Source: Selaginella moellendorffii
Taxonomy: Eukaryota; Plantae; Lycopodiophyta
Length of the DNA stretch: 64,000 nt
NCBI RefSeq assembly: GCF_000143415.4
Contig: NW_003314306.1
Span: 337,087 to 401,086, forward strand
Reading direction: 5' to 3'
Part shown: positions 1 through 64,000 of the stretch, piece after piece
Layout: every line of letters begins with the position of its first letter
Numbering within the stretch: position 1 is the stretch's first letter
The notes under the pieces: generated by a model
The model's database searches: none
Seen by the model: only the letters and a program-made list of their open reading frames with translations
What the model was told of the DNA's origin: nothing
Translations under genes and position numbers: made by a program

Positions 1-3000
1 GTATCGCACCAGCTAGTTTGAATATATCTTGGTCAATAATACCAAGGAACCAGAGTTGCTCAAGCAAGCATCGGCAACATCCTATTGATGTCTCAAACCC
101 AAAAGACCAATCCAGAGTAAACCACAAAGAACATGTGGTATTGCGAAAAGCTAGAAGCTATCAAAGAAAATAACCAACTATTATGAAAGACTATCAATCA
201 TCCTATCAAGAAAGAGATGCATAATCATTGTCAAAGAAAGAATCCACCATCTTGAAGAATAGCGAATCATTCTATATCAACAATAACCAAGCAAAACCTT
301 TGACAAGGATAATTGACCATCCTAATTGATAATCAATCATCACCAATGATTGCTAAATGCAAAAGCAAACTTCAACATTGAAGCTAATGAGCTAAAAATG
401 CCTTTCCTTAACAACTCTGAACAAATGGAACAATGAGCATGAAAACTTAAGGAACCAAAAACTCGAAGAAGCCTATAGCCAAGTTTTTCCTAACAACGAT
501 CACGAGTCTCGCATGGACTAACTTCAATGCTAAAGAAGAAATCATGGTGTAACCCACAATATCCTCCTCAATACATCCAGAAGCTAAACTTCATAATACA
601 AAGTTAATGAAGAGCATATCTGCATCAATTCAAAAGCCAAACATAATGGAGCTATGCTCAACAAGTGATCACGAAACGATCCTTCATCAATCCATCTATA
701 GCAAAACGTAACTCACTTTATAACAAGCACAAGAAGAATCATCAATGATCAATATATTCCAACTTAAATCCAATAAAGATTCAAACATTTCAATATTGAT
801 CACTAACTCTTCTTTTCGTAAAGCTAATATAGTCCATGACTAGATCACTTTTTAAGGAAAAGCCAAAGCTCAACCCCTACTAAATAATCTCATCTAGAAC
901 ACAACTAACTCAAATTTGCCACTCAATTCGTTTGAACGTTAACACAATTGTTAACTAGAAAATGCATGAATGCTAATAACACAAAGCCATAGCTAAATCA
1001 TCAACACTATCTTTATCGAGACTAATGAAACTCGACATCAATCTTTTGGAGAGACATCTTATTTCACTTAAATCTCAACATCAATAATGTCAATGACAAA
1101 TCATCACTTCAATGCTATCAACACCAGAACAAAGCTAGAAGAAAGCAAAAGTGAACCACCACTCAAAACTCTCTTGCAACTAAGCTAACCAAAGTTGAAG
1201 ATACTTTAATCAATATCCGAGACCAGTTCTTCAACAATACTTAGTTTCAGATAACACATCATCAAGGAGTGAATTACCACATCCAAGACTTAATGAAATC
1301 CAACACTACAAACTAAACTTATCCAAATGATATCGACAAAAGAATCGATATGCCAACATGGAAAACCCATGTAAGTTTAACAACACGATCCTCCATAACA
1401 CCATCCGGTAAAGCAAGCCCATCACTGCTAAATTTTCATCGAACGAAGCAAGTGTCACAATCTTTGACAAAGTCTACCAGCAATCACTAGTTGCAAAGCA
1501 ATCAATAATCACTCTTCAACTTGCCTTCACAAGAACCAAACACTACACTTGTGCCATTGAGTCATACACTTGTTCAATATAAACGTAATACCCTAGGTAC
1601 GAGATATTGGCTCATGGACAAGCATGAATTAAATGACCACTCGAATCCTACTCAACTGCAATAAGCTCACTAATGCGTTTAGCCAATAGCTCTGAGCATG
1701 CCTTGAAAAGGCTAGCTATGCATGATCAACACTTAATTAAATTAAAGTGAAGACCATGAGATGAACTTATATCGGTACACAACCTCCTTATAGACAAAAC
1801 TATAGTATGGGTACTAACATCTCAAACTCAAACAACCAAATTGGACATCACTATCCTCAACCAAGGCATAGGGCTACCAAGACTAAGTCAAGATCAGTGA
1901 AAGCTTACTACTCTCATAGAGTCTTAACGAAATACAAAGTGTAATCTGCCACTGAGCATAACACTACAGAAGAAAGGCATAAGGGTCACCCTTCTTAGAA
2001 AAGTGCAATGGCCACTTTTCTATACCAACTCTAGACTCTATCCAACTCAATTGCCTTAGCCCCAAAAGTCAGCATCTCTTTTGGGCCGCATCATACAAAT
2101 TATATACTAAAGTCTAAGCTAATTAAAGTCAACTCCAACCCCTTCACTAGTTTGTATTAGCTTACGAAAATGGAATGGTTTTCGGGCAAATGATCAATAG
2201 ATCAGCCATTGGAAAAGCCTAAGAAAATTTGTGGAAAATTTCCATCCTAAAGAAAAAATGACTCTCAGTCTAGGAGTACAAACTTTCAAGACTCAACTGA
2301 CTTCCTCCTACTAACAACTTCACATAGGTTCACCTTAACATAAATTTTCAAGACCCATAGTATACTTAAGCTCAAACATCTTTTTGCCCATACTTCCGAC
2401 ATCCAACTCCGATATCCGCAAAAATGCAAAATGAACATCCAAGGCTTGATCATGAAGACCATATCTTTGGATATCCAAATTGCACTAACACCCTTCTTCA
2501 ATCACTTTCAAGATACAATGTGAAGCCAAAACACTAACAAGAAAAATGACATGGAAAATTAAACTCTAAAGAAAATTCCTCATCACTCAAAATAACAATG
2601 CCACTTCCACTAACACAAGTGCTAGTAATGTTAATGTCTCAACTACACACTTTCTCCATCCAACAATTTACTCCAAGTACTAACGGATCAGCCAACAAAC
2701 TATAACAAATGAGTGCTATAACTTTTTCAAACATCTCAATGGACAAACTCTCAAGGAACAAGGAACCAACTTATGCTTAGCATAATGGACCACCATCAGG
2801 AATCCAGTCAAATCTACTACAATGCTACTACGTGTAAGTAGACTAGCTTCACTATCAATCACTTTGGGGTTGATCATCGTTTAACCAAGCAATTTCGTAA
2901 ACACATTGCTCACTATCACATGAATATGATATAATAATCACAATGATTTAATCATCAATTGAGCAACACCACAAGCAATGCCTATATCACTACTTCAAAG

Positions 3001-3560
3001 GTTTACGTGAATATCAAGTGCTAACTCAATTTGACAAAATGCAACATAAATGCCACACCCCATCAATAGAGATTTACAACACTTAACACTACTAACTTTT
3101 GTTCACAACATAGGCAAGCTTATGCCACTCTCTTTCCAACCAAACTCAAAATTAATCCAACACCAAGCTACTTAAGGAGCAATAGCAAGGTTCCCTAGAA
3201 AAGAATTGAGCATTGCAACCCAAGTTTTCAATAGCAAGCTTAAAAAAAAATGGTTTAACGCTTCACCACTATTCATCCCATGACTCACCATTTACAAGAC
3301 CATCATTTTCAACATGCATCAAGGTAGAGACTCTTGATTGTATAATGTGAACACGAGCAATGAATCACGCCTCATTGCAAATTATCTCTCCAAGAAGAGA
3401 AAATGATTTACGTATTTGATCCTTCGTCCTTGACGACTCTCTTTTTGGTCTCATTTTTTATCAAATCTCAAGCTTGCTTTTGCACTGCCTTTAATCCAAT
3501 CCAAGAAAAGTTTATGAGAGAGTATAGCAATGATTACTTGAATCAATAGACTCATCCCTA
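1..3560 (+). other. Decayed A/C-rich, G-poor sequence, probably an ancient coding relic (transposon or endogenous virus); not assignable
   Basis: Strong strand asymmetry and no ORF over ~70 aa. Hand translation of + frames gives protein-like stretches broken by scattered stops (e.g. ...SKPITAKFSSNEASVTIFDKVYQQSLVAKQSIITLQLAFTRTKHY... near 1410-1550). No recognisable RT, integrase or transposase motif. Confidence 0.3.
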
Positions 3561-3747
3561 TAGTCTTGATTGATTCACTTGTATTCATGCCTAGGAAGGA
3601 TCCACTAGTGCTGTGCTAAACAGCTACAGACCAGCCTATTTGCCACTCATAGTAAACCCAGGGAAGGTTTACTTTCACCTATGGTACTTGGAAACACTCA
3701 TGGAACTATTGAAACAGCTCATGGAACCACTGATAGGTTAACATTAA

Positions 3748-3960
3748 TCTTGCTAACTCAAAGTGCAACCTTGAGTTGCTAATGTGCCCCATTCACAAGC
3801 CCAAGCATAAACTCATGCAAAATGGTACACTTCAAATCCATCTTACCAACTCAAAGTGTAATCTTGAATTAATAATGTGCCTCACTCACGAGCCCAAGTG
3901 CAAACTTGTGCAAGTGGAATAACTCAATCCCTCTCATGAGCCTAAGAGCAAGCTCACATT
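3748..3960. repeat. Degenerate ~93-bp tandem repeat (2 copies plus a partial third)
   Basis: tcttgctaactcaaagtgcaaccttgagtt...aatgtgccccattcacaagcccaagc at 3748 matches tcttaccaactcaaagtgtaatcttgaatt...aatgtgcctcactcacgagcccaagt at 3841. Confidence 0.75.
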
Positions 3961-4199
3961 ATTACGGTACAAAAAGGTAACCAAATCCATACCCAAGGAA
4001 CAATTGTGAAGCCTTTGCACCCAAACGTGTACCCACTCGGATCATCGTTTTCATCTCTGCGTATGCAACGAGACTAGTTGCCCAATCTCATTGAATAGCA
4101 CTCATTGAGACTCATTCTCTAATACCAAATGTAGCACACGTGGTTTTGACCCTTTATCCTATAATGATTTACTATAGGATAACACCACAAAGCAGAACC

Positions 4200-4703
4200 T
4201 AAACCCTCTTTATGCCACGTGACACATGCCACATGTTATATGCCACATGTCCAAAGGACAGTGGTGTGGAACCCAATGTTCAAGGCCTTGGGCCACTGAA
4301 CGAAGGAACGATGCCAAACTCCCAAGCATGGAGCCAAGGAGTGACGGAAGTGAACCACAAAGCAACTCCCAAGCATATAGCCCAAGGAGCAAAGGGACAG
4401 GAGCCCGAAGTGACTTGGAACAGTCCTAGAGCAACCAGCATCCGAATGCCAGGACCAACATGCAAAATGGAGCCAAACAAAGTCTGGTGCTATTTCGGCA
4501 TACCGGTGGCCTAATGCAAGGACATAGGTACTCCACCAACTAGCATGGAATGGAACTTAGGCTTAGACCCAAGCCGGACGCAGAACAAGAACAAGCACGC
4601 AAGCAAGAGCTAAACTATGCCTCAAGTTGGTCAACCATGCCCGACCTACCCACTATCCCTACTATACATTTGGAACCCCCCATATCCCCCCCCCTCCCCC
4701 CCC
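4200..4703 (-). mobile_element. Possible LTR remnant with adjacent polypurine tract
   Basis: C9-T-C8 run at 4686-4703 reads as a G-rich polypurine tract on the minus strand, followed within 3 nt by TG. Three TGCCAC(G/A)TG motifs at 4213-4250. No second LTR or pol ORF seen. Confidence 0.25.
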
Positions 4704-6849
4704 TGAGGAACACACGCTTTGGGCTTTCACCCCAAGCCTCCCTTAGTATCAGGAGTTAGTCTCTGGGACAAACTTGAAATTTACTAAATATGAAATGGCT
4801 CTAGATTGTGAATTTGGACACAGGATGAACATCATTGTGTTCAAGCTAATCTCTACATTCCATAAATATGCCAAATGAGCAAATTTAAACACTTCCATAA
4901 ATAGCATTTGGGACCGGAATGAAACTAACATAAAGGGCATGATAACGAGGGTGTTTGGCAAACACGGTAAACTATTATCTAGCAAATATTGAGGGACTAA
5001 TTTCAACATCGCGGGGGTTCTTGATATTAGCAAGTGCAAACCAATGACTCAATTTTCTCAAACCAGGCCGAATATGCTCAGCAAGAAACACATAAGGTTC
5101 CTACTTTATGTTTATCTAAGTACATGGTCATTGACCAGTTTCTCAACTAGCTCAAGTGGGAATTAATAATGGGCCCAGCAATACCATCCTCCTACTGTCG
5201 TGGCAGTAAAGAAAAAATATCCGAAAGGAATAGCCGACAAGTAACTTTCGATATCTGAAGTCACATTTGCGACATTAATCATGTTTTCCATATCAAACAA
5301 AGTCCATTTCTTTTTCTTTTTGTATTTTTCTCAAGAAATTGCTAGTGAAAAAATTTAAACTTGAGTTTTTTGGCAATGCATATCGTACTCTAATTTCAAA
5401 CTTGTCCTATACTCTATGACTTTGGTGATAGTTGAAAAACTATATTTCTTACATTATTTAGGCACTACGCCACTAAAATCATTAAAAAAACTGTTTTGTT
5501 CAATGTTGTCTAGACTCAAGACCTTTGCAATTATTAAAGAGATCTATTTGTGATTCTTAGTGCTAAGTAAGTTTAGAATTCACAAGCAATTTTTTCAAAC
5601 TATTTTCAAGCCAAAGAGTGATAGTTTATCCCACCGTGGTCATTAAAAGTGAATAAGGTTTTTTCTGCCTATACTCACATTCTTGCTCTTACCTACAAAA
5701 TAGTGACAAACAAACAGAGACAAAAATGTAGAAGAAGAGAAAAAAAAATGAAGAATGAGAAGAGAATTCAATTTTGAATTCTAAATACGTAAATAAGGAT
5801 AAGCATATCTTATTATCTCAACTCTACTTTGCACAAACATCCATAAACAGAAGAAAAAATGGTTAATTCAAATGCATACAATAGTGAGTGGGGGTTGTTT
5901 TTCAGCATGTCTAAATGTTACTTATATACTATATGATTTTATAACCGTTTCTAACTACTTTTCGCATAGATCAAGTCTTTCTTCTTTGGATGCCTAAGCT
6001 TAGTTATAACTCAATTTCACCTAAAGTTTCTTCTTTTGCTCTGCTTGGGATGATACACAAAGATAAAATATTTACCTCTTTATCAAAAAGTTTATTATTG
6101 ATTTATAAAGCCCTTGTGTATATACTTTAGAGGAGAGAAATGTTTTAGGAGTTAGATACAATCAATTACTCTATAATAAAATATATTTTATTTAATCAAC
6201 TACTTCTTCATTTGTTTTATATTTATTTATTTATTTAATGCCACTACATCATAGATTTTAAGAGTAGATGAGTGAATTAGGCAGTAGGAGATTTTTAAAT
6301 GATAAAGGAAGAGTAATAATTTATAAGTTCTTGAGATTCTTTATTGAAATGACTCATAACTAAAATAAAAATATCATAAAAAAAGCAGTATTTTTTTTCT
6401 AAATTTCTTAAGAGTGGTTTTGTTTATACTAAACATATATTGAAAAATTGCATATGGGCTGAATGTGGTTATAAGAGAGATTGTTTATGTCCAGCAAGAA
6501 GTTTGTGATTTTTTTTTCATATTTTATTTTTTTTCTTCTGTTTACATATTTCTCACAAATGAAGTTTGATTACTCAACAAGAAGAGTATTTGCAAGGTTT
6601 CATAAGCCACTAAAAATAAGATATTTTTGCAGATGCAAAAATGCACAATAAGGATTGCAACCTATCATTAGTCTAAATTTATAAAGCAAGTATTTTTAAT
6701 AACTACTCCACTAATAAAAATCTATCATAATAAGGAGGAGTTGCCAAACTTTTTAGGCCGCTAGATCCAGCCAATTGTAGCTGTTCAATGGGGGTAACTA
6801 TAAAGGGGTTATTTCGGTAATCACATGTTAACGAATAATCGCGCTAATG

Positions 6850-8290
6850 TTTGCTCCCAGCCAATGGGAGGCAGCCAAACCACATGTGGCGGGAGAGGAA
6901 GGCCTGGCAATGTGTGTCACATGGAAATGTGTTGACCATGGCTACACTTGTCATCTGGGTATTGAGATCACTAGAGCACCAAGGTTGCAAGGAAGATTTG
7001 GTGATTGGAGCAAGATTGATCATCCTTCTAGTAGTGGAGTGAGGTGTTGCAGCATCTAGACATGCCACTCAACTGGAACTCACCACCAGTGGCGAGCTGC
7101 CATTTGAAACTGGGAATTTGGGGAACTTGATAGTGAAGTGTTTGTTCTTGAGAACCACATGCTTGTTCCAAGAGATCATGTTAGCATTTGTGTCATGGAA
7201 TTTCACCACTGTTTTGAAAGTACTAGCGGAAACTCCCATAGACTAACCATTCCATCGGAGGAGCAAGCCACAAGCTCAAAGGAACCCTTTTACATAAACT
7301 TAATGTAAAAGCAACAAAGAAAGATGATTTAGTTGGCTGGATGAAAGAAAAGCAAACCTTAGCTTTTGGGTGTTCGACTAATCATCCTCCTAGTGGTGGA
7401 GCAAGGTGTTGCAGCATCCGGACCTGCCGCTCGATTGAAATGCGGTGTTCATTGGCCATAGCAATAGAATCTTCAACATGGAGATGTTTAAGATCTTCAG
7501 GCAAGTGCTGGATTTCATGACAATGTGCCAATTCGGAAGAGTTCTAGATGTGGTGACCATGTATCTTTCTCTCTTTTTCTTTTTATCCATTTTGGCGATG
7601 AATGCAAGGGCATTTTGTGCTACTCCAGGTACTAGACTCACCCAGCAGCAGCATTGCTCGAGCAAGAGGGCTGTTGAGAGATTGGCGATCAAGCAGCCAC
7701 AGAAAAACTATAACCAGGTTATACTTCTCAAGATCGTCTCCCAAGATTGCCAAGATCTTTTCAGGAAGCAATGTGGAAAGCCCATCATAAAAAAATCCAT
7801 CGAGAAGAGGGAATTTTTGCTAGAAAACCATTTGAACTGGAGAACACATATAGTTGTGGTTTTTGTTGGTGTGATTTTGCTCACAACTCCCATATTTGCA
7901 GCCAATGCTCTCAAGATGTGCTCCTGTATTTTGCTGGTAATTTTATTCTTCTCTTTTGTTCTTCAAGAAAGACAAGTTTTTTCTCTCTCTCTAGATTGGA
8001 GCTTGCTTGATGCATTGTAAATCCTTTGTGCTTGCAAACTTATAACAATCAACCTGACGAGACTAAGTGCCAGGTAAGTCTTGAGATTTTGTGTAAAACT
8101 TCTTTTGGATCAATGGATTGTTGTGATTCACAAATACTTTCAAATAAAATGTAGAGACATTTTCAAGAACAAGGTGGTGAATGAATTCAATGATTGCATG
8201 GTGAGCTGCAAGATGAGGGGCATTTCCGAGTCCCACCACCTTGGGGCTCGCGGGTGGCGGATAATGTATGCAGTATTTGATTAAGCAGTA
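6850..8290 (-). other. Higher-GC island inside AT-rich DNA, probably a decayed gene or TE ORF, with an internal ~40-bp duplication
   Basis: Minus-frame stretch ELAHCHEIQHLPEDLKHLHVEDSIAMANEHRISIERQVRMLQHLAPPLGG*. atcatccttctagtagtggagtgaggtgttgcagcatc (7019) matches atcatcctcctagtggtggagcaaggtgttgcagcatc (7381). Confidence 0.3.
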
Positions 8291-9318
8291 ATGTTTTAAA
8301 ATCTTTTTCCTAATTATAAATATCATTTATTAGTACATAATACTATGGAATTACAGTTTCTATAGCATATATATTTACAAGATTTTGTTAGTAATTATTG
8401 TCTTGACTGGATTTGGGTAGTAATATATTAATGTTCCTAAAAACTTATTGTTTTATATTTTAAGTAAACTTCATAATTAAGTAATGTCTTGCTAATAAAA
8501 ATGAGTAATAATTATTCTTAGTAATATTCTCTTAATATAAGTTTATCCCACCTAAAAATATAATTTATATATAATATATTACTAATAATAGAAAATTTGT
8601 TTTTACCTTTTCTGGGTCAGGTGTTTTTCTAAATATATTCATGTTTCCAAATAATAATTTGTATCTAATATTTTTATTAATGAACATTTATTTTTACTTT
8701 TCCCTAGGAATATATTTTGTTCTAAATATTTATATTATCAAGTTTACAAGAATTGACTTTTGTGTTCACCTAACATTTTCTGGGCATAATTCCCTCAATT
8801 CTTCTTTCAAAGTGAAATATAATATTTATTTTTTTGATACTATTCCACTTTTAGTTTTTAATATAACAAAATTATAACAATCAAAACAGTATTTTACTAA
8901 TAGGACAGCATATGCTAGGCAAGTGTTAGTGACAAAATACCAAAGCTAAGTAATCAAGGGGAATAATTTGAAAAATAATCCATAAAAGTTGAAATATAGA
9001 TAGGTACCCACCTGCTGACGTGCCTGACACGTGGCGCGCAGACGAGATTCTGATCGAGAAATTTGGCTATGGCTTCCAGTGGCGCTTTATGCTCCGTTTA
9101 AATCTGGCCCTTGGAGGCGCTCTGGCCGCCTGCCCGAGCGCGGTGAGGGATGTGAGGCGATGCAATCGCGCTTGCCGGGCTTCGCGCAACAAAAGGCAAG
9201 CATAATAGCTGGTGCTTCCTAGGTCTCGTGGGTCTGCGCGATCCCTTTCTTTTCTCTCTGTCTTCTCGCGGCTCTAAGTGGATTTCCAGGACACTAGGGT
9301 TGTGATCGATCGCTGGGC

Positions 9319-11040
9319 ATGGCAGCCGATGTTCTTGGTGGAGGTATTCTCGATTTGGGCGATCGCGGCTGGGCAGCCCAAGCTCCTCCACTGTCACATT
9401 CACAGGTAGGCAAGGTAGGCAGTAGCCAGGAAGTGGAAAAAGTAGTGGATGGCGCCATTGAAAAAATTTGGAGGGTGGAAGATCGCGATCAAACTCCAGA
9501 CTCCTCGCGGGAAGAGCCAGAACTAGATCCAGAGAACCAAGCACAGATTGATTCTACCAGTGAACAGTCGCTGCTAGAGATTTCTTTGCCGAGGAACCTC
9601 TCGTCCCCGGACAAGGCTGTGAGGACCAAGGCTCTGGAAGCTCTTGGAAAATGGCTGGCTTCGTGCTCAATGGTGGAGGAGCGGTGCCTCGTTAGGATCT
9701 GGCAGAGCATTTTCTATTGCATCTGGTCGACGTCCAAGGCCTTGGAACAGGGTGAGCTGATAAGAAACGTAGCGACCATCGTCGGGAGCTTGAGTCCGGA
9801 CATGGCCATCCTCGCGTTCAAGGTGCTGCTCTCGACCATGATCGTGGAATGGAGCGGCATCGAGAAAAAGAAGCTGGAGAAGTTCCGGCTGCTGCTCCAG
9901 ATCTGCTTGAGCCAGATGTTTGTGGTGCTGGAGAGTCACGGCTGGAGCGAAGAACTCATCTCCAAGTTCTCCGAGGCTTTTGGCGAGCGGAGCTTGATGG
10001 AGAGCCAGGCACAGGGCGTCAATCTCTTCTTGGCGCAGGCTTTCGTGGAGGAGCTGCGCAGCCGCATCCCTCCATCGTCGGAGGTGCTGAGGATCCTCCT
10101 CGAGCCATTCGTCGCGGTGTTTGCAACGTCCACGGACAAGACGGTGCTCCAGAGGGTGAGAGACACGGTTTTCCTACAGCTCCTCCAGGAGGCTCGCAAA
10201 GCAGTGAAGGTAGAGAATGGTGGCGAGGAGGAAAAGAAGTGCCTGGGATCTCTCGTCCTCGGTCTTCCACTCGCGGGGAAGTTCTTCGAGCTCTCGGCGG
10301 AGCCATCGTTGGGGGCGATCAACAAGAAGTTCCTCCAGCAGCTCTGCGAAGACTTTAGCAGATCGGAGGGAGGCGTCTCCTCGCCGGCGATGGGGATGCT
10401 CAAGCCGGCCGTGACTCCGCCACCAAAGGTGGTGGTGGCGGAGGAGCTGGCGGAGCCGGCAAGCCTTTCCGTGAATGGAAGGAAGCGGAAGAGGATCACC
10501 GGCGAGGCGGTAGTGTTCCAGTCGCGAAGAGTCCTGAGAAGCGAGTTAAAGCTTGCGCTCCAGAGCAGCGACAGCGATCCAGAGGACAGCCCAAGGAGTA
10601 GTCCGAGGAGGAGCCCGAGACGATCGCGGAGCCCGAGCCCGAGCTTAAGTCCGAGACGAGCGTCACCCAGGAGGAGAGGCGGCAGCGACGAGCAGCCGGC
10701 ACAGTCGGAGAAGGAGGTGGAATCGACGTCGGTGTCGGGCGACGAAGATCTAAGCAGTGGAGGAGGAAAGAAGGTCCGGTTTGCGCTCAAGAACAATCTC
10801 GTCTGGTCTCCACGGCGGCCTCTCCCGCCGGCGTGGGTGAGGGTTCCTCCGTGTGCCGCGCCGCGAGGAAGCGCCATGAAGCCGGGCGTTCTTCCAGGTC
10901 CCATTGCCGATCCTCCTCCGCCCAAGCAGAGGAGGACGAAGGAGAGGAAGCACAGGGGCAAGAAGAAGGCGCCCGGGGTGGGATCGCCATCGCCATCGTC
11001 GTCCGGGAAGAAATCGAAGAAAGCGAGGAAACGGGCGTGA
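9319..11040 (+). CDS. RRP1: Ribosomal RNA processing protein 1 / Nop52 family (RRP1-like), intronless
   Basis: Nop52 core LSSPDKAVRTKALEALGKWL...LVRIWQSIFYCIWSTSK. Plant-type C-terminus KKVRFALKNNLVWSPRRPLPP...PRGSAMKPGVLPGPI, with an RVxF-type motif and basic NLS tail. Telo-box-like tagggtt at ~9295. Confidence 0.9.
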   Translation: MAADVLGGGILDLGDRGWAAQAPPLSHSQVGKVGSSQEVEKVVDGAIEKIWRVEDRDQTPDSSREEPELDPENQAQIDSTSEQSLLEISLPRNLSSPDKAVRTKALEALGKWLASCSMVEERCLVRIWQSIFYCIWSTSKALEQGELIRNVATIVGSLSPDMAILAFKVLLSTMIVEWSGIEKKKLEKFRLLLQICLSQMFVVLESHGWSEELISKFSEAFGERSLMESQAQGVNLFLAQAFVEELRSRIPPSSEVLRILLEPFVAVFATSTDKTVLQRVRDTVFLQLLQEARKAVKVENGGEEEKKCLGSLVLGLPLAGKFFELSAEPSLGAINKKFLQQLCEDFSRSEGGVSSPAMGMLKPAVTPPPKVVVAEELAEPASLSVNGRKRKRITGEAVVFQSRRVLRSELKLALQSSDSDPEDSPRSSPRRSPRRSRSPSPSLSPRRASPRRRGGSDEQPAQSEKEVESTSVSGDEDLSSGGGKKVRFALKNNLVWSPRRPLPPAWVRVPPCAAPRGSAMKPGVLPGPIADPPPPKQRRTKERKHRGKKKAPGVGSPSPSSSGKKSKKARKRA

Positions 11041-11151
11041 GCTTTGTTATATGTTTTGTACATTCGTCTAGTTGAAACAAATGAAGAACCCTAAAAAACG
11101 ACCCTCTCCCTCACAAATAAAGAACCCTAAAAAACAGAATTTGAAGACCTT

Positions 11152-11618
11152 TTATCGGGAGGATTTCTTGAGGCGGAAGAAGAGGCGATTCGCGATTCCA
11201 GTGCCCGCGCAGCGTACGCAGCTGATCTTTCCCCGGCCTTGGCATAGCGAGCACTTCTCCAGCGGCGATCCAGTGAAGAGCCCACCTGAAAATCAACGCT
11301 TGAGAGATTTGCAATTGGAATTTTGCGCGAGCCTGCCTTGTTTGCCGCGGGCCTTGCACATTAGGCAGAGCTGCAATCGCCAATTCAGCACAAGGAGAAT
11401 CAAATCCCAGTCGAACAAGAAAAAGGAGAAGATCACTCAACATTGTAGCCAGTTCCCAAACATTCCTTGCATTTCTTGGGTTTAATTCGCACCTAGGTAG
11501 AAAGCAAGAGAACTCAATGGGAAGAAAGGAATCCCCTGGCACGAACCATCGATAGGAGCCATCGCGGATTTCTTGCTAGCGTTGTGGCCGCTAATTGCAA
11601 TGCAAAGATGGTCGCCAT
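11152..11618 (-). CDS. Small DnaJ-type cysteine-rich zinc-finger protein without J domain (DnaJ-E/BSD2-like), 4 exons, ~96 aa
   Basis: Spliced model MATIFALQLAATTLARNPRWLLSM|VRIKPKKCKECLGTGYN|LCLMCKARGKQG|GLFTGSPLEKCSLCQGRGKISCVRCAGTGIANRLFFRLKKSSR*. Four CxxCxGxG-type repeats; introns ~50-70 nt; the third intron needs a GC donor. Confidence 0.8.
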
Positions 11619-11794
11619 GACCGCCCATCCCGGATCATCCATCCCCTCTTCTAAACTTTAGGCTTCTAGCATTGTAATTCATGTTTTGGCCTGATCGATT
11701 ACGCAAAACTCATTGAAATTCCACATTGTTTATCCTGCTCGATCGATTCTTGCTTTGTTCTTGCCTGGATTGAAGTTCTTCTTTCTCGATTCAC

Positions 11795-13414
11795 TCACGG
11801 CGGCTCTAACAATTGCATCCCAGTATCTGGGAGATCCGGGCAAGCCATGGCGGCGCCACCACTCTCTCTCCCACTCAAGCTAAATCCATCCTCTCGGCAC
11901 GATAGCTTCTTCGATGGCGCAAAGTGGAAGCAAGGATCACTGGAAACGCTGGGCCAGCAAGGATCATCCCGCCAAGGCTTGAGGAAGTACGGAGTTAATC
12001 CCGCCAGTCCCTGGGCCGTATAGCCAAACGTGGACATGTGACTCGTCAGCAACACGTCAGCAAGGCTCAGGGACCAAATGTCCACGAGGGCCCTCTGCTG
12101 GTGGTCCACGTCATCGCGCTGCTCCTCGTCAGCACCCAGCGTCACGAGCTCGAATCTCTGCCCCGTCTGGGACTCCACGTCGCGCAGGCTCGCGTTGAGC
12201 TTGGCGGCGTGCTCGCCCACCAGGGACGCGACGTAGACCGCGATGTAATCGTCGCTGGCGATGGATTTGTTCTTGGATTCCAGGAACTCGTCGATCTCGA
12301 TCGGGCAGAGGCCGGATTTGGATCGAATGCAGCGCGGCACCGATGCGTCGTAGTAGTCGCGGTAGTCGCCCTTGGATTCGCGGAGCTGGACCGCGATTCT
12401 TCTCGATGCGCCTCGGAATTTCATGCTGTGGAGCGACTGGATGGATCCCCAGACCTCGTCGCTAGGGTTGAGCAGGAAGCCGGCTAGATTGTGGAAGACA
12501 CGGCGCTCCGGGAAGATCGCCTCGAGGATTGGGCGCAGGGATGGATTGAGGAAGAATCCCGCCGCGAAGTACTGGTTGCTGTTCCTGAAATTCAAGACTG
12601 GGATGTTCCTGACCGATGCCATGGCAGACGGGCAGACGAGGAATCGGTGTTCTTCCGGCTTGGTGTTGGCGGAGAAGACGATCGGGAGGACGGGCTGGGA
12701 GCGGCACGCGTCGGATCGAGCGAGGCGGCCGCGGCAGCGCGCATAGAAATCCGGGAAAGAGATGGATTGATCGTCCTTGAGGGAGAGGCCGCGCGGGAGC
12801 TTCCAGTGTGAATCGATGAAGGGCTCGCAGAAGAGGCGATCCCAGGAGGGAGATTCTTCGAGGAGGAGGACGCGCTGGGAGAGGATGGCGTAGAGGAATG
12901 TGGAGACGAGGGACATGAGCTTGTTGCCCAGGCCGAAGGTACAGCTCCACACGATGTAGCGGCACTGGCTGGGATTCGTGATCTTGGCGGTGTTCTTGGC
13001 GATGATGTGGTGGAGATTGTCGTGGTCGCGCGCGACGCAGGCGCTGTGCATGGCCGAGTAGCGATCGAGCAGCGCCTGGAGCGCCGGCGATCGATCCGTC
13101 GCGTACCTATGAAGCGATGCTCCATTGTCACTCTTGAATTTGCAAGAATTCCTTGGAGGAGGATCGCGATTCTTGGGCGCGGCCAGGATTTTGAGCTGCT
13201 CGTCCATGGCCGCGAGGATTTTGCACACGCCGCCCTCGCCCGGGCTGGCGACTGTGGCGCATGATCTCAATCCTCGCCGGAGCTGCTCTGGAAATGTGGC
13301 GTCCAGGGATTTGCTCCAGTTTTTGGCGCTCGAATTCCGCGAATTCGCTGCATCGCAGGGCGAGAAGATGAGAATTCCAATGAATACTGGCAGCCAGAAT
13401 TTCTTGAGATCCAT
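11795..13414 (-). CDS. FUT: GT37 family alpha-1,2-fucosyltransferase (xyloglucan/AGP FUT-like), intronless
   Basis: N-terminal hydrophobic anchor; motifs CRYIVW...GLGNKLMSLVSTFLYAILSQRVLL, LFCEPF, IAVQLR, ALVDIWSLSLADVLLTSHMSTFGYTAQGLAGLTP, SSDPCFH. Confidence 0.92.
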   Translation of the reverse strand: MDLKKFWLPVFIGILIFSPCDAANSRNSSAKNWSKSLDATFPEQLRRGLRSCATVASPGEGGVCKILAAMDEQLKILAAPKNRDPPPRNSCKFKSDNGASLHRYATDRSPALQALLDRYSAMHSACVARDHDNLHHIIAKNTAKITNPSQCRYIVWSCTFGLGNKLMSLVSTFLYAILSQRVLLLEESPSWDRLFCEPFIDSHWKLPRGLSLKDDQSISFPDFYARCRGRLARSDACRSQPVLPIVFSANTKPEEHRFLVCPSAMASVRNIPVLNFRNSNQYFAAGFFLNPSLRPILEAIFPERRVFHNLAGFLLNPSDEVWGSIQSLHSMKFRGASRRIAVQLRESKGDYRDYYDASVPRCIRSKSGLCPIEIDEFLESKNKSIASDDYIAVYVASLVGEHAAKLNASLRDVESQTGQRFELVTLGADEEQRDDVDHQQRALVDIWSLSLADVLLTSHMSTFGYTAQGLAGLTPYFLKPWRDDPCWPSVSSDPCFHFAPSKKLSCREDGFSLSGRESGGAAMACPDLPDTGMQLLEPP

Positions 13415-13773
13415 GAGAGGGGAAAGAACACTTTTTTTCTACTAGTGTCGGCTGTCAAGAAATTTTAGGAGTGCCAAGAATGATAATCCCTCCCTCCCCA
13501 CCCTCTAACTGTCCCACCGTGATCCAAACAATTATAAATTCTTTGGTATATTCTTATTTTGCTTACTTACTTTAATTTTCTAGGGTTTATGCATGCAATT
13601 ACACAACTTTGGACAAAAAAAATTTAGTTTTCGAAGTCAATGACAGTAAAGACTTTCGTTGACTACCATTGACTTTGAGCTCAACTCATAAGCTGAGCTC
13701 AATTTTCCCGAACAAGTCTTTGAAAGCAAAGCACAAAACTAGTTTGGAACTGGTCAACTTACAAATGTGCCTG

Positions 13774-14396
13774 CTACACTGCTAGCCTCCATCTTCCTTT
13801 GGCCCGTCTACGCCTGATAATCCGTCTCCCTGCTGGAGTCCTCATCCTGCGCCAAACAAAACTTGGCTTTGATCCGCGAGAAAGTGACTGTGTACTTCAC
13901 TCACCTCACGAGAAATCCATGAGTCCTTTTCCGCTTCTTGTTGTTTGGCTGATAAGTCCTCTTGGGCATCATGATCATCGAGCTAGGAGTGACAAATCCG
14001 AAAAGAAAAAGAGATTCTCAAACTAAAACCGAAGAGAAAGAACAGCGATTACCTCTCGTCGGCATCCAAGATCTCGGGGCATTTCACTGTCAAATTCCAG
14101 GCCTATAGTCTCTACAATGCAAGTAATTCTTGAAGCGTACCCTCATCGTGAGCTGACCATGGCGCTGGACCGTTTGCAGGCCAGGGCAAAGGCAATCCCA
14201 CAGGAATCAACAGAGCTAGGTCGTCGGATGGAGTTCCAAACCCCTGCATTGCATTCCACGGCGCGTCTGGACTTTGGCGCCCTTGCACTGCCCTCCACAC
14301 CTGATGATCCTCACACAATGCCGCCCAGCGCCGCCCAAGAATCTGCCCGCCGCTCCGCCAGGGCGCCGCGCGATTCATCACTTGCCGCCAAGCCAT
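13774..14396 (-). CDS. rpl34: Mitochondrial-type ribosomal protein L34 (bL34m), 4 exons
   Basis: Spliced C-terminus [23 protein letters not shown]|[23 protein letters not shown] is the bL34 signature. Arg-rich N-terminal extension from the ATG at 14396. Three GT-AG introns of ~54-70 nt. Confidence 0.9.
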
Positions 14397-14529
14397 CCTT
14401 TCCCCTATTTTAGGGTTCTTGGAATTCTATTTGATAAACTTTAGGGCAAAGATCCGTTTCTTCTTTAAATTTTGTACTTTAATTTTTGAGTATATTCTAT
14501 TACCCTTTAGGGTTTATGATCTTCTAGGC
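14397..14529. promoter_or_regulatory. 133-bp bidirectional promoter between bL34m and the spastizin homolog, with telo-box-like elements
   Basis: Divergent ATGs at 14396 and 14530; ttagggtt at ~14411 and ~14507, ttagggc at ~14441. Confidence 0.65.
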
Positions 14530-17500
14530 ATGGAAGAGAATGGCAGAGGAGGGGCGATGGCGCTGATGGAATCCCGGCCTCGGGACCAACAGCAGAAGGA
14601 GGAGGGCGAGGATCGCGATGGCGAGGGTGAATTCCTGGCGACGGACGAGGAGCAGATCCTGGCTCGCGTCGCCGCGAATCATCTCTTCCTAGGTCAGTTT
14701 GAGGCGTTCCGGGCAGCGATCAAGACTCTGTCCGACAAGAATGCGATGGCCGCGATCGCATTGCTGCGGGCCGTGGTGGTTGTCGGTGGCCGCATGCCAG
14801 GTGTTTTGGTGGAATCGCCAGCGCAGCTCGCATGGATGTGTGTTTTGGAGTTGGAAGAACTGGACGGGACTTCCATTGCCGGCATCGAGCTCGTCAGGGA
14901 ATTGGTGGAAATGCTCCTCCTGCTGGAGATGCTAGAAGGGAAAATCACTCTGGATGGTGCTGGGAAAAGGGAGATAGGTGATGGAACTTTAGGATCGAGT
15001 AGTAGTAAGGCACAGGGCAGTGGTGTCGACGCGACGGGAGAGTGTGTAGATAGTGAAGCGGCGAGTCGAGTGATAGACGCGGGGTTTTCGCACGATATCA
15101 CCTTTTTTTTCCTCGGACGATTGGAGGGGCTGCTTGGTTCTTCGCAGCAGGGCCGTGTAAATTCTGGTTTTAGCGCAGAGCAGCTGGAGAAGTTGGAGAG
15201 CTGGGTCGAGTGTTACACCGTCGCTCAGCCTGAGACGATGGCTGCGATTTGTAGAAATATTCGAAGGCAGAGCGAGCTTGATGAGGAGTTCCGCGGGGAT
15301 GGTTTCGGTTTTATCTTTCTTCAGCAGGTGCAGCTTGTTCATTTGAAGCGCATCAAAGAGTTTGTCGATCGAGGGGAATTAGAAAAAGGGATTTCCCACT
15401 TGAAGTACCTGGACGAGCGTTGTGGAGTCCCGGAGGCTGACTTCAGGTGAATCTATGCATTGATTGTAACTCATTGTTTGAGTTGTTCTGGTTCTGGCAG
15501 CGAAGTTGTATCGCTACTAGGTGACCGGTGCGTTGTGGCTGACAACAAAAGGCTGTTCTCCTTGGCTTATGAAGGCATTCTTTCTTCTGGTAGCACCCGA
15601 TTGCTAAGTGTGTTGGAGGTAAGTCTTCGTGCTAACGCGACTTTCTGGCTCATCCTCGTCTGGTTTGCTGCTTCCAGGCTTCCCAGGATAAGCCTATTCA
15701 GGCTGAACAGGAAGTTCAAGGTGTTATTCCACGTCCATTTTGGAGTTTGCATCAGCAACGTGAAGCCTTGCAGCAACAGAATGTGTCAACGGTCGAGACA
15801 GTATTGCGGGAGTTCATGCGAAACGCTTTTCATCATTCTCGGGCGAAAGGAGAGCACGTCCTTGAGACAGCTACGAAGATTGCTCTGGATGCCATCAGGA
15901 CGTCTCAACTCGAGCTTGCGGCAGATGTATGTATGCTTCCAGCCATTGTATCGTTTCTTACTGCATCCCTCCGCATTCCTTCGCATTGCACACAGGTAGA
16001 CAGACAGATAGATTCTAATAACCTCATAAGCCTGAGTTTGATTTGTATGGGACTGTTTGGCAGGCTCTTGTAGTAAGTAATGTGTATGTGTTTTCCTCTT
16101 CAGGTTCTTGTTCCGTTTCCTAGGCTTCGCCCATTAGTTGCGGCCATGGGTTGGAACCTCTTGACGTGCAACACAACCGGCCGTCGTAATATGATGGAAA
16201 TTCTTTGGTATTCGGAATCGAAACTCGGTAAAGGCTTTCCTACCTCAGGAAAGCTTGTCCATGAAGTAAGTTCTCTTCGACCGTGTAAAACGTTTTGCTG
16301 AGTTGCATTCCTTGCAGGTTTCGTGCATTGAAGACCTGTGTGATCGACTTTGCTACAACTTGGAAGTAGCGTATTTTGTAGCACAAGTAAAATCCGGCTC
16401 AAGAAATGAGTTTGAAGGGCCTCGCTTGCTAAAGAGTGAATCAACAGTACCGTCGGACAGTTTTGCAGAAAATCTTGTTCTTGAACGTCTTGCTGATGAG
16501 TCCCCTCTTCGTGTAAGTTCATCCATTAAAACTCTTGCTAATGAACGAACAAGCGGGCTGTAGGTTATCTTCGATATGATACCGAATCTAAGATTGCGAG
16601 ATGCGGTAAATTTGTTGAAACTTCAGCCGGTTTCTTCATCTCTGGATTTGATGCATAGGTATGACGTCCGAGGTTTTGCGTCATCTGTTTGCTAACGTTC
16701 GGTCTTAAAAGGCATAATGATTTGGAACTTCTATATATGCATTATGCTCTTCAGGCTACAGCAGTAGCAATGATAGCAGTGACAGCAGAAGATAAAATTA
16801 AGACGGCGGGCTTGACATCGTTGAGTGAGCTTCAGCAACATCTCGAAGCGATAAAAACTCCAGTCCGCCGAGTAAGTGGAGAAATGAACTGTGGTGTGTA
16901 TTAACTTGTGTTTGTTTTCAGCTCTGGATGCTCGGTATGATCGTCACATTCCTTCAAATGGAGGAGGAGCACGTTTTGGAAGACATGCCTATTGAGGAGG
17001 CTTTACAGTCGCTAGACACTTCTCAACGATTAATTGAGGACCGTGAACAACCTGTCATGCTTTTTGTGAGGCGCACGCTGGAAATACTGCATCGCTATCT
17101 CCCTCCCTCGGGTTTCAGTTTGGCTTATGGGAAAGCCAAACTTGATCCGGAATGGAGGGAGTGCTGGGAGAACGAGCGCCTCAAAATAAGCCGTTTTGTC
17201 GAGGACTGGAACTGGCGCTTGCTAGTGGTTGAAAGACTGATTTTGCGTCCTGAAGAACAACTGTCGTGGAAATCAGCTCTTGGTATTCTTCACTCCGCAC
17301 CTCTTTCACTGCTAAACATGTAAGTTGCTTGGTTCTTTCTTTCTTTCTTTCTTTCTTTTCTTTTGTGTTTTGTTAATCCTTTCCCATTCGGGTCTCTAGG
17401 TGCATTTTGAGATCTGAATATGACTTAGCTAAGGATGCAGTCCAGCGGTACTCGCTTACGCTTGAAAATAATGTGCTACTGCATTTGGCTGAATGGCTTC

Positions 17501-20500
17501 ATAATGCTGCTGGGGAAAAAAAGGTATGGGTTCCGCTTTGACGCTTTGGCATTTGTACTGAACTTTCCTTCAGGGTCCAGAAGAATTACAACGCTTTACT
17601 CGTTCATTGGCGCCAGAGTCAAGTGTAAGCTGATATTTTTAAGATCCACATTCGAGTTTAACGAAATTTCAGTGTGTAACTTGTTTGGATGTTGCTGCAA
17701 CGCGCACATCATCTATTGAGACCTCCATGCTGCTTTTGGAAGAAGTAAGGGTTGAAACACAATTTCTCTGTGATTCACATCTCTTTCCATTTCCAGTCAC
17801 GATCGTTGGTATCTGAGGCCACACATGAGCAGCATTTCGTACCACTTTTCAAGCGTGTTCTTCAAAGGTTTTACGAGTTGCTGGAACAGGTCGGGCTCTA
17901 TTTCTTTCGCGTGTTTCGTGTGTAACACTTTGCGTTTTTCAGGGTCATAATCAACCCCTTCCTGTTCTTCTCTCTGGCACTAGTGCTTTTTCTGGCTCCG
18001 AAAGCCTGCGCCAGGGATCAAAGCAGCGGGCCTTGACCATGTTACATCAGATAATCGACGATGCACATAATGGGAAAGGCCAGTTTTTAAGTGGTAAGTT
18101 CGTTTAATACCTGTTCGAGCTTGTTTAATTTTCTTGTGTAGGCAAGCTTCACAACCTTGTAAAGGCCTTAGCGGATGAGGAGCACGAGGATCCTGCCTCG
18201 AGGCTGTTATTTTATCGAAAGCAGCAGGAGAATGGTTTCGCACTTGGTCTGGGATTTCGTCCTTTATTATTGAGGACACATGAAACAGCCGGAAGCACTG
18301 ACGAGGCCTTACATCAAAGGCCGATAGGAAGGAGATATTTGGGACCGTTGCTGAACAAGCCTATGGCTTACTTGTCCGCGTTCATCCTCTATGTGGCAAC
18401 CATTGGAGATATTGTCGACGGTGTGGATACAACTCACGACTTCAACTTTTTCTCGCTTTTGTACGAGAGTCCGGGTGATGTAAGAATGTTTCAGAGGATT
18501 TCCATTTTATATTTTCCCATGGAATTTATCTATTTTGCAGTTGCTAACTCGACTAGCATTTGAGAGGCGCAGCACGGATGGAGCTGCTAAAGTTGCTGAA
18601 GTGATGGGAATAGATTTGGTGCATCAAGTAATTTCTGCTTGTGTGTCGCCAGTTCTTCCTCCCAGCGCATCAACAATTTCTCAGCACCCATCCCATGAGC
18701 TGGACTTGGACACCATTAAGTTCTTGAGTACACTCTCCCCCGTGCGAACTATCCTGGCATGTGTATTTGGTAACAAGGACTCGAAAATTGGAAATGATTT
18801 TGCTGTCGAGCAAGCAGAAAGGTATCCTGTATTTTGCTAGTCGATGTTTCTCATCCGTTCCTTTGCTCACAGGTTTCCTTCATTGCAAAGATGGATTCAA
18901 ATGCAAGCGAATTTGCAAACACTTCGTGACTCATCTATTCTGTCACCTAAGGAGGCTCTTGTACAGAAGGAAACAAGTCCGAGACGCTGTAAACTCAAGC
19001 GCGCTAGAGATTCTGAACTATTAGCCGATGAAGACGATCATGACGAAAGAAAGCAGGCCGAAACTGACACACAAGCGGAAATTCCAGCTGAAGGTGCTGT
19101 CATCAAAGAACAATCTATTCCTGCTAATCACGTTTGGGAAGATGAATATCCATATCACGAGGCTGTGGAGAGGTAAGCGTTTATTTATACTTTTCTTTGA
19201 CATGTCTTTTCTCCTTTGTGTTTCTTCCAAAGCTTAATCAAGAATGGGAAGCTTGTAGACGCGTTAACTTTTGCCGATCGATGGCTAAAAGCTGGAGCTC
19301 CGGACAAACTCTTGCAACTTCTTATCGAAAGAGGTGAAGATAGCGCTCCGAGCTCTAGTCATTTGAGCCTCCACCATAACTTGTGGAACAGTAGCTGGCA
19401 ATACTGTATACGTCTGAAGGACAAACGCCTAGCAGCGACGCTTGCTCTCAAGTAAGGCATGTAATTTGTGTTGTATATCTGAAACACCGGCTTGGCGTTT
19501 AGGTACTTGCATCGTTGGGAGCTGGATGCGGCTATCGACGTGTTGACCATGTGTAGCTGCCATTTGCCCACTGATGATGTTCTTTATGAAGAGGTATTAG
19601 CAGTTTCGGGTTATTCTATCAACGTTGTGTCTAAATGCTAGTCTTGCAAAGGTCATTCGGGTTAAAAAGCATCTGCAACAGTACCGCCAAATATTGCGAG
19701 AAGACGTCAAGTTTGAGAACTGGCAAGAGGTTTGCGACATTATACTTCGCGTCTTGTTATGACTGTCTTGCCTTCAGGTTGAGTCCTTATGTGATAGAGA
19801 TCCCGAGGGCCTAGCTTTGAGGCTTGCTGGCAAAGGAGCTGTTACTGCAGCGCTAGATATTGCTGAGTCCTTCAAACTTTCAGATGACTTACGGAGGGAG
19901 CTCCAAGGTCGGCAGCTAGTGAAGCTACTTACAGCAGATCCCATAAGTGGTGGAGGTCCAGCTGAGGCTATCAGGTTTCTCGGTTCACTGAACAACCCCG
20001 AGGACGCATTGCCGGTTGCAATGGCTGCGATGGAGCAGCTACCAAATTTGCATTCTAAACAGCTTCTGGTAACATTTTGTTGACTTGAACCTTCTTACAC
20101 TATTAAAATTAAACTACCGCATGCAGGTACACTTTCTTTTGAAACGGCAGATTGGCGTTCTCTCGGAAGAAGAGCACGACAGGATGGATCGACTGGCATT
20201 GGGCCTCAAAATGCTTGGTGCACTTCCCTTACCTTGGCAACAACGATGCGTAGGCTTACACGAACATCCGCAGCTTATACTAGAGACACTCCTTATGTGG
20301 AAGCAATTCCAGGCAGCGTCACAGGTATCCAATAATTTTTTGGCTGTATTTTGGTTATAACTATATCGAGTTTTTGCAGCTTTTGAATGCTTTTCCATCG
20401 TTGCGCAATGACAAACTCATAATCACATACGCTTCAAAAGCTGTATATGTTGCACCTGCATCTCCCGAACGGCAAACACATTATCTTCCAATCAAGCCGG

Positions 20501-23500
20501 CCTCTGGGAACAAAAATGGCAATAACCGAAGATTCACCTGGACACCGAGAGACGCGAGGAATAAAATCGATGGTACCCGAAAGAGAAAAAGTACCCTTCC
20601 ACCATCACAGAAGGCCGCTTGGGAAGCTATGGCTGGGTATCAGGAGGATAGACCAATTGGACTCGGACCGGAAGGTTATGAGAAGCTTGCACCTCTAACT
20701 ATGACAGATGGAGTTCTCTCTGGTGATCCTGTCAAAGACGAAGCCGTTCGTAGCTTTCATAAGTACGACAGTGCACCTAGTTTTGTCTTGTTCAAGGTAG
20801 CTATCGCTGGTTGTTTTGTTTTGTTTTTATTCTCACTAGCGTACTGTGCAGGCACTTCTGTCTCTTTGTTTTGATCAAGCAAGTGCTGCCAAGTCTGCGG
20901 TTGAACTGGCCGTTTCTCAAGTCCAGAGTATTCTCAGTGCAGACTGCTTACCAGCTGGAGCGAGCTCGGAAGCAATTGAAAGAGCATTTCATGCAGCGGG
21001 AACTTTTGTCCAGGTACCACTTTCTTGGCTTGTTTCTTCTTCGCCAATCCTTTTTGCAGGTACTACTGGATGCTAGAACTCAGCTTCATAAACTCTTGGG
21101 CAACAAAGAAGCACCGAGCCAGGAAATTCCAGATACTGTTTCAGAGTCCGGTACTGACAGTCAGTCTGCGACCAGTCTCACGAAACTATTGTCAGAAGCT
21201 GACATATGGTTAAACCGGGTGGAACTGCTACACTTTTTACTCGGTTCTGGTGTCACTGCCTCTGTAGGCGATGTGGCAGACGAAACCTCGGCGCTTCTCC
21301 TTCGTGACCGTTTGATCCAGGAGGAGCGATATGGTATGGCCGTATACACATGCACGAAATGCAAGGTAACTATTTCTCGGTGCTGCTAGCTTTGTGTGAG
21401 ACCAATACTACTGTTCAGATCGACGTTTTTCCGGTTTGGGAAGCATGGGGTTACGCACTACTTCGGATAGAACATTATGCGCAAGCCAGGCTAAAGTTCA
21501 AGCAAGTATCTTTTTGTTTGACCATCTTATCACTCTAACCTGGCAACTTACAGGAAAGCATTTCAATTATACAAGGAAGATTCATCCAAGATTGTTCAGA
21601 GAATAGTTGACAATGTGGAGGCATGCCCTGCTGCTGATGTCCATGCTGCACGTTCTCTGTATGTTGTCATTCTCTCTCGACTTTGTTAACCTGTTTGCCT
21701 GCTATAGGTACGTTCACATGGCGAAGAGCGCTTCAAGCTCATCGGATGACTCGCTTTCCGCAGACTCATATTTGAACGTTCTTTACATACCAACATTCAC
21801 AAGAGCTGATCGATCCAGGAGGACTACGGAAGAGGCGTCAGAGCGACTTTCTTATTTTAATGCGGACGAGATTTCGGTTCCTTTGAGCAACTTGGATAAT
21901 GTCCGTTTCGAGGAATGCAAGTACTACTTGGACGAGGTAACTATTTCGATTTACCAGCTGGTAGATAATCAACTGTGGCTGGTTGGGCAGTATGGTCGTT
22001 CGCTGCTTCTTGGCTTCATGTTTCGACATGGTCGTTATCGTGAAGCTTGTTCGCTATTCTTCCCTGTGGGTACTCTTCCTCCAATTCCTGCAAACTTATC
22101 ATCTGGAAGCGTCACAAGCTTGACAACAGAATATGGAACAGTGGACGATTTATGTGACTTATGTGTTGGATACGGAGCTATCCCGATTTTGGAGCATGTG
22201 ATAGAGACTCGGATTTCTTCTGCTAGCAGCGAAGATACTCAAGTTTCGCAACATACATTTGCAGCTCTGACTCGCATATGCTTTTATTTCGAGACACACC
22301 GGCATTTCAACCATCTTTACCGGTTCCAGGTACCGGTTTCCTGCATGGTTGAACTTAAACTAAGGGGGATGGTTGTGCAGGTTTTGAAGAAAGACTACAT
22401 TGCAGCCGGTTTGTGCTGCATCCAGCTCTTTTTAAACTCTGCAACACAAGACCAAGCTCTTCGAAATCTTGAGCGTGCTAAGGTACGTTTCTTCATCAAT
22501 GGTTTGTGAATGATTGTGAGCTTATTTGAATGACAGGGTCATTTTGAGGAAGGGCTCCTTGCTCGTCAGCAAGCGATTGAGAACGTGAAGTCGGCTGCAA
22601 AGGCTTCTCGTGGAAAGAGTCCATCTGAAAAGCTGACTGACGAGGACTTGATAAAATTTTCTGCACGTTTGTCTGTTCAGGTACTGGCTCTTCTGAAACT
22701 TCGCGTGGGCCTGACGCTTATTTCATCTTGTTTTTCAGATGGAAGTGGTGAAATGCTTCAGCGACGCGGACGGCCCTCCATGGAAACGCTCTCTTTTTGG
22801 AAATCCTAATGACAACGATACTTTCAAGTGCGTATTTTCTTTTACCTCGCGTAGTTTCTCACGAGTGTTCATCGCGCTCCAGACGAAGGTGCGAAGTGGC
22901 TGAGGCGCTTGTGGAGAAAAACTTTGACTTGGCATTTCAAATAATCTATGACTTCGGACTTCCTGGTGAGTAATCACTCTTTCAAAAGTCGTGCATACCA
23001 TTGTCTGGCGTTCTGTTTGCAGCTGTCTACATATATGCTGGTGTAGCTGCTGCGTTGGCAGAGAAACGCAAGTACAATAACTTGGTAGACCTGCTACGAA
23101 ACATCAAAGGAACGATCGACAACGAGGACCTCGACCAGGTTATTATTTGGAAGGAGGTGTTTTGCAGCTAACGCTTTTATAACGTTCCAGATAATTGGAG
23201 CGGCCATTTCGGTCTATGCCAACAGGCACCGTGAGAGGCCCGACAGGCTTATTGAGATGTTGTCGAGTACTCACAGGTGCGTGGCGAGCTCTTTTGCTTT
23301 CCTTTTTGGTTAAACATTTGCCTCTGTGCAGGAAAGTCTTGGCGTGTGTCATGTGTGGACGTTTGAAAACGGCATTCCAGATCGCCTCTCGCAGCAACAA
23401 CATTGGAGATGTTGAATGGGTTCGGCAACAGGTAAGCAAGCAAGACACTTGCATGCCATGTTTTATCTTCTGTCTTCTTTTCTTTCCAGGCTCGAATGAC

Positions 23501-23555
23501 TGGCGCATTGCCAGTCGAAGACATGTGCAAGCAGTGGCTTGCGCGTGCATCCTGA
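14530..23555 (+). CDS. ZFYVE26: Spastizin / ZFYVE26 (SPG15) plant homolog, AP-5 accessory protein; about 35 exons
   Basis: N-terminus EEQILARVAANHLFLGQFEAFRA; HDFNFFSL; RELQGRQLVKLLTADPISGGGPAEA; LPLPWQQRC..LHEHPQLILETLLM; C-terminus KVLACVMCGRLKTAFQIASR...DMCKQWLA. These match plant ZFYVE26-like proteins as I recall them. About 34 introns, mostly 45-60 nt, traced by hand. Confidence 0.88.
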
Positions 23556-24352
23556 TCATCAGTTTGGCTTTTGTAAGTTTTGGCATGTATCATATCGCAC
23601 CGGTTTGTAAATTCGACACACAATACTCTCAATACTCTTCTTCTTTACGAGCTTGCAGGGTATAAGAGGTCTAACTATAGCTCAAAGTCTCAAAATCTCG
23701 ATCATAGAGCCTCCACGAAGTCCATGAACATGGCGGTCTGGTTCTTTTTTAGTTTAACCTGTGGACCTTTGGCACAAGCAGGCTGACAGCAGCGCTCTTA
23801 ATTTTTTACTTGTTACACGACGCAGGGCTCGCTCGCTGGCCTGGCAAGATTTTGAGGATCTCCACAGTAAGTTCTAGTGGCACTTGAGATTTTTAGAGAA
23901 GATAAATCGGTATCGCTACAGTTTCGATTTACATAGACATTTCTTTTCACGTTTGGCAGATGATCATTTTCGCACTATAGCTCTCTTCGAATTTTCGGAG
24001 AAGAGACGGGTCGGACACCATTGCGCGAAAAAGGTCTGCTTCTCTCTCTCTCTCTCTTTTTTCTTTTTTTTTTTTTTTTTTTGGAACTACCGGTCAATCT
24101 ATTTCTTACAGGTCAAAAAACGAATCAAAGAACGAGGAGAAGACAACAATATATTATGTCCGCAGAGCATCTCCATCCGAAGCACTGCAGCGATGGAAAC
24201 TTGCTATGGTGGTCAACAATTCGCAGCTAAGCTTTTCCAGTATATAATCAACCCATACTTCTCTCGGGAATGCCAGGGCCTTTCTCTCCAAAGAGGAAAG
24301 AAAGAAACCAAGGTCTCTCGAGCTCTCCATTAGTACACCTTCCAAAGAAGAA

Positions 24353-24931
24353 ATGGATCATAGAAGTTCTTGCAAAACTCTCTTCTGCGTGATCATCCTC
24401 GTCGCTCTCGCTCTCTTGATCCTCCCCGCTCGCGCCGCTCATCACTCCTCCAGTCCCAAATCGCCCAAGAGGCCCTCCACGTACAAGTTCTTCTGGCACG
24501 ACACCCTCCAAAACACGACGCATCCATGGACGAACACCGCCGCGGAGGTGGCCGGCCCAAACCACAACATCACCGGCCTGGGATTCGGCAAAGTCATCGT
24601 CTTCAACGATTCGCTCACGCTGGCGCCAGCGCTGGGATCCAAGCTCCTGGGCCGCGGCCAGGGCGTCTACATCTACGATCGCACCCAGGCCGGGATCGCC
24701 TTCAACGCGCTGCTCGTCTTCTCGGCGGTGATCGAGAACGAGGAGTACAATGGCACGCTCAACTTCATGGGAGCGGATCTTATCCTGGCGCCCAGCAGGG
24801 ACATCTCGGTGGTGGGCGGCACTGGCGACTTTGAGATGGCGCGCGGGATCGCGAACCTCGTCACGCATTCCATCGATGGCGATACGTTCATCGTCAATGT
24901 CACCAGTAGATTGTACTACCCAAACTATTGA
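24353..24931 (+). CDS. DIR: Dirigent protein, secreted, intronless
   Basis: Signal peptide; motifs FFWHD, FGKVIVFNDSLT, LLGRGQGVY, YNGTLNFMG, RDISVVGGTGDFEMARG. Confidence 0.95.
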   Translation: MDHRSSCKTLFCVIILVALALLILPARAAHHSSSPKSPKRPSTYKFFWHDTLQNTTHPWTNTAAEVAGPNHNITGLGFGKVIVFNDSLTLAPALGSKLLGRGQGVYIYDRTQAGIAFNALLVFSAVIENEEYNGTLNFMGADLILAPSRDISVVGGTGDFEMARGIANLVTHSIDGDTFIVNVTSRLYYPNY

Positions 24932-24947
24932 TTGATCGATACTGCCA

Positions 24948-25234
24948 CTTGGATCATCTTTTTCTTTGTGGAACAACAATAAGATAGATTCCGTACGGCT
25001 TTACTTGAAGAGATTGAAAAAGGTGGCATGGTAATTCTTATTGCCTGGCACTATACTTTTAAAGTTTGCCTTCCCTAATATTAGTTTCTGTTAAATTTTG
25101 TAGCGAGGCTATCTTGATCTATGTGTGAGAAATCCATTTAAGTTTTGTTTTTGGTTTCTCAAGACTTGGATTATCTTTTTCTTTGTGGAAGATAGATTGA
25201 TCGAGATGCTTGGATCATCTTTTTCTTTGTGGAA
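24948..25234 (+). repeat. Three copies of a 26-bp motif downstream of the dirigent stop codon
   Basis: cttggatcatctttttctttgtggaa at 24948 and 25209; one-mismatch copy at 25165. Confidence 0.85.
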
Positions 25235-25557
25235 AAATTGATGGTGGCGTACACAAATAAGAAGAAGAGATTCCCCTGCCTTACTTTATTCGAAAGAGTG
25301 ATTGAGTTGACCATTCTAAAGTTTCTCTTCTCGGATTTTTAGAGTTCTTCACGAATAGTTCTTACGTTAGACCCTTTTCTTGCTACTTACGAAAACCCTA
25401 AAATTAGCTTTAATCGTTGTCGAGGGATATGCTTGGCCTAAATGCCACTTCATCGGTTCTTCTTTAAGCCCTAAACTCCTGTGCTAGGGAGGGGAGAAAG
25501 AGCTTGCGGCGAGGTATGTGATCTTAGAGCAGCGAGGAGGATTTTCTGGAGAGGATC

Positions 25558-27401
25558 ATGGCGGAGGAGGAGGCTTTCAGTGACGCGCTCGCCTTCCCGG
25601 ATGAGCCCCGCAAAGAGATGAGTAGCGGGCGGAATGGGAGCTTGAGGAACAGGAAGAAATGCAAGGATCGTTCGCTGGACTGGCAACGCGAGGAAGAAGC
25701 TGCTCTAGAAAAGGGGGAAAACGGGAGCCATAGCCTTACAGGAGAAGAGGATAGTCACTCAGAGATAAGCGAAATCGAGCAGGCTTCCGACGATGAAATC
25801 GTCCAGCCAGAGCGAGATTCACGACGAGAAAGCTTGGACGGGATCGGCGAGGTCGAGCAAGTTCCCAGGCATGACACCGACGAGACGAGCTCCACAGAGA
25901 CATTAGATGAAGTTGATGGAGGAGAAAGCCACCACCCCGAGGTGAGCTTAGAACCGAGCGAAAGAGACGCGCTCGAGCAGGTTGACACGGACGAAACGAG
26001 CTTCACAGATCGACTAAGAGCTCTTCGTCAAGCTGGAAGTGACCACCAGTCGGAGATAACCGCAGAAGTGATTGGAAGCGAAGAACTCGAGCAAGTTTCC
26101 AAGCGCGACGCCGGGATTTTTTACGACGTTATCCGGCCAGTTTTCATGGATTCAGCAGAAGAAGCTGGCGAGAAGCCTCAAGCAGCGAGGCGAGAAGTTT
26201 ACAAGATGCCGGACAGTGTCGAGAATGGCAACGAGAGCAGTCTCATCTTCTGGCCAGCGAATTTCATCGTCCTTGCCGTGGCCTGGCAGCTCAAGGTCAT
26301 CTTCCTTGCGTGCACCACCGCCGTCTCCACCCTCGGGTTGCTCTACGCCTTCGTCCTCGACCCGGTACAAATGACCAGCGCTGCGGGAAAGAACCTCTCG
26401 GAGCTTTTCAACTCTCGCGTCAAGCCACTCGCGTCGGACTTTGCTCCACGGCTCGCCAGCTTCGTCCAGAGATTTGGATGGGGAGTTTTAGCAGTGACTT
26501 ACGCGCTGCTCATGCTCGCCTTCCTCGTCCTGCCCGTGCTGCTCGTCGAGTACTTCTACGTGACCAAGTTCGTGGAGGTACCTCTCGACGTCAAGGCTCC
26601 GCTCTACTTCAACTACACCGAGGCTCGCCCCAGCGCATACTTTAGATTCATCTCCGAGGCCGGGACTGGCGAAGAGCTTTCACGGTGGCCGCCAGCATTC
26701 TCCTGGGATAAGCTCCGCGTCGGGGTGTCGTTAACTCTCCCTGAGTCAGATTATAACCGGCAACTTGGGATGTTTCAGGTGAGAGCTCACTCTCTTTTCT
26801 TCCTTGCTTTGCTTGCATTTTCTTTCTTCGACTTCAAGCATGTCCTTTTTCCGTGAAGGTGGCAGCGGAGATACTGTCAGCGCGGAACGAAGTCGTCGTC
26901 AGATCCAGTCGCCCGTGCATGCTCCGATTTCAAAGCGTCCCGATACGCTACGCAAGGACGCTCATCTACTCAGTGCCGGTCCTTCTCGACGTGGCCGGGG
27001 AGTACCAAGTCCTGCAGCTGGAAATGATAAACCTGAGACGACCGCGCGCGAGTCCCGTGCACGTCGCCAGCGTGAAAGTTTTGCTGGAGCCGAGAGCTGG
27101 ATTCGGGCCAGGATCTGGTCTTCCGGAACTTTACGTGTCGGAGATCCAGATCCGTGCCGACCTGCCGTGGAAAAAGTCGCTGGTTTACAAGTGGAGGAGG
27201 ACACTCTACGTGTGGAGCGCGACGGTGCTGTTCGTGACCGAGCTTGGCATCGTCCTGTGCTGCTTCCGCCAGCTGCTCATCCCGAAGAAAACGAGGCAGC
27301 GGCAACTCCAGCACAACAATTCTTCGGATCCCCCCTCCACTACAGCGTCCCGAAGAGCGAGAAGTCAAGTGAAGAAGCGCGTTTCGTTCCAGGAAAACTA
27401 G
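25558..27401 (+). CDS. SEIPIN: Seipin (lipid droplet biogenesis), long acidic N-terminus like SEIPIN2/3; exons 25558-26778 and 26859-27401
   Basis: PLYFNYT, LTLPESDYNRQLGMFQ|VAAEILS, SSRPCMLRFQSVPIR, LPELY and a C-terminal TM helix. FFAT-like EEEAFSDA at the N-terminus. Confidence 0.93.
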
Positions 27402-28815
27402 ACCAGGTATGGTTTCGTCTTAAACTTCTCTTTTCTTACACTTATTTTCCAGCTTTGTATGACACGATCAGGTGATATACAATCTTTCTCTCGGGTCTGC
27501 CTTATAGTAGGACCGGTCACGAGCAACGATCGGTACGTTTTTTTATATGCTACGAGAGGGAAAATTTATACCATTGAAGAAGCGAGAGAGATGCGGGAGC
27601 ATCGACGTCAGGATGCATTTACGAGGGTGATGCTGATGTCTGGAGATCACAAAGAGCAAAAACACGGAGAGGCGAAAAAAAAATGGGCGAAACAACGATC
27701 TCGCCATGGACTTTGTGAGTGATTACTTCCATTCATTCCACTTTTGTTCTAACTCTCTCTGTTCTTCCACTCCAGGAACGCGAAAGTAGGAGACCCAGCA
27801 CCGAAAGAAAGGAAAAACTTCGCGATCAGTTACAACCGCATCCCCTTAAGTCGTCTGCAAGCTCTGGACAAATTCTGGGTGGTCTTGGCGGGATTTGCAG
27901 CATTTCCTTTCGCTCATCCTGGCCGTCGAATCCATCCGACGGCAGCCAGCCGAGCACACTTGTCCTATAGAGAAGGTGCTGTAAGGTTTTTTTTGTTTTT
28001 TTTTTTTGGTCCTTGTGAATTTTATTTTTTTTTTGTGTTTACGTGCTTGCTCTGCAGACATGGTTGGTGCCATTGCTGCCTAGCAAGTTGTTCGCCGGTC
28101 ACCTCAAGAACAGGCTTTTGCTCGCTCCTTTTCTCGGCTCTTCCAACTTTTTTCTAAGTGGAAGAGCACTTTGATCCGGAAGCGCCAGTAATCTAATCGC
28201 TAGCTCCAATGCTGCCACGGAGTTTTCTATCAATCCATCGCGAGAGGGGTGTGTTTGGCGCTTTCGATAGCTCACGTCTGGCTAGCCAAGGAGCGCGAGT
28301 TTTTTTTGGAGATCATGGATAGAATTCACAAAGAGTGTTATTTACCTGTGGAATGGAGAGTACAAATTTTTCTTTTCTTTACACGAGAGCGAGGAGGAGA
28401 AACACAAATGCTGCACGCTCGAGAGAATCGAGAGTGTTATTTGGAGGGCGCTATCCTCTGATCGAGAGAACCAAGCGATAGAACCAAAAAGAAAACGTTG
28501 GGAAGAACTACAACGAGAAAACGAGAAAAGGGGAAAAAACTGCTCACAACTTCCACAAACCTGGGGAAAATGCTGCCTCGCCTACAAACAATCTTATGGA
28601 GGAATCGAGATCGCCAAATGGAAGGAGGAGGAAGGAATCCAGCGGAAAGAAAGAAAGAAGTCCAAGGAAGAACGACGAAGAACTCTTCTCCTCCCCGCTT
28701 TTGTGCTGCTGCTACTTATACTAGACCAGTGAAAAAGAATAAAAATCCCTCCTTTCGCTCCAATCCACCCCTCCCCATTCCATTTGGGCGATTCCCTCTT
28801 CTCCCATGCTCCAAT

Positions 28816-29055
28816 CTAGTAGGTCTTGTATGGATCCTCTGCGAGGAGCTGCCTGGTGGTGGCATCCATCTTCAATCCCAGATCCATGACGTGCTGCTGC
28901 TCCGCGAGGGAGAGATCATCCATCTCCATCGCCGAAGACATGGCCCCTGCTCCAATTCGTGCTCCCTGCGCTGCCATGGGCATCGCCGCCGCGATGACAA
29001 TGCCAATCAGCAGCACCAGCGCTGAGATCTTCCTGAGAATCGCCTGCAATGCCAT
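28816..29055 (-). CDS. Small secreted peptide precursor (79 aa), uncharacterised
   Basis: MALQAILRKISALVLLIGIVIAAAMPMAAQG/AR signal peptide, acidic pro-region, C-terminal MDATTRQLLAEDPYKTY*. GC-rich coding style, GA-repeat leader and TATA-like ATAAATA about 110 bp upstream. Confidence 0.75.
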   Translation of the reverse strand: MALQAILRKISALVLLIGIVIAAAMPMAAQGARIGAGAMSSAMEMDDLSLAEQQHVMDLGLKMDATTRQLLAEDPYKTY

Positions 29056-29995
29056 CGCGCCGAAGAGATTTCGCTGCGGGCTGGAAAGAAATTCTTCCCT
29101 CACTCTCTCGCACAGAGCTCTCTCTCTCTCTCCCTGGCGAAATAGGGTAAGCCCAGGGCCGGGTATTTATCTTCTGCAATTACTCCACGTCGAAGAAATT
29201 ACCCAGTCCCTCCCTGGGCCGGGGATTTTCTTCACACACGCTGAGACACGCTCTTTGTTTTTACGTGGGGTAAGTCGCGAAGTCCCGCCATTGGGCCAGC
29301 TGTCAAAGTCTCCTACTGTAACGTAGTTATATGTGTAACTACCATTTTAGGTCATCTTTTACGTTACATTCTACGGAATATTTCCCTGCATGACGACGGC
29401 TGATCTCAGCCGTGGGTTCCTTAGCGTACGGCAGGCGTACGAAGGGGATATTCTTGGGGCATATGCTGATCCCACGGCGGTCGCTGTGATGGAGATGGTT
29501 GTTGCGCCGGCTACGTGCCACGATGGGAACGACGCAACAACGCAAAGTTTTAATTTTTGTGCGACAACGCGTCTATTTTTTTTTTTGGTACTTAGTTCTT
29601 TTCTATTTGGAGTTCTTTTCTTTGGGTTTTTATTCGCTACAACGTGTTTCCAATGGGGACAGCAATGCTTAACTTCAGTGTTTATGGACGAGCTTGGGAA
29701 TTCTGTGTTGGCCTTTTCCTGGAGGGTTGGGCCTTGTCTATAATGAGTGATTTCTTTGGTTGAGACGTGTGTTTGGAGACCTGGCGGTGGTACAAGGAAC
29801 CCTAAAAAATTCCTGGATCTTGGAGCTTTCTAGAAACTTTTGGATGGACCAATTCAAAGCTCTCCCCTTTTCTTAATTCGTAGAAACCCTAATAGGAGGA
29901 ACCCTAAAGCTAGCATTTGCATTTTTCCTATCCTACATTTGATCAGGCTCTCTGCAGGGAATGTCATGAGCTACCATCGATCAATCAACCCTCGG

Positions 29996-30389
29996 TCAGT
30001 ACTGGAGGAACATCCACTTCAAGAGAATGCCTGTCGAAAAGCTCAAAGAACAACCAACCGATCGATCTCTCGATCGCGAGAAAAGCGAGAAAAAGCTAAC
30101 CTTCCCAGCGCGTCGCCTCGGAGCTCACCGCGATCCCGGTCACCAGTCGCGCCGCCGCCGTGGCGCTGTGCTTGGGCACCATGGACGAAATCCCCCTGTG
30201 GATCCTGGAAACAAAATCTCCTTTGTGCTCGATCGATCGAATCCATGCACTGGAAATTCACCTGATCCTGGCGCTCGCCTGCCCCTCCGGCGATGGGATC
30301 GCGATCGATCGCCGCAGTGGCCGCGCGCCTGGAATCCCGAGCTGGGGAAGCCTCCTCAATTCTAGCCGCCTCATCACTCTTGCCGCCAT
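29996..30389 (-). CDS. NFD6/NOXY2-like small mitochondrial protein, paralog A (exons 30389-30262, 30204-30101, 30030-29996)
   Basis: MAARVMRRLELRRLPQLG...ASARIR|IHRGISSMVPKHSATAAARLVTGIAVSSEATRWE|GILLKWMFLQY*. Fits the family motif S[LM]xPxHSAxAxARL with an Arg-rich presequence. Confidence 0.78.
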
Positions 30390-30412
30390 CGCTTTTCTTC
30401 TATAGAGCTTAT

Positions 30413-30426
30413 AAACCCTAGGGTTT
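30413..30426. promoter_or_regulatory. Palindromic double telo-box AAACCCTAGGGTTT in a 49-bp divergent intergenic spacer
   Basis: Perfect 14-bp palindrome giving AAACCCTA on both strands, between ATGs at 30389 (-) and 30439 (+). Confidence 0.8.
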
Positions 30427-30438
30427 TAGACTAGGGCT

Positions 30439-30958
30439 ATGGCAGCGGCCAATGTAGGTCGCATGGCGGGGCGCTTCGCCTTCCGCGCTCGCGCTGCCAG
30501 GCCGCAATTCCATCCCAGGTCCTCCGGCGCCCAACCGCAGTACCAGTTCCATCGATCGTTGCCTCGATCGTTCGAAGAAGCTCGAATCAAGACCAGGTAT
30601 ACATTTATTTCTCTTCTGGCATTCTTTCGATCGAATTGCCAGGCTTCGTCGGGAGCTCGTGTCGCTGTTTCCTTTGCACAATGCCACGGCCTCGTCCAGG
30701 CTCGTCTCGCTGATTTCCGGTGGATCCAAGAGCCTAGAATGTAAGGAAAATTCTTTCTTTGTCTTTGTTTGCTATGAAGCTTGCTTGCATTGTTGTTTGT
30801 TTCTTCCCTTCGGATCTGGGGGTGGTCTCTCGCGCTTTCTTGCGGCATTTTTTTTTTTTTTTTTCATGCGCGTTTTCGGGTTGCAGGCATTTTCTTGAAG
30901 TGGGTGTCTCTCGATAATTTCAGGCCGCTGCTACAGTCGAGGGGACGATGATGGCTGA
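30439..30958 (+). CDS. NFD6/NOXY2-like small mitochondrial protein, paralog B (exons 30439-30596, 30643-30740, last exon from 30887 or 30924)
   Basis: MAAANVGRMAGRFAFRARAAR...RIKTR|LRRELVSLFPLHNATASSRLVSLISGGSKSLE| followed by CIFLKWVSLDNFRPLLQSRGR* (stop 30951) or CRCYSRGDDDG* (stop 30958). Confidence 0.82.
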
Positions 30959-32148
30959 GTCTCTCAGAATTTAGCACACTATCCTTGGAGTCCATCGTCC
31001 GTTGTCACAGATGAATCTGTGGCTTTAATTTCCGTGTTTTTTCTTTCCTGTTCTTGTCTTCCCTGAGCTATGATCACCAGCTAGAGGTACCTGTATCAAC
31101 CCAGGTTTTCAGGCAAAACGAATTTTTTCATTTCGTCGAGCTTTTCTAGTGCCTTTGTATTTCCCTGTTTCTGGATGGTGGTTCATGTGTTGTGTTTCTC
31201 TACCCAGGTTGGCTCCAGCACTGCCTAAGGTCTCCGAAAAGCGTAGCGTCAGAACCGTCACGAGAGCAGTGTTTTGAAGCATCAAGGTTCTCTCTTCTTT
31301 TCATTTCGTTGTTCTTTCGCTTCTTTTCCATGGCATGTTTTACTGGTCTCTTCCTGCCAGGTGATGCTATTGAATTCTTGAGGTGCGTGGATAGTCTTCT
31401 TTGCTTGTTGACAAGATTGGCGAGAGTTTATCATCGCGAATAACAAGAGCTTTTTCTTCAGTGTTATCTCTCGGCCAGTCGGCATTAAGTTCCCAGTCAG
31501 AAACGATAAGAGAGGGTGTGGGGTTTAGACGTGTTTTGGCTATGGCTGCGAGATTGGTGGTAGCAGGGCGAGTAGCAGCTCCTCCCGCCCGACTACTTTC
31601 GCCCTCTCCTCGCGTCCATCGAGCTACATTCGTCACAACGTCCCGCTCTTCTGGTGGTTTTCATTTGGAGCAGGATGGATTATCCTCTTCCAGCTCACGG
31701 TCTTCTTGCTTTTCCTCCTTCCAGTTCCTGTTTCTCGGTCTCTCACGAAAAAGCTTGTTTGTCCTTCCAGGTCTGCTGTACCTTTGTCCCCTGTCCCCAA
31801 GAAACGTAATGCTACGAGGATTTCGCTGGGAGCAGCAGTGCTTCGCAACTTTCAAGGTTTTGCTCGCTGTAAATGCCTCGGTGAGGCATTTTAAAGAGTG
31901 TCTAGCTAAAAGTTCGAGTTTTTCTCCAGCAGGATTCGAGCATTTCAGCCGTCTCAAGGATGATGGGTGATGTAGTAAGATTGATTCGTTTCTCATTTAC
32001 TCACTGTGTGCTCTTACAGTTGAGAAGAAGAACAAGAAGCTATGGAGGATGCCAATCTCTTGACTTGTAGCACGGTCACGGTTTGACGAAATTTGAGCTC
32101 TTTTTCTTTTTGTTCTACTGAGGGTTTGATAGGGTTTTGTAGCTTAGG

Positions 32149-34615
32149 AATGCAGAGGATTTCCAGTCCAGACGTAAGGAGCTCCCAACAGCGCACGCTC
32201 GAGAGACTGGAAAAAGCCAAGAGGATTTTCATTCTGGTGTCCGAATTGAAGGCTTGCAGCAGCTCTAAGGACTTGGACAGAGGTAGGAAAATCCATGCCC
32301 GAGCTGTAGCAACTGGAGAGAGCTCCAACATCTACGCAGCGACAACTCTCATCAACATGTACTGCAAATGTGGAAGCCTGGTGGACGCTCGCAGCGTGTT
32401 TGACAGAATGCCACTTTGCAACGCCGTGGCATGGACTGCTCTCATGCTGGGTTATGCGGAGAACAGCTTGGAGGAACAGGCCTTGGAACTCTTCTCCGCT
32501 ATGCAGTCGCGGACATTTAGCTGCGTCCCTGACTCGCGCACCTTCGTGGTGGCTCTCAAGGCGTGTGTTGGACTGGCAACGAAGGAAGCTGTCCAGGACA
32601 TCAACGGGAAGCTTGTGAAGATGAAGTCACTGGAGAAAGGAATGGCTGTTCACCACCAAGCCGTAAGAGTATTACAGGGAGCTTTAGCTATAGCACAAGA
32701 TATCTACCTGGGAAGTGCGCTCGTCAACTTTTACGCAAGATGTGGGGACTTGAGCAGCGCTAGCAGAGTTTTCGACGAGATGTCGAGCCGGAATGCTGTC
32801 GCCTGGAACGCTCTGATGCTCGGGTATACGGAGAGTGGCGATTCGGAGCGGGCTTTGGAGCTGCTGGAACGGATGCTGGGCGAGGGTTGCACTCCCAACG
32901 CCAGGAACTTCGTGGCGGCGTTGAAGGCCTGCTCGAGTTTGGCCGGGGACGAGGCTGGCAGCAAAGTCGATGGGAAACTCGTCAAGGTGGTGTGCTTGGA
33001 AAAAGGCGTGGCCGTGCACTCGCAGGCCGTCAAGTATGGCTGCGAGGCGGACATCTTCGTCGGGAGCACGCTGGTGGACGTCTACTCCAAGTGTGGAAGC
33101 CTCCTCGACTCTTGGAGAGCTTTCGAGCGAATGCCGAGGCGGAACGCGGTGTCGTGGAACTCACTGATGCTGGGGTATGCCGAGAACGGGGAGCCGGAAG
33201 CAGCACTCGATTTGTTTGTCCGCATGGCCAACGAAGAAGACGAAGCTAGTCCAGACGATCGAAGCTACGTTGCCGCGCTCAAAGCCTGCGTTATTCTGGC
33301 AGCCAAGGAAGAGGAAGGCCGCGGAGAGAAGCTGGTGAAGGTGGCAGCGCTCGAGAAAGGGATGGCTATTCACGCTCGAGCTGCGAGTAAGCACTTCGAA
33401 CGGGATATCTTCGTCGCCAACATGCTCGTGGACATGTACTTCAAGTGTGGAAGTATGGCGGACGCTTCCCGAGTCTTCGGCAGGATAGAGAATCCGACAG
33501 TGGTTTCCTGGACGTCGTTGATACTGGGATACATCGACAACGGCGAAGGAGCTCTGGCTCTCAGGCTCTTCGATCAGATGCAAGCTCGGGGTTGCCGGCC
33601 GAGTGCTCAGACTTTCGTGGCCGCGATGAGAGCTTGCACTTGCGAGGCTTCGAAAGAAGGTGGCGATGGGAAGCTTGTCAAGAAGAAACAGTGGCTGCAG
33701 CGCGGGATGGCCGTCCACGATCAGGCAGTAAAGCGGGGACTGGAATCCAACATCTTCGTGGCAAGCGCAGCGGTGGATCTCTGCTCCAAGTGTGGCAGCA
33801 TGGACAACGCCCGGAAGATCTTCGAGCAAAGTCCCTCGAGCCACGGTTTGGCCTCGTGGAACGCACTGATGCTCGGCTACGTGGAGAACGGCGACGCAGC
33901 ATCGGCACTCGGCTTGTTCTCGCGGCTCCAGCGGCAGAAAAACTCGTGGAGCTCGTCACCCAACGCTAGAACTTACGCTGCTGCGCTCAAGGCCTGTGGA
34001 GCTCTCGGTCTTCTCAGCTCAACCAAGCTCGTCCACGCGGAGATCTGCCGCTGCGGAGCCTCGTCCGACGCAGTGCTGGCCAACTCGCTCGTCGACGCCT
34101 ACGGCAAGTGCGGCGGCCTCGACCACGCGCAGCAAGCTTTCGACTCCATCGCCAGCCCGGACGCCATCACCTGGAACGCGCTCATCACGTCTTACAGCTC
34201 CCAGGGAGACACCAACCGAGTTTTCCAGCTCCTGGGCGAGATGCTAGGCCGGGGATGGGAGCCGAGCGCCGTGACTTACACCTCGCTGCTCATCGCGTGT
34301 AGCCGCGGGGGTCTGGTGGATCGGTGTTGGAAGTTCTTCCGGGAGATGGAGTCCAAGCACGGGGTGGCTCCTCGCATCGAGCACTACCACTGCGTGATGG
34401 ACACACTGGGGCGAGCCAACCGGGTGGAGGAGGCGGTGAGGCTGGCGGAGGAGATGCCGTTTGAGCCGAGTGGAGTGACTTGGACGACGGTGTTGAGCGC
34501 TTGCGAGAGCGTGGAGGCCGGGAGGGGCGCGTTTGGATCGTTGCTCGGGATGGAGGAGGCGGACAGGAAGGCTGGCTGCGCTCTCATGTCCAACTTGTGT
34601 AGTAGTAAAATCTAA
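32149..34615 (+). CDS. PLS-class pentatricopeptide repeat protein with degenerate E region and no DYW; may have upstream exons starting at ATG 31542
   Basis: Repeated S-P-L triplets (e.g. NIYAATTLINMYCKCGSLVDARSVFDRMP / NAVAWTALMLGYAENSLEEQALELFSAM); end motifs HYHCVMDTLGRAN...MPFEPSGVTWTTVLSAC. True start uncertain; 31542 begins a transit-peptide-like MAARLVVAGRVAAPPARLLSPS. Confidence 0.9.
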
Positions 34616-34740
34616 GTCACACGTCCTTTTAAATAGCTGATAACTAAAAGCTTTTCACTCTCTGAAGCTCGTATCGTTTAATGGTAGCAATATAATAATT
34701 TTTTTAAATGTAGAATTGTGTAGTTATAAGATTAAAAGAA

Positions 34741-34810
34741 GTGGTCTTCATCCAGTTGGTAGAGGTACAATCAGCAAAAACCATGAGACCTAAAATTTGA
34801 TAAAGCTCAT
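34741..34810 (+). mobile_element. Possible decayed tRNA-derived SINE or tRNA pseudogene
   Basis: ggtcttcatccagttggtagag resembles a box A/D-arm; gagacctaaaatttgat is a weak box B about 30 nt downstream; no cloverleaf. Confidence 0.25.
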
Positions 34811-34829
34811 CACGGATATGTTAGTCCAG

Positions 34830-35727
34830 TAACTTCAAGACTTGGGCTTTTTCTTTGCAGGAGGTTCTTCTTCCACCATCGTCTTCTTAGCAGCCTCAAT
34901 CCATCGCAAGGCACCACCCGAGAGGCGCCAGTGGCGCTCGTGCTTCAAAATCCACAGGACTCAAATCCCAGGCCTTCCAAACGCCATCTTCATCGCCCGG
35001 GCTTCCATCACCTCTGCCTCCATCGCATCCCTGTAGCTGTGGCCTCTGCGCCCCCTTTAATGGTGCCATGCAAGAGTTCGGCGTCCGCTCGCTTCAACAC
35101 AGAGCTCACTCCTGGGAAAGAAGTTATGCAGCACGGCTCCTTGTCCACGGGGGAGCACGGCAGCAAGAAGTACTGGAATGATCTGAGCAGCTTTGGCTTT
35201 TCTGTCTTCGTCTTAAAGTCCAGAGGATCCCAGCACTAGATGAAGTCGTGGCACGCATCAGCGCAAAGTCGCAGCCCTCGTCCCTGGATATGTTTTTCAG
35301 ATTGTACCGTGGCTTGTCTGCCATATCGAAGTGCTCTGGTCGGACAAAATCTCCATTCAGGCACCGGGTACACGACTTGGTCACACGAGCAGATGTAAGG
35401 AAGAAGTGGGGGCTGAGTGCTATGCCACTGCCAAAGCTAACGATCCCACTCTCATGTGTTGCACGAATGGCCTCCTTGAGTATAGCTGGTTTTCCATACA
35501 CTGAGCTGCCCAATCTGGGTGGATCACCCGCTGGGAAGATAACCGTGCCCGATTCAAAGTCGACGCCCAGAATTCTATTGAACTTACCTTTCCTAGATGG
35601 ATCTGTCTCCTTGACCGCTAAAGTTTCTAAAACCTTCTCTTGAAGTTTTGCCTGTTCTCGGCCAATAGCCGAATCTATAGGTGCATAGTAAATAACATAA
35701 GGCTCCCCACGAACAAGGCTCTTCCAT
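34830..35727 (-). pseudogene. Trypsin-like (Trypsin_2-type) peptidase relic, copy 1
   Basis: GSGIALSPHFFLTSARV and DEGCDFALMR motifs. TATAAAAG and tagggtttg precede the ATG at 35727. Frameshifts; catalytic-Ser region apparently deleted. 3' part is homologous to 43085-43250. Confidence 0.6.
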
Positions 35728-35804
35728 AACAAACCCTAGCAGGAATTAGACCTTCCTTTTATAGCTGTGTGCGGGTAAAGGTTTACCTCCTTAACCAGCC
35801 CATT

Positions 35805-36290
35805 ATGATAAACCTGAGACGAGAGTCGGCGTCGAAGTTTTGCAGGAGCTGGTCTTCCTGAGCTCTACGCGATGGGGATCCAGGTCCGCGCCGAGCTGCC
35901 ATGGAAGAAGTCGAATAGAGGAGTGTGGAGTGCGTGTCCGAGCTTGTGCTGCTTCCGCCAGCTTCTCATTTGAGAGAGCTTGATTTAGCATTCATTCAGT
36001 CTAGTTGTCTCTGGCTTTTGAGGAGTTGAATTTGAGGGCGCAATAGTAATAGGGGCTCGTTTGAAGATTGTTCCACCTGAAGAAGACAAGGCAGCGGCAA
36101 CTCCAGCACAATAATCTCTCGGATCCTCTCTCCCGAAGGGCTTCAAGTGAAGAAGTGTGTTTCGTTCCAGGAAAACCAGACTTTCTTTTCCAGCTTTGGT
36201 TGACACGACCGAGGTGGCGGACACGAGCAACGTTTTTTATATGAAAAAAATCATACCATTGAAGAAGGGAGAGAGATTCGTCAGGACATT
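35805..36290 (+). pseudogene. Deletion-condensed relic A of seipin exon 2 and its 3' flank
   Basis: atgataaacctgagacga..., ctgccatggaagaagtcg, ggcagcggcaactccagcacaa, caagtgaagaag..gtttcgttccaggaaaac and cataccattgaagaag match 27024-27615 in order. Confidence 0.85.
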
Positions 36291-36353
36291 CCCTTAAAGA
36301 GGAAGAAAATTTCTCCTTAATAAGGGTAGGAATGGAACGCAGTAGGGTTTGCA

Positions 36354-37116
36354 ATGCGGGAGCCTTTCGGGTATGTCTGTGATCTGCCTTATTATGTAAC
36401 TCCTAGTATCCAGCAGATGTGTCGAGAAGAACAAAAGCTCCTGAAAGAGGTTTCAGGAGAGGTAGCAGTGAATCTAGGAAGGGAAAGTTTAGTAGAGTTT
36501 TGGCGGTTGACTATGAATCAGGCACTGTTATTTTCCCGAAGGATGATCTTCTAGTTCTACAAGCCCAAGCTGGTCAGTATATGGAAGGAATCCAACTATA
36601 CTCAAGGAAGCCATTCGCGCAACACACAGGCTCCAAAGTGTGGATGAGGGTAGGATGGTTCACTTCGGCAGTGGCGTGGCGCTCAGCCCGCAGTTCCTCC
36701 TTACATCTGCTCGTATGGCCAAGTCGTCTACCCAGTGCCTGAATGGCGATTTTGTGCGATCAGAGCACTTCGATATGGCAGAGAAGCCACGGTACAATCT
36801 GGAAACTGTATCCAGGGACGAAGGCTGTGATATGGTGCTGATGCGTGTCAAGACTTCAAGCGCTGGCGCGACTCTAGAGAAGGCAAAGCTGCTCAAGTCT
36901 TTCCAGTACTTCCTGCTGCCATGCTCCCCAGTGGACAAGGCGCCATGCTGCATAACTTCCTTCCCGGGTGTGAGCTCCCTGTTGATGCGAGCGGACGCAG
37001 ACCTCTTGCACGGCATCATTCATGGAGGTACTGAGGCTAGTCTCGGGGGCATTTACAGGGATGCGATGGAGGCAGAGGCGATGCAAGTTCGAGCCATGCA
37101 TCAGTACAAGCCATAA
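36354..37116 (+). pseudogene. Trypsin-like peptidase relic, copy 2 (inverted relative to copy 1)
   Basis: tagggtttgcaATG MREP...; two frameshifts, then GSGVALSPQFLLTSARM...DEGCDMVLMR...FQYFLLPCSPVDKAPCCITSFPG. Clearly homologous to 35000-35727. Confidence 0.65.
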
Positions 37117-37499
37117 CGTTCGTAGATCATTACCAAATCTCGTCAAGTTCCACTGATTCGAGGCCGGGATGCGACGCACTTGATTTTCTTGGGACGGTAA
37201 CTCATTCTTTTGTCTTTGCTGTTCTTTGTCCGTATCAGTCAGTGAGTGACGCAAGACCAGAAATCTGGCGAAAGCCACGGTATGCCCCATCGGGCGCCAC
37301 GGAGACCATAAAATCTTTTCTTCTTCTTCTTTGTCTCGTTTTTCTTTTTTTTACACTTAAACTTATTCTTTGCAGGCTCCTTCCCGCGCTCTTTTACAAC
37401 AACGTTTTGGCTAGCATGCCCCACTGTATAAAAATCTGTATGTTCGTGATTGGACATCTCCAGATCGTGTAGATGTATGGCTCCTTGCCTAAGCTCAAT

Positions 37500-40064
37500 A
37501 TTGAGCTCAATCGAAGCTATTGTGGAGACAATATCCTGTCAAGAGAACAGTCTCTATAACTTTTACCAGGCTTGGAACTTAAAGGAAGAGAGAAAAAGGT
37601 TTCCTGGGATTTTAGAATCTTTCACGTATCAATTATCGCAGGAAAATTTCTTTCGTTTAGTCATGTAACATGACTAAACCTCTGGGCTTTCCTCTCTAGT
37701 GAGATTCAGGAAGAACGATAACAGTGGCTTATGTTCTTTCCTAGCAGGTTGTAGATCAAACAGATTCAAGTAGAGCAGTAGCCTCAAGGAGTCTTCATTC
37801 GCAGCAAGCGTATGTTTGATTTTTCTTAGAATATTTCTCATTGTGGCATTTTTGGTCTAGATAGTGGATCTACGTAGAAAGCTTCATCTCACATTGCAAA
37901 TTGCAACATCAAGTAACACCATTTCGATTTCCTTTTACCATGCCAGTTGGTTTTCTGGTGTTCTTTTTCCAATCACAGCAAACAAAATGAAACAGAACGA
38001 AAGCTAGAGCTCCATAAAAAATCAAGCGTACTCGATGCTAGCCCCCTTGAACGTGAAGACTTTCTCCTTGTCCTTCCCGCGCGGCACCAGAGTGACAACG
38101 AGCTTGTCCGCGTCCTTCAAGCCCAAGATCTCGACGTTGGGCTTGATGGAGAAGCGGGCGTTGGTGGTCCGAGTGCTCGACTCGGTCATCCCGGGCATGA
38201 AGTGGGGGATGTTGTAGAAAGAGCCAACGTACTCGGCGCAGGAGAGCGTTGTGGTCTCGTTGGCCTCAGGGAGATTGATGAACACGTTGAAGTTAGTGTT
38301 ATTCTGCATCCCAACCACCATCTCTTCCAGGACCAGGAGCTCGTCCGAAGCGCTGCCTTTGGGCTGCGCCACCGTGATCGTCAGCGGGCCCGCTCCAACC
38401 TTGACAGGCTCGGCGTTCTGGGACGAGGATTTCACGAGTGGATACTCAGCCGCCATAGCAGTAGCTCCAGGAACCAACGAAGCAACGATCGAACTCTTGG
38501 GCTGCGCGAAGGCCGTCTTTGCGAGCGGCAGTGGCTTGTAGTTGATCCAGACCTTGTCCTGGGGCATGGACGCGTACTTGTACTTGAGCTTCGTCTGGTT
38601 GTCGATGGAATCTTTCACCTTGACGCGAACGAGGTCCTGGTTCTCATCGAAGAAGAGGAACTCGGTGTTGAGGTAGTCGGCGTCCGTGAAGTCCTGGTTT
38701 CCCAGGGACCTCCACACGTCCCACATCCTGTCCACGTTACCGTGGTGGCAGTAGAAGAGTGGATCCTTCCCGGCAGAGTAGAAGTTGCCCAGGTCCTCGC
38801 CATTGGGGTTATTGGGGCTGCCGCCAAAGATGTGCACGGCCGTGTGTGGGGCTTTCTCCAGAGATCCATCGGCACCGTTATTGTTCCCTTTCCTGCATAA
38901 GACATGGCTCCGTCACCTTTTTCTGGCCATGCACACGTACCTTATGGGAGCGCCGAAGAAGGCGTCCCGGAGCTTGACCTTAGCGACGTTGTTGTACATG
39001 ACGGAGATGTTGTCCTGGCGGATCTGATCGTCGGTCTTGTAGGTGGGCTCGCCGAAGCTGGGGTCGACGCCGGGCGCGTAGCCGAGATCCACTCGCGCGG
39101 GCGCGTAGTTTGCCTCGTTGCGATTGGCGTCGAAGATGGGGGTGCCCTCGCGCCGAAACATCTCCGGGATGTAGCTCCCCCCCTCCTGGTTGTCCCAGTT
39201 CCAAAACGGCAGCGCGAAGGTTGGATCGTTGATCAAGCTGCCCAGGATCTTCTCGTGGTAGTAGAGGTACCAGCGGTGCCACGGCAGGAAGAGCCAGTTG
39301 AAGTGGATCTGGAGCGTTGACTTTGGATCGCCCTCCTGGCGGTAGCCGAAGTTGCAGTAGACGCAGTGGACGTTTGCCTGCTGCCGGAAGCTCCGGGGAT
39401 CATCCGAGGGAAGCGCGCGCATCTTGGCGTAGGCCTCGTTGTACTTCTGGATGTAGTCCTCGTCCACGAGATGGGCGGCGGGGCGGGTGCGCATGGGGCC
39501 GGTGTCGGGCTTGAAGTCGATGGTGTCGCGCTTGGGCTTGGGCGGGCAGCACGCCACGAAGGTGTTGGTGTTGGCGATGTTGGCGGGCTGGCAGCGCTTG
39601 AAGGTGGGAGATCCCACGGGCTCGGCGAGCGCGGGACCAGTAGGGGACGCTGCGAGCGAAGCTCCGCCGGCGATTGTTCCCGCCAGGAGCTCGCGGCGAT
39701 CGATGATCGAGGCCGGAGTGGAGCTACCTTTCTTGGAGGGGAAAGAGGGATTACCAGACTCCCCTGTTGCTGCATTGGCTTCTTTCCTGGCATTGGCGGT
39801 GATCTTGAGCGTACCCCGGGAGCGATTGGGCAGAAGTGGGCATCGGCTCCGGTGCTGGAGCTTGACGCGATCGAGCGAGAGTGCCGCGGAAGACATGCCC
39901 AGCAGCGAATCCATGCTGGATGAGAGATTCCAAACCTCGACTGACGACGTCGTAGGAAGCGTACCTTTTTAAAGGACGAACAAGCTCACATGACTCTCGT
40001 GGGAGTAGTGGCGATAATATTTCAGACCAAAGTGATCGGACTTTGATCCACGAGAACCCCGTGT
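37500..40064 (-). repeat. Left arm of a ~2.5-kb inverted repeat containing PPO
   Basis: Reverse complement aligns with 44272-46806, including promoter, CDS, intron and ~500 bp of 3' flank. Confidence 0.93.
38022..39914 (-). CDS. PPO: Polyphenol oxidase copy 1; exons 39914-38941 and 38892-38022
   Basis: Transit peptide plus twin-Arg lumenal signal (DRRELL...PALA). CuA HCVYC...IHFNWLFLPWHRWYLYYHE; CuB PHTAVH...DPLFYCHHGNVDRMW. DWL-like (DYL) and KFDV-like (NFNV) C-terminal domains; 48-nt intron. Confidence 0.96.
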
Positions 40065-40989
40065 CTCTTAGAATTCTTATCAAAACTGCCACGTCATTGC
40101 AGCCTTTAGTAGGGTTACCGTCTTTTCAGGAGACGAGCAAAGATATGCTTGAAACAGCAGTGAATGAGGGGAATTCGTAATTGGCGTAAGTTTATTTGAT
40201 ATCCATCTGCACGGTAGCATTTCCACGGTACGGCCCAGCTTGTTCTCTGATTCCGTTCGCTTTGAACTGTAGTTGCCACTTTCTTGAACAAGCCATGTAA
40301 AGCTTTTAGCAGAACATCGCCACAAGGTAAACACTTAAATTACCTTCGCCTTTGATAGGCTAGGTTGTGTTCGAAGTGTTTTTTGAGCCGCTGCTCACCC
40401 ACCTTTTAAACGGGTCGATTGCCACATTCATGGAAATCCGGACATTAGTCGTCACCTTCGCCTACAACATTCGAGGTACGTGCTGAATGAATCTCACGCT
40501 TGACTGTTCGATTTGTGAGAGCTTAAGGAGCTCCGGGAAAGCACCAAAGGTACAAACAAGAGCCGAGGGGAGGGAGTTGGCCAGGCGTTTCCTAGGCTTG
40601 GGTTTCGTAGCAGTTTGATCGATCATGTGGTGTAGCTCGCACCAGTGTCGTCATGCATATACCACGCCCCGTTACTGTGGATCATAAAAGAAAGCTCGAA
40701 CTAAAGAGAAGGAAAAACAGAGAACACGAACTCGAGTTGGCCGGGCGACGACTTCGTTCCTGCCACCTTAACGGAAAAGGGACGTCGAGGGGGCTAGGGC
40801 TTGATCCAAGGTGACCACTCTGACCGTACGCCTGGATCATCGAGTTCCAGGACCTCTCGGCATTCGATCAAATACTCTCCTAGCGTCCTCCAGGTGACCG
40901 CTCTCAGCGTACACTGCGATCATTGCGTTCCACGGGTTTGTGTAGCAGCCTTGCTTCTCGCTCCTCCCTGCTCCGACCAAAGATCATGG

Positions 40990-41775
40990 AGTTCCAAGAC
41001 GTGACATCCGCCAAAACGCCAGCTTGGCATCGCTGATATGCCGGGCATGGGCATATCCCGTCCAAGAGATGATAATCTTCCAAGGCATTTGATCAGAAAT
41101 TCCCTTGGCTTCCTCCGCAGATTGACACTGCACGCAAGCCAGAATTGCTGCACCAAGTCCCGGCAAGGCACTTTTTCAAAGACCCTGATACAATCCTCTT
41201 GGTGCCCAGATTGGGCATAAGCTGCTGATCTTGTGTTCCACGATGTTATATCCCTTCTCGGAATTTCTGGGAAGAGGCTCAAAGCTACCCCACATGACCG
41301 TCTATCCATACGCTACTCGTATGGTCGTCCTCGCCACGGCATCCTTGTGAGAAATCCATCAAACAGCCTTCTCGCTAGAACCATATACCTGTTGTGGGAA
41401 TACGCTGCTACCATGGTCGTCAAAGAAACGCCGTCTTTCGGTGGCATCTGATCGCATCACAGCCTTGCAGTGTGATACTATCCAGCGGTGTAATACGCGG
41501 TGATAATAGATGCCCATGATGCCAATCCCAAAACGGCATTCTATCAAAGAGCCACTGTGATCGATCGATATGCCGAAGCTGGGCATTTTCTTAGACCAAA
41601 ACGTTCCAGGATACTTGATCCTTCTCTAGAACAGCGATGGCGTGCAATAGTTCTTCTTCGCTTTCAGGAACTATAGAGCGTCTTATCGTGATGTTTCTCC
41701 TCAAGATCATACATTGCAACCAATGATGATCCCACGCTCTGAGACGCGCTTGGCATGGCCACCGGTAGATCACCG
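40990..41775 (-). pseudogene. Decayed PLS/SS-type PPR gene
   Basis: Frame-broken PPR motifs: LEKDQVSWNVLV, LFPEIPRRDITSWNTRSAAYAQSGHQEDCIRVFEKVPCRDLV, DQMPWKIIISWTGYAHARHISDAKLAFWRM. Confidence 0.8.
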
Positions 41776-41777
41776 GT

Positions 41778-41940
41778 TCCGGGACAAGAGCGCTGGAGAG
41801 CTCGCATTGTATGGCGGGATTGCCGTTGTCGGGTTTGCGATTGGAGGTAGTGTGCCGAGCTCGCTGGAAATCTTGCTGCTGGTTCCCGAGGCGCTCCAGG
41901 CAATAGGCAGTGGGCGTGGGCTACTCGATCCTCATCGCTG
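41778..41940 (+). pseudogene. Possible CURT1/CAAD-domain gene fragment
   Basis: RDKSAGELALYGGIAVVGFAIGGSVPSSLEILLLVPEALQA, then frameshifted AVGVGYSILIA, resembles CURT1 YGGGAxxALW...IPLLPKxxELVGLGY. Followed by a GT..AG intron-like segment at 41941-42050. Confidence 0.4.
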
Positions 41941-42120
41941 GTAAGCGATCATATGATCCATCCCCCTATTTTCCTCGCATTTTTTCTTTTGAATGTAAAG
42001 TTTTCTTTTCCTGATAATCCCTTTCGTTTCCCAGTTGTTTTTTTTTTCCAGCGATGGTGGAGGGAGCACACTCGTGCGAAGCAAAAAATCGTGCATCGAA
42101 TGGTTGAGTGGAGCTATACC

Positions 42121-42880
42121 AAATGATAAACTTGAGACGAGAGTCCCGATCGCCAGCGTCAAAGTTTTGCTGGAAGAAGTTGAGGAGCGCGACGGTGATG
42201 TTCGTGGCCGAGCTTGGCATCGTCTTGTGCTGCTTCCGCTAGCTTCTCATTCCGAAAGGATCCGGAAAACTAGACTTTCCAGGCATCTTTTCCAGCTTTG
42301 CTTGACACGATCGGGGTGACATACAATCTCTGCCTTGGGAGCGGACACGAGCAAGGATCGGTACGGTTTTTATATGCTAGGAAGGCGAAACGCCATAGAC
42401 TTTGTGAGTGATTGTTGTCTCTTAACTCTCTTCTCACTCCAAGAACGCGAAAGTAGGGGAGCACCGAAAGAAAGAGGGGAAGAACCTCGCGAATCGCTGA
42501 TCCTCCTTTGCAGCATTCGTCCATCCATCCGACGGAGCGTTTCTTTTTGCGATTTCTTTTATTCTTTATTTATTTATTTTTTGTTGCAGAGGCATGGTTG
42601 CTGCCTAGCAAGTTGCTCGCCGGTCACCTCAAGAACAGGCTTTTGCTCGCTCCTTTTCTCGGCTCTTCCAACTTTATTCTAAGTGGAAGAACTTCGTCTA
42701 TCCACTGAATTTTACATACAGAAGGGGTGATTTGGCGCATCTCTGATCTTTGGATCTTCATACGAATTCACAAGAATGTTATGGAATAAAGAGTTCTTTT
42801 GAGTGAGGAGGAGAACACAGAATCGGCACTATAAACCTGGGGAAAATGCTCAAATAATCTTAAGGCGGAATCGAGATATC
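42121..42880 (+). pseudogene. Deletion-condensed relic B of seipin exon 2 plus ~1.2 kb of downstream sequence
   Basis: Ordered matches to 27022-28615, including ~90 bp near-identical (42601-42690 vs 28076-28166) and aaacctggggaaaatgct. Confidence 0.9.
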
Positions 42881-43027
42881 CAGGCGCTGATCTATGCCTC
42901 GAACACCGCCACGGTGATCCTTGCCGTGTGCTTCTTCGGGAACTTTGTAGAGCGGTGACGTAATGGCAAGCAGATCCTTGTGTAAGCGAGTTGACGACGA
43001 TACTTGATCTTCCTCTCTTTGTGGCCG

Positions 43028-43590
43028 TCATAAGGTTCCCGTGGCCGAGGCTAGTGGATCTTCCAAGCCTTGTGCTTTGAGGGACTTGAGGTTCTTCTTT
43101 GCAGGAGCTCCTTCTTCGACCATCATCTTCTTGGCAGCCTCAATCCATCGCAAGGCACCACATGAGAGCTGGAGGTGGCGCCAGTGGCACTCGTGCTTTA
43201 AAATCCACTGCAAGAAAGGATTCAGATCCCGATCCTTCCAAACACCATCATCGGGTGCATGCAACTCCTGGAGCACATTCCGAAAATACACCTCCACAAA
43301 CCCAGGCTCATCGTAGCTATGTGCTATGTTTGCCAGACGGTCAGCAGCAGCTCCGGTATGGTAAGCCCAATAACAGCCATATTTCTTGACAGGACAAAAC
43401 CGGTGCTCCGGAGCTTCCACACAGGGTACTGCATGTAGTCCTCCAACTGAATTCCGAAGTGCACACCATTTCTCCAAACGATGCAGTCTGGACTCCTGTG
43501 CAATGATTCCTGGACTCCTGTGCAATGATTACCAAAGGCATCGTGCAGCTTACTGAACAACACTCTATCGCAAAAAAGTTTGATATCCGC
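43028..43590 (-). pseudogene. Trypsin-like peptidase relic, copy 3 (C-terminal half with catalytic-Ser motif)
   Basis: Removing a 22-bp tandem duplication (43488-43531) and correcting small frameshifts gives ...TTCSTLCGSSGAPVLS...MAVIGLHTGAAADRLANIAHSYDEPGFVEVYFRNVLQEL...WILKHE..W...ALRWIEAAKK. Confidence 0.65.
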
Positions 43591-43591
43591 T

Positions 43592-43972
43592 TAGCTCATA
43601 TGAAAGGTCTGTCCTCCTAGCCACGGGAAATGAAATAGTGGAGGCTTGCTCTCTAAAATCTCTGGAAATGTAACCAAATGAGACCGGACGAAATGTTGCA
43701 AGCCTCCATGTTTGAGACATAGTGCTAACCCAAAATAATTTACTTTGCTTAAGCAAACCAAAAGACACGCAATAATAGCACATGCTCATTTAGCTGATTT
43801 TTTGCCAAAAAGCTTGACGCACGTGTCTAAAAGACTTACAAAACTTTGTAGAGTACCTGTGACTTTTTCTTCTGGAGTACTCCCACGAGAACCGTTCGTT
43901 CGTAATTAAGGGCTCCGCTTTGTAAGAAAGCAAAGCACCATTCTTACAAATGTGCCACGCTTAGCCATGTCT
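43592..43972 (+). repeat. Orphan copy of the PPO3 promoter/leader ending just after ATG-TCT (direct repeat of 46815-47217)
   Basis: aaggtctgtcctcctagccacgggaaatgaa...gcaccattcttacaaatgtgccac.cttagccatgtct present in both; TATA ctttataag is ctttgtaag in this copy. Confidence 0.9.
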
Positions 43973-44154
43973 GTAGGATTTGCGGAAAATGGCTCGGTAG
44001 CTACTTCATTGCGTTTTGGTGGTTATATACAAGAGGATTAGCAACTCTTGCCGGTTATGTGATGTGGCTAGTGCTCCTTCTCAAGGTTTCCGTTACCTAG
44101 CTTGAGTGTCTTTAGGAAGACTTGATCCTGTACACGAGGTAGAGCCTGCAGCAA

Positions 44155-44272
44155 CAAAATTCCAGAAGAATTTTGCCTTTGTCGATGAGTTCCCAGATGA
44201 AATGGAACCTCAGTTCGGTGTGCTTCATTCTTGAATGGAATCGAGAGTTCCTTGTGAGAGCAATGGCAGATG
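44155..44272 (-). mobile_element. Ty1/copia RNase H fragment
   Basis: SAIALTRNSRFHSRMKHTELRFHFIWELIDKGKILLEFC matches the copia RNase H consensus SAIxLAxNPxFHxRTKHIDxRYHFIRE. Confidence 0.85.
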
Positions 44273-46806
44273 ACACGGGGTTCTCGTGGATCAAAATGTC
44301 CGATCACAATGGACAGCTTTGGTCCCTTCCGATGTGAAATATTATCTCAGCCCAGTACTCCCACGAGAACCATGTGAACTCGTTCGCCGTTTAAAAAGGT
44401 ATCGCTTCCCAATGCGTTGATAGTTGAATCTCTCATCCAGCATGGATTCGCTGCTGGGCATGTCTTCCGCGGCACTCTCGCTCGATCGCGTCAAGCTCAA
44501 GCACCGGAGCCGATGCCCACTTCTGCCCAATCGCTCCCGGGGTACGCTCAAGATCACCGCCAATGCCAGGAAAGAAGCCAATGCAGCAACAGGGGAGTCT
44601 GGTAATCCCTCTTTCCCCTCCAAGAAAGGTAGCTCCACTCCGGCCTCGATCATCGATCGCCGCGAGCTCCTGGCAGGAACAATCGCCGGCGGAGCTTCGC
44701 TCGCGGCGTCCCCTACTGGTCCCGCGCTCGCCGAGCCCGTGGGATCGCCCACCTTCAAGCGCTGCCAGCCCGCCAACATCGCCAACACCAACACCTTCGT
44801 GGCGTGCTGCCCGCCGAAGCCCAAGCGCGACACCATCGACTTCAAGCCCGACACCGGCCCCATGCGCATCCGCCCCGCCGCCCATCTCGTGGACGAGGAC
44901 TACATCCAGAAGTACAACGAGGCCTACGCCAAGATGCGCGCGCTCCCCTCGGATGATCCCCGGAGCTTCCGGCAGCAGGCAAACGTCCACTGCGTCTACT
45001 GCAACTTCGGCTACCGCCAGGAGGGCGATCCAAAGTCAACCCTCCAGATCCACTTCAACTGGCTCTTCCTGCCGTGGCACCGCTGGTACCTCTACTACCA
45101 CGAGAAGATCTTGGGCAGTTTGATCAACGATCCAACCTTCGCGCTGCCGTTTTGGAACTGGGACAACCAGGACGGGGGGAGCTACATCCCGGAGATGTTT
45201 CGGCGCGAGGGCACCCCCATCTTCGACGCCAATCGCAACGAGGCGAACTACGCGCCCGCGCGAGTGGATCTCGGCTACGCGCCCGGCGTCGACCCCAGCT
45301 TCGGCGAGCCCACCTACAAGACCGACGATCAGATCCGCCAGGACAACATCTCCGTCATGTACAACAACGTCGCTAAGGTCAAGCTCCAGGACGCCTTCTT
45401 CGGCGCTCCCATAAGGTACGTGTGCATGGCCAGAAAAAGGTGACGAGCCATGTCTTATGCAGGAAAGGAAACAATAATGGTGGCGATGGATCCCTGGAGA
45501 AAGCCCCACACACGGCCGTGCACATCTTTGGTGGCAGCCCCAATAACCCCAATGGTGAGGACCTGGGCAACTTCTACTCGGCCGGGAAGGATCCACTCTT
45601 CTACTGCCACCACGGTAACGTGGACAGGATGTGGGACGTGTGGAGGTCCCTGGGAAACCAGGACTTCACGGACGCCGACTACCTCAACACCGAGTTCCTC
45701 TTCTTCGATGAGAACCAGGACCTCGTTCGCGTCAAGGTGAAAGATTCCATCGACAACCAGACGAAGCTCAAGTACAAGTACGCGTCCATGCCCCAGGACA
45801 AGGTCTGGATCAACTACAAGCCACTGCCGCTCGCAAAGACGGCCTTCGCGCAGCCCAAGAGTTCGATCGTTGCTTCGTTGGTTCCTGGAGCTACTGCTAT
45901 GGCGGCTGAGTATCCACTCGTGAAATTCTCGTCCCAGAACGCCGAGCCTGTCAAGGTTGGAGCGGGCCCGCTGACGATCACGGTGGCGCAGCCCAAAGGC
46001 AGCGCTTCGGACGAGCTCCTGGTCCTGGAAGAGATGGTGGTTGGGATGCAGAATAACACTAACTTCAACGTGTTCATCAATCTCCCTGAGGCCAACGAGA
46101 CCACCACGCTCTCCTGCGCCGAGTACGTCGGCTCTTTCTACAACATCCCCCACTTCATGCCCGGGATGACCGAGTCGAGCACTCGGACCACCAACGCCCG
46201 CTTCTCCATCAAGCCCAACGTCGAGATCTTGGGGTTGAAGGACGCGGACAAGCTCGTTGTCACTCTGGTGCCGCGCGGGAAGGACAAGGAGAAAGTCTTC
46301 ACGTTCAAGGGGGCCAGCATCGAGTACGCTTGATTTTTTATGGAGCTCTAACTTTCGTTCTGTTTCATTTGGGTTCCTGTTATTGGAAAAAGAACACCAG
46401 AAAGCCAGCTGGCATGGTAAAAGGAAATCGAAATGGTGTTACTTGATGTTGCAATTTCCAATGTGAAGATAAAGCTTTCTACGTAGATGCACTATCTAGA
46501 CCAAAAATGCCACAATGAGAAGTATTCTAAGAAAGATCAAACAACGCTTCCAACGAATGAAGACTCCTTGAGGCTACAGCTCTACTTGAATCTGTTTGAT
46601 CTACAACCTGCAAGGAATCTCACTTGAGAAAAAATCTTCATAGGCCGGGAAAGCCGACTAAACGCTGAGAAAATTGATACATGAAAGATTCTAAAATCCC
46701 AGGAAACCTTTTTCTCTCTTCCTGTACGTTCCAAGCCTGGTAAAAGTTATAGAAACCGTTCTCTTGACAGGATATTGTCTCCGGAATAGCTTCGATTGAG
46801 CTCAAA
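44272..46806 (+). repeat. Right arm of the PPO inverted repeat
   Basis: Reverse-complement match to 37500-40064. Confidence 0.93.
44442..46333 (+). CDS. PPO: Polyphenol oxidase copy 2; exons 44442-45415 and 45463-46333
   Basis: Same domains as copy 1 with only a handful of amino-acid differences; 47-nt GT-AG intron. Confidence 0.96.
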
Positions 46807-47211
46807 CAAACGTTATAGCTCAAATGAAACAAGCTGTTCTAAGGTCTGTCCTCCTAGCCACGGGAAATGAAGCAGTGGAGGCTTGCTCTCTAAAATCTCT
46901 GGAAATGTAACCAAATGAAACCGGACGAAATGTTGCAAGCTATGTTTGGGTATAGAATCACATGGTGCTAACCCAAAATAATTTACTTTGCTTAAGCAAA
47001 CCAAAAGACATGCAATAATAGCACATGCTCATTTATCTGTTTTTTTGCCAAAAAGCTTGACGCACGTGTCTAAAAGACCTATCAAACTTTGTGTGACTTT
47101 TTCGCCTGGAGTACTCCCACGAGAACCGTGTGACTCGAGTTCGTTCGTAATTAAGGGCGCCCCTTTATAAGAAAGCAAAGCACCATTCTTACAAATGTGC
47201 CACACTTAGCC

Positions 47212-48025
47212 ATGTCTCCCGCGGCACTCGCGCCAAGCTCCAGCACCGGTCCCGATGCTGCCCGGGCCGCTCATGATCACCGCCAGCGCCAAGAAAGAAG
47301 CCAATGCATAAGGTACGTGTGCATGGCCTTGATTCTAAAAGGTGACCAATGTCTCATTCAGGAAAGGAATGTGGGTGGCGATGGATCCCTGGAGAAAGCC
47401 CCACACAAGTCTTTGGTGGCAGCCCCAAGAACTCTCATGGCGAGGACCTGGGCAACCCACTCTTCTACAGCCACCACGGTAACGTGGACCGGATGTGGAA
47501 CGTGTGGAAGACTGAAAAGCGGAAACGAGGACATCGACAACGAGCAAGCCTACAGCCGTGGCTTGAAGTTGATCCAGCTGCTTCGTTGGTTCCTGGAGCT
47601 ACTGCTATGGCGGCCAAGTATCCAGTCGTGAAATCCTCGTCCCAGAACGGGGAGCCTGTCAAAGTTGGAGCGGGCCCGCTGGCGATCACGGTGGCGCAGC
47701 CCAAAGGCAGCGCTCGGGACGAGATCCTGGTCCTGGAAGAGATGGAGATTGGGATGCCTACCTTCAACGTGTTCATCAATCTCCCTGAGGCCAACGAGAG
47801 CACCACGGTCGCCTGCGCTGAGTACGTTGGCTCCTTCAACAACATCCCCCACTTCATGCCCAGGATGACCGAGTCGAGCACCCGGACGCCCGCTTCTCCA
47901 TCAAGGAGAACGTCGAGATCTTGGGCTTGAAGGACACGGACAAGATCGTTGTCACTCTGGTGCCGCGCGGGAAGGACAAGGAGAGAGTCTTCACGTTCAA
48001 GGGGGCCAGCATCCAGGACGCTTGA
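47212..48025 (+). pseudogene. PPO: PPO pseudogene (copy 3) lacking CuA, with many deletions and frameshifts
   Basis: Transit-peptide sequence gaagccaatgc is joined directly to ataaggtacgtg, removing ~825 bp. Intron retained; broken CuB; C-terminal domain remnants. 3' flank homology extends to ~48165. Confidence 0.92.
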
Positions 48026-48188
48026 TTATCGTTGGAGCTCTAAGCCTGTGCTGTTTGATTTGATTTGCTTTCCTGTGTATTGGAAAAAGAAAACCAGAAA
48101 ACCAGCTGACATTGTAAGAATGAAATCGAAATGGTGTTACTTGATGTTTCAATAACCAATGTGAAGCTGGCGGAAGCTCTCTACTGCA

Positions 48189-49443
48189 TCAGGACGACGA
48201 TGTCTTGTAGATCCAACTGTCTAGGCAGTATCCTACCAAAAATGCTCCGGCTAAGTCGCCAACGGCCAGACCTGGTCGAACACGCACAACGAAAGGAATG
48301 TAAGCTGGAAGCGAAGAAAAGGAAGCACTCACCAATCCATGTTCCCGTGGAAGGCTTTATTAGCACAGCCCCACACCCGGCTCCAATCGATGCACACGTT
48401 AGCGATGCCACTGCCTTTAAGGAGTTCCCAGCTGTTCTTCGTGCCAAGCTGTGGAGGACATCTATCTCTTTCTTGTTCCCTTTGGCGCGGCCCGGGTTTT
48501 GCCTGTGAATGTAGATAACTCTCCCGGATCTGTAAATATCAAGAACTTCTTGGACCAGGCAACTCGCTCCAACTCCGAGAGCATGAGCTGAGAAAAAACA
48601 AGACCAAAGTAAAATCGCAACTGCTTTGAAAAAACTGTGTCTGAACCTCGGAAGGTTGTTTTCGCGACACCCGTGAATAATTCGATCTTCGTGATGTGTC
48701 TTCTGGCCTTTCTCACGGCAGACTTTGGAACGTCTGGAAGATAAAACGCGTTAGAACGAGAGCAAAGAAGCTCACACGCAAACCTTTTAAAAGCTTCCAA
48801 GCAGTCCGGGCGGAGACGACTTGCACAACAATGCGCTCCAAAACTCGCCTCACAGTGATTACAGAAACCTACAACAACAGGAAAAGAAAAACATAAGCTC
48901 TCAGGCAAAGAAAAAGAAAGAAGATGGTTTACCTCGCGGAAAGCGTGAGTCCCCGAGCGCTTGAAAGCCAGCCTGAAATCCGGAGAAGTCTCCGTGGGAC
49001 GATCCTCTTCGTCGTCCTCGTCCTCCTCGACCTTCATGTACGCCTCGAGCAGCGGGAGGAAATTCACGAGCAGCGCTCGCAACCCAGTGGTGCCAAGAGC
49101 TTTCGGCCGGAACGCCGAGAAGAGCGGCTTGAGCTCGATGTCGTAAGTCTTGAACGCATATCTCTTGCTCTCCTCGGTTCCATACGTGGGCATCCATCTC
49201 CCCAGCCAGTCGTCCTCGGACGAGTCGACTTTGGCATCGCAGAACGCCCAGTTCCTGGACAAGCGTCAGATCACGCAACCCGGCATTGAAATCTGGAAGG
49301 GCATTTCCCTAGAAGTATCGATGGAAGGTTTCTTACCTGGGAAACAGAGACGCGATCCCAGCTACCGATGAAGCGCTTAAGAGCGCGGCGGAATGCAAGG
49401 CGTTGCTCGATGAGGAGTCGAGAGCCAGCGCCAAGCCTTCCAT
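48189..49443 (-). CDS. Conserved plant protein of unknown function with C-terminal glycine-rich hydrophobic helices; about 6 exons
   Basis: Spliced model MEGLALALDSSS...LFPR|NWAFCDAK...YDIELKPLFSAFRP...|...RRVLER...TAWKLLK|DVPKSAVRKARR...KTTFR|AHALGVGA...ASIGAGCGAVLIKPSTGTWIG|LAVGDLAG...SS*, with canonical splice sites. Confidence 0.8.
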
Positions 49444-49619
49444 CGCCTAGCACGAAGAATTAGGTCACACAGACAACAAAGAACAAAGAAGCGAGTATAT
49501 TCTAGTTTTATTCTAAAGAATGGATGCCGCCGAGAGAGAGCTTCGATCTGGCGGGCCACTGGATCTTGGATCGATTGCTGCATCGTCGCGTGGGAGGAGC
49601 TGCGATCTAGAAATGCTGA

Positions 49620-50053
49620 TCAGAGGCAGATCTCGCGGAACACCGGCAGCCTGGATCTTGGAGCCATGGCGGCCGCGTTGTCGTGGAGGAGGAGCTTGGT
49701 GAGATTCATCGCCGGCGCGACGAGCGGGGGGAGCTTGACGTCGGACAGCTTAGGCGTGGCGTGGATGAATCGGCAGCGCTTGCCGTAGGGACAGGTTCCA
49801 GCCGCGGAGAATGTCCTGCAAACCTGGATTTGAAAGATTATCGATCGATCAACGAAATATCTGTGAGAGAGGAGATCGAGGAGAGCGAGATTTCTACCTC
49901 GGTCTTGTATTTCGGATGCCGATTGACTGGCCGGAGATCTTCCTTGCCGTGAGCAAACTGGCACTTGTTGCCGTAGCGACAGGAGCCCGTCTCCTCCCAC
50001 GATCGGCACAGCTCCGTCTTGTACAGCTTGCTCGCGTCCGATTCCTCGGCCAT
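49620..50053 (-). CDS. Tristetraprolin/ZFP36-type tandem CCCH zinc-finger protein with C-terminal CNOT1-binding motif, 119 aa; exons 50053-49898 and 49823-49620
   Basis: LYKTELC-x8-C-x5-C-x3-H and KYKTE|VC-x8-C-x5-C-x3-H with canonical spacing; C-terminal [10 protein letters not shown]. Confidence 0.93.
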
Positions 50054-50390
50054 CGCCTTGGCGATCGATCGATGGAGAGGACAGTGGAAATATTTCGAGC
50101 GCTCAAAACGAGCGCTCTCCCAAGAACTCCAAGAACAATGAGAGAAAGAGAACTAAAAAGAGAAATGTGAGTAAAGCCTAGAAATCTCTCGTCCTCTCGT
50201 ATTTGTACTCCCGCCAATTCCCTCTAGAAAGTTTTTAACCCCACTCATTGTCACAATGATTGCCAGGTAAGAAATCCAAAGCTTCACTAGCTTTCAAACT
50301 CAACCGTTCGCACGAATATCCCCTAAACCCCCCGTGATTATTCGCATCTTTCAACCGGCCACTGGAATATTCACCGTTAGAACCCTAAAA

Positions 50391-51470
50391 ATGCTGGTGT
50401 CTCGATTGGGCTATGGCGGGCGAGCTCTCCTCTCCAAATGCCGGCGCCTGGCGCAGGGTAAGCGCAATATCCACAACATCGACTCCTCCGACGACGATCG
50501 CGGCGGCGATCACACAGGCTTCACAGAGGACGAGGAGGAGGAAGCGCAGGAACAGGAAGAACAAGGGCGTAGGGTAGTGATCGTGTGGGATATTACGACG
50601 AGCAAGCCGCCGGTGTCGATGGATCCACAAGTAGCGGCGCTCCGGGTCAGGGATCTCGCCGACGCATTCGGCTTCGTGGTGGATCGATCGGCCTACGCGG
50701 AGCCCCGGATTCCAGTGACCGATGCCCGGCCCAGGACGTATTACGAGGAGAAACTCATGGCATCGCAGCTCAAGCCGGTGTGGTACCAGGACGTCCCCCA
50801 TCAGAGCGCCGAGGACTACGTCTACAAGTGTGGCTACTGCGGGAGAACGCTAAGCAGCCACCACTCGCTCTACAAGCACTTTAAGCAGATCCACGCCCCG
50901 GAGAGGGCCAAGCGCGTCCACAAGCTCAACCGGATCCATCGCGGGCAGCGGCGGGACGAGTACGCTCTGGCGATGGCGGACAAGGAGCAGCGATACCGCG
51001 CGGCGCTCCGAGAGATCGTCATGCCCAAGCTGGTCGTCAGCGATGAGCTTTGCAGCGCGCTCACGAGGGCGGGATTTCTCGTCCGGCTGGTGACCGAGAA
51101 GCCACTTCGCCATCTCTTCCTCACCGCCCAGGAGTCGGCCGTGATCAACCATCTCTGGCAGGCGGCCTGGCTCAACGTTGCGTGCATCGTGCTGGTGAGC
51201 GATTCGTGCCGGTTCGGGGATTTCATCCGGCTGGCCAGGGAGCAGCGCGGGGTGAAGTTCGTGGGGATCAGCGATGGATTGAGCGAGTTCCGGATGGGTG
51301 TGGATTTGTTTATCAGCTGGGAGGAGATTGAGCGCGGGCGGGGGTATGTGTGGGCGACCGAGGCTGCGCGGGCTTGGTTCTCGGGGCCTCGCTTGTTCGC
51401 GAAGAGATCGACGCTGCGAAAGAGGCAAAAGTATGGTGGCGGTGGCGAGTTTGATCCCTTTCGCGAGTGA
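50391..51470 (+). CDS. NYN-domain protein with inserted C2H2 zinc finger, likely organelle-targeted, intronless
   Basis: VVIVWD...KPP, SAYA, YKCGYCGR...LYKHFKQIH, LTRAGFLVRLV.EKP, IVLVSD...F...ARE, DLFISWEEI. Arg-rich presequence; aaccctaa directly before the ATG. Confidence 0.82.
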   Translation: MLVSRLGYGGRALLSKCRRLAQGKRNIHNIDSSDDDRGGDHTGFTEDEEEEAQEQEEQGRRVVIVWDITTSKPPVSMDPQVAALRVRDLADAFGFVVDRSAYAEPRIPVTDARPRTYYEEKLMASQLKPVWYQDVPHQSAEDYVYKCGYCGRTLSSHHSLYKHFKQIHAPERAKRVHKLNRIHRGQRRDEYALAMADKEQRYRAALREIVMPKLVVSDELCSALTRAGFLVRLVTEKPLRHLFLTAQESAVINHLWQAAWLNVACIVLVSDSCRFGDFIRLAREQRGVKFVGISDGLSEFRMGVDLFISWEEIERGRGYVWATEAARAWFSGPRLFAKRSTLRKRQKYGGGGEFDPFRE

Positions 51471-52258
51471 GAAGAGGAGTCAAGTTACTTCGATCTGGCC
51501 TGGAAGAATTGAGCTCTTAACCATTTTGTGATGAAAACAAAGCATATTCTAACTGATGCTTATCTAACGGCTTAAAGATATGTATTTTAAATTGGAATTA
51601 ATTAATTTAGAATTCAAGTATTTTAATATCTTTTAGATTATCTTGTTTATTAGTAAAAATGTTGCGATAGTCTTAGTCTAAAAATGTTGCGATAATATTT
51701 TTTTTATTTCCCAATAATTATATAAAAAAGTATTTAATATAATTTTACATTTAAATATATTCATGTATATTCTCTATATTTAACCAAAAAACATTATTAC
51801 ATAAAATAATTAACTAGTTATTTTAGTTTTCTTGTTCAGCATTATGTATAGCAAGGAAAGATATTTTTAAATTAGTAAACAATTATATAATTAACTATCT
51901 ATTTTTAATTTATAAATTATTAAATTTTAAAAATTAAAAATTACAAGATTTTAACCTTAGAAAAATAAAAACTACAATCAACACTATTTATATCTTGTTT
52001 ATTTTGTATTTATGATTGTTTGAAAGTCCTCATAAAACTTATAATAAATTTTTGTTAAGTTTAGCAAATATATAAAATATCTATTTAGTTTATAAAAGAC
52101 CAAATCAATAAAAAAAATTTGTTTCTTTTTTACAAAGTATTTAACATTTTTAAATTGTGCTTTTCACTTAAAAATAAAAATCTAAATTATTAAGTCTTAT
52201 AATTGTTAAATATAGATATACAAATTACTTATCATGTAACCATTAAAGACTATATAGA

Positions 52259-52516
52259 GTAATAAAACTTAATAAATTTATTTCTTAAAGCTACCATAGA
52301 AGTCATACATGCTTTATGGAAAAAAATATTCTACAAAAGTCAAAACCTTTTTATTTTTATTTTTCTACTTTTAGTTTTTATATATATAGGGTAATAAAAC
52401 TTAATAAATTTATTTCTTAAAGCTACCATAGAAGTCATACATGCTTTATAGAAAAAAATATTCTACAAAAGTCAAAACCTTTTTATTTTTATTTTTCTAC
52501 TTTTAGTTTTTATATA
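52259..52516. repeat. Recent 132-bp tandem duplication
   Basis: gtaataaaacttaataaatttatttcttaaagctaccatagaagtcatacatgc... at 52259 and 52391, nearly identical. Confidence 0.95.
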
Positions 52517-52653
52517 CTTTGTTGCATATTACTTTTATTATTTTTTTTAAGGTCTCTAAGTATATATGTTCCATTAAATAGAGGTTTGTTGGACACTTTT
52601 CCAAAACTTAGAGAACTAGCAACACTTGGGCAAATTTAATCATCCTACATCAT

Positions 52654-52728
52654 TATATATATATACACACAGACATACATACATACATACATATACACAC
52701 ACATATATGTATGTATGTATGTATATAT
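52654..52728. repeat. Compound (TA)n/(CATA)n/(TATG)n microsatellite, partly self-complementary
   Basis: tatatatatatacacacagacatacatacatacatacatatacacacacatatatgtatgtatgtatgtatatat. Confidence 0.9.
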
Positions 52729-52817
52729 TACCCTACCTTGGTAATACATTAATTAAAATACTATAGCATAATTTGGGATTGAATTTGATCCATAGAGTAT
52801 AAACCTTAATTAATATA

Positions 52818-53998
52818 CAATTTATCCCTAGAGGGCAAAGTTTTCTAGCAATGTTTTGCTCAATGTTTGAGATTATGTTTTTGTTTTTATTCTATCACTT
52901 TTCTTTTCTTTTCTAGATTTGCTATAGTTTTTTGCAAGATCTAGGATTATATCTTTTTGAAATGTTCTTCTTTTAATCTTTATTTTATTCTCTTCTTTTG
53001 CCATACCACATTATTATCAATCAAGGAGCATATCACTTTAGGTTGCTAATGCTATTCCATTGGATTGAATTTTTAGTGTTATAAGGTGTAATTATATTAG
53101 TGTTGCTCTAGTCTTTGATATGTACAAACTTAAATGGATTCTAGAATATGATAAGAAGATTAATTATTATAAAGATAACTTTGAAGATGAGTTGAAGATT
53201 TGACAATCTTTCAATTTGCCATTTAATGCTTTCTTTTTGCCTTACCAGCTATATTGACTTTTTACCGTGTGGCAATAAAGAGAGAATGTCCATAAAGATT
53301 GATTGACATTTTACGCTTTTCCAATCTTTTTTCTTATTTTTTATATCTAGTATTTCTTCTTTATCTACAATATTTCCTTTTTCTGACATGTTAATCATTT
53401 ATGACTTTTATAACTTTCATTCTCAATCTAGTGTTGAGCTAAATGTTTTTTATCATACTTATATTATGTGTGAAGTTTAAGAATCTTACTTTTATTTCTT
53501 TGGCGAAATCTTTGATTAGTTCTTATGTTGAGTATACCACTATTCCAAGGTTGACCACTTTTGCTAGAATTTTAGTTAAGTGTATATCCCTAATTATTAA
53601 TGTTATTAAGAGCCTTTTCTTTATTATTATTGCTAAGGAGTTTATGTGTTCTTTTTAAGAATATGGACATTTTTATTGATTTTCTTGTTTCATGTGTTGA
53701 ATAGTATTTTAAAGAGGTTAAGTGATGTGAATCTTTTATTTATATTATGATCATGCCCTACAATACCAAAAGCTTGATCCAATTGAGTAGCACGAACAGC
53801 CTCAAGTGACATATTCCTTAATCAATGATGATGTGGCATGGCAAAAGAAGAAAATGCAATAGCTATAATCCTAAACCTAGAGAAAAGTTAATATAAATCT
53901 AGATTTAAAAGAGAAAGAAACAAATAAGAATAAAAGTATGATCCCAAACACTAGAACAAAGCATTGCTAAAAATCTTTGCCCTCTTGAAACAAATTGC
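52818..53998. mobile_element. Old AT-rich dispersed repeat with degenerate inverted ends (52818-53100 vs 53740-53998)
   Basis: gagggcaaagttttctagcaatgttttgctcaatgtttgagattatg is inversely matched by atcccaaacactagaacaaagcattgctaaaaatctttgccctc; a direct homolog lies at 63110-64000. Confidence 0.6.
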
Positions 53999-55362
53999 AA
54001 TAGTTCTCAAAACCAAATTAAGTCCTCAATAAGATATAATTTTATATATTTATAGACCTGACAATACAAAACTAAAAATCTTAAAATTTATATTATATTT
54101 ATCCTTATCTTAATTTTGTTCATTTATGCACTAAAACCATGGGGAAGACATTCTTGGACATCCTTGTGGACAAGTCCTCGAAAGAAAAATCTCTCAGCCT
54201 TTCACCATCCATTTCAATTTACTTAAAGGTTCATAAATTATAAACATGTTTATAATTTGTAAACATCAGTGAATTTTGTGGTAGCAGCATTTTACTACCC
54301 GCCACAATATTTGTAGTTCATTTTTACTACCAATTACTGTAAGCTAATATATTTGTAGTACAAAATAGCTATGACTAAAGTATATTCCTATTATGCATGA
54401 ATACCTAAAAAATAAACTTAAAAACAAGATTTTAGTGATCACAACAAAGTTGACTGTTAGATACATTCTAATTTTAATAAATATAAAGTAAACTATAATT
54501 ACTGTAAATGAGATTTTATTATATAGAATAAGTAATGCGCTCATTCAAATTTGCATTTAAATTTGTCTAATGTGCATTCATAAAAAAGTTATAACTTTTT
54601 TAACCCCTTCTACATTTCTAAGTTGGAGTTGGCTTAGTTTCTGTGAAGTAGCCAGTAGCCAATCCACCAACTTGCTACATAATTTAATCAACATGTGCAG
54701 CATAGTAGTGTTACTAGGCACTCCACAACCTCACAGTGCTCATCTGAAACATCCTTACCTCGGTGTGCATCTGCAGAGGTGTTTGATCGGCTTCCTTTTT
54801 GGGATGAGAATGCTGCTATGGCTTCCTTGCCCAACAAAATTTGAGAGACAGTTTCAAGATCTCTCCTGCATGGTTGCCAAGGGCTGGGACGCTCTCAAGA
54901 ACGTTTTGTTTTTGGTTTTATGTTGAATTTCATCTCCTAAAACCTTTCTTACCTCAACTTATAGTCTTGTTTATATTATGGCGGGAGGAACCCTTGAACA
55001 CAGGTGTTTGGTGTACGAGTTCTATATCACAGATTAATATATCAACGAGAGATTTCTAAGCTCCAGGCGCAAATTTCTGCTCAAGATTTCCATAACGACT
55101 TCTTATTTCTCCCTTGTAAAAAGGAATCACTTCTTTATTAAGGATAAGATTTTTATTGTATGAAATATCTTTTTTTGAATCATCTCATGTAAGGATTTCT
55201 TTTTCCATCTGATTGTATGTGTAAGATTTCCTCCTTTTACAATCTTGTAAATTCCTATGATTCTTATATACACGTAGTTACGAAGTCATTTATTCGCCCT
55301 CTTTTCAAAATTTCACGTAAATAAGTGAAAATAAGTACTTAAAACTTCTGCTTTCGTCTCTA

Positions 55363-57276
55363 TCACGAGATGCTGCAGCCAAATTTTTGCGATCGCTCCA
55401 TGTCTTCCAGTTCCGCGATTATTTCCCGAAACGATGGCCTCTTTTTGGCATCAAAGTCCAAGCAACGAGTGAGAAGCCTGTCAATCAAAGTAGAGCACCT
55501 CTTCATAAAAAAAACTGGAGGAACGGAAAACAAAAAACGAGAGAGAGAGAAAGACCAAACTAAAGTTCTGGGCTTAACTGTTTCATATTCGTCGGATACT
55601 TTGCTGTGAAAGCTGGTTTATAGCCATGCCTGGCCCTGTCCTCCACAGCGTGAATTGGATTCTCATATCTATTCCCTACATGACCTTCAAACATCTGGAG
55701 CAAGTTGAAACAAAGTTCTCTTGGGGGATCAGGTGTGAAAATACCTCATAGACGATGAGAGCAAACGAGTAGACGTCGACGCTCTTGTCATAGGATTGAT
55801 GCTTGAACACCTCCGGCGCCATATACCTGTCTGCTTCTTCACCGTTGAGCGTAAGAACGAAACCATGTCAAGGATCTCGCCATCGAAATTAAAAGAGAAC
55901 TTACAAGATCCTGTTTCTCCGGTCATCTTGTAGACTTCGTCCACCGTAGCGCCGGAGGCTTTAACAAGCCTGCTCAATCCAAAATCGCCAACTTTCAAAT
56001 GGCCCGCGTCGTCCAGGAGTATGTTTCTGTTGGAAAGAACAAAACATCTCTAGTTTGAGTGTTTTGTTCAAGTGATAACTTACGTGGGCTTCAAGTCCCG
56101 GTGTATAACTGGCTCTGGCTTGTGCTCGTGAAGAAAATTCATGCCTCTAACGAAAGGAAAACATATAGAAATGAAGTGAGTTCATGAGTTTACCTTGCAA
56201 TGTCGAGAGCAAAATGAAGAACTTGTTTCCCGCCCAAGGAGCCTTTGCTCTTTCTTCTGAGTAGAGCTTGTAAGTCGCCCTGTGAGAAGAGGCACGCATG
56301 AGTTTCATGACAAGCAAACCACTTACTTTGGGGAGGTATTCTGTGATTATGATCAGGTTTTCTTGCTTAGTGACGGCTCCTAGAAACTGGACAATGTTTG
56401 GATGATGGAGCTTTTGCAGCAAGACGAGCTCCCTCACGAACTCTCTTCTGCAAAACCATGATATGTTGGTGTGAAACAAGGAGTTCACTCGAGCTCTCGT
56501 GTCAGCAAGCTTACACGACTTGCTTGTCCTGTAAGAGAGATGTTAAGATCGTCTTTGCAGCAACCTTTGTGCCTCGCCATTTGACCACTCGGATCTCCCC
56601 AAAAGCACCCTGTTTGAGTTTATCAAGCAAAGCAAATCTAAGCTTCCAAACAAGAATCGAAGTGACAAAACTTACTCTCCCGATGGGATCATTGTTGCCA
56701 ATCCTCTCAATCTCCCCAGGATCTATTTCGTACTCGGGTACAACTGATTCCTTGACAAAGGAAATCAAGATCACTCATGAACAAGGATAAAGAAGAACAA
56801 CAAAGAACTTACATAGTCCATGGCTTCGTGGGCCTCGAGAAGCTTGCAAATACGCATGTGTCCATAGCGTCGCGCATCAGCTAGAGGCTTCACAAGAAAA
56901 AAAAAAAAAAAACCGAAGAAATCAATCAAAAAGAGAAGAACTCATACCGTTCGTCCCCATCGATCTCTGGGGCTAAGATCGACTCCATGCTGGATGAGAA
57001 GAAGCACACAGTCGGCATGGCCCTCACTGGCAGCCAAATGTAGCGCGGTCCTCTTGTCATAGTCGGCAACGTCCTTGTTCACGCCCTCTCGCAAAGCTTG
57101 GCGGAGACCCTCTACGTCGCCACGGCTCGCGCAGTAGAGCAACTTCACCGTGTCAGCTTCCTCGCGCGACGTGATATCATGATCCTGTTCCTGGATGGCT
57201 CCCAAAGAAACAGTCAAGAAAGAAAGTTCTACATATGGACTGTTCTTCCAGTTTTAGATCTCTCTCGTACCGTCAT
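55363..57276 (-). CDS. Ankyrin-repeat Raf-like protein kinase (ILK/VIK-like), multi-exon; start codon tentative
   Basis: Ankyrin repeats LLYCASRGD...DYDKRTALHLAASEGH...DRWGRT. Kinase motifs GAFGEI, VAAK, HPNIVQFLGA, HRDLKPTN, DFG, MTGETGS, MAPE. Ends KFGCSIS*. Confidence 0.92.
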
Positions 57277-57727
57277 GTTTGACTTTGGAAGAGCTCAATC
57301 CATGCGCGAGCAGGCGTGTGGATCCGGATCCATTCTCTTCCTTCCCTGTAACACATGCATGAACCCCAAATCTTTGCGGAAGAAAAAATGCGCGATCGAC
57401 CTGGACGATCGAGAAAAGGATGAGAAGCTCAAGAGCCAACCTTGAATCGATTGAGCTGCGCTCCTCAAGGAGAGGTGTCCCAAATCGTCATCCACAATCG
57501 CGGTTACCGAGAAGCCCTGGATAAAAATCCTTCCAGCTTGAGCTGGTCCGCCGGTTTTAGCACCCTTCGATCGTGGCTTGTCCTGTCCCTTAGCGCGCAG
57601 TGAAAGAAGAGAGAATATCTGGGCATCTTGCCACCACGCGTACGCTCACAATAGGCCTTCCGTACGCTGGATCCAGTGGGACAAAACCCTATCGATGATC
57701 CCGAAGATCCATTTGGAGGGAATCCAA

Positions 57728-57827
57728 NNNNNNNNNNNNNNNNNNNNNNNNNNNNNNNNNNNNNNNNNNNNNNNNNNNNNNNNNNNNNNNNNNNNNNNNN
57801 NNNNNNNNNNNNNNNNNNNNNNNNNNN
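57728..57827. other. Assembly gap (100 N)
   Basis: Run of N; ORFs in the track that span it are artefacts. Confidence 1.
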
Positions 57828-57865
57828 GGTATCAAATATTGAATTTAGGGTTCTTCCGGGGTTTG

Positions 57866-59719
57866 ATGCGAGGATGGAGACGATGGAGCCGAGATCTCGG
57901 TTGTGTCGCGCTGGAAGCTTTCCCACAGAGCAGGAGGAGCGGCGGCGTTGCCGCATTGTCGCCGCCAGCGTCGGATCTCCTCGGTGTCCTCAGGCAAGGG
58001 CTTCTCCAGGGGAAGCGCTGGAAGGAGATTGCCGCGGCGTACCAGGGGGCGATCGACCCGCAAATCGCCGGCCAGGTACTCAAGAATGTGTGGGACGTCC
58101 GCCTGGCCTGCTGCGTGTTCTTCTGGGCTAGACGAGAGAAGCAGTGTGTTCACACGCTGTGGAGCTACCAGTGTTTCCTGGAGGCGCTGCTTCGATCCAG
58201 GGGAGGCTCGCTCGTCATCCGGCACTACGTCGAGATGGTCAAAGCGGGGATTGGGCACGACGAGTATGGATTTTGCCTCGCGCTCGCGGGGATTTGCGAG
58301 ACTGGATCGTGGTTCCAGGCGTTTAAGAAGCTCAAGAACAGGACCATCTTTGGGAAGCCACTGAGCTCCAGCATGTTTAACGTGGTCTTGGAGGGAGCTT
58401 GCAAGCGAGAGCGATTGAGAGGAGCTGCCGATATCCTGCGGTACATGACGAGCGTGGCGATGGTTTCTCCGGACGTTTTGAGCTACAGGATCGTGATCGA
58501 GGCTTTTGGTGCTGGGCATTGGATCCAGCAAGTGGAAACTTGTTTCCGGGACATGGTGGAGCGTGGTATCGAGCCGGACGCTGCGATTTACGAGGCTTTG
58601 GTGGATGCTTATAGCGGAGTTTACAGGCAGGAGGAAGGATGCAAGGCTTTTAGCTCGATGCTCGAGCGCGGTTGGAGGCCGAGCTCTGACGCTTACTCGG
58701 TTCTTTTGCGGTGCTGCCTCAAGAACTGGGATGGAGTTTCCGCCTACAAGCTCTTCCGAGAGATGGAAGGCGTTGGCTACGAGCTGACGGGAACTCTTTA
58801 CCAGGAGATGATCCATGGCTTTGTCAACTCGAGGATGTTTAGCGAGGCACGGGCTCTCACCAAGGAGATGGTCTCGAAAGGATTTAAGCCATCTCCCAGC
58901 GGCTATTCGGCTCTCATCCTGGCATTTGCCAGCCCGGCACGGGTGAACGAATCATGGGAAGTTTTCCAGGAGCTTCTCCAGCAATGTGGGAACGTCCTTG
59001 ACCGGGAAACTTACTCGGCGTTTGTGACGAAGCTGGCAAAAATGGATCGAGCAGCCGAGGCAGTGAGGGCCTACGAGGGAATGACTGAGTCGTGCGATCG
59101 CAGGCCGGATGAGAAAACGCTCCAGGAACTGGTGGGATGCTTGTGTAGAACTGGCAGCGTGGATCTAGCGCAGTGGCTGATCAACCAAGTCGTGCACGAC
59201 TTCAAGAACATCGTTCCCAGCGTGGAGACTTTCAACATGGTGCTATCCGAGTACTGCTGCTTTGGGCCGAGCTACGGCAATCTGAGGTCCCTTGAGATAA
59301 AAAAGGCGATGGAGCTGCTGGACGAGATGGTGAAGCTGGGAAGGCGGCCGACTGTCAACTCTTTCCAGATCGCCGTGCATGGGCTTTGCAAGGCGGGGCG
59401 AGCTCTCGACGCGTACAAGCTCTTCCTCACTATCCGGGACTTCGATCTAGCTCCTGACGCTGCGACGAGCAAGACGGTGATCATGGGGCTGTGTAGCATC
59501 GGCAGGATTGTGGAAGCCGAGCTTGTGTTTGATCATCTTTTATCGGATCGAAGGGAGGTCAAGGAGAGCAGCTTGGTGGTGTCCCAGGTTTATAAGGTGA
59601 TTGTGGATGCCAGGTGTAGTGATTTGAGGAAGCTCCTCAGGAAAGGAAGGAGATGGTGGAATGAATCCAGTGTAAGTTTAGAGATCGATTTTACTGAAAA
59701 TAGTTGCTTGGGATGGTAG
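57866..59719 (+). CDS. P-class pentatricopeptide repeat protein, intronless
   Basis: Tandem 35-aa motifs (PDVLSYRIVIEAF...MVERGIEPDAAIYEALVDAY...; PTVNSFQIAVHGLCKAGRALDAYKLF). First ATG after the gap is preceded by ttagggtt. Confidence 0.9.
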   Translation: MRGWRRWSRDLGCVALEAFPQSRRSGGVAALSPPASDLLGVLRQGLLQGKRWKEIAAAYQGAIDPQIAGQVLKNVWDVRLACCVFFWARREKQCVHTLWSYQCFLEALLRSRGGSLVIRHYVEMVKAGIGHDEYGFCLALAGICETGSWFQAFKKLKNRTIFGKPLSSSMFNVVLEGACKRERLRGAADILRYMTSVAMVSPDVLSYRIVIEAFGAGHWIQQVETCFRDMVERGIEPDAAIYEALVDAYSGVYRQEEGCKAFSSMLERGWRPSSDAYSVLLRCCLKNWDGVSAYKLFREMEGVGYELTGTLYQEMIHGFVNSRMFSEARALTKEMVSKGFKPSPSGYSALILAFASPARVNESWEVFQELLQQCGNVLDRETYSAFVTKLAKMDRAAEAVRAYEGMTESCDRRPDEKTLQELVGCLCRTGSVDLAQWLINQVVHDFKNIVPSVETFNMVLSEYCCFGPSYGNLRSLEIKKAMELLDEMVKLGRRPTVNSFQIAVHGLCKAGRALDAYKLFLTIRDFDLAPDAATSKTVIMGLCSIGRIVEAELVFDHLLSDRREVKESSLVVSQVYKVIVDARCSDLRKLLRKGRRWWNESSVSLEIDFTENSCLGW

Positions 59720-62700
59720 AAGAGTATTTAAACCACTACTTTAAACACTAACCTAGCAACTATTTGTCGGTAGAGACCATGAAACCACGACCACACACCT
59801 ATATAACGTAAATCACTAAGCCATATAAGCATCAGGAAACTAAGGAAAACTAATGAATTAATTGCAACCACATTTACAATTGCAAAATGTTTGAAATAGT
59901 GAGGATAGAAGTAAATCATACCCCATATCATGTCAAAAGCTTGATATGAGCCTCTAGCAACATGCTTTATCAACAGCATGGCAAGGGAATGTAATTATAT
60001 CTAGCAAAAAGCATGAATAAATTTAGATTGAATGGGAAGAATAAGGGAATCAAAGAAGAATAATCTAGAAGGCGAATAAGGAAAGCCTCTGCAAAGCTTT
60101 ATGTGATAGTTATCACTCCTTAAATTTGCTATCTAATTTTATTTCTCTGCATTTTCATCTATCTTTCTCAACCATTTATTTTATCTCAGTTTGAGCCACT
60201 TCTTCTTGCAATGTTTTTCCTTTTATCTTTTTTTCCTAATGTGTTAATCTTAGTTAAGTGCTTTCAATCCCTCACCATTTTTTATTCTTCCACATTATTT
60301 CTTCCTCAAATTTTTTTCTTTCTCATTGTTACTTCCCTGACTCAATATATATCCTCCATGACAAATTCTCCATAACCTGATATGCATCAGCTAACCTATT
60401 TGCTCAAATGAATCCACTTATGGGGATTATCACTATCAAAGCACACCCACTTCGAAAATATCTTCTAGAAGCCTCTTAGCCTCATCCATGTTAAGGAGAT
60501 TTGCAATAACAATCCATTAAGCTATCATAAGTTGCCACCACATCCAGCCCACAATTCTTCTTTATCATAGAGGTAAAGGTCATCTATGATACTATAATAT
60601 ACCATTTCTTTTAAGAGCTTGTTGACCTGGGTCAACAAGGCTGGGAAAAAGCCAGATACCTCTAGCTAAAACACTTTTGACTTGTCTACATTTGCAAGTT
60701 GAAGAAAATCCTTGAGAAGATTTTCTTTTCTTTTTCTTTCTTTTCTTTGCTTGCACCACTTTTCTTACCTTTTTCAGTAAAGCATGAGCTTGGATTTGTG
60801 GTATGACTCTTCTCATCTGGAAGCTCATGCACTTTTCACTTCATTTTCAAGGGTCCTAGGTTTTCACTATATCATTCCACTCCATTTGCCATATCCATCA
60901 TTCTAGATCACTCACAATCACAATCCATTCATTCAACTATTCTCTCCAACATGTTTATTTCTTGCTATAGTTGCCCACCCAATTTAAATATACTTCTCAC
61001 TAAACATACATCATACATAGCAAAAAGCAGTAAAAACTAATATATCAAACTTAAGATAGGATGTAGATTGTCTTGAAGCAGCAAATTTGCATAAATACAA
61101 GACATGTAGCAAATGATTTATGAATGCTGGTCACACTTGATGCACACAAGAGGCCAACCATGATTATGGACATTGTACTCAAACCCACAAACATCAACAA
61201 TTATGGCAAATAGATAGAGCCTTATGTTGGTAGCAATTCGATTCAAAGAGATGATACTGCAGGACCATGATAAGAGAGAGACACTTGATGCTTGAACGTT
61301 AGATCCCTTGCTATGGTGGGGTATACGAGGGAGGAATCAAATGGAAGTGAAGGTCACCAAACACCATGGAAAAAGAGGCAAAGCTGGGAGATATAGACCT
61401 AGATGTTCTAAAGAGGAGATGACCATAGCAACCTCTCTTAGAGGGTGGAGAGCATTCCTAGGCTGAAGGTAGTATGAGAATAAGAAGTAAATAGCACCAT
61501 GGGTTTTTTATAATAGTTTATAAGGGATATTGATAATGTATATAATTATTTCATCAAACCCACAAACTGGCATATCAATTGGGAATTACACTTTATATAT
61601 TTGTGTTTCTTAGGTATAGTAATTTTCTACATAGACATGCATATTTACAAGCTTATAAAGTTTATTTTAAATATAATTATTTGAAGTGACATATTAATAA
61701 AAACATAGTGTGAGTGCCTAGAATAAGAAAAGGGAATATAGTAAAGTGCATATCAATTAGCTTATTTATAGGAGGGAATGGTCTAAATTGAAATTCTACT
61801 ATACTAATATTAGTATATGGCATCATAGCCATACATTTGGACCACACATCATCCCCTCATCTTAGAAGGGTGCAAGATAGTCAAGGTTCTTTAGATAATT
61901 TAGGATTTAGAGGAACATTAGGAGAAGGCATTAGTGGATTTATAGATGGTGCTAGTTGTTCTTGATCCCTTTGATCCTTTTGATCAACTCTAATAACATA
62001 AAGAAGGTCGTCCTCAAGGCTATATTAAGAATGTAAATGCCAAAACAGTAAATCATTAGTAAATGATGTAGAATTCTCAAACCCTTTACAAAAATTTCAA
62101 ATCCACACCTCAATCTTTTGAGCCTTACAAACCTCATCAAGAGAAGTTAAATCTTACTCCACACCTTGTAAATATTAAACATCAAGTATAACAATCACCA
62201 ATAGCATGGAATCTTCATCTAAAAAATTCATAAATATTGGAACAACAAACTCATTAGGAACAAAATAAGAGAGTGAAAAAGGGAGAGGAACTTGACAAAG
62301 GGTATTATCATTAGCTATACAACTCCTTGAATGATGAACAACCTCAAAATCATATATCTGAAGCTTTAGAGTCTATCAAACAACACTACCAACCAAATTC
62401 TTCCATTTTAATAATGAAATAACCATAGCATTATTACCTTCAAGCAACCATGTAAATATGCAGCTTTTTGAAACCCTAAATTACTATTAAACACTCCTTT
62501 ATTGCGGAGTAATTCACCTCTGCTAATTGTAATGTATAACTAATATATATAATGGGATGATGTTGATTAAGCACTTGTACTCTATTGCATTAAGACACCC
62601 CCAAGATTGATATCCAAGCATCTACATGCAAAATGAAAGGTTGAGTGTAATGAAGAGGAGTTGTTAATAACTCTTTAAAATCCATAAATGTTTGTTTGCG

Positions 62701-63109
62701 GTCTTCAAACTAAATAAAAAATGACATTAACAATTTCAGCAACATTTGCAATGGTGTAGTGCGATCAGAAAGATGATCAAAGAATGATTGAAATATTGCA
62801 TATTACTCAAAAAGTGTGCACATCATTCACACACTAGGGAATTTGAAATAAACACAAGTTTGTTAGGATCATGAAAAATATAGTATCTAAGATAAGTTAT
62901 GTTTTTGGACCTAAACACGCATTTTAACCACTTTAGCTTTATACCAACTTCCTGCAACTAATTTAACACTTTCCAAATATCACAAATAACATCACTAATA
63001 GTACTATAGTATATGAACCATCTATTTGGGATTAAATCTAGTCTATCTATTTTTTTATGGAAGAAATTAATATATTCCAAGCACTCATATTGGTGGAAGT
63101 GAGGGCATC

Positions 63110-64000
63110 GCAATTTGTACCTAAAGAGCAAAATTTATTAGTAATGCTTTGCTTTAGTGTTTGAGATTATGCTTTTTGTTATTATTTCTTCATTCTTTTT
63201 TAGATTTAGATCTATATTAGATTTTTGCAAGATTTAGAATTCTAGTTATCACTGTGCTTAGACTTGTTTTTTCTTTTGATCTTTATTGCATTTTTTTCTT
63301 CTACCATATTACCCTATCATCAATGAAAGAGTATATCACTTGAGGCTGTTGATGTTACTTCGTTAAATTGAGCTTTTGGTGCTATAAGGTGTGATTATGT
63401 TAATGTTGCACGCATCTTTGATGTGTTATCATTTCCAACTTTCGTGGGATGTGATTATATGGCTTGTCCTATTCTTAATGTTCTACCATCTCTCATTGAT
63501 GTGAAGTGTGATCGTGACATCAATTAACAAGCTATAGATGATGTAGTTTGATTTTTGAAGAATATTCAAAAATTGAGTTTTATGTAAAGACGATGTTTAC
63601 AAGCTTGAATGGATTTTGGATTGTGATGAGGAACTTGATTATTATGGAGGTAGCTTTGGAGATGAATTTAAGATTTCACATATCAATCTTTCAATTTGCC
63701 ATTTAATCCTTTTTCTTTACCTTCTATTCTTTCTTAACTTTTTCTTATTTCTCAGCCTGAGCCACTTATTCGTTCCTCATCTGTAATGTTTCCTTTTTAT
63801 TGCATATTGGTCATTTGTGACTTTTATGATTCTCATTCTTAATTTAGTGTTGAATTAAATATTTTTTATCCTCATATTAATCTAGATTTCAAGCATATGT
63901 GGGAAGTTGAGTGTTTCTTTAGCAAAGTCTTTAATCAATTTTAATATAAAGTATTATCTTATTTGAAAGGTTGAGTAATTTTGGCTAAAAGTTTGGGTTC
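63110..64000 (+). mobile_element. Second copy of the dispersed repeat seen at 52818-53700, running off the window
   Basis: Shared blocks tgtttgagattatg, tatcactt, tataaggtgt.attat, caatctttcaatttgccatttaat, tcattct.aat.tagtgttga. Confidence 0.65.

Follow-up and report, generated by a model that had tools for sequence, protein, structure and literature searches.

An unannotated Selaginella gene from an unnamed, conserved vascular-plant family of small secreted precursor-like proteins

The open reading frame (ORF) of Selaginella moellendorffii described here is, as judged from its sequence and that of its homologs, an unannotated member of an unnamed and conserved vascular-plant family of small secreted precursor-like proteins. 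By analogy to known plant systems, its product would most likely be a prepropeptide from which a short D-P-Y peptide is released. In its full form, a reading to which we give slightly better than even confidence, this would be a functional, intronless gene of a secreted-prepropeptide family that arose no later than the divergence of lycophytes from seed plants, and its precursors would be cut at an RxLL site to yield a D-P-Y signalling peptide. Lycophyte and conifer lineages, both of which contain members of the family, separated roughly 400 million years ago.

An intronless gene in an annotation gap

The window analyzed here comprises 64,000 nt of S. moellendorffii DNA (NW_003314306.1, positions 337,087 to 401,086). 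At 28816–29055 of the window, it contains a complete coding sequence of 79 codons plus TAG on the minus strand (ATG at 29055–29053, TAG stop at 28818–28816), which encodes its 79-aa product without an intron and was delimited by translation, mapping to the public record and comparison with homologs. On the record GL377610.1 (GCA_000143415.2), the ORF is located at 365902–366141, window positions being converted to record positions by an offset of 337086; in exact-protein look-ups, the intronless xyloglucan fucosyltransferase ORF and the PPR ORF of the window proved to be exact products of GL377610.1 genes. The initial annotation had described a 79-aa intronless ORF with a signal peptide, an acidic pro-region and the ending MDATT-RQLL-AEDPYKTY-stop, and this is exactly what we found.

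In the public annotation of GL377610.1, no gene is called between the end of the seipin gene (28083) and the next gene (30439), and the peptide ORF is consequently unannotated. This 2.35-kb stretch (28084–30438), followed by an annotated 206-aa gene from 30439 on, is thus gene-free on record yet contains the ORF. The seipin gene itself (25558–28083; annotated product of 678 aa) converges on the peptide gene and ends about 730 nt short of its stop codon, so that the 3' UTRs of both genes may approach each other or overlap. Neither tblastn with all family members nor an Rfam scan gave any match to a second copy or to a known RNA family, respectively, within the window.

Exact look-ups of the 79-aa product and of six alternative starts returned no record in a collection of 15 billion proteins, and neither these look-ups nor the public annotation yielded a transcript or a called product for the gene in Selaginella. 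The lack of a gene model, a transcript-derived product or an exact protein on record would fit a silent relic, i.e., an unexpressed ORF or a young pseudogene of a family that is real elsewhere. We regard this as extremely improbable, since the ORF is intact, has retained all family-invariant residues as well as the conserved start and stop, and is preceded by a TATA-like box and a leader. Moreover, annotation routinely overlooks small ORFs, commonly including those that encode peptide precursors (Furumizu et al., PMC8462819).

The region upstream of the ATG (29056–29400, minus strand) was assigned as 5' leader and putative promoter on the basis of consensus matches. It features a TATA-like ATAAATA at 29164–29170, 115 nt upstream of the ATG, a GA repeat in the leader downstream of this box (at about 29118–29133), and an ACGTGG at 29185–29190, 135 nt upstream of the ATG, besides three further ACGT cores. 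The "many ACGT cores" reported for this region correspond to a modest excess of about 2.5-fold over the shuffled expectation, with four cores in the 345 nt upstream of the ATG versus 1.3 expected by shuffling (P about 0.04) and five in the 500 nt upstream (P about 0.05). This excess is, however, marginal, and no such enrichment is present upstream of two homologous genes.

Two further features of the window were observed outside of this locus. The segments 37889–39930 and 44426–46466 form an inverted duplication of about 2 kb with 98–99% identity, whose inner ends lie about 4.5 kb apart. A polyphenol oxidase gene resides in this duplication and is annotated in the left arm with Tyrosinase, PPO1_DWL and PPO1_KFDV domains. 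The arrangement looks like the result either of a very recent inverted duplication of the gene or of faulty assembly. Furthermore, 52001–54000 and 60001–64000 are strongly AT-rich (25–34% GC compared to 45–60% in the remaining window) and probably represent repeats or intergenic DNA.

Family members and conserved precursor architecture

A phmmer search with the ORF against 1.84 billion protein representatives resulted in four matches (E 9.8e-7 to 4.1e-4), all of which cover the non-signal part of the query and end at one common point. Profile searches added P0006, P0007, P0008, P0009 and P0010 at E 1e-8 to 1e-35, with P0008 representing a cluster of six near-identical variants. When the ORF alone served as query, a word-indexed protein search gave no match, and the family surfaced only with the exhaustive HMMER search, which relied on a single short query; the profile searches are, in turn, bounded by the word index. 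Altogether, about ten distinct family sequences of 79–105 aa are present in the databases, and their similarity shows the ORF, at the level of sequence, to be a real conserved gene and more than a chance reading frame.

Among these relatives, four are paralogs of the clubmoss Diphasiastrum complanatum and one comes from the conifer Cryptomeria japonica; in the databases, all of them are labelled "hypothetical protein". A further clade, ending in DPYSLT, is represented by contigs of about 1 kb in five SRA-run assemblies and in the JGI sample 3300032468, and does not occur in any NCBI-annotated proteome. One of these contigs, from ERR550389, terminates in a poly(A) run and can thus be considered an mRNA, and the clade also includes a homolog on one genomic contig of 25.9 kb from a JGI sample (L004), which is gene-poor and has 34% GC over 11 kb; together with the lack of the clade in annotated proteomes, this speaks against a grass as its source. 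As in Selaginella, the gene is intronless in Diphasiastrum (L005), in Cryptomeria and on L004. No family member was found by database searches in annotated angiosperms, ferns or bryophytes, and two family-profile scans of JGI metagenome contigs gave 172 pattern matches each, none of which was confirmed. The homologs thus do not overturn the initial proposal, the R-x-L-L site and the Tyr-containing tail being kept from lycophytes to a conifer, and it is through homologs that expression of the family is seen.

Several public models of these homologs are inconsistent. The model of P0003 (Cryptomeria GLJ55645.1) probably begins 26 residues too early, as it is the second Met that lines up with the start of the other members. 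In Diphasiastrum, P0005 (KAJ7518273.1) represents an isoform of 178 aa that extends the P0002 gene upstream, and P0004 (KAJ7529756.1) is a 39-aa fragment beginning at an internal Met of P0006. On the transcript level, the 5' UTR of the P0009 mRNA (L003 1–305, JGI 3300032468) contains about four tandem copies of a ~60-nt unit (…ggtaggtctcgagttcgag…cagaagcagagcaa), which is present as a single copy in the orthologous transcript L002.

Alignment of the family (A4) revealed a common layout consisting of a signal peptide, a variable linker, an acidic block, an R-x-L-(L/F) motif and D-P-Y close to the stop, matching the generic layout of small secreted precursors with less than 120 aa, an N-terminal hydrophobic core, a variable pro-region and a conserved motif near the C-terminus. 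In Selaginella, residues 1–30 (28966–29055, minus strand) are predicted to form the signal peptide, as suggested by hydropathy, by a helix modelled with AlphaFold2 for residues 2–24 and by the layout of the homologs. It features a basic n-region (RK), a hydrophobic core peaking at residues 10–21 (best 12-residue Kyte-Doolittle mean of 3.2) and small residues ahead of the likely cleavage site AQG|AR around residue 30, whose position was derived from hydropathy and the -3/-1 rule. All members possess such a hydrophobic core near the N-terminus, ending in AQG, VRG, VWG, ADG, SEA or MAG.

A core of 18–20 hydrophobic residues could also act as a signal anchor, which is a point against the secretion reading. 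The family might then consist of type II membrane micro-proteins with an uncleaved N-terminus and the acidic C-terminal part facing the lumen or apoplast, and both the long hydrophobic cores (17–20 residues) and the modelling of residues 2–24 as one helix would agree with this. Such an anchor appears improbable, because the small residues at -3/-1 (AQG, VRG, VWG, ADG, SEA, MAG) followed by a polar region are typical of cleaved signal peptides and the N-terminal sequence evolves fast, with a dN/dS of 0.5–0.6.

Downstream of the predicted cleavage site, residues 31–42 (28930–28965) form a low-complexity Gly/Ala-rich linker, which is predicted to be disordered and varies among the homologs both in sequence and in length (about 10–30 residues). 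It is followed by the acidic Gln-rich block of residues 43–59 (MEMDDLSLAEQQHVMDL; 28879–28929, minus strand), the most conserved part of the family, with the consensus (G/S)-M-E-V-D-D-L-S-(L/F)-x-(E/Q)-Q-Q-x-V-x-D-(L/M) and with E44, D47, L48, S49, Q53, Q54 and D58 invariant in ten sequences. About eight poorly conserved residues separate this block from R-x-L-(L/F), which precedes the tail in every member and corresponds in Selaginella to R-Q-L-L (residues 68–71; 28843–28854, minus strand), a candidate S1P/SBT6.1-type subtilase site matching both RXXL and RXLX as defined previously (PMC4983112).

The C-terminal tail AEDPYKTY (residues 72–79; 28819–28842, minus strand) is the predicted source of the mature peptide and carries the invariant D74-P75-Y76 at 28828–28836. 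After R-x-L-(L/F), all members have one to three variable residues, then D, P and Y, which are invariant in the ten sequences, and then x-(T/L) with zero to two further residues, so that the stop lies two to four residues behind the conserved Tyr throughout the family. The tails following the basic site are AEDPYKTY, TKDPYYTKY, AKDPYSTNY, TTDDPYHTKY, EQDPYHT, AKDPYSTY and ADPYSLT, and share the pentapeptide D-P-Y-x-(T/L) as common core. A conserved PYxxY, as anticipated in the initial annotation, is not what the family retains, since P0007 and all sequences of the DPYSLT clade lack the final Tyr. Behind the predicted signal peptide, the Selaginella precursor contains no Cys; the same applies to all but one member, and no homolog has more than one.

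The C-terminal block is under purifying selection: dN/dS is 0.18–0.19 in the C-terminal 38 codons versus 0.51–0.62 in the N-terminal part, as estimated from the two pairs of the closest trio with sufficient divergence (dS about 0.32). At the level of sequence, a constrained C-terminal module combined with a faster evolving N-terminus is the usual prepropeptide pattern. An AlphaFold2 model built from an eight-sequence alignment (pLDDT 64, pTM 0.28) has no compact fold and shows the signal helix (2–24), a disordered stretch (25–49, with pLDDT below 50 for 29–42), a helix at 50–72, which starts with residues 50–59 of the acidic block, and a free tail (73–79). The tail AEDPYKTY was modelled as non-helical at low confidence.

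Comparison with known peptide families

With respect to its class, the ORF had initially been proposed to represent either an undescribed short peptide class or a minimal RALF relative; our comparisons, based on Pfam HMMs and motif inspection for RALF and phytosulfokine (PSK), support the short peptide class, while the relationship to RALF found no support. RALF precursors likewise have an acidic pro-region and an R-x-L-L site of the S1P/SBT6.1 type, which is directly followed by a Tyr-containing sequence. However, the ORF and eight members gave no RALF match (PF05498) in an hmmscan against Pfam-A at E up to 10, and a PDB profile search returned no RALF chain and just chance XPB matches at E above 0.2. 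The RALF mature domain of ~50 residues with four Cys (two disulfides) is absent, as only eight residues follow the cleavage motif in Selaginella, and over 500 nt past the stop none of the three frames encodes a Cys-rich or RALF-like sequence, so that the reported absence of a Cys-rich body, also beyond the stop, is borne out. Instead of YISY, the tail reads x(1-3)-D-P-Y-x-(T/L)-x(0-2), with the second Tyr absent in P0007 and the DPYSLT clade.

The RRxL-type S1P site is indeed shared, as R-x-L-(L/F) occurs in all members, yet this motif is common to unrelated S1P substrates and therefore not diagnostic of RALF (PMC4983112). The idea that a RALF-like pro-segment has been kept could consequently not be maintained: what is common is a four-residue protease motif, with no RALF Pfam match, no Cys and an acidic block (residues 43–59) apart from the RxLL site (residues 68–71), put at 24 residues from it and not adjoining. 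A nonsense-truncated RALF pseudogene, named at the outset as the finding that would overturn the proposal, is ruled out, because the position of the stop is conserved across lineages and all homologs end at a common place, 7–10 residues past the site.

In RALF precursors, the junction reads R-R-I-L-A-T-x-K-Y-I-S-Y, and the R-R-L-L-A-K-D-P-Y-S-T-Y of Cryptomeria P0003 resembles it; acidic residues upstream of the site are found in both alike. A minimal RALF relative, in which the Cys-rich body would be lost while the pro-segment would persist together with the RRxL site and the first part of the YISY helix, could account for these similarities. Considering the lack of RALF matches in the Pfam and PDB profile searches, of Cys after the signal peptide and of any RALF-like sequence past the conserved stop, together with the distant acidic block, which has its own strongly conserved sequence, and the non-conserved second Tyr of YxxY, we consider this very improbable.

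A second comparison concerns PSK, whose precursors have a characteristic size, a core near the C-terminus, an Asp before this core and an RxxL-type site. The family shares several of these traits with the PSK prepropeptides of 80–100 aa. In both, the precursor has a signal peptide and, very near its C-terminal end, a Tyr-containing core with the size of a pentapeptide, which is closely preceded by an Asp and, a few residues earlier, by a basic RxxL-type site; a few C-terminal residues may be trimmed. In contrast, its core is D-P-Y-x-(T/L) and not Y-I-Y-T-Q, with one conserved Tyr instead of two, and the Cys pair of the PSK pro-region is missing, its place being taken by the acidic MEVDDLS...QQQ block in an intronless gene. 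The criterion for a PSK core, Y-(I/V)-Y-T-(Q/N) directly after Asp, does not describe the D-P-Y-x-(T/L) of the family, in which a single conserved Tyr has Pro at -1, and phytosulfokine (PF06404) was rejected as no PSK match was obtained at E up to 10 in the eight members scanned. The earlier statement that the ORF is not PSK agrees with these results, as the family lacks YIYTQ, an Asp adjacent to the core and a match to PF06404 alike.

A very divergent PSK member, whose YIYTQ core would have drifted to PY-x-T, is still conceivable in view of the precursor size, the near-C-terminal place and size of the core, the preceding Asp and the RxxL-type site upstream, and non-canonical PSK-like cores were proposed in bryophytes (PMC8462819). 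We nevertheless assign a low probability to it: besides the lack of a Pfam match in eight members at E up to 10, the single conserved Tyr without Asp directly before it and the pro-region without the conserved Cys pair, conifers hold canonical PSK besides the D-P-Y family (PMC8462819).

The DY-type sulfated peptides (PSY, RGF/GLV and CIF/TWS1) were rejected as well, because their N-terminal Asp-Tyr dipeptide is absent. D-P-Y is invariant and D-Y occurs in none of the tails, in agreement with the exclusion of the PSY/RGF/CIF type made earlier. A likeness to RGF/GLV/CLEL precursors is proposed for the maturation, i.e., a cut by Golgi SBT6.1 at RXXL/RXLX followed by Asp-dependent trimming that leaves Asp first (PMC7162652, PMC4983112). 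The peptides as such are different, with RGF peptides of 13–18 residues starting with D-Y and having a Pro/His/Asn-rich end, compared to a core of 5–7 residues in the D-P-Y family with a D-P-Y start and another ending.

Broader searches gave no further assignment. A protein-language-model search, in which scores under 0.9 were taken as leads, ranked animal neuropeptide prohormones at up to 0.82, below three unnamed bacterial clusters (0.83–0.86). Organ_specific (PF10950), a lead at 0.76, was rejected because no Pfam match was obtained in the ORF or eight members. The Pfam scans at E up to 10 (ORF and eight members) gave lone chance matches to ATP-synt_J, PT-VENN and DUF2628, and a profile search of the PDB found no sequence match for the family. 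In the paper library searched, no paper contains the motif strings of the family and no description was found among the new secreted-peptide families of Selaginella or gymnosperms; likewise, the list of peptide families of non-flowering plants given by Furumizu et al. (PMC8462819) contains nothing resembling the D-P-Y motif.

Predicted processing and candidate D-P-Y peptide

Every step of processing, modification and signalling of the precursor is inferred here by analogy to characterized systems. The N-terminal signal peptide would direct the precursor into the ER and be removed around residue 30, leaving a propeptide of ~49 residues, whose conserved acidic helix may act as a recognition or escort element. 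In the Golgi, an S1P/SBT6.1-type subtilase could then cut after RQLL71 and free the eight-residue tail, by analogy to RALF23 and GLV/CLEL precursors. RXXL and RXLX are the canonical motifs of SBT6.1, which processes the RALF23 and GLV1 precursors (PMC4983112), and for CLEL/RGF the SBT6.1 cut is followed by a post-Golgi, Asp-dependent N-terminal maturation leaving Asp first (PMC7162652). As one to three variable residues separate RxL(L/F) from the invariant Asp, a comparable Asp-dependent trimming is probable in the D-P-Y family; trimming to D74 would result in a PSK-sized D-P-Y-x-(T/L) peptide, here DPYKTY or DPYKT. This peptide of 5–6 residues, DPYKT(Y), would be secreted and act as an extracellular signal.

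The octapeptide AEDPYKTY, put forward in the initial annotation as the released product, is in this context supported insofar as the Tyr-containing tail is conserved, whereas the variable spacing of one to three residues between RxLL and DPY makes it just one possible product among others. Similarly, the proposed sulfation of the tail Tyr is possible, although not favoured on the basis of the sequence. Plant TPST was reported to require Asp directly on the amino side of Tyr (PMC7162652). In the alignment A4, D-P-Y is invariant and Pro always intervenes between Asp and Tyr, which renders sulfation of the tail doubtful. On the other hand, PSK is sulfated on its second Tyr although no Asp adjoins this residue, so that sulfation stays conceivable in the D-P-Y family as well. 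The D-P-Y peptide might carry a non-canonical modification, such as sulfation of a Tyr that is not adjacent to Asp or hydroxylation of the Pro.

The main rival to a released tail is a small secreted protein that is not cleaved at all. Here, the whole mini-protein of ~45–50 residues or its acidic helix would be the product, e.g., a small acidic protein of the apoplast or the ER/Golgi lumen binding a partner or cations, with the acidic block as functional element and DPY as part of an interface. In fact, the block GMEVDDLS(L/F)xQQQxVxD(L/M) comprises seven of eleven invariant columns and is kept more strongly than the tail, which would be unusual if the tail alone were bioactive and is a point against the released-tail reading. 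Moreover, the helix 50–72 in the AlphaFold2 model passes continuously through the RQLL site, and the entire 38-residue C-terminal region is under purifying selection. However, the confidence of this model is low (pLDDT 56–70) and no compact fold is predicted (pTM 0.28), Cys residues that could stabilize a secreted mini-protein are missing, the spacing of one to three residues between RxLL and DPY is more in keeping with a linker that is trimmed away than with a rigid interface, and RxL(L/F), which is invariant in the family, is a classic site for subtilases. Overall, we consider an uncleaved mini-protein rather unlikely and prefer the cleaved prepropeptide.

A more far-reaching interpretation of the cleaved prepropeptide is that of an ancient hormone family of vascular plants predating the lycophyte-euphyllophyte split, in which an S1P-released, PSK-sized and Cys-free D-P-Y-x-(T/L) peptide, possibly with a non-canonical modification, would act via its own receptor; the family would have been retained in lycophytes and conifers, whereas no annotated angiosperm proteome yielded a member. 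We put this forward tentatively, as an attractive possibility with less than even confidence.

Nearly all plant peptide hormones have been discovered in angiosperms. As their counterparts in non-flowering plants are sought by known motifs, families that are absent from angiosperms or too diverged in them stay invisible. The D-P-Y family, which is unannotated, unnamed and conserved between anciently separated lineages, is a concrete candidate for such an invisible family. It offers a clear candidate processing site, and its predicted product of 5–8 residues is cheap to synthesize. Even if the precursor were left uncleaved, it would represent a new conserved family of secreted mini-proteins. If the peptide is active, it would add a new class of ligands and raise the question of its receptor and of why annotated proteomes of flowering plants show no counterpart.
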